A stretch of DNA of 64,000 nucleotides from Macrostomum hystrix (Eukaryota > Animalia > Platyhelminthes). Both the position numbers and the translations under genes were made by a program. The notes below the pieces were generated by a model. The model saw only the letters and a program-made list of their open reading frames with translations. It was not told the origin of the DNA and did no database searches. Positions 1-64,000 of the stretch are shown here, piece by piece (the first letter of the stretch is position 1; each line of letters begins with the position of its first letter). Location of the stretch: positions 1,178,001 to 1,242,000 of the forward strand of contig CATNEN010000037.1 of NCBI GenBank assembly GCA_950097015.1. The letters are read 5' to 3'.

Positions 1-843
1 GTCTCCAGGTTGATGCCAGCCACCTTCAGCGACTGTCCCTGAGCCTTGTTAATAGTCATCGCAAAGCACACTCTCACAGGGAACTGCAGTCGCTTGAACT
101 GAAATGGCAGGTCCGTGGGGATAATTGGAATCCGGGGAATGAACACAGACTCTCCTCTGCCAGATCCAGTCATTATCGTGGCCTCAATCACGTGTGGGAA
201 GAGCCGCCTGACTATCAGTCGGGTGCCGTTACACAGCCTTGGCGCATTCAGGTTGCGGAGGAGCATAATTGGTGCCCCAACTTTCAGCTGCAAGTTGTGC
301 GATGGAGTTGCAGGAGGATCTAGAGAGTTCAGAAACTCAACAGGATACTCCACAGCGGTGTCATCAGTCAACGTTGTATCAATTGACTTGTAGGTGAAAA
401 CTGCACCTGGCAACTCCTGAAGCAGTTGGTAGTTAATTTCGTTGGCGGCATCATTTCTAGGACACAGAATTGCCCTCTCTGACAGCCAGTCAACGTCAGC
501 ATATCGAACCATCAGGTTCGGGTAAACTTTTGCCTTGAGCTCCTGCACTGACTGCACAATGGTTCCGATTGTAGCGATCGATGACTGCCCATCCTCGGTG
601 CTAATCTCCAGCAGACCATTGCCGATTCGCAATAGATTGGCAGAGAACTCATGAGCTGTTTCGTCTCCTTGAATTGTAGCTCTCATGTTTGTTCGTAGGT
701 GCAACTTCACAACCGATGGCCACAGGTGAGATGATTTTAGGCAAGCATTAATCTCATCAGCAGGAGTGCCACGCGGAATCACAGGCAGCGTCTGTCTAAA
801 GTCTCCAGACAGCAGCAGAGTGACACCACCCATCAGTTGATCG
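1..843 (-). pseudogene. Helitron PIF1-like (SF1B) helicase, C-terminal fragment
   Basis: Manual translation (frame open from the ATG at 833 off the window edge, so absent from the ORF track): MGGVTLLLSGDFRQTLPVIPRG...LRTNMRA...RAILCPRND...LKVGAPIMLLRNLNAPRLCNGTRL...FKRLQFPVRVCFAMTINKAQGQSL. These are canonical Helitron helicase motifs. Confidence 0.93.
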
Positions 844-1473
844 CCAGCCTCTCTCTTTCTTCTATCCCAGGCTGGCTGGAGAGAAATATCGCCCTGCGCA
901 CTGGGACGCCACCGCACTCACCGCACTCAGTCTCAGTGCTGCTTGGGGGCCAGTAGACAGTCTAGGGGTTTGGGCTGTGTACATTCACGGCTTGAAATAC
1001 AATGTACAGTCTGGGGCTTCGGCGCCCGGGGAAGGGAGGGGGTGGCTGTAATAAAATTTGGCCCGCAGAGTGGCGGAGGGGAGTTGGGGTGGCTGTCCTC
1101 GGAAAACAAAAAGTGACTCACTTTGAGATGATGCAGCTTTGCTCTGGATTGAGTAGAGATGTTCAAAATTGACAGCATTGTTGGAAAACATGTAAAGTGT
1201 AAGTGGATCAAATTTGGAGAAAATCTGACAAAGTGGGGCGACGATATGTCGAATTGAGTGATTTTTTGACGATTTTTGAGCAGTTTTTTGCACTTTTGAG
1301 CAGGAAGGAAATGATTTTTCGGGAATTTGAGTAGCCTATTGCACTCAGCGTAGGTGGTTTTAGGTATGTGCAAAGTTTGGTGCGATTTGGTTGAGCGGTT
1401 TCGGCGTCTATAAAGACAAAAGGTTGCACACAGACAGACAGACAGACAGAGTTTTCACTTTTATATATATAGA
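1..1473 (-). mobile_element. Helitron, internally deleted (non-autonomous); 3' end lies beyond the window
   Basis: Minus strand reads A|TCTATATATATAAAAGTGAAAACTCTGTCTGTCTGTC from 1474/1473: a 5'-TC terminus after A, followed by a (TGTC)n tract. About 630 bp later it joins the C-terminal half of a PIF1-type helicase. No Rep domain lies in between. Confidence 0.8.
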
Positions 1474-2389
1474 TATACTCTAATTTTATAATATTTTTCT
1501 GTGTAACCATGCTTTTGTGTTTTAACCATGCTTTTGTGTTTAATATTTATTTTAATTTTGCTTTTCATCTATAGTTGTCTTAGTACTTGCTGTGCTTGTT
1601 TAAATATGACTAGTACACACCAATGTCAATTGAGATAGGGATCTTTTTTCTTTGAAATAATATTCTATAGGCCTAAATGAAAAAAATTGTTATGAATGAA
1701 CCATTTAAATGCACTCAATCCACCAAATTTATAAAAGTTTTAATGAAGTGGATAAAATTGAGGACGCAAAGAACATGTATAAGTAATCAGGTGAGAGGAA
1801 GTAAAGAAAACATTTTGTTGTGTGTGATAACAATGTACATAGTAAGAAAGTTGGAAATAGTGAAGTGTTTTTCTTAAAGTTATTTCAAGAGACATTGAGA
1901 AAGAGAAGTGAATAGGCCTAAAGTGAAAGAAGGAGAGCTGTAACCCAAAATCTACTGGTAGGGCCTAAGGCCAAGACAGATGGACAAATAACTGAAAAGT
2001 GATTGAAGAGTAGTGAAGAGTGATAAGAGTTGAAAGAGATTGATAAAGAGAAATAATGAAGGATAAGGATGGATAAATAGTGAAGAGACTGATAATTACA
2101 AATGGTAAACAGTAATTACAAAAATAATAGAGTAAATATATAAGTGCAAGTAAATAGAAAGCTAAATATTGGCCATATTGAACATAGGCCTAACACTAGT
2201 ATATTATATACATAACATAATGCTACCAATTTGAATTTTAAATAAGAAAGAACATAAGGTAAATGATTAAAGACACTCATAAGTTAGTCAGAAGACAACT
2301 CTGAAATGAAAGTCTCAAGAATCATATTTAATAGAACAACCCTAGAACACATGTAATTAGTAAATAGTTTATCAAAAGAAAATATAATA

Positions 2390-2930
2390 CTATGGTATCT
2401 AGTCGTTTCGCCCATAGGCGTTTCGGCCAAAAGCTGTTTTGTCCTCAATCCGTTTCGGTTTCGGCCACAAACCAGTTGGGCCCCATACTTATTTATCACA
2501 ACCTTTTTTTTGTTGTGAGTTGACAACAAATAAACAACGATGCTGTTCATTTTATTTGATAGCAACGATAGAAAGCACGAATTCCACTTTTATAATGACA
2601 AAAAATGTAAATACATGCTCGATGTATTTGCGCAGCAGTATAAAAGTAATAAAAGAAGACAACTTGGTACACAAAAAAAGGTAAAAACGTGAATATTCTG
2701 CACCAATGCGAATAGTTCAATACTGCCGATGAGCGCATTTCACTTGCCGTTACGAGTATTGCCAATGAGTTCGGCTGCAGAGTCCAAGAAAGCATTTACT
2801 GCTGTGGAATCAGCTGCCGATTCGGTAGCATATGTAGCATTTATGCTCATCGGCTTTTGGCCGAAATGGCTATGGCCGAAGCGGCTTTTGGCCGAAGCGG
2901 CTATGCCAGCCGAAACTGCGTATGGCCAGT
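2390..2930. mobile_element. MITE-like non-autonomous DNA transposon with imperfect terminal inverted repeats
   Basis: Left end GTCGTTTCGCCCATAGGCGTTTCGGCCAAAAGCTG mirrors right end CGGCTTTTGGCCGAAATGGCTATGGCCGAAGCGGCTTTTGGCCGAA...CCGAAACTGCG. The interior is AT-rich and non-coding. TSD not resolved. Confidence 0.5.
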
Positions 2931-2944
2931 AATTAATGTAAATT

Positions 2945-3815
2945 TAGGCTCAGAATTGATAGATATCTAGGCGCAGAACCGATAGATATCTAAGCTCAGA
3001 ATTGATATATATCTGGCTCATAATCAATACATATCTAGACTCACCATTTTAATAAATATCTAGGCTCAGAATCAATAAAAGTCTAGGCTCAACTTTTTTT
3101 AGATATCTCGGCTTAATATAGATAGATATCCTGGCTCAGAATCTTAAGATGTCTTGGTCAGAATCGATAGAGATCTAGGCTCGGAGAAGATAGATATGTA
3201 GGTTCAGCATTGATAGAAATCTAAGCTCAGAATTGATAGATATCTAGGCTCAGAATCTATAGAAATCTAGGCTAAGAATGGATAGATATCTAAGCTCAGA
3301 ACTGATACATACTAGGCTCAGAGTCGATAGAAATCTAGACTCGGAATGGATAGATATCTAAGCTCAGAATTGATAGATATCTAGGCTCAGCATTGATAGT
3401 TATCTAGGCTCAGCTTTGATAGATATCTAGGCTCAAAATCGATAGAAATTTAAGCTCAGAATCGATAGATATTTAAGCTTAGAATTGATAGAAATCTAGG
3501 CTCAGCACTGGTAGACTTCTTGGCTCAGCATTTATAGATATCTAGGCTCAGAATCGATAGATACCTAAGCTCAGAATAGATAGATAACGTAGTTTAGATT
3601 TGATAGATATCTAGGTTCAAAATCGATAGAAATTTAAGCTCAGAATCGATAGATATTTAAGCTCAGAATCGATAGATATTTAAGCTCAGAATTGATAGAA
3701 ATCTTAGCTCAGAATTGATAGAAACCTAAGCTCAGAATTGATAGATATCTAAGCTCAGAATCGATAAAAATCTTAGCTCTGAATCGATAGATATCTTATT
3801 TGAGAGTTGATATCT
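2945..3815. repeat. Degenerate ~20-21 bp minisatellite (CTCAGAATTGATAGATATCTAGG-like)
   Basis: About 40 diverged tandem units visible directly. Confidence 0.9.
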
Positions 3816-3988
3816 ATTGACTTACTAAATACGGTTTTATAATTGTAATGTTGCCTTCAAGGTCCCCAAAGGGGGGCCTAAATTGCTAGTTCAATACTAT
3901 ATGCAAAGGGACAACGCAAGTGAGCTTAGGGGATGATAATGATAAATTTTAGACTTCTTTAAATTAAATAGACTTTAAAACATACTAG

Positions 3989-4209
3989 TGTTGTGTATGC
4001 GGCTTGCATGCCGCCTTAGAGTGCGCGTGGCGCGTTTTGATTGGCTGGGGGGTCGGTCCGTCCGAACCGGTCTAGGCCGGTTGTTGTTTACTCTGACTGG
4101 CTAAAATATATATTTGTGCGCACAGGCCTTTGGAGGGCTCGCGTTTTTTTCCATCCTTCTAACCCCGTGCTTCGTTCTTCATTTGGCCACGCTGCCCCCA
4201 CACACAACA
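3989..4209 (+). repeat. 5' LTR (221 bp)
   Basis: TGTTGTGTATGCGG...CACACAACA, repeated at 8252-8449. Confidence 0.95.
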
Positions 4210-7200
4210 TGGCGACGAGCCTGAGCATTTCCGAGCCACGCATGTTTCTCGCCCACCCAGGACAGCCACACACGCCTTGGAATCGTTGGATCGAAGGGTT
4301 CAAGATCTACCTGGAGGCCTTGGACCTTAACGAAGCATCGGACGCACGCAAGAAGGCGATTCTCATCCATCTGCTTGGCGAGGAGGGCCAGCGAATCTAC
4401 ACGCTGAGGAATCTGCCAACGGCTAACGTCGACACCTTCGACAAGCTGGTGAAAGAGCTGAAGAGGATCTTCAGCCAGTCGCATAGCACCATCAGCAACC
4501 GCTACAGATTCAAGTCACGCGCCCAGATGCCTGGCGAGCCGATCAGCCGGTTCGTTGACGCCCTTCGCGAACTCGCAGCAGACTGCGAATACGGCGCTCT
4601 TCAAGACCAGATGATCAGGGACCAGATCATCGAGAAGACCCATTCGCCGCGCATCAGAGAGCGACTGCTCATGGAGAAGGTGCTCGAGCTGGAGACAGCC
4701 ACAGCCCTAGCGATTCAAGTTGAATCCGCCATCAACGACGCCAAGAACCTGCGCGACGGCAAGAGCGACAAGGAGTTGGAGTCCCGCATCCAGAAGATCA
4801 GCCAGCGTCCGCCACGCAAGGGACCCAAACATGCGATGCCGCAGAAATCTAGCTCGGACGCGCGATGCGGCAACTGCGGAATGGCTGGGCACGCCGCCCG
4901 CGCCCTTGAGTGTCCAGCGAAGGACAAGTCCTGCCTGCACTGCCACCGGGTCGGTCATTTTAAGTCATGTTGCCGACAGCGACGTAAGGTCCGCACCGTC
5001 AAGGATGACGACGATGACAATGAGCCATTTGAGGTGTCTGCAGTTCAGGGTGACGCATCTCTTTTAAGCTTTGTAAACTGCAGCATCGCAGAAATCGACG
5101 TCAAACTCTTGTTGGACACTGGCTCAAGGGTCAACATCATCAACGAGAAGACCGTAAAGCGACTTCCGAAGCAACTTGTCATCATGCCGACCCACAAGCA
5201 GCTGTTCTCCTACACCGGATCAGCAATCGAGGTTCTGGGGACGGCCGAGCTGCGCGTCGCGCACCATGGCAAGTCTGCAGTCTGCCGATTCTTCATCACT
5301 CGACGAAGTGCCAACATCCTTGGTATCGACGGCATGGAAAAGCTGGGTTTCTCGATCCGAGTCAACACGATCAGCAGCGTCGAGGACATCGCAGAGGAGT
5401 TCCCACGCATCTTCAACGGCATCGGCATGGCCAAGAAGTTCTGCCACAGGCCGCTGCTGCGCCAGGATGCGACGCCAACGGTCGAGCCGCTGCGCCGGGT
5501 GCCACTTGCGCTGCAGGACCGCGTGAAGGACGAACTGAACAAGATGGAGGCCGCAGGTATCATAGAGAAGATCGACGCGCCTCCTTGGGTGTCGAACTTG
5601 GTCGTCTCCAAGAAGAAGAACGGCGACCTGCGACTCTGCGTCGACCTGCGAAACTGCAACCAGGCCATCAACCCAGACAAGTTCCCCGTGCCAACGCAGG
5701 AGGAGCTGGCGCCGAGTTCGCGGGCGCCCAGGTGTTCACCAAGCTAGACCTGAAGCAGAGCTACCTTCAAATCCCGCTGCACCCAGGCAGCAGGCAGCTG
5801 ACTGCGTTCATCACTCACTGTGGTCTCTACCAGTTCACGAGAGTCCCATTCGGCATGTCCAGTTCCGGCGCCTGCTTCCAGAAAATCCTGTCAACGATCC
5901 TGGCCGACATCAAGGGTGTCCGACACTCGGTGGACGACATCGTCATTCACGGCTTCAACTCCGATGAGCACAACGAGCGACTCCTAGCGGTACTCCAACG
6001 ACTGAGCGACAACGGGTTGACGTTGAACAGGGAGAAGTGTCAGATCGGCGTCCCGGAGATCATCTTCCTGGGCTGCAGAATCTCTGCCAACGGAGTTCGA
6101 CCGTCCAAGTCCAATGTCGAGGACGTGCTCAGCATCCCGGCACCGACAACAGCACGAGCCGTTTCTTCGTTCCTGGCAACCGTCAACTACTTCGCTAAGT
6201 TCATCCCCGACTTCGCCAAGACTGCGAGGCCGCTGCGAGAGCTGCTCAAGAAAGACTCCGTTTTCCGCTGGACGAGCGAGTGCGACACAGCTTTTGTTGA
6301 GCTCAAGCGACAGGTGACGAGCCCGCCGGTGCTCAGCCACTTCGACTGCAACGCCGAGACCATCGTTAAGTGCGACGCCTCCGACTACGCGCTTGGTGCG
6401 GTGCTGCTCCAACGCGTCGGTGATTCGGAGAAGCCGGTCGCCTACGCATCGCGAGCACTGACACCGACGGAGTCCCGGTATTCGGCAAGCGAGAAGGAGG
6501 CTCTGGCGTGCATCTGGGCCCTCGAGCGGTGGTACATCTACACCTATGGCAGACGGCTGACTCTGCGCACCGACCATTCGGCGCTGAAGGCGCTGCTGTG
6601 CACCCAGGGCACTGGACTCAAGCCGCTACGCATCCACCGATGGAACGACCGGCTCCTGCAGTACAACTACATTGTCGAGTACAAGCCAGTAAAGGACAAT
6701 GTCGTCCCAGACTTTCTGTCGCGCCGCGAGAGGCCACCGGACTCATCCGACGGCGATGGCGACGACCTGCAGATGGCCGACATCCACCAGGTGCTTAACG
6801 GCGTCCTGTCAGCCGATCGCTACTGGACAAGCACTCCAAGGACGACCCGCTTATCACCAGCGTATCTGCGAAGCTGCGTTCCGGCTGGAAGGTGCCGCCA
6901 ACCGAAAAGGAGAAAATCTTCTTCAAGCTCAGCGACGAAATGTCAACAATCGGCAACTTCCTGGTTCGCGGTAATTGCGCAGTCGTGCCCGAGAGCTTGC
7001 GCGCTACGGCACTCGCACTGATCCACCAGGGGCACTGCGGCATCGTCAAGATGAAGCACCGAGCCCGCGACACCGTCTGGTGGCCAGGAATAGACGCTCA
7101 ACTGGAGACATTGGCCAAGTCCTGCATCAGCTGCTGCCTCGCCGAGAAGTGGAAGCGACCCGCCGCTCCAGCGCAGGTGACAGTGGCCGAAAGAGCCGTG

Positions 7201-8063
7201 GCACACGATTCAGCTGGATATTTTCGGCGAGATCCACGAGGCTCCGGGCAGCAGCCGGTTCGCGATCGTGGCCATCGACCTGCACTCTAAGTGGCCCGAG
7301 CTTCGAACTGCGACTTCGGTGACTACGGAAGTTATCGGCGACTTCCTCAATGACATGTTCGCTCGATGGGGGCTGCCATCCAAGATTGTGACCGACAACG
7401 GGCCCCAGTTCACCAGCCGCGCTCCTGGCCGGCCGAGTTCCTGGCCGGCCGTGGCGTGCAGCACATCAAGACTTCGCTGTACCATCCGCAGTCGAACTCA
7501 AATGTCGAGAGGCTCAACCGTACGCTGAATGAGTCGCTGAAGGCACATCTCAAGGACGGCATCAGATTCAAGGAGGCGGTCCGCGAGTTTCTGCAGTGCT
7601 ACCGGTCAACGGCGAATGCGACCACGGGCCTGACGCCTGCCGAGCTGATGATCAACCGGCCGCTCCGAGGGCCACTCAACCAGTGGAGCCAAGGCATCCG
7701 CCAGCCGACATCGAAAGCGACATCAGCGGAGGCCACGGAGCGGCGAGTCCAAGCCAAAAAGACAAGGAGAAGGCCAGGCTAGCCACCGATCGTCGTCGAG
7801 GCGCCCGACCTTCATGACTGCAGGCTGGCGACACCGTGCGCGTTTGCCGGCCACAGACTGCTCACAAGCTGGAGACACGGCTGGGCGACGTTCGGCAAAT
7901 CATTCGGCGGCTGGGCCCCGAGTCCTGGCTGCTCGACGACGGCTCGCCATGGCACTCCGATAACCTGGTCAGCGTCCCCAGTGCACCAGCGGCGGACAAT
8001 GGTGCGGCCGACGTTGGACTCGGCGCACTGATGGCGCCGACGCATGGCCAGAGCCACCGGTGA
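4209..8063 (+). pseudogene. gag-pol polyprotein, frameshifted (gag with 2 CCHC knuckles, aspartic protease, RT, RNase H, integrase)
   Basis: CGNCGMAGH and CLHCHRVGH knuckles; LLDTGS protease; DLRLCVDLR, FTKLDL, RVPFG and SVDD in RT; CDASDYALGAVL, EKEALA and TDH in RNase H; HQGH...WWPG...CISC and IDLHSKW...TDNGPQF...ERLNRTL in integrase. Frame changes near 5710, 6820, 7180, 7430 and 7770. Confidence 0.95.
4210..4219 (+). promoter_or_regulatory. Primer binding site TGGCGACGAG, probably for tRNA-Ser(GCT)
   Basis: Directly follows the 5' LTR. Complementary to ...CTCGTCG-CCA, the 3' end of eukaryotic tRNA-Ser(GCT) as recalled from vertebrate sequences. Confidence 0.8.
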
Positions 8064-8240
8064 GGCTGCCGGCGGGCAACGAGACGCCGCTGCCACAGCC
8101 TAGGCGGGGCAGCCGGATCCGGAGACCACCTAATCGGTTAAGCCCGAGTTCATATGCAGTTTGCTTGGAATGAACTGTTGAACTTTGCGCACCAATGGAC
8201 TGTTGTTTTCCCCCATGCGTTAATCCCCTTTTCCTTTTCG

Positions 8241-8251
8241 AAGGGGTGTGA
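8241..8251 (+). promoter_or_regulatory. Polypurine tract of the LTR element
   Basis: AAGGGGTGTGA immediately before the 3' LTR. Confidence 0.65.
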
Positions 8252-8449
8252 TGTTGTGTATGCGGCTTGCATACCACCTTAGAGTGCGTGTGGCGCGTTT
8301 TGATTGGCTGGGCGGCTCAGTCCGTCCGAACCGGTCTAGGCCGGGACGGGGGGTTGTTGTTTACTTTGACTGGATAAAATATATATTAGTGCGCACAGGC
8401 CTTTGGAGGGCTCGCGTTTTTTTCCAACCTTCTAGCCCCACACACAACA
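8252..8449 (+). repeat. 3' LTR (198 bp)
   Basis: Copy of 3989-4209 with about 10 substitutions, a 9-nt and a 1-nt insertion, and a ~33-nt deletion. Confidence 0.95.
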
Positions 8450-10404
8450 ACTAGGTAGCTGGTTTGCTGGTAAAAAAGTAAAGTCCAGTGACGTTCATCT
8501 GGACGTACTAATTGAGATCGGAGGACGACGGTCGACGAGCGCGAAAAGTTCTAAGAAAAAGTTATATAATAAAACAAAAATGAATAAAATTTAAAATATA
8601 AGTTTGTTAAATAGCTCAAATTTATACTACTTTTCTGATTTGCTTTTTATTTTTTCCTATTTTGAGGTAGGCCTAGGCGGTATATTACAAAAAGCTTCTT
8701 TTTCTTGTAAAACCCGTCGAATACGTAATGTCGTGACTGACGTATGTATCTGCCAATCAAAGTTTGCCAATGTGGCAGAAAGTTAGATGGAAGAAACTGT
8801 GGAGGAAAAGGTTAGGACCGAAGTGGCAGTTCGGCCAATAGCCTCAAGATCAGAGTAGCTCTTTCTTGACATAGGTAATAAGTAAATAAGTTAAGTAAAT
8901 ATCCACTCCTTACCTAGTAATAGTTGTAAGGGTGATTATAGATAGATTGTAAAAAAATATCCTAATTTCTTACTTCAGTGAAGGTGCCCTATCCATGTGG
9001 TAAGATTAAACTCCCACTTTTGGGTCAGTCTAGCTAGCTAAAGCTGAAACAATAGAAACATAGACTAATAAAGTCCCTAAGTTATGTTAGGTCTACCTAG
9101 TAAAATTTGGAATCTGCACAGCTACATAGAGATATTTGGACATGGCCGATGTAATGGTTTCCTATTATTAATATTTATTGCTGTTTTTAGCTTTAATGCC
9201 AATACTCAATACTTAATTGCTAGCAATGCTAGGTGCTATCTAGCCTATCTATAGCTGTATAGGCTATAGCTAGACTAGGCTTGTTTATTGTCTAATTAGG
9301 TTCTATAGCTAAGCTTGATATAACTAGGACTAGCTAAGTCTAAAACTAGCTGGCTATATTTAATTTAGTTGTATGCTGGTAGGCCTATGGCTAAACTATG
9401 GCTAGGCAAGCTAGACAGCTAAGCCTATGTATTTATTTATAGCTGTATTTATTGTTAGGGCCTAGCTATAAAAAGCTAGGTTAATTAGGTTATATTCTTA
9501 TGCTACACACTTAGGGCATGGGATTTATATGTTACAAAAAATATAGTTGTAAGGCCACAACTGAGTATCTATAATATTTGTAGCAATTATTGCTAAAGTA
9601 TCGTAAGGAAAGGAAATTATAGGCATACTAATTGAAATGACAGCAATCCTTTAGTTTGCATGATTAACTCAAATTAATTCTATACCAACTCTATAGTTAA
9701 AATTATAAACAGCACGACTTGCAACAACCAACAAGTCATTTATGTCATAGTTGTGTGTTTAGATAGTGTACTAGTGTGGCACCATGACAAGAATGTTGCC
9801 AATAGTAACAAGGCGAGAATAATATAATATTTCATTTTGTCTTTCCTATCACATCTTTTTCTCTCTCTTTGGTTTTGGCCATTGACATAGCCATACATTG
9901 TCCTATCATTCAAAAACTTGTGAGTATAAAATTGAATACAATACATTATGATTCAGCTTGTACTAATCTGTAGCACTGCAAATATAACATGTTATAGTCC
10001 TAGATCCAACAAATACATGTATCTCATATAATTGCCCCCAAGTGTCCCTACTGTTATCCCCCTAAGTTTCTGCATTATGCACATGGCTGGCTATCCGTCT
10101 AAGTTGGTCTTCTCATATTTATTAAGTGACTTTAAAAGTACTTAACATTTTCTAATTTTCTAATCCCTTTTTGGAAACAAAAATAATTTATTGACAATTT
10201 ATAATAGTTAATAGCATATAACTAGCTATAAGCATGCCTTCTGACACATCAAGACAGTGTACATAGTTGTTTCTTGTGGGATTTTTAAGCAGCTATAGCA
10301 AATTGCATGATTGCCACTGCTTCCACTTTCATTTTAACTTGCAGTTGGACAGTCTGGCTACGCCATTGCCACCTCCTGCAGCAGCAGCAGCAACCTCCAG
10401 ACCG

Positions 10405-11586
10405 ATGGAGACTGCAACTGAGGACTCACAACAGCAGCAGCAGCAGCAGCAGCTGGGCTCTGCTGAGCTGGACCAGGTGCAAGACTACCTGCGGCTGCAC
10501 CGAGCCGTCCTGCGCTTCGAGCCCGGTTTGGTTCAGGAGCCGGGCCAGCTGCTAGCCCTGCTGGACATCTCGCCGCCAGCTGTCCGCGGACTCCTGGTCA
10601 ACGCCCTGCGCTGCGCCGGCCTTTTAGACTTGGCCAATCGCTACGATGTCGAGCGCCGGATCGACGCCTCGCTATCGACATCGGCAGCGTCGGCTTCGGC
10701 TACCATAGCTTCGTCTGGCCGGCGACGCGGCCAATTCGGCTTGACAGTCGAGGTCAGCGCAATCCAGGTTTGCCCAGCAGATTTCGGACTGCTAACAGCG
10801 ACCTCGCCATTGTCGCCTTCGACTGCTCCGGCGTTGGCTTCTACACCAGCCGCCGGTGGCGACCGGCCAGCCTGCTGGATCAGCGTCGAAGCGTTGAATC
10901 GATCGGTTGATGATTTAGTCAGTTTGGCGGTCGGCGACGATAGCCGACTGTCAGTGTCGGCGATGACTGCAACTGCAATGGCCAATGCCGAACGAGATGA
11001 CGTCAGCGGCGGCTGCTTCGGCGGCTGCTGCGGTCGCTTATTTCGCTTCCCATTTAGCAGGCGCAAACGGCCGCCGCGCCAGCAGTCAGCTCTGCCGCAT
11101 CCGACCCCGCAATCTGTTGCCGCCTCCAAAAAATCCATGCTATCTAGCTCTCACAGGAAGTATCTGGCTGCAAATCAGCAGCAGTCGCTAGATGCCAACG
11201 AATCCTCCTTAATGCTCGAAAGCGCCGGTGGCGACGGTCTCCTTGTGCGCAAGGCTCGCCTGCTAGCTGAGAAATCGGCGGAGCTCTACCAGGCTGTTCT
11301 GGCCGATTCCGAGCAGCGGCTTCTGCGCTACCTGGAGCAGGACTGCGGCCTGCTATGCCTGGAGACTGGCTCGGATCCTTACTGCGGCTTGCAGCTGCAG
11401 TTGGCCTCCACCACAGCTGACTGCCTGCGCCGATTTCTAACCGGCCTCGCCAACGGCGGCGTTGCCCGCCGACTTGAGCAACTGCTGCTTACGGATCGCC
11501 TGCTGGCTGGCCTGCGACTGCGCCGCTGTCGACTGCGCTGCTGCGCTCCGCACGGCGAATTGGCGCTGGCCGAGCTGGGCGGCTGA
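10405..11586 (+). CDS. Putative death-fold + TRADD-N-like domain adaptor protein (true start may lie in an upstream exon)
   Basis: GC-rich ORF (10267-11586 in track; first internal ATG 10405; possible acceptor TTTTAACTTGCAG at ~10344). C-terminal segment YLEQDCGLLCLETGS...LQLQLASTTADCLRRFLTGLANGGVARRLEQLLLTDRLLAGLRLRRCRL matches my recalled pattern for metazoan TRADD-N-like domains. N-terminal LVNALRCAGLLDLANRY resembles the final helices of a death fold. Confidence 0.6.
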   Translation: METATEDSQQQQQQQQLGSAELDQVQDYLRLHRAVLRFEPGLVQEPGQLLALLDISPPAVRGLLVNALRCAGLLDLANRYDVERRIDASLSTSAASASATIASSGRRRGQFGLTVEVSAIQVCPADFGLLTATSPLSPSTAPALASTPAAGGDRPACWISVEALNRSVDDLVSLAVGDDSRLSVSAMTATAMANAERDDVSGGCFGGCCGRLFRFPFSRRKRPPRQQSALPHPTPQSVAASKKSMLSSSHRKYLAANQQQSLDANESSLMLESAGGDGLLVRKARLLAEKSAELYQAVLADSEQRLLRYLEQDCGLLCLETGSDPYCGLQLQLASTTADCLRRFLTGLANGGVARRLEQLLLTDRLLAGLRLRRCRLRCCAPHGELALAELGG

Positions 11587-13908
11587 CATGCTTGGTCAAT
11601 AGGGATAACTGTGCAGATTGATCAATAGGATCTGCTATGACATGCTTGGTCAATAGGGATAACTGTGCAGATTGATCAATAGGATCTGCTGTGCCATGCT
11701 TGTTCAATAGGGATAACTGAGCAGATTGATCAATAGGATCTGCTGTGCCATGCTTGGTCAATAGGGATAACTGTGCAGATTGATCAATAGGATCTGCTGT
11801 GACATGCTTGGTCAATAGGGATAACTGTGCAGATTGATCAATAGGATCTGCTGTGCCATGCTTGGTCAATAGGGATAACTGTGCAGATTGATCAATAGGA
11901 TCTGCTGTGACATGCTTGGTCAATAGGGATAACTGTGCAGATTGATCAATAGGATCTGCTGTGACATGCTTGGTCAATAGGGATAACTGTGCAGATTGAT
12001 CAATAGGATCTGCTGTGACATGCTTGGTCAATAGGGATAACTGTGCAGATTGATCAATAGGATCTGCTGTGCCATGCTTGGTCAATAGGGATAACTGTGC
12101 AGATTGATCAATAGGATCTGCTATGACATGCTTGGTCAATAGGGATAACTGTGCAGATTGATCAATAGGATCTGCTGTGACATGCTTGGTCAATAGGGAT
12201 AACTGTGCAGATTGATCAATAGGATCTGCTGTGACATGCTTGTTCAATAGGGATAACTGTGCAGATTGATCAATAGGATCTGCTGTGACATGCTTGGTCA
12301 ATAGGGATAACTGTGCAGATTGATCAATAGGATCTGCTGTGCCATGCTTGGTCAATAGGGATAACTGTGCAGATTGATCAATAGGATCTGCTGTGACATG
12401 CTTGTTCAATAGGGATAACTGTGCAGATTGATCAATAGGATCTGCTGTGACATGCTTGGTCAATAGGGATAACTGTGCAGATTGATCAATAGGATCTGCT
12501 GTGCCATGCTTGGTCAATAGGGATAACTGTGCAGATTGATCAATAGGATCTGCTGTGACATGCTTGGTCAATAGGGATAACTGTGCAGATTGATCAATAG
12601 GATCTGCTGTGACATGCTTGGTCAATAGGGATAACTGTGCAGATTGATCAATAGGATCTGCTGTGACATGCTTGTTCAATAGGGATAACTGTGCAGATTG
12701 ATCAATAGGATCTGCTGTGACATGCTTGGTCAATAGGGATAACTGTGCAGATTGATCAATAGGATCTGCTGTGACATGCTTGTTCAATAGGGATAACTGT
12801 GCAGATTGATCAATAGGATCTGCTGTGACATGCTTGGTCAATAGGGATAACTGTGCAGATTGATCAATAGGATCTGCTGTGCCATGCTTGGTCAATAGGG
12901 ATAACTGTGCAGATTGATCAATAGGATCTGCTGTGACATGCTTGGTCAATAGGGATAACTGTGCAGATTGATCAATAGGATCTGCTGTGCCATGCTTGGT
13001 CAATAGGGATAACTGTGCAGATTGATCAATAGGATCTGCTGTGACATGCTTGGTCAATAGGGATAACTGTGCAGATTGATCAATAGGATCTGCTGTGACA
13101 TGCTTGGTCAATAGGGATAACTGTGCAGATTGATCAATAGGATCTGCTGTGCCATGCTTGTTCAATAGGGATAACTGTGCAGATTGATCAATAGGATCTG
13201 CTGTGACATGCTTGGTCAATAGGGATAACTGTGCAGATTGATCAATAGGATCTGCTGTGACATGCTTGGTCAATAGGGATAACTGTGCAGATTGATCAAT
13301 AGGATCTGCTGTGACATGATTGGTCAATAGGGATAACTGTGCAGATTGATCAATAGGATCTGCTGTGACATGCTTGGTCAATAGGGATAACTGTGCAGAT
13401 TGATCAATAGGATCTGCTGTGACATGCTTGGTCAATAGGGATAACTGTGCAGATTGATCAATAGGATCTGCTGTGACATGATTGGTCAATAGGGATAACT
13501 GTGCAGATTGATCAATAGGATCTGCTGTGCCATGCTTGGTCAATAGGGATAACTGTGCAGATTGATCAATAGGATCTGCTGTGACATGCTTGTTCAATAG
13601 GGATAACTGTGCAGATTGATCAATAGGATCTGCTGTGACATGCTTGGTCAATAGGGATAACTGTGCAGATTGATCAATAGGATCTGCTGTGACATGCTTG
13701 GTCAATAGGGATAACTGTGCAGATTGATCAATAGGATCTGCTGTGACATGCTTGGTCAATAGGGATAACTGTGCAGATTGATCAATAGGATCTGCTGTGA
13801 CATGCTTGTTCAATAGGGATAACTGTGCAGATTGATCAATAGGATCTGCTGTGCCATGCTTGGTCAATAGGGATAACTGTGCAGATTGATCAATAGGATC
13901 TGCTGTGC
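11582..13908. repeat. 54-bp minisatellite, ~43 near-identical copies
   Basis: Unit GATCTGCTGTGACATGCTTGGTCAATAGGGATAACTGTGCAGATTGATCAATAG. Confidence 0.98.
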
Positions 13909-14029
13909 AAAAGAAAAACAATCATTTTATTAATTCACACCAAGTCGATCTAATCCGTTGTTCTATGCTTGCCTAATATGTTCTTTCATCTAGTGCCATA
14001 CCCCCTGCTATTTCAGCAGCCCTACCGGT

Positions 14030-14395
14030 GACCCTCACTCCTTCCGCTGTTCCTTCAGTCACTCCTTCCGCTGTTCCTTCAGTCACTCCTTCCGCTGTTT
14101 CTTTAGTCACTCCTTCCACTGTTCCTTTAGTTACTCCTTCCGCTGTTCCTTCAGTCACTCCTTCCACTGTTCCTTCAGTCACTCCTTCCACTGTTCCTTC
14201 AGTCACTCCTTCCGCTGTTCCTTCAGTCACTCCTTCCACTGTTCCTTCAGTCACTCCTTCCGCTGTTCCTTCAGTCACTCCTTCCGCTGTTCCTTCAGTC
14301 ACTCCTTCCGCTGTTCCTTCAGTCACTCCTTCCGCTGTTCCTTCAGTCACTCCTTTCACTGTTCCTTCAGTCACTCTTTCCCTGTTCCTTCAGGT
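14030..14395. repeat. 24-bp minisatellite (GTCACTCCTTCCGCTGTTCCTTCA), ~15 copies
   Basis: Direct observation. Confidence 0.95.
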
Positions 14396-15774
14396 TTAGC
14401 AAGATCCTAATCGATATTTCTTTCAAATCTATGATTAGTCTAGGAAATTATAGATATGTACATTATCGAAAAATCTGTAAATTTCTTGCATAGATTATTA
14501 CCTTTTACATTTATCTCGGTTAACTTTTTCGGAAATTTTCAAGCATAATTTGACCAGTTATTGGAATTAACTAGCTTTATTAATCAAAGCAGGTCTAGAA
14601 GCAATAACAAGACCAATCAATCCTAAGAATTTATTTAAGTTTTAGTTTTCTTGTTTTATTTAATTGGATTTTAACTTGCTTAAATCTAGATTTTTATCTA
14701 GCAAGTCGATTTCTGTCAATATAATCAATCAAATTGTATTCTAAGAAGTCTTTCACTGCGGGATTACGCATGTTTAAGGGGACCTATTATAAGGTCCAAA
14801 CACGTCAACCTATTCTACTTTCGCAAATAACTGACTATTCATACTATTTTAATAAAGTCATTAGTCACTGTGCCTAGGCCTAGTCTATATGGAAGCATGC
14901 TTCTTTAATAAGTGATCTTTATACTGTTAACATATCTATAGCGCCTTCAAATTAAACAAAGCATGTATTGTACAGGTTTGCATTATGTTTACAAAACAAT
15001 CATTTTATTAATAAACTAATGCATCTAGCCTCAGCTTTTGATTTTAAAACAGCTGTCTTTTATATTTGTTAATCTCATTAGATATTTTTGTTAATTTGCA
15101 TGACTTGAACAGCAACACTGCTGGAATTTAACGCTTACTTTGCAATTTATATATAATCATATTAGCTAGTCACAAAAGGCGTGCCTATATATATATCATA
15201 AATGTGACTCAAACTAAATTTCAATCATTTTGCCATAATTTTGTCCTTTAAATATTTATTTTGTATTTTTTATGCGAAAAAAGTGTGTCTCTAGTCTCAT
15301 TATGAAAAATGTTTTTGATAAAAATGTCACTTTAATAAATTCTACTGTATCGCTTATCATTGCCATGCGTGTAAAAATAGTTACTTTCAGTTTTTTTCTT
15401 GTGTAGTGCCTGGCTGGGGCAGAGAAAAAAACAAATCATTTTGGTTTAATCATCTGTTCTACTTTTAGTAGCGTGTTTCCAAACTTGTATCTTTTTTTCC
15501 TGCTATATTCTAATTCGTTTCTTAAATCGTTCTTTTTTATGCGATTCACCTAAAGTCCTAAACGAATTCTGCTCAGTTCCAATGTTCAGACTCTACGGTA
15601 GCTCAATTGATTTAATCAAATAAAATAACCCTAATGACTATTTCATAATTTAATTGAATTGCACTGGAATTAATTCTAGCATGCTTTTTGACCTGCCCGT
15701 CTTCTTTTAAAGTCATGTGCTCAGACTCTATTCACATCGTAGCTCTGGCTTCGATTATAGTCTGACATCTATGA

Positions 15775-16906
15775 AGATCTACCTGTAACTGTACTCAAGT
15801 ATCGGTTAGGATCTACCTGTAACTGTACTCCAATATCGGTTAGGATCTACCTGTAACTGTACTCAAATATCGGTTAGGATCTACCTGTAACTGTACTCAA
15901 ATATCGGTTAGGATCTACCTGTAACTCTACTCAAATATCGGTTAAGATCTACCTGTAACTGTACTCAAGTATCGGTTAGGATCTACCTGTAACTGTACTC
16001 CAATATCGGTTAGGATCTACCTGTAACTGTACTCAAATATCGGTTAGGATCTACCTGTAACTGTACTCAAATATCGGTTAGGATCTACCTGTAACTCTAC
16101 TCAAATATCGGTTAAGATCTACCTGTAACTGTACTCAAATATCGGTTAGGATCTACCTGTAACTGTACTCAAATATCGGTTAGGATCTACCTGTAACTCT
16201 ACTCAAATATCGGTTAAGATCTACCTGTAACTGTACTCAAGTATCGGTTAGGATCTACCTGTAACTGTACTCCAATATCGGTTAGGATCTACCTGTAACT
16301 GTACTCAAATATCGGTTAGGATCTACCTGTAACTGTACTCCAATATCGGTTAGGATCTACCTGTAACTCTACTCAAATATCGGTTAAGATCTACCTGTAA
16401 CTGTACTCAAATATCGGTTAGGATCTACCTGTAACTCTACTCAAATATCGGTTAAGATCTACCTGTAACTGTACTCAAATATCGGTTAAGATCTACCTGT
16501 AACTCTACTCAAATATCGGGTAAGATCTACCTGTAACTGTACTCAAATATCGGTTAAGATCTACCTGTAACTCTACTCCAATATCGGTTAAGATCTACCT
16601 GTAACTGTACTCAAATATCGGTTAAGATCTACCTGTAACTCTACTCCAATATTGGTTAAGATCTACCTGTAACTGTACTCAAATATCGGTTAAGATCTAC
16701 CTGTAACTCTACTCCAATATCGGTTAAGATCTACCTGTAACTGTACTCAAATATCGGTTAAGATCTACCTGTAACTCTACTCCAATATCGGTTAAGATCT
16801 ACCTGTAACTCTACTCCAATATCGGTTAAGATCTACCTGTAACTGTACTCAAATATCGGTTAAGATCTACCTGTAACTCTACTCCAATATCGGTTAAGAT
16901 CTACCT
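15775..16906. repeat. 34-bp minisatellite (GATCTACCTGTAACTGTACTCAAATATCGGTTAG), ~33 copies
   Basis: Period of 34 measured between 15781 and 15815. Confidence 0.97.
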
Positions 16907-17925
16907 ATGATTCTACTTCAATATTGATACGGCTCTGGCCGGAATTATATTTTAAGACAAATTTAGCGCCAATATTTTTTCGAATATATTTGCATATCCT
17001 GAAGCATATCTGTTATTAGAACTAAATGAGTAGTATATTGCGCTTGGTTTTAATTAAGAAGCTGACAGTTTAAGCAGTGTAAGTATATATTACACATAGA
17101 TAGGGTAAAACTGATAGATCGCAGCCCTTTCTGCCGGCGCGAACGGCAGCCATCCGTCTTCAGTGACCTTCCGCGAAGCCCAACAGCTGTAACCAAGGGT
17201 TTCATCTGCGACCCTAGAAAGTGCAAATTTGTCGAATTTGACTTTCTGCTGCATTTTCTGGCGCTAAATTTTCTACATAACGGCGAAATTTACAGGCGAA
17301 CAGGTTACGCCCGCACCATTACAATTGTTAGTTTTCAACTTAGAACAATTGGAACTTTAGTTTTTACCATTTGAACCTTACTGACTAGCGAAGAGTGGTT
17401 GAACTGAATTTGCACTTCCACTTCTGTTTGTACAATTCTTCCCATTTGGCTTTTCGCCTACTTTCTCCTAGTCTGGGCTACAGATTGTGTTCCTAGGCAA
17501 ACAAACTGTCATTCGGGGCTTACCTTTAACTCACATGGCATTTGCCTCTGTCTCGCCCTATTGGGAAGATTGGGAGATGGGACAACGCGTACACACGATC
17601 AGGAAATAGATTTCTATTTTTTTCAATTTTTTTATTTGACATTCAGCCAGCTGTAACAGGACACTGCGTGAGTGCTCGACTGGCACTATCAGCTTTTCAA
17701 ACTCATTGTTGAGTACGATACAGGCTTGTCATTCGGGTTCGCTGGCATACCAGAAGCCATTATCGTCCATTAGCGACTCAGGAATTACACTGCTAGAAAA
17801 ACTCTTGCTTCTGTCTGCACAGCCGATTTCGGATTGAAATGAACTTTTGTCTTTTAGTACACTGGCAGACTTTTTTTGTCTTCTACAAGCTGCCAAATAT
17901 AGCCGAGCTTGATTAATATAGCCTT

Positions 17926-18121
17926 GTTGTAGCCTTGTGGTTAGAGCATCGGGATCACGACTTGAAGGTCGGGGGTTCGATTCCTGACTCCATTAAAACA
18001 ATTTTTGTCCTTTAGCAAGACATTTAACTCTGCATTGCTTTAGTTCACCCAGCTGTTGAATGGGTACCAGCATTAGCTGGGGTAATTGAGGGTGAATGTG
18101 GCATCTAACCAGTCCATGGAC
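17926..18121 (+). mobile_element. tRNA-derived CORE-like SINE, lacking its 3' end
   Basis: A box (TAGCCTTGTGG), B box (GGTTCGATTCC), then GTCCTTTAGCAAGACATTTAACTC...CACCCAGCTGTTGAATGGGTACC. Homologous to the copies at 48555 and 49689. Confidence 0.85.
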
Positions 18122-18476
18122 AGAATTTTTTAGGGCAAGTGCTGCAGTGTGTTGAAGCCATGCTTGGAAGCCACATGGCTATATAGCTTGCACTTTTATT
18201 CCTGGGCACAGTAAGCAATATGCGCTCGAGCGCCGACTGCTGCATGCATCGACTGCCCCGAAAGCATTCAGCAATATTAGCTGTGTCGGAGGGCCTGGGT
18301 CCGGCTTCCTGAGTCCTTTAACGCCCCTTATTTTGGCGTGGCGTGGCGTGAGCACTTCTCATAAAGCGTGCTCGTAAAGCATTGCAGGCTTTGGAATGGC
18401 CTCATCCAACACCAGCATCCCCCCGATCCTCGCCTTAGAAATTCGTTGCCTTTTGCATGGCGGATCTATCTAAGAT

Positions 18477-18540
<64 letters not shown>
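18477..18540. repeat. (GATA)16 microsatellite
   Basis: Direct observation. Confidence 0.97.
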
Positions 18541-18541
<1 letters not shown>

Positions 18542-18542
18542 C

Positions 18543-18834
18543 GCAAGCTCAAGTATTATGCAGCAAGCTCAAGTATTATGCAGCAAGCTCAAGTATTATG
18601 CAGCAAGCTCAAGTATTATGCAGCAAGCTCAAGTATTATGCAGCAAGCTCAAGTATTATGCAGCAAGCTCAAGTATTATGCAGCAAGCTCAAGTATTATG
18701 CAGCAAGCTCAAGTATTATGCAGCAAGCTCAAGTATTATGCAGCAAGCTCAAGTATTATGCAGCAAGCTCAAGTATTATGCAGCAAGATCAAGTATTATG
18801 CAGCAAGCTCAAGTATTATGCAGCAAGCTCAAGT
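18543..18834. repeat. 20-bp minisatellite (GCAAGCTCAAGTATTATGCA), ~14.5 copies
   Basis: Direct observation; abuts the GATA tract. Confidence 0.97.
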
Positions 18835-19776
18835 CACAGCTGAGCTATTGGTGACTAAACAGATAAAGAGCTATAACGTATATGACTCATGTAGCCGGTC
18901 GCTAGCTTAGCGAGGTCTAGTCATAAATCTATCATAGTAGTAGAGTTATTCTTTTAGCTAATCGTATATCCGGTAGCGGCAGTGCATGCCACACAGCACT
19001 TCAAGTGTTCCCAAATTGGGAGACCAGCTAGTTGCTGGCTGGTTCTGTCTGGGATAAGAAATTGTATTACAGAAGCAAATTTGAAGGAATTTTGAGAAAT
19101 AAATTGTCTCTATAAACAAATATGAGTTTCACTACAAGTAGCATAAAAGTAACAGAACATGCAGTTATTGAATCCTTCCATGAGGAATCATCATGCCAGC
19201 TTGCTTGTAAAAGTACAAGTTTTGAAAGAGAATGCAACGCATTCGTATTTAGATTCATATTTAAGTTATAAACGAAATACAAATTTCTGCCAATTGATTG
19301 ATCAAAATCTCATCGTATTTCACAATCCACTCAGATAAATGGAAAAGAATGTGTGAGTAAACTTTTATTTGTAAAGTAAAGCTTTATAATTTAAAATTAG
19401 TTAAGTTCCAACAACAGAGCATATTATTCGAGTTTGGGATATGTCTAACAATAGACTTTCTTATACTTGTACATTTTAGAGTAGCAAGATATGAATCTTC
19501 ATAAAAAGAATTAGATAAATTGTGTGCAGATATTGATGCAGAGTGTGAAATATTGAAAAGTACTCTTCTAGCAATACAATTTTGATTGTCACTAGTCAAG
19601 TTAGATTATTTAATTCTTTTCTGACGAAAAATATTTCACTTGGGATGAGTCGAAAATAAGTACAAATTGTCTATGAACAGTTTCATGAACGGTTATAGTC
19701 ACTGCTGTGATTCACATCCTCAAAGCACTCACCAATGGCCTCTGCGAAGGTTCACAAAGACCCTGAGATATGCTAA

Positions 19777-20850
19777 TCACAGAACCTCAACACTCGTCAC
19801 AGAACCTCAGCACTCGTCACAGAACCTCAACACTCGTCACAGAACCTCAACACTCGTCACAGAACCTCAGCACTCGTCACAGAACCTCAACACTCGTCAC
19901 AGAACCTCAACACTCGTCACAGAACCTCAACACTCGTCACAGAACCTCAACACTCGTCACAGAACCTCAACACTCGTCACAGAACCTCAACACTCGTCAC
20001 AGAACCTCAACACTCGTCACAGAACCTCAACACTCGTCACAGAACCTCAACACTCGTCACAGAACCTCAACACTCGTCACAGACCTCAACACTCGTCACA
20101 GACCTCAACACTCGTCACAGAACCTCAACACTCGTCACAGAACCTCAACACTCGTCACAGAACCTCAACACTCGTCACAGAACCTCAACACTCGTCACAG
20201 AACCTCAAAACTCGTCACAGACCTCAACACTCGTCACAGAACCTCAACACTCGTCACAGAACCTCAACACTCGTCACAGAACCTCAACACTCGTCACAGA
20301 ACCTCAACACTCGTCACAGACCTCAACACTCGTCACAGACCTCAGCACTCGTCACAGAACCTCAACACTCGTCACAGAACCTCAACACTCGTCACAGAAC
20401 CTCAACACTCGTCACAGAACCTCAACACTCGTCACAGAACCTCAACACTCGTCACAGAACCTCAACACTCGTCACAGACCTCAACACTCGTCACAGACCT
20501 CAACACTCGTCACAGAACCTCAACACTCGTCACAGAACCTCAACACTCGTCACAGAACCTCAACACTCGTCACAGAACCTCAACACTCGTCACAGAACCT
20601 CAACACTCGTCACAGACCTCAACACTCGTCACAGAACCTCAACACTCGTCACAGAACCTCAACACTCGTCACAGAACCTCAACACTCGTCACAGAACCTC
20701 AACACTCGTCACAGAACCTCAAAACTCGTTACAGACCTCAACACTGGACCTGAGACTTCAACACTCGTCGCAGAACCTCAACACTCGTCACAGAACCTCA
20801 AAACTCGTTACAGACCTCAACACTGGACCTGAGACTTCAACACTCGTCGC
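19777..20850. repeat. 20-bp minisatellite (CACAGAACCTCAACACTCGT) with 19-bp variants
   Basis: More than 50 units; degenerates at the right end. Confidence 0.97.
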
Positions 20851-20987
20851 AGGATCCAGACACTCACTCAATGGCTTTCGCACTCGCTGTGCTTTAGCCA
20901 ATCTATCGAACCTCCATTTGCTCTGACCTAAAATAAATCGCTTTGAAAATTGACTCTAGCGAGGCCTTGGGTACCAGGCCTCTGAGC

Positions 20988-22172
20988 CTACTGCTGCTCC
21001 CCGTCAGCACAGCAGCGGGTCCTGCAACCCTTGACGTAGATTCTGCGCAGCTCGGCCCGGAACTTCGAATTCATCATCGCGTAGACGAAGAAATTCAGCG
21101 AAGTGTTCAAATAGAAGATCCGATGCAGCGGCGAATCCGGTAGCAGCTTGAAGTTAATGAGAATCATGGGCAGCATACTGGCGTAGAAGAGCACGGTGGC
21201 GCCGAACAGCATCCAGGCCAGCTTTTTGGGGAACCACGACTCGCCGGACTGGTCCCGGCTGTCCTGGTTGGCGGCCGGTCGTCCGCTGTGGCCGCGCGAA
21301 CCAACGACCACCTGCGGCGGACGCAGCGACGATGGAGTCGGATAATCTTCGGTAGGACCGTCGGCTGTCTGCGGCGAGCTGGCTGCTGGCTTCGAAGTGG
21401 TCTCCAGTGTCAGGCTGCCGTCGGCTTCACCGTCGTTGCCGCCGACGCCGCCTACGCAGCCGCCATTGGTGACGGTGCAGTCGGCTCTGGACAGCAATGC
21501 CAGGGTCTGCTTGGTCACTTTTCGACGCGAACTGCGGCGTCGCTCCATGGAGGCCACAAAGGTGAAGATGCGAATGTACAGCGACAGGACCACCAGCACC
21601 GACAGGGTGCCCAGTCCGCCGTAAAAGTACAGCAGATAGGACTCTAGGCGCAGCTTCAGGCCGCACTGATCCTCAACCAGGTAGTGGCTGGTTACGTTAC
21701 ACACCTCTAGCAGCAGAAGACTCAATGCGGCGGCGAACAATGCTCCCAGAGTCTTCTTATAAGTCAGTCCGTGCTGGCTGGCTTTCACAATGCAAAGGTA
21801 GCGATCGATGGCTATAAACACCAGAATCCAGGCTTCCATTTCAAAGGCAGCGTATCGAGACGAAAGAATGACGGTGCTAAACCAGTGATTGGTGGCTTTC
21901 AGGCCGTGCTTGCTAGCCAGGTAGTCGGTGTACACCCGGTAACAGTCAGTGGGCAACACCACGGCCGATATAAACAGATCCATGGCGGACAGCACCGTGA
22001 TGAGGAAGCGAAGACTCTTCTCGCGGCTGGACGCGAACACCAGGATGACGTGGATATTGCCGAATACTCCCAGCACGCCCAGGGTGGAGTAGAAGGTCAG
22101 TGAGCCCACAGCAACTAAGGCCGACTCGGGCAGAGAGTGCTCGGTGCACTGGGCATTGCTAGTATTGCCCAT
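20988..22172 (-). CDS. Intronless class A (rhodopsin-family) GPCR, orphan/peptide-receptor-like, 394 aa
   Basis: Seven hydrophobic segments; GN in TM1 (GVFGNIHVI); LSAMD in TM2; IAIDRY at the end of TM3; long ICL3; LNFFVY in TM7 followed by NSKFRAELRRI (helix 8). Confidence 0.92.
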   Translation of the reverse strand: MGNTSNAQCTEHSLPESALVAVGSLTFYSTLGVLGVFGNIHVILVFASSREKSLRFLITVLSAMDLFISAVVLPTDCYRVYTDYLASKHGLKATNHWFSTVILSSRYAAFEMEAWILVFIAIDRYLCIVKASQHGLTYKKTLGALFAAALSLLLLEVCNVTSHYLVEDQCGLKLRLESYLLYFYGGLGTLSVLVVLSLYIRIFTFVASMERRRSSRRKVTKQTLALLSRADCTVTNGGCVGGVGGNDGEADGSLTLETTSKPAASSPQTADGPTEDYPTPSSLRPPQVVVGSRGHSGRPAANQDSRDQSGESWFPKKLAWMLFGATVLFYASMLPMILINFKLLPDSPLHRIFYLNTSLNFFVYAMMNSKFRAELRRIYVKGCRTRCCADGEQQ

Positions 22173-22494
22173 TATCTGTTAAATTCCCTATCAACTAATT
22201 AGCGCCTAGTGTATCTAGTCTCTGGTCAGTTCTGTTTGAAAAAAAGCGACAAACCGTCAACATTTGTACTCGCAGTTACTTCATATGAAGCTATCAATTT
22301 GTTTAAATTGTTTCCATTGGTCTAACCGGCCTTAGCCAATCTACGCTGCTGCACCCAGTACGATAGATGGTACAAAAAAAGCAAAAGAAGATCAAGTTTG
22401 ATTTTATTTCTAAGCTTCGTATACAGAATTCAAGGTAATAAAAGACAGGATCATTAAAAGTAAGCTGAAAATGATTGGAAAAAATAGATGAGAC

Positions 22495-24265
22495 GATGGG
22501 ATTCAAGACATGTGGGAGAGTAGATGGGATTCAAGAGATGTGGGAGAGTAGATGGGATTCAAGACATGTGGGAGAGTAGATGGGATTCAAGACAAGTGGG
22601 AGAGTAGTTGGGATTCAAGAGAGGGAGGAGAGTAGATGGGATTCAAGAGAGGGAGGAGAGTAGATGGGATTCAAGAGATGTGGGAGAGTAGTTGGGATTC
22701 AAGAGATGTGGGAGAGTAGTTGGGATTCAAGAGATGTGGGAGAGTAGATGGGATTCAAGAGATGTGGGAGAGTAGTTGGGATTCAAGAGATGTGGGAGAG
22801 TAGTTGGGATTCAAGAGAGGGAGGAGAGTAGTTGGGATTCAAGAGATGTGGGAGAGTAGTTGGGATTCAAGAGATGTGGGAGAGTAGTTGGGATTCAAGA
22901 GATGTGGGAGAGTAGATGGGATTCAAGAGATGTGGGAGAGTAGTTGGGATTCAAGAGATGTGGGAGAGTGGATATTTGATTTCTAGAGATGTGGGAGAGT
23001 AGTTGGGATTCAAGAGATGTGGGAGAGTAGATGGGATTCAAGACATGTGGGAGAGTAGTTGGGATTCAAGAGAGGGAGGAGAGTAGTTGGGATTCAAGAG
23101 ATGTGGGAGAGTAGTTGGGATTCAAGAGATGTGGGAGAGTAGATGGGATTCAAGACATGTGGGAGAGTAGATGGGATTCAAGAGATGTGGGAGAGTAGAT
23201 GGGATTCAAGAGATGTGGGAGAGTAGTTGGGATTCAAGAGATGTGGGAGAGTAGTTGGGATTCAAGAGATGTGGGAGAGTAGATGGGATTCAAGAGATGT
23301 GGGAGAGTAGATGGGATTCAAGAGAGGGAGGAGAGTAGTTGGGATTCAAGAGATGTGGGAGAGTGGATGGGATTCAAGAGAGGGAGGAGAGTAGTTGGGA
23401 TTCAAGAGATGTGGGAGAGTAGTTGGGATTCAAGAGAGGGAGGAGAGTAGTTGGGATTCAAGAGATGTGGGAGAGTAGTTGGGATTCAAGAGATGTGGGA
23501 GAGTAGATGGGATTCAAGACATGGGGGAGAGTAGATGGGATTCAAGAGATGTGGGAGAGTAGATGGGATTCAAGACATGTGGGAGAGTAGATGGGATTCA
23601 AGACATGTGGGAGAGTAGTTGGGATTCAAGAGATGTTGGAGAGTAGTTGGGATTCAAGAGATGTGGGAGAGTGGATATTTGATTTCTAGAGATGTGGGAG
23701 AGTAGTTGGGATTCAAGAGATGTGGGAGAGTAGTTGGGATTCAAGACATGTGGGAGAGTAGTTGGGATTCAAGAGAGGGAGGAGAGTAGTTGGGATTCAA
23801 GAGATGTGGGAGAGTAGTTGGGATTCAAGAGATGTGGGAGAGTAGATGGGATTCAAGAGAGGGAGGAGAGTAGTTGGGATTCAAGACATGTGGGAGAGTA
23901 GATGGGATTCAAGAGATGTGGGAGAGTAGATGGGATTCAAGAGATGTGGGAGAGTAGATGGGATTCAAGACATGTGGGAGAGTAGATGGGATTCAAGACA
24001 TGTGGGAGAGTAGATGGGATTCAAGAGATGTGGGAGAGTAGATGGGATTAAAGGCATGTGGGAGAGTAGATGGGATTCAAGAGATTTGGGAGAGTAGTTG
24101 GGATTCAAGAGATGTGGGAGAGTAGATGGGATTCAAGAGATGTGGGAGAGTAGATGGGATTCAAGAGATGTGGGAGAGTAGATGGGAATCAAGAGATGTG
24201 GGAGAGTAGATGGGATTCAAGAGATGTGGAAGAGTAGATGGGATTAAAGAAATGTGGGAGAGTAG
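22495..24265. repeat. 28-bp purine-rich minisatellite (ATTCAAGAGATGTGGGAGAGTAGATGGG), ~63 copies
   Basis: Direct observation; several variant units are interspersed. Confidence 0.97.
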
Positions 24266-25142
24266 AGAGGGGAAGAGAGACGAGAGCGGATAGGAAAAAT
24301 TAAAAGAGATGATGAGAGAGGAGAATGAGGATGGGAACAGAAGATATCGAGGCGGCTAGGTCTCTTGTTTTGAAGAGACTGCTGAGTGCATGATCAGAAA
24401 TTTTCCTTTGTGAGCAATGCGATGCCCGGTCGCGTTGATTTATTCCCCTTTGCGGTCGACTTTCAATTCCCCTAATTGGAGAAGGAAGCAGTGGGGAAAA
24501 GGGAAGGAGGCAGGGAGCAGTCAGGGTGGGGGTGAAATCGGGGATTCGAATCTCGAGAATCCTTTGAGCTGGCGCACACTTTCCTCTCGCCCGGACTGGA
24601 TCTATCTGACTTGAAAAAATTCTAGTTTTTTCTCCGCTCCAGCCTTTTTTCTCCTTGACCACTTTGGCCACAGGGGATCAAATTTAGGCCTCGTTGGCAC
24701 CGGTGCGAGTTGAGCCCCAGCTGTTCGTCTGTTGCCCTCTGTGTTGAGCGCATTGGGGTCTGTACTGTGTTTGAGTGCCTCAATAGAGATTTTCGATTCC
24801 CAACGCAGCAATGCCAATCGCTGAAACTGCTGATTCTCAACCAGCCGATCCGCTTCAACTGCTTTTTTGCTTTCCCATTAATCAATTTTCCAAAGTCCTG
24901 TTGGGATTTCAAAGTCAGCCAATCGGGGAATCAGAAACGTCGGTTTGTAAACCTCAGATCGGATATCCTCAAATATCCGGTTTGAGGATATTGTTGTGCA
25001 GTAAATCGAAAGAATTAACTACTATGTTTTACACACTTGCCTGCAGGCTGCCTCGTGGCAAGATGTGTCAAGAAAAATTTGATGGCTCTACGACATGGAC
25101 CTGATGAAAATTTATACCTCAGGTTGATGGCAGAAACAAGAT

Positions 25143-28100
25143 TGTGCTGGTGCAATAAGAAAAGCCGGGTGGGTTGGAGGCACAGTTCGGAGGGTGTTGG
25201 CAGTGCGATAAGAAAAGCTGGGGTGGGTTGAAGGCACAGTTCGGAGGGTGTTGGCAGTGCAATAAGAAAATCCGGGATGGGTTTGAGGCACAGTTCGGAG
25301 GGTGTTGGCAGTGCGATAAGAAAAGCTGAGTGGGTTGAAGGCACAGTTCGGAGGGTGTTGGCAGTGCGATAAGAAAAGCTGGGTGGGTTGAAGGCACAGT
25401 TCGGAGGGTGTTGGCAGTGCGATAAGAAAAGCTGGGGTGGGTTGAAGGCACAGTTCGGAGGGTGATGGCAGTGCGATAAGAAAAGCTGGGGTGGGTTGAA
25501 GGCACAGTTCGGAGGGTGTTGGCAGTGCGATAAGAAAAGCTGGGTGGGTTTGAGGCACAGTTCGGAGGGTGTTGGCAGTGCGATAACAAAAGCTGGGGTG
25601 GGTTGGAGGCACAGTTCGGAGGGTGTTGGCAGTGCGATAAGAAAAGCTGGGGTGGGTTGGAGGCACAGTTCGGAGGGTGTTGGCAGTGCGATAAGAAAAG
25701 CCGGGGTGGGTTAAAGGCACAGTTCGGAGGGTGTTGGCAGTGCGATAACAAAAGCTGGGGTGGGTTGGAGGCACAGTTCGGAGGGTGTTGGCAGTGCGAT
25801 AAGAAAAGCTGGGGTGGGTTGGAGGCACAGTTCGGAGGGTGTTGGCAGTGCGATAAGAAAAGCCGGGGTGGGTTGGAGGCACAGTTCAGAGGGTGTTGGC
25901 AGTGCGATAAGAAAAGCTGAGTGGGTTGAAGGCACAGTTCGGAGGGTGTTGGCAGTGCGATAAGAAAAGCTGGGTGGGTTGAAGGCACAGTTCGGAGGGT
26001 GTTGGCAGTGCGATAAGAAAAGCTGGGGTGGGTTGAAGGCACAGTTCGGAGGGTGATGGCAGTGCGATAAGAAAAGCTGGGGTGGGTTGAAGGCACAGTT
26101 CGGAGGGTGTTGGCAGTGCGATAAGAAAAGCTGGGTGGGTTTGAGGCACAGTTCGGAGGGTGTTGGCAGTGGGATAACAAAAGCTGGGGTGGGTTGGAGG
26201 CACAGTTCGGAGGGTGTTGGCAGTGCGATAAGAAAAGCTGGGGTGGGTTGGAGGCACAGTTCGGAGGGTGTTGGCAGTGCGATAAGAAAAGCCGGGGTGG
26301 GTTAAAGGCACAGTTCGGAGGGTGTTGGCAGTGCGATAATAAAAGCTGGGGTGGGTTGGAGGCACAGTTCGGAGGGTGTTGGCAGTGCGATAAGAAAAGC
26401 TGGGGTGGGTTGGAGGCACAGTTCGGAGGGTGTTGGCAGTGCGATAAGAAAAGCCGGGGTGGGTTGGAGGCACAGTTCAGAGGGTGTTGGCAGTGCGATA
26501 AGAAAAGCTGAGTGGGTTGAAGGCACAGTTCGGAGGGTGTTGGCAGTGCGATAAGAAAAGCTGGGTGGGTTGAAGGCACAGTTCGGAGGGTGTTGGCAGT
26601 GCGATAAGAAAAGCTGGGGTGGGTTGAAGGCACAGTTCGGAGGGTGATGGCAGTGCGATAAGAAAAGCTGGGGTGGGTTGAAGGCACAGTTCGGAGGGTG
26701 TTGGCAGTGCGATAAGAAAAGCTGGGTGGGTTTGAGGCACAGTTCGGAGGGTGTTGGCAGTGGGATAACAAAAGCTGGGGTGGGTTGGAGGCACAGTTCG
26801 GAGGGTGTTGGCAGTGCGATAAGAAAAGCTGGGGTGGGTTGGAGGCACAGTTCGGAGGGTGTTGGCAGTGCGATAAGAAAAGCCGGGGTGGGTTAAAGGC
26901 ACAGTTCGGAGGGTGTTGGCAGTGCGATAACAAAAGCTGGGGTGGTTTGGAGGCACAGTTCGGAGGGTGTTGGCAGTGCGATAAGAAAAGCTGGGGTGGG
27001 TTGGAGGCACAGTTCGGAGGGTGTTGGCAGTGCGATAAGAAAAGCCGGGGTGGGTTGGAGGCACAGTTCAGAGGGTGTTGGCAGTGCGATAAGAAAAGCT
27101 GGGGTGGGTTGGAGGCACAGTTCGGAGGGTGTTGGCAGTGCGATAAGAAAAGCCGGGGTGGGTTAAAGGCACAGTTCGGAGGGTGTTGGCAGTGCGATAA
27201 CAAAAGCTGGGGTGGGTTGGAGGCACAGTTCGGAGGGTGTTGGCAGTGCGATAACAAAAGCTGGGGTGGGTTGGAGGCACAGTTCGGAGGGTGTTGGCAG
27301 TGCGATAAGAAAAGCTGGGGTGGGTTGGAGGCACAGTTCAGAGGGTGTTGGCAGTGCGATAAGAAAAGCTGAGTGGGTTGAAGGCACAGTTCGGAGGGTG
27401 TTGGCAGTGCGATAAGAAAAGCTGGGTGGGTTGAAGGCACAGTTCGGAGGGTGTTGGCAGTGCGATAAGAAAAGCTGGGGTGGGTTGAAGGCACAGTTCG
27501 GAGGGTGATGGCAGTGCGATAAGAAAAGCTGGGGTGGGTTGAAGGCACAGTTCGGAGGGTGTTGGCAGTGCGATAAGAAAAGCTGGGTGGGTTTGAGGCA
27601 CAGTTCGGAGGGTGTTGGCAGTGGGATAACAAAAGCTGGGGTGGGTTGGAGGCACAGTTCGGAGGGTGTTGGCAGTGCGATAACAAAAGCTGGGGTGGGT
27701 TGGAGGCACAGTTCGGAGGGTGTTGGCAGTGCGATAAGAAAAGCTGGGGTGGGTTGGAGGCACAGTTCGGAGGGTGTTGGCAGTGCGATAAGAAAAGCCG
27801 GGGTGGGTTGGAGGCACAGTTCGGAGGGTGTTGGCAGTGCGATAAGAAAAGCTGGGGTGGGTTGGAGGCACAGTTCGGAGGGTGTTGGCAGTGCGATAAG
27901 AAAAGCTGGGGTGGGTTGGAGGCACAGTTCGGAGGGTGTTGGCAGTGCGATAAGAAAAGCTGGGGTGGGTTGGAGGCACAGTTCGGAGGGTGTTGGCAGT
28001 GCGATAAGAAAAGCTGGGGTGGGTTGGAGGCACAGTTCGGAGGGTGTTGGCAGTGCGATAAGAAAAGCCGGGGTGGGTTGGAGGCACAGTTCAGAGGGTG

Positions 28101-28600
28101 TTGGCAGTGCGATAAGAAAAGCCGGGGTGGGTTGAAGGCACAGTTCGGAGGGTGTTGGCAGTGCGATAAGAAAAGCTGGGGTGGGTTGAAGGCACAGTTC
28201 AGAGGGTGTTGGCAGTGCGATAACAAAAACCGGGGTGGGTTGAAGGCACAGTTCAGAGGGTGTTGGCAGTGCGATAAGAAAAGCTGGGGTGGGTTGAAGG
28301 CACAGTTCGGAGGGTGTTGGCAGTGCGATAAGAAAAGCTGGGGTGGGTTGAAGGCACAGTTCGGAGGGTGTTGGCAGTGCGATAAGAAAAGCTGGGGTAG
28401 GTTGAAGGCACAGTTCGGAGGGTGTTGGCAGTGCGATAAGAAAAGCTGGGGTGGGTTGAAGGCACAGTTCAGAGGGTGTTGGCAGTGCGATAAGAAAAGC
28501 TGGGGTGGGTTGAAGGCACAGTTCGGAGGGTGTTGGCAGTGCGATAACAAAAGCCGGAGTGGGTTCAAGGCACAGTTCGGAGGGTGTTGGCAGTGCGATA
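25143..28600. repeat. 54-bp minisatellite with a 591-bp higher-order period
   Basis: Unit AAGAAAAGCTGGGGTGGGTTGGAGGCACAGTTCGGAGGGTGTTGGCAGTGCGAT, plus 53-bp variants. Near-identical spurious ORFs recur at 25496, 26087 and 26678. Confidence 0.97.
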
Positions 28601-29085
28601 TGAGAAGCTGTGGAGGTTTCAAGACAAGTCCGAGAATGGAAAAGTTTTTCAATTGCTTTTATTCTGCTTGACGACTCAAAAATAGTTTTCTGTCTCTTTG
28701 GAGAGTGCAGGATGAGGTCTAACACATTTGCCTCTCGCACCAAGGTGCGAGAGCTCGAGGTCCCTGATCTCGATTCCGCGGCGAGGCCATTTATTTGGGG
28801 CGCAGCCGGTTTGAGAAGGCTCGGGGATTGTCGTGCAATTTACTCCGATGAGGGCCAACCTCAAGGCATCCTCTCTGGTTGCGGGTCTGGTGTCACCAAG
28901 TGTCAATGATGTGCCAGTGCCCGTAGCCCTCCTTTAAATATTAGTATTATTACTATTATTACTTGGAGAGTGAGCACAGAAGGTCAATTTGGCTCGCCAC
29001 ACTGAATCCACAGTCTAACTTTGCCTAACTAGAAAACAAAAAAATCTGTATTATAATGTTGACACAGTTGGTAAGCTAGGAAAAA

Positions 29086-29974
29086 AAACCTTTAAATCCC
29101 AAGCCTCCGGATCCCAAATCTTTATATTCCAAACCTCGGAATCCCAAACCTTCGAATCCCAAACTTTTGAATCCGAGAACCTTCAAATCCCAAACCTTTG
29201 ATTACCAAACATTTGAATCCCAAACCTCCGAATCCCAAACCTTCGAATCCCAAACCTTTGAACCCCAAACCTCCGAATCCCAAACCTCCGAATCCCAAAC
29301 CTCCGAATCCCAAACCTCCGAATCCCAAACCTCCGAATCCCAAACCTCCGAATCCCAAACCTCCGAATCCCAAACCTCCGAATCCCAAACCTCCGAATCC
29401 CAAACCTCCGAATCCCAAACCTCCGAATCCCAAACCTCCGAATCCCAAACCTCCGAATCCCAAACCTCCGAATCCCAAACCTCCGAATCCCAAACCTCCG
29501 AATCCCAAACCTCCGAATCCCAAACCTTTAAATCCCAAACCTCCGAATCCCAAACCTCCGAATCCCAAACCTCCGAATCCCAAACCTCCGAATCCCAAAC
29601 CTTTAAATCCCAAACCTCCGAATCCCAAACCTCCGAATCCCAAACCTCCGAATCCCAAACCTCCGAATCCCAAACCTCCGAATCCCAAACCTCCGAATCC
29701 CAAACCTCCGAATCCCAAACCTCCGAATCCCAAACCTTTAAATCCCAAACCTCCGAATCCCAAACCTCCGAATCCCAAACCTCCGAATCCCAAACCTCCG
29801 AATCCCAAACCTTTAAATCCCAAACCTCCGAATCCCAAACCTCCGAATCCCAAACCTCCGAATCCCAAACCTCCGAATCCCAAACCTTTAAATCCCAAAC
29901 CTCCGAATCCCAAACCTCCGAATCCCAAACCTCCGAATCCCAAACCTTTAAATCCCAAACCTCCGAATCCCAAA
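29086..29974. repeat. 15-bp minisatellite (AATCCCAAACCTCCG)
   Basis: About 58 units, with a recurrent CTTTA variant. Confidence 0.97.
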
Positions 29975-30604
29975 GCTTGTTGACAGAGTGAGTAAGCAAC
30001 GAAATACGAGCTAAAGTAAGCAGATAGGTTTTTCAAATTATATTTTTTTTTGCTTTAGATTTTTGGCAACATCAGCAGCAGCAGCTTCTCGATGCTCGGG
30101 GCGTCGATTTCCACGCCGGCCTTACTAATCGATTCTCAGTGTTCAGAATCGAGGCTTCACAAAACCGCTGTTCGAGGGACCGCGTTGATTTTGGTCGGGG
30201 AGAGGGGAGAAGGCAGCAGCGGGTGGAGTCTCGACTCGTCCCAATTTCCACTTTTGATACTTATTTGCATAGTGGCAGGATGAAGGAGAGATTGTGGGAA
30301 AATCCGATAATTTGACCGGCTGCGTCTGGGAGCTCAGTGCTTGGTGAGCCTGTCACACTTGACCACCCTGATTTCGTCCTCAAGGCTTTGGCCATATTGC
30401 CCATGGGTGGGAGACGGATGAAGATTATATTTGTCCAAGGCGCACAAGGGCATACAAAAATGTACTTCAGCATGTTATTACCAGACATTGGTTATGGAAC
30501 TGCGTCCGTCTGCGAGTTTGTTGCGGCTGGACCGGTGCCAGAGGGCGGGAATTACAGAATTCGGCAATACACTTTAACTACGAGGCGGATGTCTCTATGT
30601 TTGA

Positions 30605-31245
30605 GTCCCAAACCTTTGCAATCCTAAACTCCCGATCCCAAACTCCCAATCCCGAACCTCCCAATCCCAAACTCCCAATCCCGAACTCCCAATCCCAAAC
30701 TCCCAATCCCGAACCTCCCAATCCCAAACTCCCAATCCCGAACTCCCAATCCCGAACTCCCAATCCCAAACTCCCAATCCCAAACTCCCAATCCCAAACT
30801 CCCAATCCCGAACTCCCAATCACGAACCTCCCAATCCCAAACTCCCAATCCCGAACTCCCAATCCCAAACTCCCAATCCCGAACTCCCAATCCCGAACTC
30901 CCAATCCCAAACTCCCAATCCCAAACTCCCAATCCCGAACTCCCAATCCCAAACTCCCAATCCCGAACTCCCAATCACGAACCTCCCAATCCCAAACTCC
31001 CAATCCCGAACTCCCAATCCCAAACTCCCAATCCCGAACTCCCAATCACGAACCTCCCAATCCCAAACTCCCAATCCCGAACTCCCAATCCCAAACTCCC
31101 AATCCCAAACTCCCAATCCCGAACTCCCAATCCCAAACTACCAATCCCGAACTCCCAATCCCAAACTCCCAATCCCAAACTCCCGATCCCAAACTCCCAA
31201 TCCCGAACCTCCCAATCCCAAACCTTCTAATCCCTGACCTCCGGA
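30605..31245. repeat. 7/14-bp C-rich minisatellite (CTCCCAATCCCAAA / CTCCCAATCCCGAA)
   Basis: Direct observation; shares the AATCCC(A/G)AA core with the 29.1-kb array. Confidence 0.95.
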
Positions 31246-31564
31246 ACTCCCTTAAAATAAACAATGTCGTATGTTAACTAAGACGTAGATCTTTATATTT
31301 TAACTATACTACTAAGGGTCTCTATATTCAGAGACTGATGCCTAGCTTAGATAATTTTAATAGAGTGCATTCCCATAATATAGGGTGTACAGGCTGTCTC
31401 CAATGATGTCTGGCGATAGCTTAGGTAGCTGTTCTTCATTGCTTACGGTTTCAGGCTACAGTTTCCTGCCCATATTTTCCTGGTGCAGCATGCAAATGCT
31501 GCATGGTGCTAAACTCGGTGCACACTAGCATGCAATTTTTATCAGCCTTGCCTTCTATGTGCAC

Positions 31565-31566
<2 letters not shown>

Positions 31567-31605
<39 letters not shown>
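31567..31605. repeat. (CTG)n microsatellite
   Basis: Direct observation. Confidence 0.9.
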
Positions 31606-31804
31606 ATCTGCGGCAAACATACAAGGCCATCTAGCGATGCCGATTTTATTGCCTAGAAGCGAATTCAAATGTGTAACGTGTGCTGAAGAACAGAATGACT
31701 TGCAAAACTTTAGTTCTCAATCAGAATAATTCCTACTTTGTTTTGGTTCAAACAGAGGAGACTGGAGGGAGGGACGAGAAAAAGGATGAGGGTAAGATGA
31801 TACA

Positions 31805-32120
31805 GGAGGAGGGTGAGAGGAGACAGGAGGGTGAGAGGAGACAGGAGGGTGAGAGGAGACAGGAGGAGGGTGAGGGAGACAGGAGGGTGAGAGGAGACAG
31901 GAGGGTGAGAGGAGACAGGAGGAGGGTGAGAGGAGACAGGAGGGTGAGAGGAGACAGGAGGAGAGTGAGAGGAGAGGAGGGTGAGAGAAGACAGGAGGGT
32001 GAGAGGAGACAGGAGGGTGAGAGGAGACAGGAGGAGGGTGAGAGGAGACAGGAGGGTGAGAGGAGACAGGAGGGTGAGAGGAGACAGGAGGAGGGTGAGA
32101 GGAGGAGACAGGAGGAGGGC
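31805..32120. repeat. 18/21-bp purine-rich minisatellite (GGAGGGTGAGAGGAGACA)
   Basis: Direct observation. Confidence 0.93.
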
Positions 32121-32919
32121 AGATGAGGGAGGGCAGTGATGAAAAATGACACAAGGAAATTAAGCAATCAGAGCAATGGACCCACAAACTCGTATGGTAT
32201 GGAAGTGGGCGCAGATATTGATGAGGCAATGCAACCTGGTAAACACAAATGAAAAGCAATTTTCCCATACTCGCGAGCAGTTTTAGGCGAAACTTTCATT
32301 AATCATTTCAGATCCACTCAGACAGGGGGGAAGTTTAGTCAACAAAGATTTTATCGCGATCGGACAAAGTCCCGACATCCTGCTCAAAACGGAAATTGAA
32401 CTCGACGGGCGGCAACCAATGCTCGATGCAGGACCTTGAATCTCTCTGATTGATTGCCATATCGTGTGGGACCCTATAATCGTATAGGTTTGCATCGGAC
32501 ACACTAGTTTTTTGTTCACCTGTCCCTAATAATTGAATTAGATCAATCTACTTGATGAAGATGAGCTTGCACGATTATAAAAAATCTAATCTAAATACAC
32601 CCGTGCGCATTTATACTTTTATTTACTGTCTGTCCTACTTAGAGTAGTTAAACTCTAAATTATATATAGTGCTATTCAATAAACACTTTTACTGAATTCC
32701 CAGCCATTCCGTGCATTACTTATGCAGTGTGCAACATTAGGGGATTAGGAAGGCAGGCAAGGCTATGCGTGAGAATTCTGTGGCCAAGAATAATTGCCTT
32801 TTATGCAAATTTCTCTGGGCTGCGAAACGCACAATGAGATATGAAGTTTTGCTACACTTATATGGTGGAAAATTTGATATTTGCATTTTCAGTTTTGTGC
32901 CATTTCGCGTATCCTCAAT

Positions 32920-33446
32920 TGTGCCAGTGGCTGCCATTTATCATGTTCTCATCTGTGCCAGTGGCTGCCATTTATCATGTTCTCATCTGTGCCAGTGGCT
33001 GCCATTTCTCATGTTCTCATCTGTGCCAGTGGCTGCCATTTCTCATGTTCTCATCTGTGCCAGTGGCTGCCATTTCTCATGTTCTCATCTGTGCCAGTGG
33101 CTGCCATTTCTCATGTTCTCATCTGTGCCAGTGGCTGCCATTTCTCATGTTCTCATCTGTGCCAGTGGCTGCCATTTCTCATGTTCTCATCTGTGCCAGT
33201 GGCTGCCATTTCTCATGTTCTCATCTGTGCCAGTGGCTGCCATTTCTCATGTTCTCATCTGTGCCAGTGGCTGCCATTTCTCATGTTCTCATCTGTGCCA
33301 GTGGCTGCCATTTCTCATGTTCTCATCTGTGCCAGTGGCTGCCATTTCTCATGTTCTCATCTGTGCCAGTGGCTGCCATTTCTCATGTTCTCATCTGTGC
33401 CAGTGGCTGCCATTTCTCATGTTCTCATCTGTGCCAGTGGCTGCCA
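32920..33446. repeat. 34-bp minisatellite (TGTGCCAGTGGCTGCCATTTCTCATGTTCTCATC), ~15.5 copies
   Basis: Direct observation. Confidence 0.97.
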
Positions 33447-35361
33447 TATTTCGCACTCATCTTGAGCACAAATGCTGGGAGCAGGGCGGCAAGATCAATT
33501 ATCACTTGTAGCTTTCCATCGGGATCGCAAAGGCTTTACGGCAAAGATGAACCAGCAGGTGCTTGTTCCAGGTGACTCCCTCACTTAATAAGCAACTTGT
33601 AACAAGATTAAGCTCAGTCACGGGCCACTATTTCGCTACAATGCGGCCTTGCATGATGCAGCAGGTGTGTGCCCATCAGGCACTGCAACTGAGCCTTGAC
33701 TAGATAGAAAAGAATCTAATTTCCTCATTTTAAGAAGAAAATATAATTCTGACTGTTTCAATTCTTGAATCTTTTCCAGCAGCCTCTATAACTGAATGCT
33801 GAAATGTGCATCCGTGTCAGGTTGGCTCTCCACAATGACTGATAGCTAAAAACTGCAAAAGCTGATCCTGGGCTAACTAAACGAGAAGAGTAGAAGATAA
33901 GCGGTGGTGGATGCTCGTATCCGCCAACAATTCCCACTCCAAAAAATTGTGGTGGGATGGGAATGCTTCGCACTGCTTGTACCCCAAGCCTTTCATTACA
34001 GGTACATTGTACTGCAGAGCCTTGCATAGGATGTAAATTTATACGCATAAAAGAAGCTGTTAATCGCCAATTCTAGTCAAGTGTCTCCACCCCTTCGTTC
34101 CCAATGCACAGTCCAATGAATTATTGAGTCTATTCCTTTTTTTAGTCTCGGCTACATCGGAATCGGGATTAAAGGCTGCGGACCAGATTAAAGTAACCTT
34201 AGGTTTTCCCTTCCAGCCAGTCACTCTGCCTTAGCCGTTCAGCAAGCTCTCTGCTTTCATTTTTCTTTCATTTTTCATTTCTTTCTGTTCATCAGCATAA
34301 AGTACATCTTGGGCAGAAGTTTGCTCAGCAAGCAGCCAGGAGCTCTACTTCCTATGCCCAATCAGAGCTGTCCGTGCCCCCTCTCTCTCCGTCTGTCTCT
34401 GAACCCATTGCGCTTGATTTTCTCAGCAGCCCTCCAGCCGCTCCATCAAGCTTTTGCAGCACAGTCTACCCTCATAGACTATCGGCTCCACTTTCCCAAT
34501 CCCCCTTGGGGTAGCGCTGGGGTGGGATGTGAGGAGCATCTTGCTCCTTCCAGTGCCGAGAAAATCTCGGTTGCATTCGTCTCTCTCTCTATCCCTCTCT
34601 TACCGGCAAGCGAGTAGTCAAAGCCTGTCCCGAGAGCAGAGGACTCCCCATCTCTTCTCTTCCTCGCTCACAGTTTCTTTTCCTCTCCCGACCCTCATCC
34701 ACAGCTATTCCAGCATCTCATTGCTCATAGCCTCCTCAGCGGCAGTGCAACTCTCTCGGGCAGCGCAGCGCCACTGTTTCCCTTCTTCCCAAATCCCATC
34801 CACACATTTTATTCCTCACCTCTTTCCTATTTTGCTAGGGAAGGATGGGATGAGAGTTGTTGGATGGGGGAGAGGGTGGGGAGGCGGGCTCGGCAACGAA
34901 TCACATCTCAGCCAGTGAGTACGACTGCAATCTACGATCAATACGGAGCCAACTTCTCTGCCTGCCACGCCAATCTTACCCTCTCCCTCCGTCCGTCCCT
35001 TCGCGACCTTTTTGGCCCGTTGATTTCTCTTTCCATTGCTTCTCTCTGCAGCCGCTCCCATCTCCCCGTCGCATTTCTCCTCCCATTGCGTCGCGGCAAG
35101 TTTCCTTAACCATCGCAGATCCCATTCTCCTCAGCCGACGCGTGTGCGGGCACTGAACCGTCTGAAGATCCCAAATCTTTCAAAGCAGGATAAAACATTT
35201 TCAGAAGTAGCGGGAGGTTGCAGAAACAGCCGGTGGATCTTTCAACAAATCAACCGAAAAAATAATCCTAAGCCTAAAGAATTTGACACAAGTTTCAAGC
35301 CCATTGCGGGCAGCTTCAGTAGGGCCGTGACGGAGCCGCCGCTGCCGCAGCCGCAGCCAAC

Positions 35362-35450
35362 ATGAATAAGGGATTCTTCAGCGGCCTGCCGTTCGGCCGA
35401 AAGAAGAGCGGCAACAAAAAAAGCAAAGAGGAGTCGCTGCCACCCCAGCA

Positions 35451-35487
<37 letters not shown>

Positions 35488-35620
35488 GCACCGCAGCGTC
35501 ACCAGTCCGGAGGAGCGTCCACGTCAGCTTCTTCGTCATCTAGACGATCAGCGCCGCCACCTCCGTCACGCGGCGGTGAGCGAACCGCCCGCAGAGACGA
35601 GCCCATTGCATCCGGCTACA

Positions 35621-35659
<39 letters not shown>

Positions 35660-37801
35660 GCTCGGCCAGCAGCCAGCCGGCATCCAAACGGTCCGGGGAG
35701 CCTCCACCGACCGCAGAGTACGATGCGACCGAGTTCGAGTACGGCCAGACATATGGCCACGAAGGCAACGTGGAGGGCGTGTACTACAACTACATGGCTG
35801 CGGATGACTACGGCTCGCCATACGTTCAAAGCCAGGAGGCCTTCAAATCAAGCACACTGTCGCTGGAGTACACCGAGAAGGACGTCGTTATCCCCGATCG
35901 GGATAGGCGCTTCTCTCAGAAGACTGGCAGCCGGACCCGGTCGATGTCACGTGATCGGTACAGCTCGCGCAACATCAGCCGCAAGTATTCCACTGGCAGC
36001 TCGCGCGGCTCGAGCCGACGCAACTCCGAAGTTGACGTCGAGGTGATCCGGGCGGCGCTGGGACCTGCGGAGTTCGGCGACGCGACTGCGGGCTCGGCGA
36101 ACGCCGTCGGTTCGGCACCGCCTGGTCAGGTTTCCGCCGAGCTTACCGAGTTGGTGCGGGATATCAGCGAGCAGTTCAACCTGGACCGCGTTGACACAGA
36201 GGACGACTGGGAAGCGGCCGCCGCCGGGGCTGGCATCGACTCTGGTGCGGCCACGGGCGACAGGGACAGCGAGGCCATCCAGGAGTTCTTCGCCAAGTCG
36301 TCGCAGGGTAGCAACCATTCGCAGGAGGGCGAACCGACGGTCAGGGAGGCAGACGCGCCGGTTGAAGTGGAAGTTTTCGAAGCCGAGGTTCCGAACGCTT
36401 GCGGCGTGGCGCTGAGCGTTACCGAGTGCGAAGACCTGCCCAGGCCGGAGATCCTGGTGTCCGTCCATGGCAGCTACGGGGAGCTTCGCGAAGTCATTCC
36501 CGAGGAGCAGCACGTGCAGGACTCTGATCCTACTGCTGCCGAGGTGGCAGCGGTGACTGCGTCAGCTGGCTCGCTAGGCTACGATTTCTCCTATCCTTCG
36601 GCAACTACTCCGGTGCCGCCAGAAATGCGGGACAAAGCGGACGATGCCTACGGCGAGGAGCAGGGCGTTCAGCCGCAGGCTGCGTACGATCAAGAGGCCG
36701 CATATGCCGGATATCAGTACGAAGGTTACGATCAGCAGCAATACGACGACTATCCTGCAGACTATCAGCAGCAATATACGGGCTACCAGACGGATGGTCA
36801 GCAACAGCAGTATGAAGGCTACAAGGGCTACCAGACGGAGGGCCAGCAGGAGTATGCAGGATTTGCTACTGGCTATGAAGGCTATGCGGAGGGATACCAG
36901 GCGGAGGGTTATGAAGGCTACCAGACTGAGGGTCAGGGAAGCTACCAGCCAGAGGGTCAGGAAGGCTACCAGACGGAGGGTCAGGAAGGCTACCAGGCGG
37001 AGGGTTATGAAGGCTACCAGACTGAGGGTCAGGGAAGCTACCAGCCAGAGGGTCAGGAAGGCTACCAGACGGAGGGTCAGGAAGGCTACCAGACGGAGGG
37101 TCAGGAGGGCTACCAGGCGGAGGGTCAGGAGGACTACCAGACGGAGGGTCAGGAAGGCTACCAGACGGAGGGTCAGGAAGGCTACCAGACGGAGGGTCAG
37201 GAAGGCTACCAGACGAAGGGTCAGGAAGGCTACCAGACGGAGGGTCAGGAGGGCTACCAGGCGGAGGGTCAGGAGGGCTACCAGGCGGAGAGTCAGGAAG
37301 TCCACCAGGCGGAGGGTCAGGAGGGCTACCAGGCGGAGAGTCAGGAAGTCTACCAGGCGGAGGGTCAGGAGGGCTACCAGGCGGAGGGTCAGGAGGGCTA
37401 CCAGGCGGAGAGTCAGGAAGTCTACCAGGCGGAGGGTCAGGAGGGCTACCAGGCGGAGGGTCAGGAGTCCTCTCAAGAGCAGTACCAGTACGACGCAAGC
37501 TACTATAGCGGTCAAGGCCAGTATGACAGCTACGGATATGGCGAGGGCTACCAATACGGCGAGGGCTACGATCAGAACGGCGAGCAGTATCAGTACCAGT
37601 ACGACGAGACGCAGGCGGGTGACTATTACAACGAATATGGCTACTCAGAGCAGGGCGCCTCGCAGAAGTCGGCGCCGCCGGCAAGGCCGCCACCGCCTGG
37701 CGCCGGTGCGGGCGCCCCGCCGAGGCCGCCACCCCCGAGTGCTGGGGCGCCACCAGCGAGGCCGCCACCACCAAGCTCCGCTCCGGCGAAGGGCAAGTCA
37801 A
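35362..37801 (+). CDS. Stonin gene, putative exon 1 (poly-Q, acidic, GQEGYQTE repeats, proline-rich motifs)
   Basis: ATG at 35362, GC-rich open frame, consensus donor A|GTAAGT at 37802. Phase 1 matches the acceptor TTGCAG| at 39561 (A+GT = Ser, then EEELPGHNVQF in frame with the stonin ORF). Linkage to stonin is inferred from phase only. Confidence 0.6.
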
Positions 37802-37809
37802 GTAAGTCT

Positions 37810-38449
37810 CGTGTCACTCCGTCCCGTGTCACTCCGTCCCGTGTCACTCCGTCCCGTGTCACTCCGTCCCGTGTCACTCCGTCCCGTGTCACTCCGTCCC
37901 GTGTCACTCCGTCCCGTGTCACTCCGTCCCGTGTCACTCCGTCCCGTGTCACTCCGTCCCGTGTCACTCCGTCCCGTGTCACTCCGTCCCGTGTCACTCC
38001 GTCCCGTGTCACTCCGTCCCGTGTCACTCCGTCCCGTGTCACTCCGTCCCGTGTCACTCCGTCCCGTGTCACTCCGTCCCGTGTCACTCCGTCCCGTGTC
38101 ACTCCGTCCCGTGTCACTCCGTCCCGTGTCACTCCGTCCCGTGTCACTCCGTCCCGTGTCACTCCGTCCCGTGTCACTCCGTCCCGTGTCACTCCGTCCC
38201 GTGTCACTCCGTCCCGTGTCACTCCGTCCCGTGTCACTCCGTCCCGTGTCACTCCGTCCCGTGTCACTCCGTCCCGTGTCACTCCGTCCCGTGTCACTCC
38301 GTCCCGTGTCACTCCGTCCCGTGTCACTCCGTCCCGTGTCACTCCGTCCCGTGTCACTCCGTCCCGTGTCACTCCGTCCCGTGTCACTCCGTCCCGTGTC
38401 ACTCCGTCCCGTGTCACTCCGTCCCGTGTCACTCCGTCCCGTGTCACTC
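37810..38449. repeat. Perfect 15-bp minisatellite (CGTGTCACTCCGTCC), ~42 copies, intronic
   Basis: No variant units seen; begins within 10 nt of the 37802 splice donor. Confidence 0.98.
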
Positions 38450-39561
38450 AGCACCAGATAGTCAGAACATTGGTCGTGCACTTTTGCGCTTCTGCTAGTC
38501 GATTCTTATAGGAAATCCTTCTCCCCAGATTGGCAGCAAGGAACTGGGTAGGAAAGCTGAGGAAAGTCTGAAAATTCGTTAAAAGCCCGCAGACGGAGCC
38601 CAACATATTCGATGCTCTTTGTTGACCTCAATTATTGACGCCCTCGTTCTGAGAAATGTGGAGTCTTCAGTCTGCTTCCGATTTTCCCCAGCTGCTCTTG
38701 CACTCATTCTCGGCCGGGCCAGGGGCATTGAGAAGAGAGAGAGAGAGCTGCGTCTCATGATTCTTGCGTCCTACTCGAGTCTGAACTCTCGCAGCCACCC
38801 CCAGCCCGGCTGGTCAAGTTTCCACTGGCTTGGAACGCGAGGGAGAAGAGAGTATGAGAGAGCTTCTCGAACCGTTCGCGTTAACTCCTCCCCCAACAGA
38901 ACCGCCGCTCACACTGATAGTCATTACCTCCTTAGGCTTACCATACTTCCACTTCCCCGACAACACTGTCCCGAAAACTCCCCCTCTACCCCCGACCTCT
39001 CCCTCTGGTCCATCCGTGCTTTTCTACTCCTGCTAAATCGATCAGAGCTATTTGCAGTTGCTGCCGAGGGGGGGCGAATGGGGATGAAGCAGCGAGCCGG
39101 CATTCATTGATCGGATTGAGGCGCGAGGCGACAGAAGAACGGGACGGAGACTGGAGTCTGGCAGTCCTGGAGCAGGAAGGAGAGAGAGTTTTGGATGGGA
39201 ATAAGGGGAAAAATGGCCCGACTTAGCCGAGTGCGCCTCGGACTGTCTTCACTCGCTCTCTCTCAGTCAGAAGTGAGGCAGCCGAGTCCTTGAGTCTAGC
39301 TTTGAGAAGGCAGAGAGCGAATGTGCTTGCCGACTGCAGAAATTCATTCAGCGGCTGCAGCTGAGGCATGCGGCGCGATGCGGGCTCTGAGTGGGGCCAA
39401 CGGGGTCGCTGATCTTAACTGCCTCTCCCATTGTCAAGCCGGGTTCCCCCGTTGAGAATTCTCTTAATAACTCCCAGTGACAGTGAGGACGTAATCAAGT
39501 GGGAATGCGTGAGGCAGGTTAAGCTTAACTCCGCGCCGACATCCCACGCATCTGGTTGCAG

Positions 39562-41321
39562 GTGAAGAGGAGCTGCCTGGCCACAACGTGCAGTTCCCAT
39601 TCAAGTCGCACTTCAGCAAGTTTCCAAAGCTGCCCAACCCCAAGAAGGCCATCAAGCAGGTGCTGAAAGGGGAGAGCAAGCGGGTCCGGCGGGAGAAGCG
39701 CGAACAGGAGGAAATGGAGCGCATCATGAACACGGTGAATCCGTTCGACCACTTCGAGAAGACAGAGAGCGACGACTGGAAAGAGTTCGAGGAGTTTCGC
39801 ATGCGGATCGCCAGCGCTACGGAGGCGACAACCCAGAAGATGAGCAGCGCCTACGCGCAGCGAAAACAGCAGGATGCTGAGGCGGAGGCTGCCCGCTTCA
39901 AGCTGCCGCCGCTGCCCTCCGAGGTTAAGAAGGCCGAGGAGGAGAAGAGAAAGGTCTGGCGAAACTTTGACACGGACGAGTTGGACGAGTCGGACCTCGG
40001 CGAGCCACGCACAGGGCAGCTGCTGCCCTCCGGAAGCCGCGAGGCGATCAGCAAGCCGAGCACCGTCGACGTCCTCGCAGAGGTGGCGGTGGCAGCGATG
40101 TCTGCCGAGTCCAACAATCTAGGACCGGAGAGTATTGTGGACCAATTCCTCAGTGAGGTGACTCCGCCAGCAGCAGCCGATGAGAAGGAGGAGATGGCAA
40201 AGACGGACAGCTCCGAAGCGGTGACCAGCGCCGATCCCTTCGGTTCCCCCTTTGGTACTGCTGCTACTGCCGAGCCCGCCGACGACGCTGCCGGCAGTGC
40301 TGGCCTCTTCGACAACGACGAGTTTACTGTGACGGAGGAGATGAAAGAAGCCGCGGCCAGGGAGGCCCTGATGGAGGAGAGCCTGGCCGGCGGCTCGTCA
40401 ACAGCGGCGCGTGAGAGGCCGAGGCCGAGGGCAGCCGCGGTGGCTCGGCAGGACACGCTGTCGGGCAATAATCCGTTCCGCAAAGGCGATAGTAGCGGCT
40501 CCGACGAGATAGAGTCCGCAGAGACTGAGGCGAAGGCTGAAGCTGCGGCCGCAGAGGAAGAAAAGCCAAAATCGTTCGATCCGCTGGGCACAATCTACCC
40601 GGCTGAGGATAGCGACAGCAGCGACGATGAAGAGGAGGACCGGTTGAAGGTGCGCATCCGGACGAAGACCACTGTGCTGGACAAGCCGCTGGAATCAGTG
40701 CCGGTGCCGACGCTCTCTGCTCCGCCAAAAATCGAGCTCCAGGGCCGCTTCAATCCATTCGACATAGACGAATCGCAGGCGAAGGCGTCACAGAACCTGC
40801 GCGGAGGTCGGTTAGCTGCTGGCGCGGCGGACCAGGCTGACGACCAGACTAACGTCTGGGGCGATGCCGCTGACGGGGCTCAGGGTGGCGGTGGCGGAGG
40901 AGACGGTTTCGGCGATGATCTTGGCTTCGAGGTGAACTGGGACCGACCGAACGCGCCGACACCGATAGCGGTGACGGACGTCGCCATGGAGGCGCGCAAG
41001 AGACTGCGCAGTCCCACCCCGCCGATGGCGCCGTTCGAGCCATTCCACCCGCGGTACGAAGAGGACGGCTGGCGGCTAATGGTGCGCATGCCAGAGAAGA
41101 AGAAGAAGCTCAGCAAGCAGATAAGCAAGTTCACGTCGGACAGGTGGTGGAAGGAGATTCACGTGCGCATCGCCTGGGAGCAGGACAGGCCGACGCTGAG
41201 GCTGTTCGGCCAGGAGGACCCGAACACGCCCTACCGCAGCATCCGGCTGGAGCCGCAGCATCAGCTGAGCCGGGACAAGCTGCAGCAGTACGACAAGTAC
41301 GGCAAGCTGCACATATTCAAG
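39562..41321 (+). CDS. stnB: Stonin (stoned B / UNC-41 homolog) exon 2: NPF/DPF/WxxF motifs and start of stonin homology domain
   Basis: VNPFD, NNPF, FNPFD, ADPF and WRNF-acidic motifs; GWRLMVRMPEKKK...RWWKEIHVR...QQYDKYGKLHIFK. Donor G|GTGAG at 41322, phase 0. Confidence 0.88.
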
Positions 41322-41464
41322 GTGAGAGCTTAAGGCTTGCCCTAGCTTGACTTCAACCGTCAAATGCAACCCTCAGAAGTTGCTGGCCTACCGACTGCTA
41401 AATCCATTACTAGTAGACTAGTTTGCATTACTTACTCGCAGCTCGAATTTTCATACCTTCACAG

Positions 41465-42440
41465 GTAAATTTGCTCACTTACAAAGAGCTTGTCGGCGTG
41501 CGCACGGAGAAGTGGTCGCTGAAGACCTTCCAAACCATGATCAGCAAGCCCAAGGCCGCAGACGTGTTCGACCACATGCCAATTCGCACTGAGATCATCA
41601 AGTTTGGCAGCATGGACCAGTACACCATCCGGTCACTGATGTGGGCCATCGAGGACGAGATGATGAAGATTTCAGTGGGCAGAGACAGGAACAGAGCGCC
41701 CGTCGACTACAGCAAGGAGGAGTGCTGCGGCTACGTTCAGGACGAGTTCGAAGCCCTGGTGGACAAAGAGGGCCACACTCTGCACCAGAAGTCGCGCACC
41801 CGAGTGTTCTTCACCGCCTTCGTAGCCGGCATGCCGTTTATTGAGCTGGGCCTCAATGACAAATGGCGCTACGGCAACGAGGTGGTGAAACGGCAGGACA
41901 TCATCCCGATTATGCACGACGACTGGATTGAAATGTACGAGCCTGAGTTCCACGCTGTGGTGGACATGCAGCGCTATGAGCAGTCGCACATGATCTGCTT
42001 CTATCCGCTGGACGCCTGTCGCTTCGAGTTGATGCGCTTCCGAGTGCCGCTCAAACCCAACCAGGAGCTGCCAGTGCAGGTGAAGTGCGTCTTCAACATC
42101 AACAGGGAGCGCGTCGAAATTCGATGCGACGTTGTGGTTCCGGGCTTCTTCAGCAGCACCACCCGCTGTCACGAGGTGCCAGCCGAGGACATCGAGATTC
42201 GCATTCCGCTGCCGGAGGACTGGGTGTACTTCTTCCGGCAGGAGGGCAAGTTCAAGTACAACTCGGTGCACTCTACGCTGCGCAGGCCCGGTCGAATCAA
42301 GGGCATCGAGCGCATCACCCAGATGGCGCAGGGCTTCTTCCCGCCCTCCATCATGGAGGCTGACACTGGGGTGGCCAAGTATGAGCACCTCTACAGGGCT
42401 ATTGTCTGGCGGATCGCGCGGCTGCCAGAGAAGCACCACG
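41465..42440 (+). CDS. stnB: Stonin exon 3: end of SHD and mu-homology domain
   Basis: Acceptor ACAG| at 41464. IKFGSMD...ELGLND...DIIP...EFHAVVD...FYPLDACRFELMRFR...AKYEHLYRAIVWRIARLP. Donor |GTAAAA at 42441, phase 1. Confidence 0.93.
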
Positions 42441-42576
42441 GTAAAAAAGCATACTTTGAATGGAGGGTTGGGGCGTCATTAATTATAGATGCTGTTTCGT
42501 AGGCGGTCAGTTTATAGAAACTTGAGCAGAGTTAGCTCACCGCATTTTATTGCAACAACTCCGCTCCATCCCTCAG

Positions 42577-43484
42577 GCGCCTACAAGACGCACCTGTTCA
42601 CCTGCAAGCTGCAGCTGGGCCCGCACGACACTGTGCCTCCCTGGGAGACTCTGAACGATTCGCTGCACGTGGAGTTCAGCATGCCGGGCAGCACAGTGTC
42701 CGGTTGCACCATTCGCAGCATCGGCGTTGAGCACACTGAGACGACAGGCAAGTTTGTCAAGTACGTGGCCAAGTACAGCTACAACTGGGGCATTCACTAC
42801 GTGCTGGGCGAGCGAAAGGACGTGGCGCTAAAGAGCATCCTGGACGATGTGCAGCCGATGAGGGACTCGGATGAGGAGGCGGAAGAAGCGGAGGCCGAGG
42901 CGCACGCTGAGGCGGAGACGGTAGAGGAAGGCAGGGCCCATGCGGCTGAGGCTGCTGCGCCGCACAATGACGAGAGAGATGTCAGAACAGTTGCCATGGA
43001 GACCAAAGCAGCGGCAGCTGGAGCGTCACTGCTGTCGGCATTCGGAGTTGACTTGCACGGTGGCAGCGCCGCGCCACAGGCTCCAGCTGACTCAGCTGCC
43101 GCCAGTTCCGATGGTGGCATCTTCGACCCGCTAGCGGCGGTGGCTGAGGCCGGCGGCCTCTTCAGCGGAGACTGCAGTCAGGCTCAGCAGTTTTCGATGA
43201 ACCTCAATGATCTCCTGGGTCTGGACATTGCTCTGGGCAAAGATGCTGCTAGAAAGTCAGCAGATTCACCTCAGCATCAACGGCCACAGCCAGAGGCGGA
43301 TCCAGAAGAGTCTTTGAATTCTGTTGAGCCAGCAGAGTCCGTTGCAGCCGACGAAGCCGATTTTCCGCCTCCACCAGCCGATTTGGCGGCTCCGCCAGGC
43401 GACGAATCTCCACCAACCTCAGGGCCGGACGAGCCGGACGAGGATGAAGCCGAGGCGGGAGCCGACGAAGGCGCCCTGTGCTAG
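42577..43484 (+). CDS. stnB: Stonin exon 4: end of MHD and acidic C-terminal extension
   Basis: Acceptor CCTCAG| at 42576, phase 1. GAYKTHLFTCKL...VEFSMPGSTVSGCTIRSI...KFVKYVAKYSY; stop TAG at 43482-43484. The four exons sum to 6084 nt (2027 aa + stop). Confidence 0.9.
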
Positions 43485-44888
43485 CAGGGACCAGCTGAAT
43501 CGTTACTTTAGTTGAATTGACATCGCTGATTTATGACTGTCACATGATAATGGTGCAGCTTTATTTTGACTCTTCGCGTGTCTCCTCTGCTCCACAACTA
43601 ACTAAATATGTCATTTCGGCTCACTCTTTTCAACCCGACTCTCTTGTTCTACTCGACCTCTATGGATAAAAGTGTTATTCGGCCCTCATAAGACAACGGC
43701 CCATTTCCATTTTTCCCTTTTCCTAAATTTTCATCCACAAATGTTGAACTGCCTACTTTTCTACATTCACAAGCATAATAGTACTGTCAGTAGCGATGCT
43801 TATTATGTGTGCAAAAACATTTTGTAGTAGCTTGCAATGCTTTTTTATGCTCTTATAAAGTCTATTGACTTAAAAGTACTACCAGAACTGTTTTTTACAT
43901 TTGCACCCGTCTACCTTGTCTAAGCTTTTTCATATCTATACATAGGCTCAGTCTTTACAAGCTAATTAGATAACTTTCTTACACCTAATTTGCTGATCTT
44001 ATGATATACTATCTAGGCTTCGAATGTGTTTAAGCTCCATTGTCACCCAATCCCTTTAATGTTGTTCCTAGCAATTGTATTTTCATCTCTCAAATCTTAG
44101 GTGAAAGCAGGATTCTGATAAAATATTTAGTTTTGCTAGCCATGCGAATAGAAAATAACTTCTTATTCTTATACCAGACCTTTGTCGCTAGCTGCACTGT
44201 TTTTTATCAATTTTTCTTTTATGCTTTACATATTAAGACACCGAAGCACATGGCTCAGTGGGCACCCTGGCTTCTACCCCCAGTATTTTTAATAATGATC
44301 TATGCTTATATCTCCGATCTGATTGTTAAATTCCTCGCTAAGCCTTTGCATTCGTTTAGCGAGGCAGTTTATTAAAAAATGTCAAGCAAAAGTATATATA
44401 TATATAGTCTATATATGCAGCGTAACTTACTCCACGGCTCTCGAATAAAATTTATTTCATAACGGCGAACCATTTGCCATTTGAAAAGATTATAGACTAA
44501 ATCTAAAAAACAGCGTCCTATATTGCTCCCATTTTAAGAACTCACAGTAGGTAGAATAATGAGAACACAAGAACTAGTTGAATGTGAATTCAACTTTCAA
44601 AGCATGAGTTCTAAAGTGTTTCAGTCATTTTAAAGCGTTACAACGTTAAAGCGTATTTTCCGGCATTGCAAAACGAACACACCTGCATGTGGTTATTGTC
44701 TATGGAAAATATTGTGAGGATAAGGCAAAGCTGTTTTTAAGCTAGTCTTATCACTTAATTCGATGTTTTAGAGAAGGTGGAATTATTATTTCCAATGTGT
44801 AAACACAGCTCCAGTTACCAAGGCTAAAGAAAGCATCCAGTTCAGGACGGCTTGTTGACTCTCTGGAGCACAGCTGGCCGCCAGCGCT

Positions 44889-44904
44889 ATGTGGCCGCGC
44901 CAGA

Positions 44905-44942
<38 letters not shown>

Positions 44943-45796
44943 TCCTGTCAGCCTGCGCCACTCTACATCCCAGACTCAATCTTCGAGTCGGACTTTTGGG
45001 AGCAGCACTGCAGCAATGAGTATGAGTCAATACGACAATCAGCTGATCAAAAGCAGCAGTCAGAATCAATCTGCCAGGTTGACTTGCACTCAAGTTTTCA
45101 AATTAACTGTCCACAAAAGGATATTTATGAAGACTGTAACGAACCGATTTGCATTCCAACTGGACAGAAAGGCTTCCAATCAATATATGAACCGCAGCAC
45201 AGCGTTCAACAAATTTATCAACCGCAAGAAAACGCCCAAAACGTTTACCAACCACCACAAAACGCCCAACCAATCTGCTCACAACAGAACGTCCAAAAAG
45301 TAAACCAACCGCACAAAAGCTTAAAACTACTCTGCGAGCAGTCGAATCTCCGGCAACCTTGTCAGCAGAGCAGCCATCAGACATACCATCCTGACTGCCA
45401 GGTTCTGTACAATCGGCACTGGGAACAGGATCTGTACAGCCTAACTGAGCGACCCCTGGAGCCGGTGCTCACTGCAGATGCAGACTGTCAGGTGTGCCAG
45501 TGGGATCAGCTCTTCACTCGCGCTAGGGAGCCAGCCGAGCCAATGTCTCAGCAGCACTTCATTGAAGCGATACAGTCTTCAAAGCTGAGATTACCGACTC
45601 ATTTCACGAAGTCGAAGGCGGGCATGGACCCGGACAGCAGAATATTGATCTCCTTCAACCCTAAACTGGCCACAATCTATATTGATGCGTCTTCCACTTG
45701 CCATTCTGGTGGCTGCATGAGAAGCTCTGGTGGCAGCGATACTGGAAATCTATCTGTTGCACCATCATCGGTACCAACGCCTGATTTGGACAATTA
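44889..45796 (+). CDS. Q-rich ORF/exon of unknown function
   Basis: 302-aa ORF with a GTGAGT donor at 45797 just inside the stop. A 50-nt AG...GT block at 46238-46287 is phase-compatible. No recognisable domain. Confidence 0.4.
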
Positions 45797-46444
45797 GTGA
45801 GTGCACACTTTCCATTACTTCAACGTTTTACACACAGCTGCAATGCAATTATAGATGATTAAGCACACGATTGGTGTCTATGCTTGCTTTCGAATTCGCA
45901 GTTTTAAACGATAAGAATATCCAGTGCAGAAATTGGATTTCCTCGCTAAAGTATATGGAATATAAGATACAAAACGCTGCTCTGCCCGATGTACAGCCTT
46001 TGCGTAGCGTATCCAAAGATGGACTGAGGAGTCGTTGCACCAACCTAAAATTCTGCCCTAGCTGCGAACTCCTGACCACTCAACCATAATTTCCATTCTC
46101 TAATCTTTCTCCTAATGAGTTAGAATTTTTCATATAAGCATTGAAACCTAGCAGCTAAGGGTTGTTTTAAATAAAATGTCGGTACATCCCTATCAAAATT
46201 TGAACTTTTGTACTCTAAACTTCTAGTTTATTTTCAGCCCCTTCGCTGGTGCTGATCGTGAAAGAGACACGCCATTGTATGTCAGATGTAAGTAAGAGAT
46301 TGCGTTGGTTTCATAATTTAATTTCTCTTTATAGAGCGGATTGAAAGCATAGCAAAAATTCAGCTCGAGCAGTGTTGGAAATTTATTTAGTATTGACAGA
46401 CAAAGGATAGTATTGGGAATTAGACGGTCCCGGGATAAAGGAGC

Positions 46445-47383
46445 TTGGTGATTGGACCGATGGATTTATTGCAAACGCGCCCATGCACACCGACTGCAGC
46501 AACTTGTCCGGCTAGTGCAGCGACGACGTATCGTTGGCAGCAGCCAGTTCAGCAACCTGTGCGAGAGATGCCGCCACCGCCGCTACCGCGAGCGCCAGTT
46601 CCGCTGATAACACAGCGGTCGATCCAGACGGAGTTCGAGATTGAGACCACGCCGTTGGAACCAGAGTTGGCCGCAGTCACATCTTCTAAGCGGCATCAAC
46701 GATCATCTGAAAAGCTGGCCGACGCTATTGCACTGGCAGCGGCAACAGCGGCTGCGGCTGCACCGCCGCGTCGGACATTGACAGGGCAGCAGCATCAGCG
46801 GGAAGCAATGGCTCAGCGGCGAATGTCTGAAGATGTTAGCTTGTCGGACTCGGCGTTGCAGTCCTCCGCTGGAACTCCACATCCGTGGACTTCTGAGTCG
46901 GACACTGCGGCTGCTGAACAAACAGAGATGGCGGATGCGGCAGCAACGGATGTATCGAAAGTGAAATCGACAACAGAGAAAAGGGTGGAAGGCGGCGGCG
47001 GAGGAAGCGAGGAGGGAAGCAAAGCAGACGGCAGAGGCGATGTGGCGCCATACAAGACCACCATCCAGCTGCTGCGCTTCAAGAATAACGGCCAGTTCAG
47101 CAAGAAAAACGCGCCCAGACGAATCGAGCCACCCCACTTCGTCAGCCAGCACCAGCCTGAGAATGTGGTGTCCGGCAGAAGCGACGGCGGGGGTGGATTG
47201 GCGAAGTCGCGTCCGACGCATTGGCCTCCGGAGCCGCTGCTGCAGCGGGCAAACTTCTCCAACTCTGAGGTGGCCGATGAGTCTTCGCTGCCGCCAAGTG
47301 ACGCTGCAAACCGGCAGAAGCAGATCATGGTGAATGCGATGCGGTTGGCGCGACTCATACAGGACAGCTGGGGAATCCGGTGA
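46445..47383 (+). CDS. Low-complexity ORF/exon of unknown function
   Basis: 312-aa GC-rich ORF in an AT-rich context, with codon usage like the neighbouring genes and a possible donor GTGAGC at ~47380. No recognisable domain. Confidence 0.5.
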   Translation: MVIGPMDLLQTRPCTPTAATCPASAATTYRWQQPVQQPVREMPPPPLPRAPVPLITQRSIQTEFEIETTPLEPELAAVTSSKRHQRSSEKLADAIALAAATAAAAAPPRRTLTGQQHQREAMAQRRMSEDVSLSDSALQSSAGTPHPWTSESDTAAAEQTEMADAAATDVSKVKSTTEKRVEGGGGGSEEGSKADGRGDVAPYKTTIQLLRFKNNGQFSKKNAPRRIEPPHFVSQHQPENVVSGRSDGGGGLAKSRPTHWPPEPLLQRANFSNSEVADESSLPPSDAANRQKQIMVNAMRLARLIQDSWGIR

Positions 47384-48554
47384 GCCATGCTGTCCCTGCC
47401 AAAACGGCCCGTTTTCCAGATCAGTATCGGCTCACAAATACACTGGACAGATAGACAATAAACAATTCTGATGCGCACCTTGGAGAAAAACACAAATCAT
47501 AATTTTAGTTTCGTTGAAAATATTTTTAATGCTTTCGTTTGGTTAGAAAACTGGAAAGAATTCCCTACTATTTAAGTGACTGCTTTAGATGGAGATGTAG
47601 CGCATCAGAATCACCTGTGTGCCCAGTTGCACTTGCGGGCCCCGCAGTCAGCCTATGATTTGTCAATCACCTGGGGATTCTACTAATATACGAATATTTG
47701 TTTTACGTTTTTATGCTCTCTCGTATAGCTGGGATTGCGAAATCTTCTTTGTGCTTTGTGTTTTGGGGTGCTTTTTTATTAAAACACTTTATTTTACAAA
47801 AAAGTTTTTATTCATAGCTATCACGGCAGTCTATTGTGCACTCAGTAAACATTTCTGTCGTATTATTTTACACTTTCGTAACTATAGAACAGCATTTAAC
47901 ATATAAACGGGAATGCACACCGTAAGAGTATGATGTCTCGAAGAGCATTATTGCTTTCACCTAGAAATACACACCAACAGAGAACTGCATGGTCGTAATA
48001 GAATGTCAGATAAACCAATTGAGATTTGGTGACGGCACTTTTATTGATTTCTTTTTGGTCGCGACATTTCGCTAGCAATATTAACCCTCGACTTAAAAAT
48101 ACCATTATTTTGCTCCTTTAGAGTAAGTTTAGAAACCAGAAAAAGCAAAGTAATAATAATATAAAAAATTGCAGGAAGGCTGTGGTCAATGTCACATCAT
48201 TTTGGTGACAGCAGACCCTCAGCCAGCGTGGAGGCAATTCTGCCCATTCCGCTGACTCCTGAGCACCCACGCACTCAGGTACTGTACACAGAAACACAGG
48301 TGTGTACATCTGCTTTGAATTTTTAATCTTCAGGCAATGTAAATTTTCACTGTGTCTTGGAGGTTGGTCCCCATGAAAGTATATTGCACGAACCCATGGC
48401 TGAACTCCAAATGAATGTGGCCTCGCCCGGGAATAAAACTCAGGGACATTGGTGCGAGAGGCAAATCACGTTAACCGCTCTGCCACTCGCCCCCAACAAA
48501 TTGAGCATACTACTCGTATTCTCATATTCTCTTCTGACCACTAGGCTACAATCC

Positions 48555-48845
48555 CTTAGAGCGTCGGACTAACAACTTGAAAGTCGGGGGTTCGACTCCC
48601 GACTCCACTGTAACAATTTGGTTTCTTTACCAAGACAACTATGGATTGCTTCAGTTCCCCCAGCTGTTAAATAGTGCCAGCATCAGTTGGAGTAATTAAG
48701 AGAGGGTGTGGCGTCTCCCCAGTCCATGGACTGAACAGCCGAACGCAGCCTTCCGGTGCGCCGCGTAATAGCTGCGGCTGTGCTGTCGGCTGCACATCTG
48801 GCTGAATCGGGGCAGAGGTGTAACCAATTATCATAATATTATTAT
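48555..48845 (+). mobile_element. tRNA-derived CORE-like SINE with inverted 5' tip
   Basis: TTAGAGCGTCGGACT...GGTTCGACTCCC...CAGCTGTTAAATAGTGCCAG...GCTGCGGCTGTGCTGTCGGCTGCACATCTG and an AT-rich tail; same family as 49689-49992. Confidence 0.88.
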
Positions 48846-49505
48846 CATCATTTGTTACAACTAGTACACCACGTTCTGCACTACAGAAGCAGACAGAAAA
48901 TAAAAGTCCACGTGACAGACAGCCATTCATAAATGTACACGCGCACGCTAGCAGTAAACAGCACCAGGCAACACAAGTAGGCACGGAGCACTATAAGGCG
49001 GGCGGGTCCATGTCCCAGTTTCTGGGCGCGGTGGCGCAGACTGTGGGAAAAAAGCAACAACAACCTGCAGTTTGCGGTAGCTATCAAGCATTTCCAACAT
49101 TTTAAACGAGCGCCCCTCTTCTGCCCGGTGGGCAGTTAGCCCGCATCCTGGTCGCCGCCTTCAAGTCCTTGTCCGAGGCCCGGATTTAAAGCCTGTTTAT
49201 GCACATCTAGGCAATAATGCTGGTTGTTGTCCAATAATAGTAATTTTTTATTAAAGAGGCGAGAAAACTCACACGCTTTCAACCTGCCACAGCGGCTGTG
49301 ATTAGGATCTCATAAATCGTCAAGCAAGAATGTGAGAACCGTTCGTTGAGCTGTGACAGATCAACATGACTGAGTGGGCCCGGGGACTGACCGTCTGGGA
49401 TTGAGTGGGTCGAATGGATGTTTGATTAGGGGTTGGTGGCAGCTGTAGAGAATAAAATTTCTTGCAAACTTCTTCATATGTCAATAGCTTAAGAAGCGGC
49501 TCAAT

Positions 49506-50078
49506 GGAGCAACGCTTGGAGGTGAATTTCGAGCTCGCGAATAATATTTTATAGTCTATGGCTCGAGAGGCGGCCTTGCGGAGCAAAGCTTGGAGGTGAA
49601 TTTCGAGCTCGCAAACAGTATTTTATAGGCTATGGCTCGAGAGGCGGCCTTGCGGAGCAAAGCTTGGAGGTGAATTTCGAGCTCGCAATAATAATAATTG
49701 ATTACACCTGCCCCAATTGGGTCAGATGTGCAGCCGACAGCACAGCCGCAGCTAATGCGCGGCGCATCTGAAGGCTGCGTACGGCTGTTCAGTCCACGGA
49801 CTGGGGGGACGCCACACACACCTTCAATTATCCCAGCTGATGCTGGTACCCATTTAACAGCTGGGTGAACTGAAGCAATGCAGAGTTAAGTGTCTTGCTA
49901 AAGGACGCAAATTGTTCCAGTGGAGTCGGGAATCGAACCCCTAACCTTCAAGTCGTGAGTCCGACGCCCTAACCACTAGGCTACAACCTCTACTCGCAAA
50001 CAATATTTTATAGTCTATGGCTCGAGAGGCGGCCTTGCGGAGCAGAGTGTAGGGGAGAATTTCAAGCTCGCAAACAAT
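49506..50078. repeat. 74-bp tandem repeat (~4 units) interrupted by a SINE
   Basis: GCTTGGAGG recurs at 49514, 49588 and 49662; the unit resumes at 49993. Confidence 0.9.
49689..49992 (-). mobile_element. Full-length tRNA-derived CORE-like SINE (~300 bp)
   Basis: Minus strand GAGGTTGTAGCCTAGTGGTTAGGGCGTCGGACTCACGACTTGAAGGTTAGGGGTTCGATTCCCGAC (A and B boxes), CORE-like middle, (ATT)n tail, and a CTCGCAA TSD at 49682-49688 and 49993-49999. Confidence 0.92.
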
Positions 50079-50520
50079 GAGGACCCTTAATCCACAGTAT
50101 TTACACTGCACTTTTGCATTCCATATAGACCACCTTTTTGTAGCCCAATTCAAGTGTTCTAAACCCAAAAATAACTTACCAGGTAATTTATTTCTCATTT
50201 TCATGAAGAGAAAATTGATTGCAAATGACATAAAAACGGGACCATGAAGATGAACATATATCATCATGAACTAGGGAATCGATAAAGAACAACGTCAATT
50301 GGAAATTCAGCAGACAAAAATCATTAAAAATCATTCCCATCGATAAATATACTTGGACCACCTCATCGTAAATTACACAACTGATTGACAATTCGTACAT
50401 GCATAATCTAGCAGAATCTAAGAAAACATCTAGGTAGCACTTTCGACATTATATGCTCGCTGAAATAATAGTAATAGTAGTCATTACTAACATTACTGTA
50501 ATAGTAGAGGAATCCCGTCT

Positions 50521-51317
50521 GATCACTCAAGTGGGTCAACAACTCCCCTCTAATCCCTCAGTGGGCCAGTAACAATCCTCTGAACACTCAGTGGGTCAAC
50601 AACTCCCCTCTAATACCTCAGTGGGTCAACAACTCCCCTCTAATCCCTCAGTGGGTCAACAACTCCCCTCTAATACCTCAGTGGGTCAACAACTCCCCTC
50701 TAATCCCTCAGTGGGTCAACAACTCCCCTCTAATCCCTCTGTGGGCCAGTAACAATCCTCTGAACCCTCAGTGGGTCAACAACTCCCCTCTAATCCCTCA
50801 GTGGGCCAGTAACAATCCTCTGAACACTCAGTGGGTCAACAACTCCCCTCTAATCCCTCAGTGGGTCAACAACTCCCCTCTAATCCCTCAGTGGGTCAAC
50901 AACTCCCCTCTAATCCCTCAGTGGGTCAACAACTCCCCTCTAATCCCTCAGTGGGCCAGTAACAATCCTCTGAACCCTCAGTGGGTCAACAACTCCCCTC
51001 TAATACCTCAGTGGGTCAACAACTCCACTCTAATACCTCAGTGGGTCAACAACCTCTCTAATCCCTCAGTGGGTCAACAACTCCCCTCTAATCCCTCAGT
51101 GGGTCAACAACTCCCCTCTAATCCCTCAGTGGGTCAACAACTCCCCTCTAATCCCTCAGTGGGCCAGTAACAATCCTCTGAACCCTCAGTGGGTCAACAA
51201 CTCCCCTTTAATCCCTCAGTGGGTCAACAACTCCCCTCTAATCCCTCAGTGGGTCAACAACTCCCCTCTAATCCCTCAGTGGGTCAAAAACTCCCCTCTA
51301 ATTGTTCAGGGGTCATC
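50521..51317. repeat. 30-bp minisatellite (CTCAGTGGGTCAACAACTCCCCTCTAATCC), ~26 copies
   Basis: Direct observation; homologous to the 56554-57342 array. Confidence 0.96.
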
Positions 51318-51402
51318 GTGTCTAGAGTTTAAATCGATTCTAACAGTGCAAAAAAGTGTCAAATATGTTAATGGTGTGAAATAGATGAATGAAGATGAAT
51401 GC

Positions 51403-51883
51403 TCAGTTGTGGCAGCAACAGCAGCAGCAGCTGCAGTGGCGGCGGCAGCAGCAGCACAAAATGACACCTGGGTAAATTTCCTGTTCCCGCTCAGATGGGT
51501 TCATCGAGACATCCGTTGCCGCGGGACGATAAGAAAAATTGGCAGTAGCATCCGAGTTTGAACCGGAGCGAGAAGATGAACCGGAACCGGAAGTAAAACT
51601 AGAATCCTCGATGGAAGCAATGCTAGAACTGGAGAATGAGCATTCTGTGGAAATCATGTTGCCAATCACATCAGAATCGGAGCCTGTAGCGGAACGGGAA
51701 GTCCAGTCCCCAGCAGACTGCAATAGCAGGGTCATGTACCGGATGTAGGCGGCAGCCAATCGCAGAGTCTCAACTCGAGATGATGGCCGATGTGGCGATC
51801 GGCCTGACCTGCTGCTGCACGCCTTCAGCTTGAAGCGCAGTGCATCAAAGGCCTGGTTGAGGCTGAGCATCCGGCGTCGCTCT
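51403..51883 (-). CDS. Fer3: Fer3/FERD3L (Nato3, PTFb)-like bHLH transcription factor, exon 2
   Basis: After acceptor CCCAG| (51884): (R)ERRRMLSLNQAFDALR...SRVETLRLAAAYIRYMTLLL, then a Ser-rich tail to the stop. Confidence 0.85.
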
Positions 51884-51931
51884 CTGGGATTGAGTAGGAT
51901 AAGATGCAACTGCAGAACCATTGAAGAATAA

Positions 51932-54900
51932 AACCATATAACTATGGAACCATGAAACTATGGAAACATGGAACTATGGAACCATGGAACTATGGAACCA
52001 TGGAACTACGGAATCATGGAACTATGGAACCATAGAACCATGGAATCATGGAACTATCCATGGAACCATCGAACTATGGAACCATAGAACTATGGAGCCA
52101 TGGAACTATGGAACCATGGAACTATGAAACCATGGAACTATGGAACCATTGAACTACGGAATCATGGAACTATCCATGGAACTATTGAACCATGGAACTA
52201 TAGAAACATGGAACTATGGAACCATTGAACTATGGACCCATGGAACTATGGAACCATAGAAATATGGAGCCATGGAACTATGGAATCATGGAACTATCCA
52301 TGGAACTATTGAACCATGGAACTATAGAAACATGGAACTATGGAACCATTGGACTATAGAATTGGACTATGGAATCATAGAACTATGGAACCATAGAACT
52401 ATGGAACCATAGAACAATGGAACCAAAGAACTACGGAACCATAGAACTATGGAACCATAGAACTATGGAACCATGGAACCATGGAACTATGGAACTATGG
52501 AACCATGGAACTATGGAAATATAGAACAACGGAACCATGGAACCATGGAACCATGTAACTATGGAACCATAGAACTATGGAACCATGGAACCATGGTACT
52601 ATGGAACCATGGAACTATGGAACCAAAGAACCATGGAACCATAGAACTATGGAACTATAGAACTATGGAAACATGGAACTACGGAACCATAGAACTATGG
52701 AACCATGCAACTATGGAACCATGGAACTATGGAACCATGGAACTATGGAACCAATGAACTATGGAATCATAGAACTACGGAACCATAGAACTATGGAACC
52801 ATAGAACTATGGAACCATGGAACCATGGAACTATGGAACCATGGAACCATGGAACTATGGAACCATAGAACTATGGAACCATAGAACCATAGAACTATGG
52901 AACCATAGAACAACGGAACCATAGAACTATGGAACCATGGAACCATGGAACTATGGAATTATGGAACCATAGAACTATGGATCCATGGAACCATGGAACT
53001 ATGGAACCATAGAACAACGGAACCATGGAACCATGGAACCATGGAACTATGGAACCATAGAACTATGGAACCATGGAACTATGGAACCATGGAACTATGG
53101 AACCATAGAACTATGGAACCATGGAACCATGGAACCATGGAACTATGGAACTATGGAACCATAGAACTTTGGAACCATGGAACCATGGAACTATGGAACC
53201 ATGGAACTATGGAACCATAGAACTATGGAACCATGGAACTATGGAACCATGGAACTATGGAACCATAGAACTATGGAACCATGGAACCATGGAACCATGG
53301 AACTATGGAACTATGGAACCATAGAACTTTGGAACCATGGAACCATGGAACTATGGAACCATGGAACTATGGAACCATAGAACTATGGAACCATGGAACC
53401 ATGGAACTATGGAACCATAGAACAACGGAACCATAGAACAACGGAACCATAGAACCATAGAACTATGGAACCATGGAACTATGGAACCATAGAACAACGG
53501 AACCATAGAACTATGGAACCATAGAACAACGGAACCATAGAACTATGGAACCATAAAACTATGGAACCATAGAACTATGGAACCATAAAACTATGGAACC
53601 ATAGAACTATAGAACCATAGAACCATGGAACTATAGAACTATGGAACCATAGAACTATGGAAACATGGAACAACGGAACCATGGAACTATGGAACCATGG
53701 AACTATGGAACCATAGAACTATGGAACCATGGAACCATGGAACCATGGAACTATGGAACTATGGAACCATAGAACTTTGGAACCATGGAACCATGGAACT
53801 ATGGAACCATATAACTATGGAACCATGAAACTATGGAAACATGGAACTATGGAACCATGGAACTATGGAACCATGGAACTACGGAATCATGGAACTATGG
53901 AACCATAGAACCATGGAATCATGGAACTATCCATGGAACCATCGAACTATGGAACCATAGAACTATGGAGCCATGGAACTATGGAACCATGGAACTATGA
54001 AACCATGGAACTATGGAACCATTGAACTACGGAATCATGGAACTATCCATGGAACTATTGAACCATGGAACTATAGAAACATGGAACTATGGAACCATTG
54101 AACTATGGACCCATGGAACTATGGAACCATAGAAATATGGAGCCATGGAACTATGGAATCATGGAACTATCCATGGAACTATTGAACCATGGAACTATAG
54201 AAACATGGAACTATGGAACCATTGGACTATAGAATTGGACTATGGAATCATAGAACTATGGAACCATAGAACTATGGAACCATAGAACAATGGAACCAAA
54301 GAACTACGGAACCATAGAACTATGGAACCATAGAACTATGGAACCATGGAACCATGGAACTATGGAACCATGGAACTATGGAACCAAAGAACCATGGAAC
54401 CATAGAACTATGGAACTATAGAACTATGGAAACATGGAACTACGGAACCATAGAACTATGGAACCATGGAACTATGGAACCATGGAACTATGGAACCATG
54501 GAACTATGGAACCAATGAACTATGGAATCATAGAACTACGGAACCATAGAACTATGGAACCATAGAACTATGGAACCATGGAACCATGGAACTATGGAAC
54601 CATGGAACCATGGAACTATGGAACCATAGAACTATGGAACCATAGAACCATAGAACTATGGAACCATAGAACAACGGAACCATAGAACTATGGAACCATG
54701 GAACCATGGAACTATGGAATTATGGAACCATAGAACTATGGATCCATGGAACCATGGAACTATGGAACCATAGAACAACGGAACCATGGAACCATGGAAC
54801 CATGGAACTATGGAACCATAGAACTATGGAACCATGGAACTATGGAACCATGGAACTATGGAACCATAGAACTATGGAACCATGGAACCATGGAACCATG

Positions 54901-55849
54901 GAACTATGGAACTATGGAACCATAGAACTTTGGAACCATGGAACCATGGAACTATGGAACCATGGAACTATGGAACCATAGAACTATGGAACCATGGAAC
55001 CATGGAACTATGGAACCATAGAACAACGGAACCATAGAACAACGGAACCATAGAACTATGGAACCATAGAACAACGGAACCATAGAACTATGGAACCATA
55101 AAACTATGGAACCATAGAACTATGGAACCATAAAACTATGGAACCATAGAACTATAGAACCATAGAACCATGGAACTATAGAACTATGGAACCATAGAAC
55201 TATGGAAACATGGAACAACGGAACCATGGAACTATGGAAACATGGAACTATGGAACCATGGAACTATGGAACCATGGAACTATGGAACCATAGAACTATG
55301 GAACCATGGAACCATGGAACCATGGAACTATGGAACTATGGAACCATAGAACTTTGGAACCATGGAACCATGGAACTATGGAACCATGGAACTATGGAAC
55401 CATAGAACTATGGAACCATGGAACCATGGAACTATGGAACCATAGAACAACGGAACCATAGAACAACGGAACCATAGAACTATGGAACCATAGAACTATG
55501 GAACCATGGAACTATGGAACCATAGAACAACGGAACCATAGAACTATGGAACCATAGAAAAACGGAACCATAGAACTATGGAACCATAGAACAACGGAAC
55601 CATAGAACTATGGAACCATAAAACTATGGAACCATAGAACTATGGAACCATAGAACAACGGAACCATAGAACTATGGAACCATGGAACCATGGAACTATG
55701 GAACTATGGAACCATGGAACTATGGAAATATAGAACAACGGAACCATGGAACCATGGAACCATGTAACTATGGAACCATAGAACTATGGAACCATGGAAC
55801 CATGGAACTATGGAACCATGGAACTATGGAACCATAGAACTATGGAACT
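51932..55849. repeat. 8-bp satellite (ATGGAACC / ATGGAACT / ATAGAACT) filling the bHLH intron
   Basis: About 490 units; an internal ~1.8-1.9 kb block is duplicated (51951 vs 53824). Confidence 0.98.
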
Positions 55850-55969
55850 AAATCAAAACTTCGAAGATAAAACTACGAAATCATTTGTAGAAAGCAGAGA
55901 CATAGCATAGCAGATTGCTTGAGGAACTCTCAAAATACATGTAAGGCCAGGATTATTCCTGCTACTCAC

Positions 55970-56103
55970 CTGATATTGGCCGCAGCACGCTGTTCCGCGG
56001 ATGCAACTCGACGCCTCTTTGGCTTCTGCCAGTTCCGCTGACTCTCTGCAACTGCTGCGAGCGATTTAGTCGCAACTCTTATGTCGTGGCTCTGGCTTGA
56101 CAT
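55970..56103 (-). CDS. Fer3: Fer3/FERD3L-like bHLH, exon 1 (not in ORF track)
   Basis: ATG at 56103: MSSQSHDIRVATKSLAAVAESQRNWQKPKRRRVASAEQRAAANI-AG|GTGAG. The phase-2 junction restores KPKRRRV..EQRAAANIRERRRM, matching the FERD3L basic region ([22 protein letters not shown], from memory). Spliced product is 204 aa. Confidence 0.88.
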
Positions 56104-56553
56104 CGGCTCCAATTGATTTCATCCACTAGAAACAGGAAAATCTTCTGCAATTGCTAATCTGAAAAAAATTGTTAGCCTATTAGAACATTCAAAACAATCT
56201 ATGCGCGTCAGTTAATATGAATAAGCTTTTATTTGAGCTGTTTAATTCGCATACCTCATTGTTTCCTGATCTGTCGCTCTCTCGCTCGCTCTCCGGATAC
56301 GCTCGATTCTAATTGGCTGCCGGTCGCCAGTAGGGGTCTGGCTGTCCTTTAATGCTTTCCTTTAATAGTTGAGTCGACTGCGAATCTAATTTATATGAAT
56401 TCAATAATTTCGAATGTCATGACTACAAGCAAAATTTAATGTTGAGTTCAAATTATCCACTTTATAAATCATGTGATAACTTGAAAAACGAAAGTCGGGT
56501 CTGTATTCCGAGTTAAACCAAGGCTTTAGAATTACACCTGGGCCCTGAGCTAG

Positions 56554-57342
56554 TGAACACTCAGTGGGTCATCGACTCCCATATGATCCTTCAGTGGGTC
56601 ATCGACACGCCTCTGATCCTCCAGTGGATCATCGACTCCCATATGATCCTTCAGTGGGTCATCGACTCGCCTCTGATCCTCCAGTGGGTCATCGACTTCC
56701 ATATGATCCTTCAGTGGGTCATCGACTCGCACTCTGATCCTTCAGTGGGTCATCGACTTCCATATGATCCTTCAGTGGGTCATCGACTCCAAAATGATCC
56801 TTCAGTGGGTCATCGACTCGCCTCTGATCCTCCAGTGGGTCATCGACTTCCATATGATCCTTCAGTGGGTCATCGACTCGCACTCTGATCCTTCAGTGGG
56901 TCATCGACTCCCAAATGATCCTCCAGTGGGTCATCGACTCCCATATGATCCTTCAATGGATCATCGACTCCCATATGATCCTTCAGTGGGTCATCGACTC
57001 GCCTCTGATCCTTCAGTGGATCATCGACTCCCATATGATCCTTCAGTGGATCATCGACTCCCATATGATCCTTCAGTGGGTCATCGACTCCCATATGATC
57101 CTTCAGTGGGTCATCGACTCCCAAATGATCCTTCAGTGGGTCATCGACTCCCATATGATCCTTCAGTGGGTCATCAACTCCCAAATGATCCTTCAGTGGG
57201 TCATCGACTCCCATATGTTCCTTCAGTGGGTCATCAACTCCCATATTATCACTCAGTAGGTCATGAACTCCCTCAGATCCTTCATTGGGTCATCAATTCC
57301 TCAATGATCATTCAGGGGGTCATCAATTATCCCATGATCCTC
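56554..57342. repeat. 30-bp minisatellite (TTCAGTGGGTCATCGACTCCCATATGATCC), ~26 copies
   Basis: Direct observation. Confidence 0.96.
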
Positions 57343-58189
57343 TTATCCACTCTTATCATTCTGAGGATAATCATCTCTACATTGTCGGCTTGAAAAGTTA
57401 TTATGCTCAAGTTCTAATATTTTAAGTACAATCGTTTTTGCATATGCAAATGTTTATTATATGAAGCAGCTGTGACCGGATGTGGGCTGCTGTAACAATG
57501 CTGGATAAAACAGTTTTGAGTTTGTGAGTTATCACACTCGACCCATTGACCTCCGAACCAATGACCCACTTTTTACTCGTAATTACGCAAAGTAGAAAAA
57601 ATCGAATAGCAAGCAGAAAGATATATTTGTAATTATATTACTTTATTTAAAATTTAAAGGGCCGTCTGAAGCACAGGGCTGCGCGTCGTAAGCGGGAAAG
57701 CGATGTGGGTGGTTGAATTAAAAATAGTGTATGTTGTGCTGCAAAGAAAATTTACAACTCAGATCCCAATCGCAAGTTTTTTATACCAGAGGTGTGCCAG
57801 AACTGAAACTCGGACAGTGCAGGTGTTAGGTGAGAAAATGCTGGTTAGTAAAGTTTATTGGCTATTTTGGCTTCTTTATGGACGTGCTTTGAAACATGTT
57901 TTTTCTGCGAATCCTAATTGAACTGGGCCGATTGATAAAAAGAATTCCTGTAACACAGTTTTAATGCGTGCATTAAATGCTTGTGGCCAATGAGCAACCC
58001 CGAGCAGTTGAATGCTCGCTTTAGGTAAATAAATGTCTATAGTCTATGGACGGAACTATCTAGGAGAGATATCGTGAGTACAGTACTACTCAATACTTGG
58101 TTTTCCTTGCTTAAATGTCTATGGCACTCGTGCGCTTCCTTTATCATCTAAATAAAGTAGAAATTACAGATGGCCCAGTTGGACCAAGT

Positions 58190-58425
58190 GTACAGTCAGT
58201 TTCAGAGCTGTGTACACCTGTTCAGTCCGCGGACTGGGGGGAGCACCACACTTGCCCAAATTTCTACCCCAGTTGATGCTGATAACTTTTTTACAACTGG
58301 GCTAATTAAAACACAGCTTGCTTCCAGGCTGGACGATGAGAGGATTAGGGATCACAAGGGATCAGAAATGGACACATACTTGTCCCTCGGGATGAGGTTT
58401 GAAATCCGGACCTCTGAGTCAGAAG
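58190..58425 (-). mobile_element. Diverged SINE, probably a second subfamily
   Basis: CTGTTCAGTCCGCGGACTGGGGGGA and ACCCCAGTTGATGCTG match the 3' half of the 49689 SINE. The minus-strand head GGCTTCTGACTCAGAGGTCCGGATTTCAAACC looks like a decayed, different tRNA head. Confidence 0.5.
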
Positions 58426-59489
58426 CCAAAAACAGTATAGCAATTCTTAAAAAGCAGTTTAAAACAAAAGAAATAATATTACCTTCGAAATTTTCTCTGA
58501 AAATAGATAGAATAAATACATCTATAAAATATCTGCTTGCGATGCAGTTTTTTTTCTTTTTTTACAAATACTCCGATGCCGAAAATAAAAAATGCATCTA
58601 ACATGTGCGAAAATTCTGATTTTCGAAAACACCAAACTTCTGTACCTTTATAAATGGCCCTGGCTTGATTACAAATTTTAATTTCGCTTAATTATTAATC
58701 AGATGCCTTATCTATCAAGGCCTTATAAATTACAGGCATCACCAGGGAGCTCACCATCTTTGAGAGGAGCGCAATAAATCATGCCCGCTATATAAGTGTC
58801 GGATGAAGTAAAGAACATGATCATCATCAGTGTTATCTTATTGATAAGTGCTAAATTTACAAAGTACCACATTTTCATAGACATGTAGTGACATCTTTAC
58901 GATCGCTAACGAATTCAGTAAGATCTCACAGAGCGCGCTAATTTTCTTTTGAAAATCACCGCCAAAAGCCTATGAAGGGGAGGACGTTTATTTCGGATCG
59001 ATCGCATCGCATTTCACAAGATAAGCTGGCGCGGCGGACTTTCTATCGAGCTTCTGATTGGACCGCGGATCGGCAGTCCGCCTGACCGCACCGGGGAGGT
59101 TGGGGTGGCTAACGCAGGCCTGGCGGCGGTGCCCACCACCTCAGCGCCTTCACACCCGCTCACTATCATCAAACTATTTGATACCGAGATGTCTGATCGA
59201 GCACTGATCGCACAAATCCCTATGAAAAAGCTGCCACTTGTGCAGGTCATTGATAAACGTCACATAAATCTAGTTTGAGCGCTGTCACTCTTCTTCCAAA
59301 CGTTACTAAGTGATTCATGATTTATCTTGGAACTCCTGGTAAGCGAAACTAAAGATTCTTTACTCTCAAAGCTTTGCAATTTTAAAAGGTAATGAAGACT
59401 TTAAAGCTTGGAACATTTTATTATCATTGAAAGAAAAGATAATTTGAAGGAGAATTTGCAACAATGTTTTTCTATTCGCATTCACAGAA

Positions 59490-60827
59490 GTGCTGCAGCA
59501 GCAGCCACGGTCGCAACCGCCTCAGCTGCCATCGGCACGGCTGCAAACATCGTGTCTTGATGCACATTCGCAATACTACTTGGCAGTCTCGTCACAAGAC
59601 GTAGCATCGTCGATGGATATCAAGCCAATGTCTAACTATGCTCATCAAGAACAGGTGCCGCAGCCTCCGCACTACTATTGCCATCATTTTCATCCTATGC
59701 CCACCGGCTGCAGTGTCAATAGGGACTCGCAAGTTGTACAAAAAGGAGAATTTAGTCAACGACAACAACAGCAGCAGCAGTATTACAATTATCAGCAGCA
59801 GCAGCAACTGCGGCAGCATCAGCAACAATATTTTCACTTTTTGCATCAGCAACAGCAACAACAACAGCAACAGCAACATCAACAGCAACAGCAGCTGCAA
59901 CAGCAAAATCAACAGCAGCTGCAACAGCAACATCAACAGCAACAGCAGCTGCAACAGCAAAATCAACAGCAGCTGCAACAGCAAAATCAACAGCAGCTGC
60001 AACAGCAAAATCAACTGCAGCTGCAACAGCAACATCAACTGCAGCTGCAACAGCAACATCAACCGCAGCTGCAACAGCAACATCAACCGCAGCAGCAACT
60101 GCAACAGCAAAATCAACAGCAGCTGCAACAGCAACATCAACCGCAGCTGCAACAGCAACATCAACCGCAGCAGCAACTGCAACAGCAAAATCAACAGCAG
60201 CTGCAACAGCAACATCAACCGCAGCAGCTGCTGCAGCAGCAGCATCAGCAGCATCAGCAGCATCAGCAGCAGCAGCAGCCACTTGCCATTCCAAGTAACT
60301 CAGGAAAGCCTGATGTCAGCCGGACAGAGACGGGTGCCAACACATCCAGCTGCCATCAGCGCCGAGCAGCCACCAGGGTGCCGGAGGACCAGAAGACGGA
60401 GGCCTACTGGCGCCGACGCCAGCGCAACAACCAGTCGGCGCGCAGATCGCGCCAGAAACGGCGCCAAAATGAGCGCAGCCTGGCCGAGACTTTCAGCTCG
60501 TTGAGCGAGGAAGTCTACGCTGACCTGCTGCTGCAGTCGTGCCTACTTCGCGCTCGAAGCCTCCTTGGCGGTCGGCCGGCGGGCCCCGAGGAGGATCCAG
60601 GTAATATTTTCTACGAGGGCATCTGCTACGGCCTCAAGGAGACATTGAGAAGGCGCGGTCTCCAAACTGCTGCCTGGCTGCCGTGGCGCAGAAACGGTGC
60701 CCCCTTTGAAGACCTCCGGGCGTGGACGGACCGAGAGTTTGTGCGATTCATTAGCAGCCACTCGCAGCAGCAGCAGCAGCATCAGCAGCAGCAGCAGTCT
60801 GAGAAGGGAAGATCGAGTGATTCTTGA
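59490..60827 (+). CDS. Poly-glutamine PAR/NFIL3(E4BP4)/giant-type bZIP transcription factor (5' end uncertain; first in-frame ATG 59613)
   Basis: VPEDQKTEAYWRRRQRNNQSARRSRQKRR matches the PAR/NFIL3 extended basic region (vPeexKDexYWxrRxkNNxAAkrSR), preceded by ~170 aa of poly-Q. Possible acceptor TTCACAG at 59487. Confidence 0.82.
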   Translation: MLQQQPRSQPPQLPSARLQTSCLDAHSQYYLAVSSQDVASSMDIKPMSNYAHQEQVPQPPHYYCHHFHPMPTGCSVNRDSQVVQKGEFSQRQQQQQQYYNYQQQQQLRQHQQQYFHFLHQQQQQQQQQQHQQQQQLQQQNQQQLQQQHQQQQQLQQQNQQQLQQQNQQQLQQQNQLQLQQQHQLQLQQQHQPQLQQQHQPQQQLQQQNQQQLQQQHQPQLQQQHQPQQQLQQQNQQQLQQQHQPQQLLQQQHQQHQQHQQQQQPLAIPSNSGKPDVSRTETGANTSSCHQRRAATRVPEDQKTEAYWRRRQRNNQSARRSRQKRRQNERSLAETFSSLSEEVYADLLLQSCLLRARSLLGGRPAGPEEDPGNIFYEGICYGLKETLRRRGLQTAAWLPWRRNGAPFEDLRAWTDREFVRFISSHSQQQQQHQQQQQSEKGRSSDS

Positions 60828-61603
60828 GACCTAAAGGTCTCAAAATCGATATATCGAGAATATTTTTTATTTAGATTACCGAAGATTGAATTTTGAGCAT
60901 TGAGTTCGCGATTTTTATTACTATAAGTAGTAAAAAGTGCTCAGATTTTCACTTTGCTAAGCAGATTTATTTTCAGAGAGAATATTTGAATAAAGAAAAC
61001 TTGAAAGATTTTGCATCTTCGATTTTTGATGACTTTTTTGGTTACATTCTCCCGCAAAACTTCTAAAGTTTGCTCATTCGTTGATGCATTTATCACGTTG
61101 GACAAGACAGGGCTTCAAAAATGATTTTACATTTATCTAAATTTCTGTCAAACAGAATGGCTAAAAACTGTTAACCTTAAATTAAGATCAGTGACTTTAC
61201 TAATTGAACTCAACTTTAAAAAAAGGCTGATACTTCGTATTTGATTGTGCACACGAGAGTATTTTCGACCTTTTATACTTGCAGGTGTACCTGCTAAACT
61301 TTAATAGTCAGATTTATTTAACACTTTGTTCATGCTCAACATCCATCATAATTCTACGCGTCTGTCTTTATTTCTGTTTTGCATGACTGAAATCAGTGAC
61401 TTAATAATAATAATAAAGTCGAAGATCAGTTACTACTTGTGAACAGTAGTTTGAGTGCGCATGTCTTCTTGTATTTATTTGAAGCAGTGTAACCACTGCC
61501 CCTAGCTTTGATCTGTTAAAACCCCTCTAATTGATGTAGGTACCAGCTAAAGTACCAAGCTAGTTCCCCCCTAATGCAAGTCCACTGGGGTGTTCAAGTA
61601 TAG

Positions 61604-61647
61604 AATCAAGGACAACTTAATAACAAGTTATTAAGTTGTCCTTGATT
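61604..61647. repeat. Inverted repeat with perfect 21-bp arms and a 2-nt spacer
   Basis: AATCAAGGACAACTTAATAAC-AA-GTTATTAAGTTGTCCTTGATT. Confidence 0.95.
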
Positions 61648-61656
61648 TAATCCTAA

Positions 61657-61791
61657 AGCTTGGCCCGGCTCACGAGATTGCAAACCTAAAACTGTTTACA
61701 GCAACTGTGACCATAGACTATATGCTTAATCGGCCTAGGCCGATTAAATAATAAATGCACAGAATTAATAGCCAATAGGCCGGGCCAAGCT
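61657..61791. mobile_element. Possible 135-bp MITE with 13-bp TIRs and an internal 22-bp perfect palindrome
   Basis: AGCTTGGCCCGGC (61657-61669) and GCCGGGCCAAGCT (61779-61791); TTAATCGGCCTAGGCCGATTAA at 61726-61747. Confidence 0.45.
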
Positions 61792-64000
61792 GGGGTTTAA
61801 ATGCACATTCACTAACTTCACAAAAGCTTCAAAAGCAAATGACCGAGTTTCATGAAAGTCCACCAAATGGATCGAAACTTTCCGCCCTTTATACTGTAAC
61901 TAATTTTCAAAGCCGCCCGAGTCAGAATCGTCTTGATTTTCAGCGATTCTTGTCAAAGACCCTGCAGTGACAAGGACTACTAGCATTGCTCTGTGTGAAC
62001 CTCTGTAAAATAATTAACTACGACGTACATAATCAATACAATGAAATCAATAATCAACACTTTCGTGGTTTTCGCCACCAGACACCCCGACGAGAATCGT
62101 TGAATATCTCGACGATGCCGATGTTTTGCGGTTCTAGAAGTTTTTTTATTGGGTAGAACGTAAAAATTTAGCCCACGTTCTGGATTTGAATGGTGATTGG
62201 CTGAATATTTTCGGAGATACTGAAAGAAGAAAACTGTGGGTAGCTGAAATGAGCCCCATGGAAATGAGCACACAGGAACAAGAGCTAACTGATTGAACCA
62301 AAGAGGCATGAGGAGGTTGGGATATCTGCCAGCGGATGACTGATCCCATCGCGCTTGGGCGGGGAAGGTGCAATACGTGTGCGTCAGCCGCGGGCCACAC
62401 AGGGACCTCGCGTTGTAGATTTGTTTAGCTGAACAAAACACACTTCGCTTCGCATTACACCTGCTCGCCCAACGCTCTGGGATATTTATCGATAGCCAAT
62501 CGCACCGTTTCACAGGCCTGTTGGGGAACTCGATGGGAAATTTCGGGCGCCGTCAATGTGTCTAGATGGCGCACATGTAATGTTGGTTGAGTTGAGCTGC
62601 TGGTAGGACTCTCGTCTGGCAGAGTTTCAAGCTCAAAGCGACTTTGGCCTGCAGGGCTCGCTTGTATTTGTATCAAATCGAGACGGTGGGTGGGGCTGCG
62701 CCAGCTTGAGGGGTGGGGCTGGCTTGAGGGGGCTTGAGCAGAGGTTGAGTCCCTTCTTGCACGCACTCGCAGGAATAAACGGAACGGAGAGAGAGGGAGG
62801 GCGGCGGAGAGCTGGTTCTGTGTGCTCAAACCAGCTCGACCATTTATTTTCTTATTCTTCTTCTCTCCTCTTGCCCGCTCCCATTGTTTGCCCGCAAGCC
62901 GATTGTGGGGTTGGCGTTCTCGATCAATATAATTGGTCTCCCTGCTGTGGCCTGTCTCAGCTCGGTGCGAGAGAGAGCATAATGGAATTTGGCCGGGGGG
63001 CTGCACAGAGGCACGCAGTGTTTTTAGCTCCGGTCTTAACCGGAACCCCTCAGCCCCACCCCCACCGTCCACCCCCTCCAAGCGGCGTCAACAGTCCCAG
63101 CTAGTCAGAAAGAATCATGAAAAGGCAGGCAGACACACAAAAGACCGTCATTGCATGCGACAAGATTGAGATGAGTTTCTGGCTGAATCAGAGGCTAGCT
63201 AGAGACATTGTAAACAGGTTGACTGCTTTTGGGCTATGCGGGTAAGCATAATTGCGGGGGCTATTGTTGTTGTTGCAACCCGAGTCTGCTAGCAGCTAGC
63301 ACAGGTGGCATTTGGGGGCTATTGTGCAGCAATCTGAGTCGGCGGGCATAAATAAATTTATTTCTCGAAGCATTGAAGCAGCATTAATTCCAGTACTCGG
63401 AATGAATGCGGCATTGTGCTGCACTCAGCTGACTCCACCTGTGTAACTAAGGCGGTAGAACAGCATTGCTTGTTAATTTAGCCCTGGCCATCGTCCACTC
63501 TGGAATGAAAGATGGTGTGCTACACAACTCAGGTGTAAAAGGTTGAGACGCCGTGGAATTCGCAATGTAAGAGATGCGTTTTCGCCACTGTCTCGGCGCA
63601 TGCCGTATGCATCCTTGTCTAACGAGTAAAAACTCGTCCAAGACCTGGTCATTTTTGCGGAGAGATGAGAATGAAAACTAGAATGATTTGAGAAGAGCTG
63701 CCTGCTTAAACTGCATCCATTTTCTTTATTAATTTGTCTGGGCTCAAGATAGGAGCAGGTAGTCGAAACTGAATTCTAAACCTGTTGCCTGAGTATGCTG
63801 CGTTTAAAATATCAAGCTTCTTTTCTATTTGTTACAACTTATGACTCTTACAGCCAGATTTCCCATTCACATAGACCCTTGGACCCTAATGTGTACCTGC
63901 GTCTGTGCAAGGCTCTCTATCTCTGTAGATTTGTTTGAAAGAAGCAAGCGATGCTCTGTGAAGTAAAGGCATATTTGAGAAACAGAAAACAGAAAAAAGC

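What the first reader, a model, noticed from the sequence alone, without database searches (positions are those of the whole stretch)
10405..11586. Candidate death-fold + TRADD-N-like adaptor in an invertebrate
Seen: a stand-alone ~394-aa ORF with an N-terminal helical block ending LVNALRCAGLLDLANRY, a central Cys/basic patch (GGCFGGCCGRLFRFPFSRRKR) and a C-terminal block (...YLEQDCGLLCLETGS...LQLQLASTTADCLRRFLTGLANGGVARRLEQLLLTDRLLAGLRL). Established: TRADD-N-like domains occur with death-superfamily domains in apoptosis and innate-immune adaptors. Inference from remembered consensus, not a run search: this is such an adaptor, possibly palmitoylated and membrane-anchored. It could be an undescribed cell-death/immune component in this lineage.
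Basis: inference. Interest (0 to 1): 0.75.

Follow-up and report, generated by a model that had tools for sequence, protein, structure and literature searches.

The report
Flatworm CARD plus TRADD-N-like adaptor gene

Summary
The ORF at 10405-11586 (+) is as described: 393 codons plus a stop.

**It is a real gene.**
- RNA-derived contigs from four runs cover 10344-11613 with no differences.
- These contigs carry the Macrostomum spliced leader at the acceptor just upstream.
- Against its M. lignano counterpart (76% identical, syntenic), dN/dS is about 0.13 and dS about 1.2.

**Relatives.** Pfam finds nothing in the protein itself. An exhaustive HMMER search links it to single-copy "hypothetical" proteins of trematodes and bivalves. 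The bivalve members carry a clear Pfam CARD.

**Structure (AlphaFold2).**
- Residues about 17-82 form a degenerate CARD.
- An RRM-like domain is built from strand 106-122 plus residues 277-393.
- The best solved match is the TRADD N-domain (1f3v, Z 8.4).
- The best predicted match is a PF20694 TRADD-like_N cluster (TM 0.78, rmsd 2.0 Å).
- A GS motif sits in the β2-β3 turn, as in TRADD-N.
- A disordered loop of about 150 residues splits this domain. It carries a family-wide Cys/aromatic plus polybasic motif, which could be an S-acylation site or a nuclear signal (untested).

**Weak point.** No sequence profile links the C-terminal domain to TRADD-N.

**Verdict.** This is a new member of the known death-fold plus TRADD-N adaptor kind, and of moderate interest.

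The parts
10333..10344 (+). Polypyrimidine-rich tract and AG acceptor (ttttaacttgcag) used for spliced-leader trans-splicing. The mature mRNA body starts at 10345.
   Evidence: in all four runs the contig matches from 10344 and carries 23 unmatched 5' letters. With the G at 10344, these equal positions 12-35 of the 35-nt M. lignano spliced leader quoted in PMC8629364. Sequence read.
10345..10404 (+). 60-nt 5' leader of the mRNA. It is in frame with the CDS, so the ATG that ends the spliced leader could add 21 residues. This is not conserved in the M. lignano copy.
   Evidence: In L001 the spacing between the presumed equivalent acceptor (placed by eye; no reads were laid on L001) and the ATG is 68 nt, which would be out of frame (counted).
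10405..11586 (+). Single-exon CDS of 393 codons plus TGA.
   Evidence: dN/dS is 0.12-0.13. RNA-derived contigs cover all of it with 0 differences.
10453..10650 (+). Degenerate CARD (residues about 17-82). Helix 1a is replaced by a poly-Q stretch, and the helix 2-3 region is about 7 residues shorter than in relatives.
   Evidence: Alignments A2/A3. Pfam CARD in relatives. Family profile against PDB CARDs. VIA Z 6.6-6.8 to Apaf-1 CARD with rmsd 2.5-2.9 Å over 72-75 residues, at pLDDT of only 50-69.
10720..10770 (+). Strand β1 of the TRADD-N-like domain (residues 106-122, RRRGQFGLTVEVSAIQV). This is the most conserved motif of the family.
   Evidence: R106, G109 and Q110 are invariant in 17 sequences. 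pLDDT is about 91. The structural alignments to TRADD-N and to the PF20694 cluster start at residues 105-107.
10771..11232 (+). Predicted disordered insertion of about 154 residues between β1 and α1. It is 150-290 residues long in relatives and includes a weakly predicted strand and helix at residues 157-175 (CWISVEAL...).
   Evidence: pLDDT below 50 for 134-154 and 173-275. The oyster model shows the same.
11008..11070 (+). Cys/aromatic cluster followed by a polybasic run (residues 202-222, GGCFGGCCGRLFRFPFSRRKR). It is a candidate S-acylation plus basic membrane tether, or alternatively a nuclear localisation signal.
   Evidence: An equivalent motif occurs in all 16 family members examined, inside an otherwise unconserved loop. 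C204 is nearly invariant. The function is inferred only.
11233..11583 (+). Rest of the TRADD-N-like (RRM-like) domain, residues 277-393: α1, β2, β3, a kinked α2, β4 and a C-terminal helix.
   Evidence: pLDDT 84-93. 1f3v_A Z 8.4. Atlas PF20694 cluster TM 0.78. Atlas feature score 0.92 with 15 of 30 hits in PF20694.
11368..11373 (+). G322-S323 in the predicted β2-β3 turn. This is the position of the 'uS' motif that PMC8195603 describes as the conserved TRADD-N interaction determinant.
   Evidence: Strands 316-324 and 328-335. Motif definition. GS is conserved in the M. lignano copy but variable in bivalves.
11584..13907 (.). 54-bp satellite of 43 copies that begins with the gene's stop codon. 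The 3' UTR therefore runs into it.
   Evidence: The transcript contigs end 30 nt into the array, at 11613. There is no AATAAA or ATTAAA within 11584-13950.

Best explanation
The ORF is a functional, spliced-leader trans-spliced gene of a Macrostomum flatworm. It encodes a non-enzymatic adaptor of a conserved but uncharacterised spiralian family found in macrostomid and trematode flatworms and in bivalves.

Shown here: the protein has an N-terminal CARD, degenerate in Macrostomum, followed by a TRADD-N-like RRM-fold domain. The first strand of that domain (residues 106-122) is separated from the rest (277-393) by a disordered loop of about 150 residues.

Inferred: the CARD recruits a CARD-bearing partner by homotypic death-fold contact, for example an Apaf-1-like protein or a CARD-caspase. 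The exposed β-sheet face of the TRADD-N-like domain, carrying the GS turn, binds a second partner as TRADD-N binds the TRAF2 MATH domain. The protein would thus bridge a sensor or receptor complex to an effector.

More speculative: the conserved Cys/aromatic plus polybasic motif in the inserted loop is S-acylated and holds the adaptor at a membrane.
For: Real gene:
- RNA-derived contigs in 4 runs of one study cover 10344-11613 with 0 differences and carry the spliced leader.
- dN/dS is 0.12-0.13 at dS of about 1.1-1.2 against the syntenic M. lignano gene.

Family:
- HMMER over 1.84 billion representatives finds trematode and bivalve proteins at 6e-11 to 5e-4.
- These are named only 'hypothetical' or 'uncharacterized'.

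CARD:
- Pfam CARD at 1e-9 to 1e-11 in two relatives: oyster P0010 and P0003 (an unlabelled metagenome contig). Precomputed PF00619 is recorded on the named bivalve hits.
- The family profile hits caspase-9/Apaf-1 CARDs at about 2e-4.
- Z is 13.8 for the oyster model and 6.6-6.8 for the window model.

TRADD-N-like domain:
- 1f3v_A is the top solved structure (Z 8.4, rmsd 3.4 Å, 110 residues, 21% identity).
- The top Atlas structural match is a PF20694 cluster (TM 0.78, rmsd 2.0 Å, query residues 105-393), followed by DEDD.
- Atlas feature look-alikes are DEDD and TRADD for the whole protein. For the C-terminal part the score is 0.92 and 15 of 30 hits are in PF20694.
- GS lies in the β2-β3 turn.
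- The oyster orthologue gives the same order of secondary-structure elements in the C-terminal part; its C-terminal domain was not tested against known folds, because CARD hits filled both lists.

Precedent: the CARD+TRADD-N (DEDD2-clade) architecture is tabulated for Lingula in PMC8195603.

Loop motif: the Cys/aromatic plus polybasic motif is conserved in every member examined.
Against: - No sequence profile connects the C-terminal domain to TRADD-N. Pfam at E<=10 lists neither PF20694 nor PF09034 for the whole protein or for 10 isolated C-terminal domains. The C-terminal profile does not hit TRADD in the PDB.
- Plain Foldseek is not significant (E 1.3).
- In the Foldseek-independent search, generic ACT/RRM folds score Z 6.8 while the NMR TRADD-N scores Z 5.8.
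- The models rest on only 15-17 sequences, with mean pLDDT about 59-60.
- The Macrostomum CARD is modelled at pLDDT 50-69, lacks helix 1a, and gets no Pfam hit on its own.
- Binding partners, lipidation, localisation and any role in cell death or immunity were not and could not be tested.
- All RNA evidence comes from one study and from contigs, not raw reads.
Confidence: 0.7

Rival explanations
1. The C-terminal domain is a generic RRM/ACT-like α+β sandwich with no specific kinship to TRADD-N. The protein would then be a CARD protein with an unrelated small-molecule-, RNA- or protein-binding module.
For: ACT and other RRM-like folds score as high or higher in the Foldseek-independent search (Z 6.8 against 5.8 for NMR TRADD-N). 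No HMM links it to TRADD-N. Z values near 8 are common for models without clear relatives, as the tool note says.
Against: Crystal TRADD-N is the single best solved match and has the highest identity, 21% against 4-15% for other RRM-like hits. The best predicted-structure match is a PF20694 cluster at rmsd 2.0 Å covering 91% of the target, and DEDD is second. Independent feature look-alikes converge on PF20694. The GS turn is in the expected place. Fusion to a death-fold domain is the typical context of TRADD-N (PMC8195603).
Confidence: 0.13
2. It is a divergent DEDD/DEDD2-type nuclear protein. On this reading the basic run in the loop is a nuclear localisation signal, as in DEDD, and the protein acts in the nucleus or nucleolus rather than at a membrane.
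For: DEDD clusters are among the nearest by features and by structure. The overall plan matches DEDD: a death-fold domain, a basic stretch, then TRADD-like_N. RRKR/KKKK runs fit classical nuclear localisation signals.
Against: The N-terminal domain is a CARD closest to Apaf-1 (27-31% identity), not a DED. Flatworms already have separate DED+TRADD-N DEDD orthologues in the supplementary table of PMC8195603: M. lignano Mlig006619g1, S. mansoni Smp_169670 and a Clonorchis 'Dedd'. The basic run is always immediately preceded by a Cys/aromatic cluster, which is more typical of acylated membrane tethers (inference).
Confidence: 0.12
3. The window copy is a decaying or non-functional duplicate. On this reading the CARD is degenerate, a satellite array abuts the stop codon, and the transcript is noise.
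For: The CARD gets no Pfam hit and lacks helix 1a. A 2.3-kb satellite replaces the normal 3' flank seen in M. lignano. A retrotransposon lies 2 kb upstream.
Against: dN/dS is 0.12 in the CARD-encoding first 100 codons and 0.13 overall, at near-saturated dS. The frame is intact and the stop position is the same as in M. lignano. The mRNA is precisely trans-spliced in four samples. The M. lignano copy has the same CARD peculiarities, so they predate the split of the two copies.
Confidence: 0.03

Closest known systems
CARD+TRADD-N (DEDD2-clade) two-domain proteins of the brachiopod Lingula anatina (e.g. LOC106162832, 369-404 aa), tabulated in Kaur et al. 2021, eLife (PMC8195603, Fig. 4 source data)
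   Same: They share the domain order and a similar size (CARD then TRADD-N, about 370-400 aa), in another spiralian phylum.
   Different: Orthology could not be tested because those sequences could not be fetched. The stored part of that table lists flatworms only with DED+TRADD-N proteins. It does not contain Mlig020889, oyster LOC105334481 or Clonorchis CLF_108928, but the file was cut when stored. Whether the Lingula proteins have the large insertion inside the TRADD-N domain is unknown.
DEDD / DEDD2 (FLAME-3): DED + nuclear localisation signals + TRADD-like_N (PF20694)
   Same: Both join a death-fold domain to a basic stretch and a TRADD-like_N fold. DEDD clusters are among the nearest by language-model features and by predicted structure.
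   Different: The N-terminal domain here is a CARD, not a DED. β1 follows the CARD directly and the long linker lies inside the TRADD-like domain. There is no HMM-level similarity. Flatworms have separate DEDD orthologues.
TRADD (TRADD-N PF09034 + Death domain); structure 1F3V, TRADD-N bound to the TRAF2 MATH domain
   Same: It is the best solved structural match for residues 107-393 (Z 8.4, 110 residues, 21% identity). A tiny-residue-Ser motif lies in the β2-β3 turn. Both are coupled to a death-fold domain.
   Different: The domain order is reversed: the death-fold domain is N-terminal here. That domain is a CARD rather than a Death domain. According to PMC8195603, classical TRADD is confined to vertebrates. 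No sequence-level hit was found.
Apaf-1 / caspase-9 CARDs (PF00619)
   Same: The oyster orthologue's CARD superposes on Apaf-1 CARD at Z 13.8, rmsd 2.1 Å and 28% identity. The family profile hits these CARDs at about 2e-4.
   Different: There is no NB-ARC or protease domain. In Macrostomum the CARD is shortened and scores below every Pfam threshold.

Membership tests
CARD (PF00619, death-fold superfamily) | Significant match to the CARD profile | tested here: inconclusive
   The window protein alone gets no Pfam CARD hit at E<=10. Its homologues P0003 and P0010 hit at 1.3e-9 and 1.6e-11. The 17-sequence family profile, which includes the window protein, hits caspase-9/Apaf-1/CARD8 CARDs at 2e-4 to 2e-3. 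The A1 profile aligns the window's helices 4-6 to those CARDs' owners at E 1e-10.
CARD (PF00619, death-fold superfamily) | Six-helix death-fold bundle | tested here: met
   In the window model, residues 12-87 match Apaf-1 CARD at Z 6.6-6.8 with rmsd 2.5-2.9 Å over 72-75 residues, but pLDDT is only 50-69 and helix 1a is replaced by poly-Q. The oyster orthologue gives Z 13.8, rmsd 2.1 Å, 87 residues and pLDDT about 90.
TRADD-N superfamily (PF09034 / PF20694 / PF13820) | RRM-like β1-α1-β2-β3-α2-β4 sandwich with kinked helices and a four-stranded sheet | tested here: met
   The AF2 elements are E110-122, H277-313, E316-324, E328-335, H338-349/352-361/364-369 and E374-380. 1f3v_A gives Z 8.4 and is the top of the PDB second look. 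A PF20694 Atlas cluster gives TM 0.78 and rmsd 2.0 Å. This rests on predicted models, not an experimental structure.
TRADD-N superfamily (PF09034 / PF20694 / PF13820) | Conserved tiny-residue-Ser ('uS') motif in the β2-β3 turn (PMC8195603) | tested here: met
   G322-S323 lie between the predicted strands 316-324 and 328-335 and are conserved in the M. lignano copy. The motif is not conserved in all bivalve members, and in trematodes the turn carries an insertion.
TRADD-N superfamily (PF09034 / PF20694 / PF13820) | Sequence-profile match to a TRADD-N family model | tested here: not met
   hmmscan of the whole protein and of 10 isolated C-terminal domains at E<=10 gives no TRADD_N or TRADD-like_N hit. 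The C-terminal profile against PDB sequences gives no TRADD hit. A word search with the C-terminal profile found only fragments of the same family. A profile-profile (HHpred) test could not be run here.
TRADD-N superfamily (PF09034 / PF20694 / PF13820) | Coupling to a death-like superfamily domain in metazoans | tested here: met
   A CARD lies N-terminal in the same polypeptide. The CARD+TRADD-N architecture is recorded in PMC8195603.
DEDD/DEDD2 orthologous group | N-terminal death effector domain (PF01335) | tested here: not met
   Profiles and structures identify a CARD, and no DED hit was found. Flatworm DEDD orthologues are different genes.
S-acylated, polybasic membrane-tethered proteins | Cysteines that are acylated, and membrane association that depends on them | not testable with these tools
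   Only the motif is seen: a Cys/aromatic cluster followed by 4-6 Lys/Arg in all 16 members.

The most novel reading that the evidence does not exclude
This is a single-copy orthologue conserved from free-living and parasitic flatworms (Schistosoma, Clonorchis, Fasciola) to bivalves. It encodes a membrane-tethered (S-acylated) CARD-TRADD-N adaptor whose TRADD-N domain is split by a regulatory disordered loop. On this reading it would be the missing bridge between a membrane receptor or TRAF-type complex and a CARD-caspase or Apaf-1-like effector in spiralians. It escaped the published TRADD-N census because its sequence lies below profile thresholds.
Probability: 0.25. Interest if true: 0.7.

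Novelty: new member of a known kind. Interest (0 to 1): 0.5.

Why it matters
Death-fold plus TRADD-N proteins are the adaptors that wire receptors to caspases and to NF-kB-type signalling. In flatworms only a DEDD-type member had been catalogued. This result defines a second, CARD-bearing family present in Macrostomum and in medically important trematodes (Schistosoma, Clonorchis, Fasciola, Paragonimus) as well as in bivalves. All members are annotated only as hypothetical proteins.

Macrostomum lignano is amenable to RNAi and transgenesis, so the gene gives a direct handle on how cell death or innate signalling is assembled in flatworms. The conserved Cys/polybasic loop inside the TRADD-N-like domain is a concrete, testable regulatory feature.

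The case also shows that this family is invisible to Pfam HMMs and recoverable only through family profiles plus structure prediction.

Tried and rejected
- Pfam on the whole protein gave only chance hits (Talin_VBS2, TraF).
- phmmer against PDB sequences gave nothing meaningful.
- Pfam on isolated C-terminal domains of 10 members gave no TRADD family, only scattered chance hits.
- The C-terminal profile against PDB sequences gave chance hits only, e.g. surfactant protein B at 0.07.
- A word-based search with the C-terminal profile returned only 5 fragments of the same family, none with a Pfam label.
- Plain Foldseek against the PDB with the full model was not significant, although TRADD-N ranked 2-3.
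- P0007 from the HMMER search is a repeat protein matched on a short repeated stretch. I discarded it as spurious.
- ARAGORN found no tRNA in the M. lignano intron that looked tRNA-like by eye.
- A search of paper full texts for the family's gene and protein identifiers found nothing.
- Earlier notes of this scan hold nothing on this ORF or on death-fold genes.
- I rejected the idea that the protein is the flatworm DEDD orthologue: it has a CARD, not a DED, and separate DEDD genes are listed in PMC8195603.
- I rejected a transmembrane reading of the Cys patch, because it is too short and is interrupted by Arg.
- The 810-aa minus-strand ORF at 11489-13921 is an artefact of the 54-bp satellite.
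- Procedure note: I concatenated the two M. lignano exons inside a script for a codon alignment, with one codon too many at the junction. I repeated the calculation exon by exon and got the same result.
Full report
**1. The observation**

The + strand frame from the ATG at 10405 to the TGA at 11584-11586 is open for 393 codons, and it contains the three quoted sequence blocks. The CDS has 63% GC (GC3 68%), set in 33%-GC surroundings. The open frame continues upstream to 10267, but the mRNA does not (section 2).

**2. It is a real, expressed gene**

- The word-index search found one relative, M. lignano BOX15_Mlig020889g2 (P0001, 388 aa, 76% identity over the full length).
- Its locus (L001, NIVC01000214.1) has a Complex1_LYR gene upstream.
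- A second conserved block follows downstream in both loci: window 21012-22173 against L001 19897-21073. The two loci are therefore syntenic.
- Only the CDS aligns at the DNA level (73% identity); the flanks do not.
- Codon alignment gives dN 0.15, dS 1.18 and a ratio of 0.13. Done exon by exon, the ratios are 0.122 and 0.128. This is strong purifying selection at near-saturated synonymous divergence.
- The window protein is absent from the M. lignano protein set, and dS exceeds 1. The window probably comes from another Macrostomum species or a deeply diverged copy. This is inference.

Four runs of one study hold the stretch. Laid on 8000-11640, each gives contigs that cover 10344-11613 with no differences: a single 1293-nt contig in three runs, and three overlapping contigs in the fourth. 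Each run's 5'-most contig carries 23 unmatched 5' letters, TGCGAAGACTCAATTTATTGCAT. Together with the G at 10344, these letters equal positions 12-35 of the published 35-nt M. lignano spliced leader (PMC8629364).

The runs are not on record as RNA, but a spliced leader joined exactly at the acceptor ...ttgcag (AG at 10343-10344) shows that the contigs derive from mature mRNA. The mRNA is unspliced across the whole ORF. The M. lignano copy has one 642-nt GT..AG intron, between codons Q42 and E43 of P0001 (Q44/E45 in window numbering; L001 10127-10768), which the window lacks.

**3. Relatives**

Pfam finds nothing in the protein itself. Because the word search and the family scan left the protein open, I ran the exhaustive HMMER search with the two-sequence profile. 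It found nine further proteins at E<=5e-4:
- Trematode proteins of about 580 aa from Clonorchis, Schistosoma, Paragonimus, Fasciola and Dicrocoelium.
- Two proteins of 454-484 aa. One of them is Crassostrea gigas LOC105334481.
- One spurious repeat protein (P0007).

A second word search with the profile added scallop and Saccostrea members. All of these are annotated only as hypothetical or uncharacterised, and no paper text mentions their identifiers.

The alignment shows four conserved elements:
- An N-terminal CARD-like block (...YL..HGAL ... LL.NALR.tGq..LA..LD).
- The motif RRRGQ.sL.I.l.AIKv.
- A Cys/aromatic plus polybasic patch.
- A C-terminal block (..FY..L....lvKYfEQ..GvLvL...l.v..va....v.rl....L...le..l....l..l....lrL.v.ld..E..lA..EL).

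**4. Domains**

*CARD*
- Two relatives — oyster P0010 and P0003, an unlabelled metagenome contig — hit Pfam CARD at 1e-9 to 1e-11. Precomputed PF00619 is also recorded on the named bivalve hits.
- The 17-sequence family profile hits caspase-9, Apaf-1, CARD8, RAIDD and BCL10 CARDs in the PDB, best at about 2e-4.
- AF2 of the oyster orthologue gives a CARD at pLDDT of about 90. It superposes on Apaf-1 CARD at Z 13.8, rmsd 2.1 Å and 28% identity.
- In the window protein the CARD is degenerate. Poly-Q replaces helix 1a, and about 7 residues are missing between helices 2 and 4.
- Its pLDDT is 50-69 and its Z is 6.6-6.8 to Apaf-1 CARD.
- It is still under constraint: dN/dS is 0.12 over the first 100 codons.

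*TRADD-N-like domain*

AF2 of the window protein (MSA A3; mean pLDDT 58.9) is confident for strand 110-122 (about 91) and for residues 277-390 (84-93). Together these form β1-α1-β2-β3-α2(kinked)-β4 plus a terminal helix.

| Search | Result |
|---|---|
| ESM Atlas, by shape | Best match is a 123-aa cnidarian cluster annotated PF20694 TRADD-like_N (TM 0.78 by target, 112 residues, rmsd 2.0 Å, query 105-393). Second is the DEDD cluster (PF20694 + DED). |
| VIA second look at Foldseek's PDB list | Crystal TRADD-N 1f3v_A is first (Z 8.4, rmsd 3.4 Å, 110 residues, 21% identity). The next row is 1.5 Z lower (an IS200-type transposase, RRM-like). |
| Foldseek-independent PDB search | Generic ACT/RRM folds reach Z 6.8. 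NMR TRADD-N 1f2h reaches Z 5.8. |
| Plain Foldseek | Not significant (E 1.3), with TRADD-N at ranks 2-3. |
| Language-model features | Whole protein: DEDD, CARD and TRADD clusters at 0.83-0.85. Residues 276-393: 0.92, with 15 of 30 hits in PF20694. |

Kaur et al. (PMC8195603) define TRADD-N as an RRM-like sandwich with kinked helices and a conserved tiny-residue-Ser motif in the β2-β3 turn. The window protein has G322-S323 exactly there. The motif is conserved in M. lignano, but it is variable in bivalves.

The oyster model gives the same order of secondary-structure elements in its C-terminal part. Its C-terminal domain was not itself tested against known folds, because CARD hits filled both search lists.

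The weak point is sequence. No HMM reaches PF20694 or PF09034, and none reaches TRADD in the PDB. HHpred could not be run here.

*Inserted loop*
- β1 follows the CARD after about 20 residues.
- A predicted disordered loop then separates β1 from α1. It is 150 residues long here and 150-290 in relatives.
- Every member carries a Cys/aromatic cluster in this loop followed at once by 4-6 Lys/Arg:
  - GCFGGCCGRLFRFPFSRRKR in Macrostomum;
  - CWCFCRRSKTKKK or CWCLCIPRRKKAKK in bivalves;
  - GCF..L.CLF...KKK in trematodes.
- The patch is too short and too charged to span a membrane.
- It resembles S-acylation sites backed by a polybasic stretch. The basic run could instead be a nuclear signal, as in DEDD. 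Both readings are inference.

**5. How it most likely works**

- Shown: the domain composition, conservation and expression.
- Inferred from the known behaviour of these domains: the CARD makes a homotypic contact with a CARD-bearing effector or scaffold. The β-sheet face of the TRADD-N-like domain binds a second partner, as TRADD-N binds the TRAF2 MATH domain in 1F3V. The protein would then be a bridging adaptor.
- Speculative: the loop motif places it at a membrane, or possibly in the nucleus.

**6. Comparison with what is known**

- PMC8195603 tabulates the CARD+TRADD-N (DEDD2-clade) architecture for Lingula, at 369-404 aa.
- For flatworms, the stored part of the same table lists only DED+TRADD-N DEDD orthologues. 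These are Mlig006619g1, Smp_169670 and Clonorchis RJW68759.1.
- The identifiers of the present family were not found there, but the file was cut when stored.
- The gene is therefore best filed as a new member of the known death-fold plus TRADD-N adaptor kind.
- Two features deserve notice. It is a single-copy orthologue shared by flatworms and bivalves, rather than a lineage-specific expansion. Its TRADD-N-like domain is split by a loop with a conserved Cys/polybasic motif.

**7. Context**

- The stop codon is the first triplet of a 54-bp, 43-copy satellite (11584-13907).
- The M. lignano copy instead has an ordinary flank, with AATAAA about 85 nt after the stop.
- A degraded LTR retrotransposon lies at about 4.08-8.44 kb.

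Noticed in passing
window 11584-13907: A 54-bp satellite (43 copies, 98% matches) starts exactly at the gene's TGA, so the 3' UTR runs into it. There is no AATAAA or ATTAAA in the array. Contigs of the bare repeat unit have 8-13 times the word depth of the gene's contig in the same RNA-derived runs. The M. lignano orthologue has no such array and has AATAAA about 85 nt after its stop. The 810-aa minus-strand ORF at 11489-13921 is an artefact of the repeat.
   Followed up: partly
L001 10127-10768 vs window 10536/10537: Intron presence/absence. The M. lignano copy has a 642-nt phase-0 GT..AG intron between codons Q42 and E43 of P0001 (Q44/E45 in window numbering), while the window copy is continuous there. 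The intron holds a stretch that looks tRNA/SINE-like by eye, but ARAGORN finds no tRNA.
   Followed up: partly
window 10345-10404: The spliced leader ends in ATG, and the 60 nt between the acceptor and the annotated ATG are in frame and stop-free. Translation from the leader's ATG would add 21 residues (MLDSLATPLPPPAAAAATSRP). In the M. lignano copy the corresponding spacing is 68 nt, measured from a presumed equivalent acceptor placed by eye, which would be out of frame. The extension is therefore probably not conserved.
   Followed up: partly
window 4079-8439: A degraded LTR retrotransposon. Direct repeats at 4079-4166 and 8352-8439 (94% identical, 4273 nt apart) flank ORFs for gag (Zn knuckle), protease, reverse transcriptase, RNase H and integrase. 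These ORFs are split over several frames (4041-5747, 5585-7021, 6892-7290, 7366-7782). I only described it.
   Followed up: partly
window 9722-10167: Short RNA-derived contigs (168-424 nt, depth 3-6) lie in the AT-rich stretch just upstream of the acceptor in three of the four runs. They could be outron or precursor remnants, the 3' end of another transcript, or an antisense RNA. A 68-aa minus-strand ORF lies at 9740-9946.
   Followed up: no
window 21012-22173 vs L001 19897-21073: A second block conserved with the M. lignano locus (78% over 1190 nt), downstream and collinear. It is probably the next syntenic gene and was not examined.
   Followed up: no
window 17925-18125, 48556-48844, 49687-49991 vs L001 12207-12509: A dispersed repeat of about 300 nt, 80-88% identical to a stretch just downstream of the M. 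lignano orthologue, present in both orientations in the window. It is probably a SINE or other mobile element.
   Followed up: no
window 3500-3864, 14035-14393 and 15776-16000: Further short-period tandem arrays with periods of 23 bp, 24 bp (15 copies) and 34 bp. The window is rich in micro- and minisatellites around this gene.
   Followed up: no
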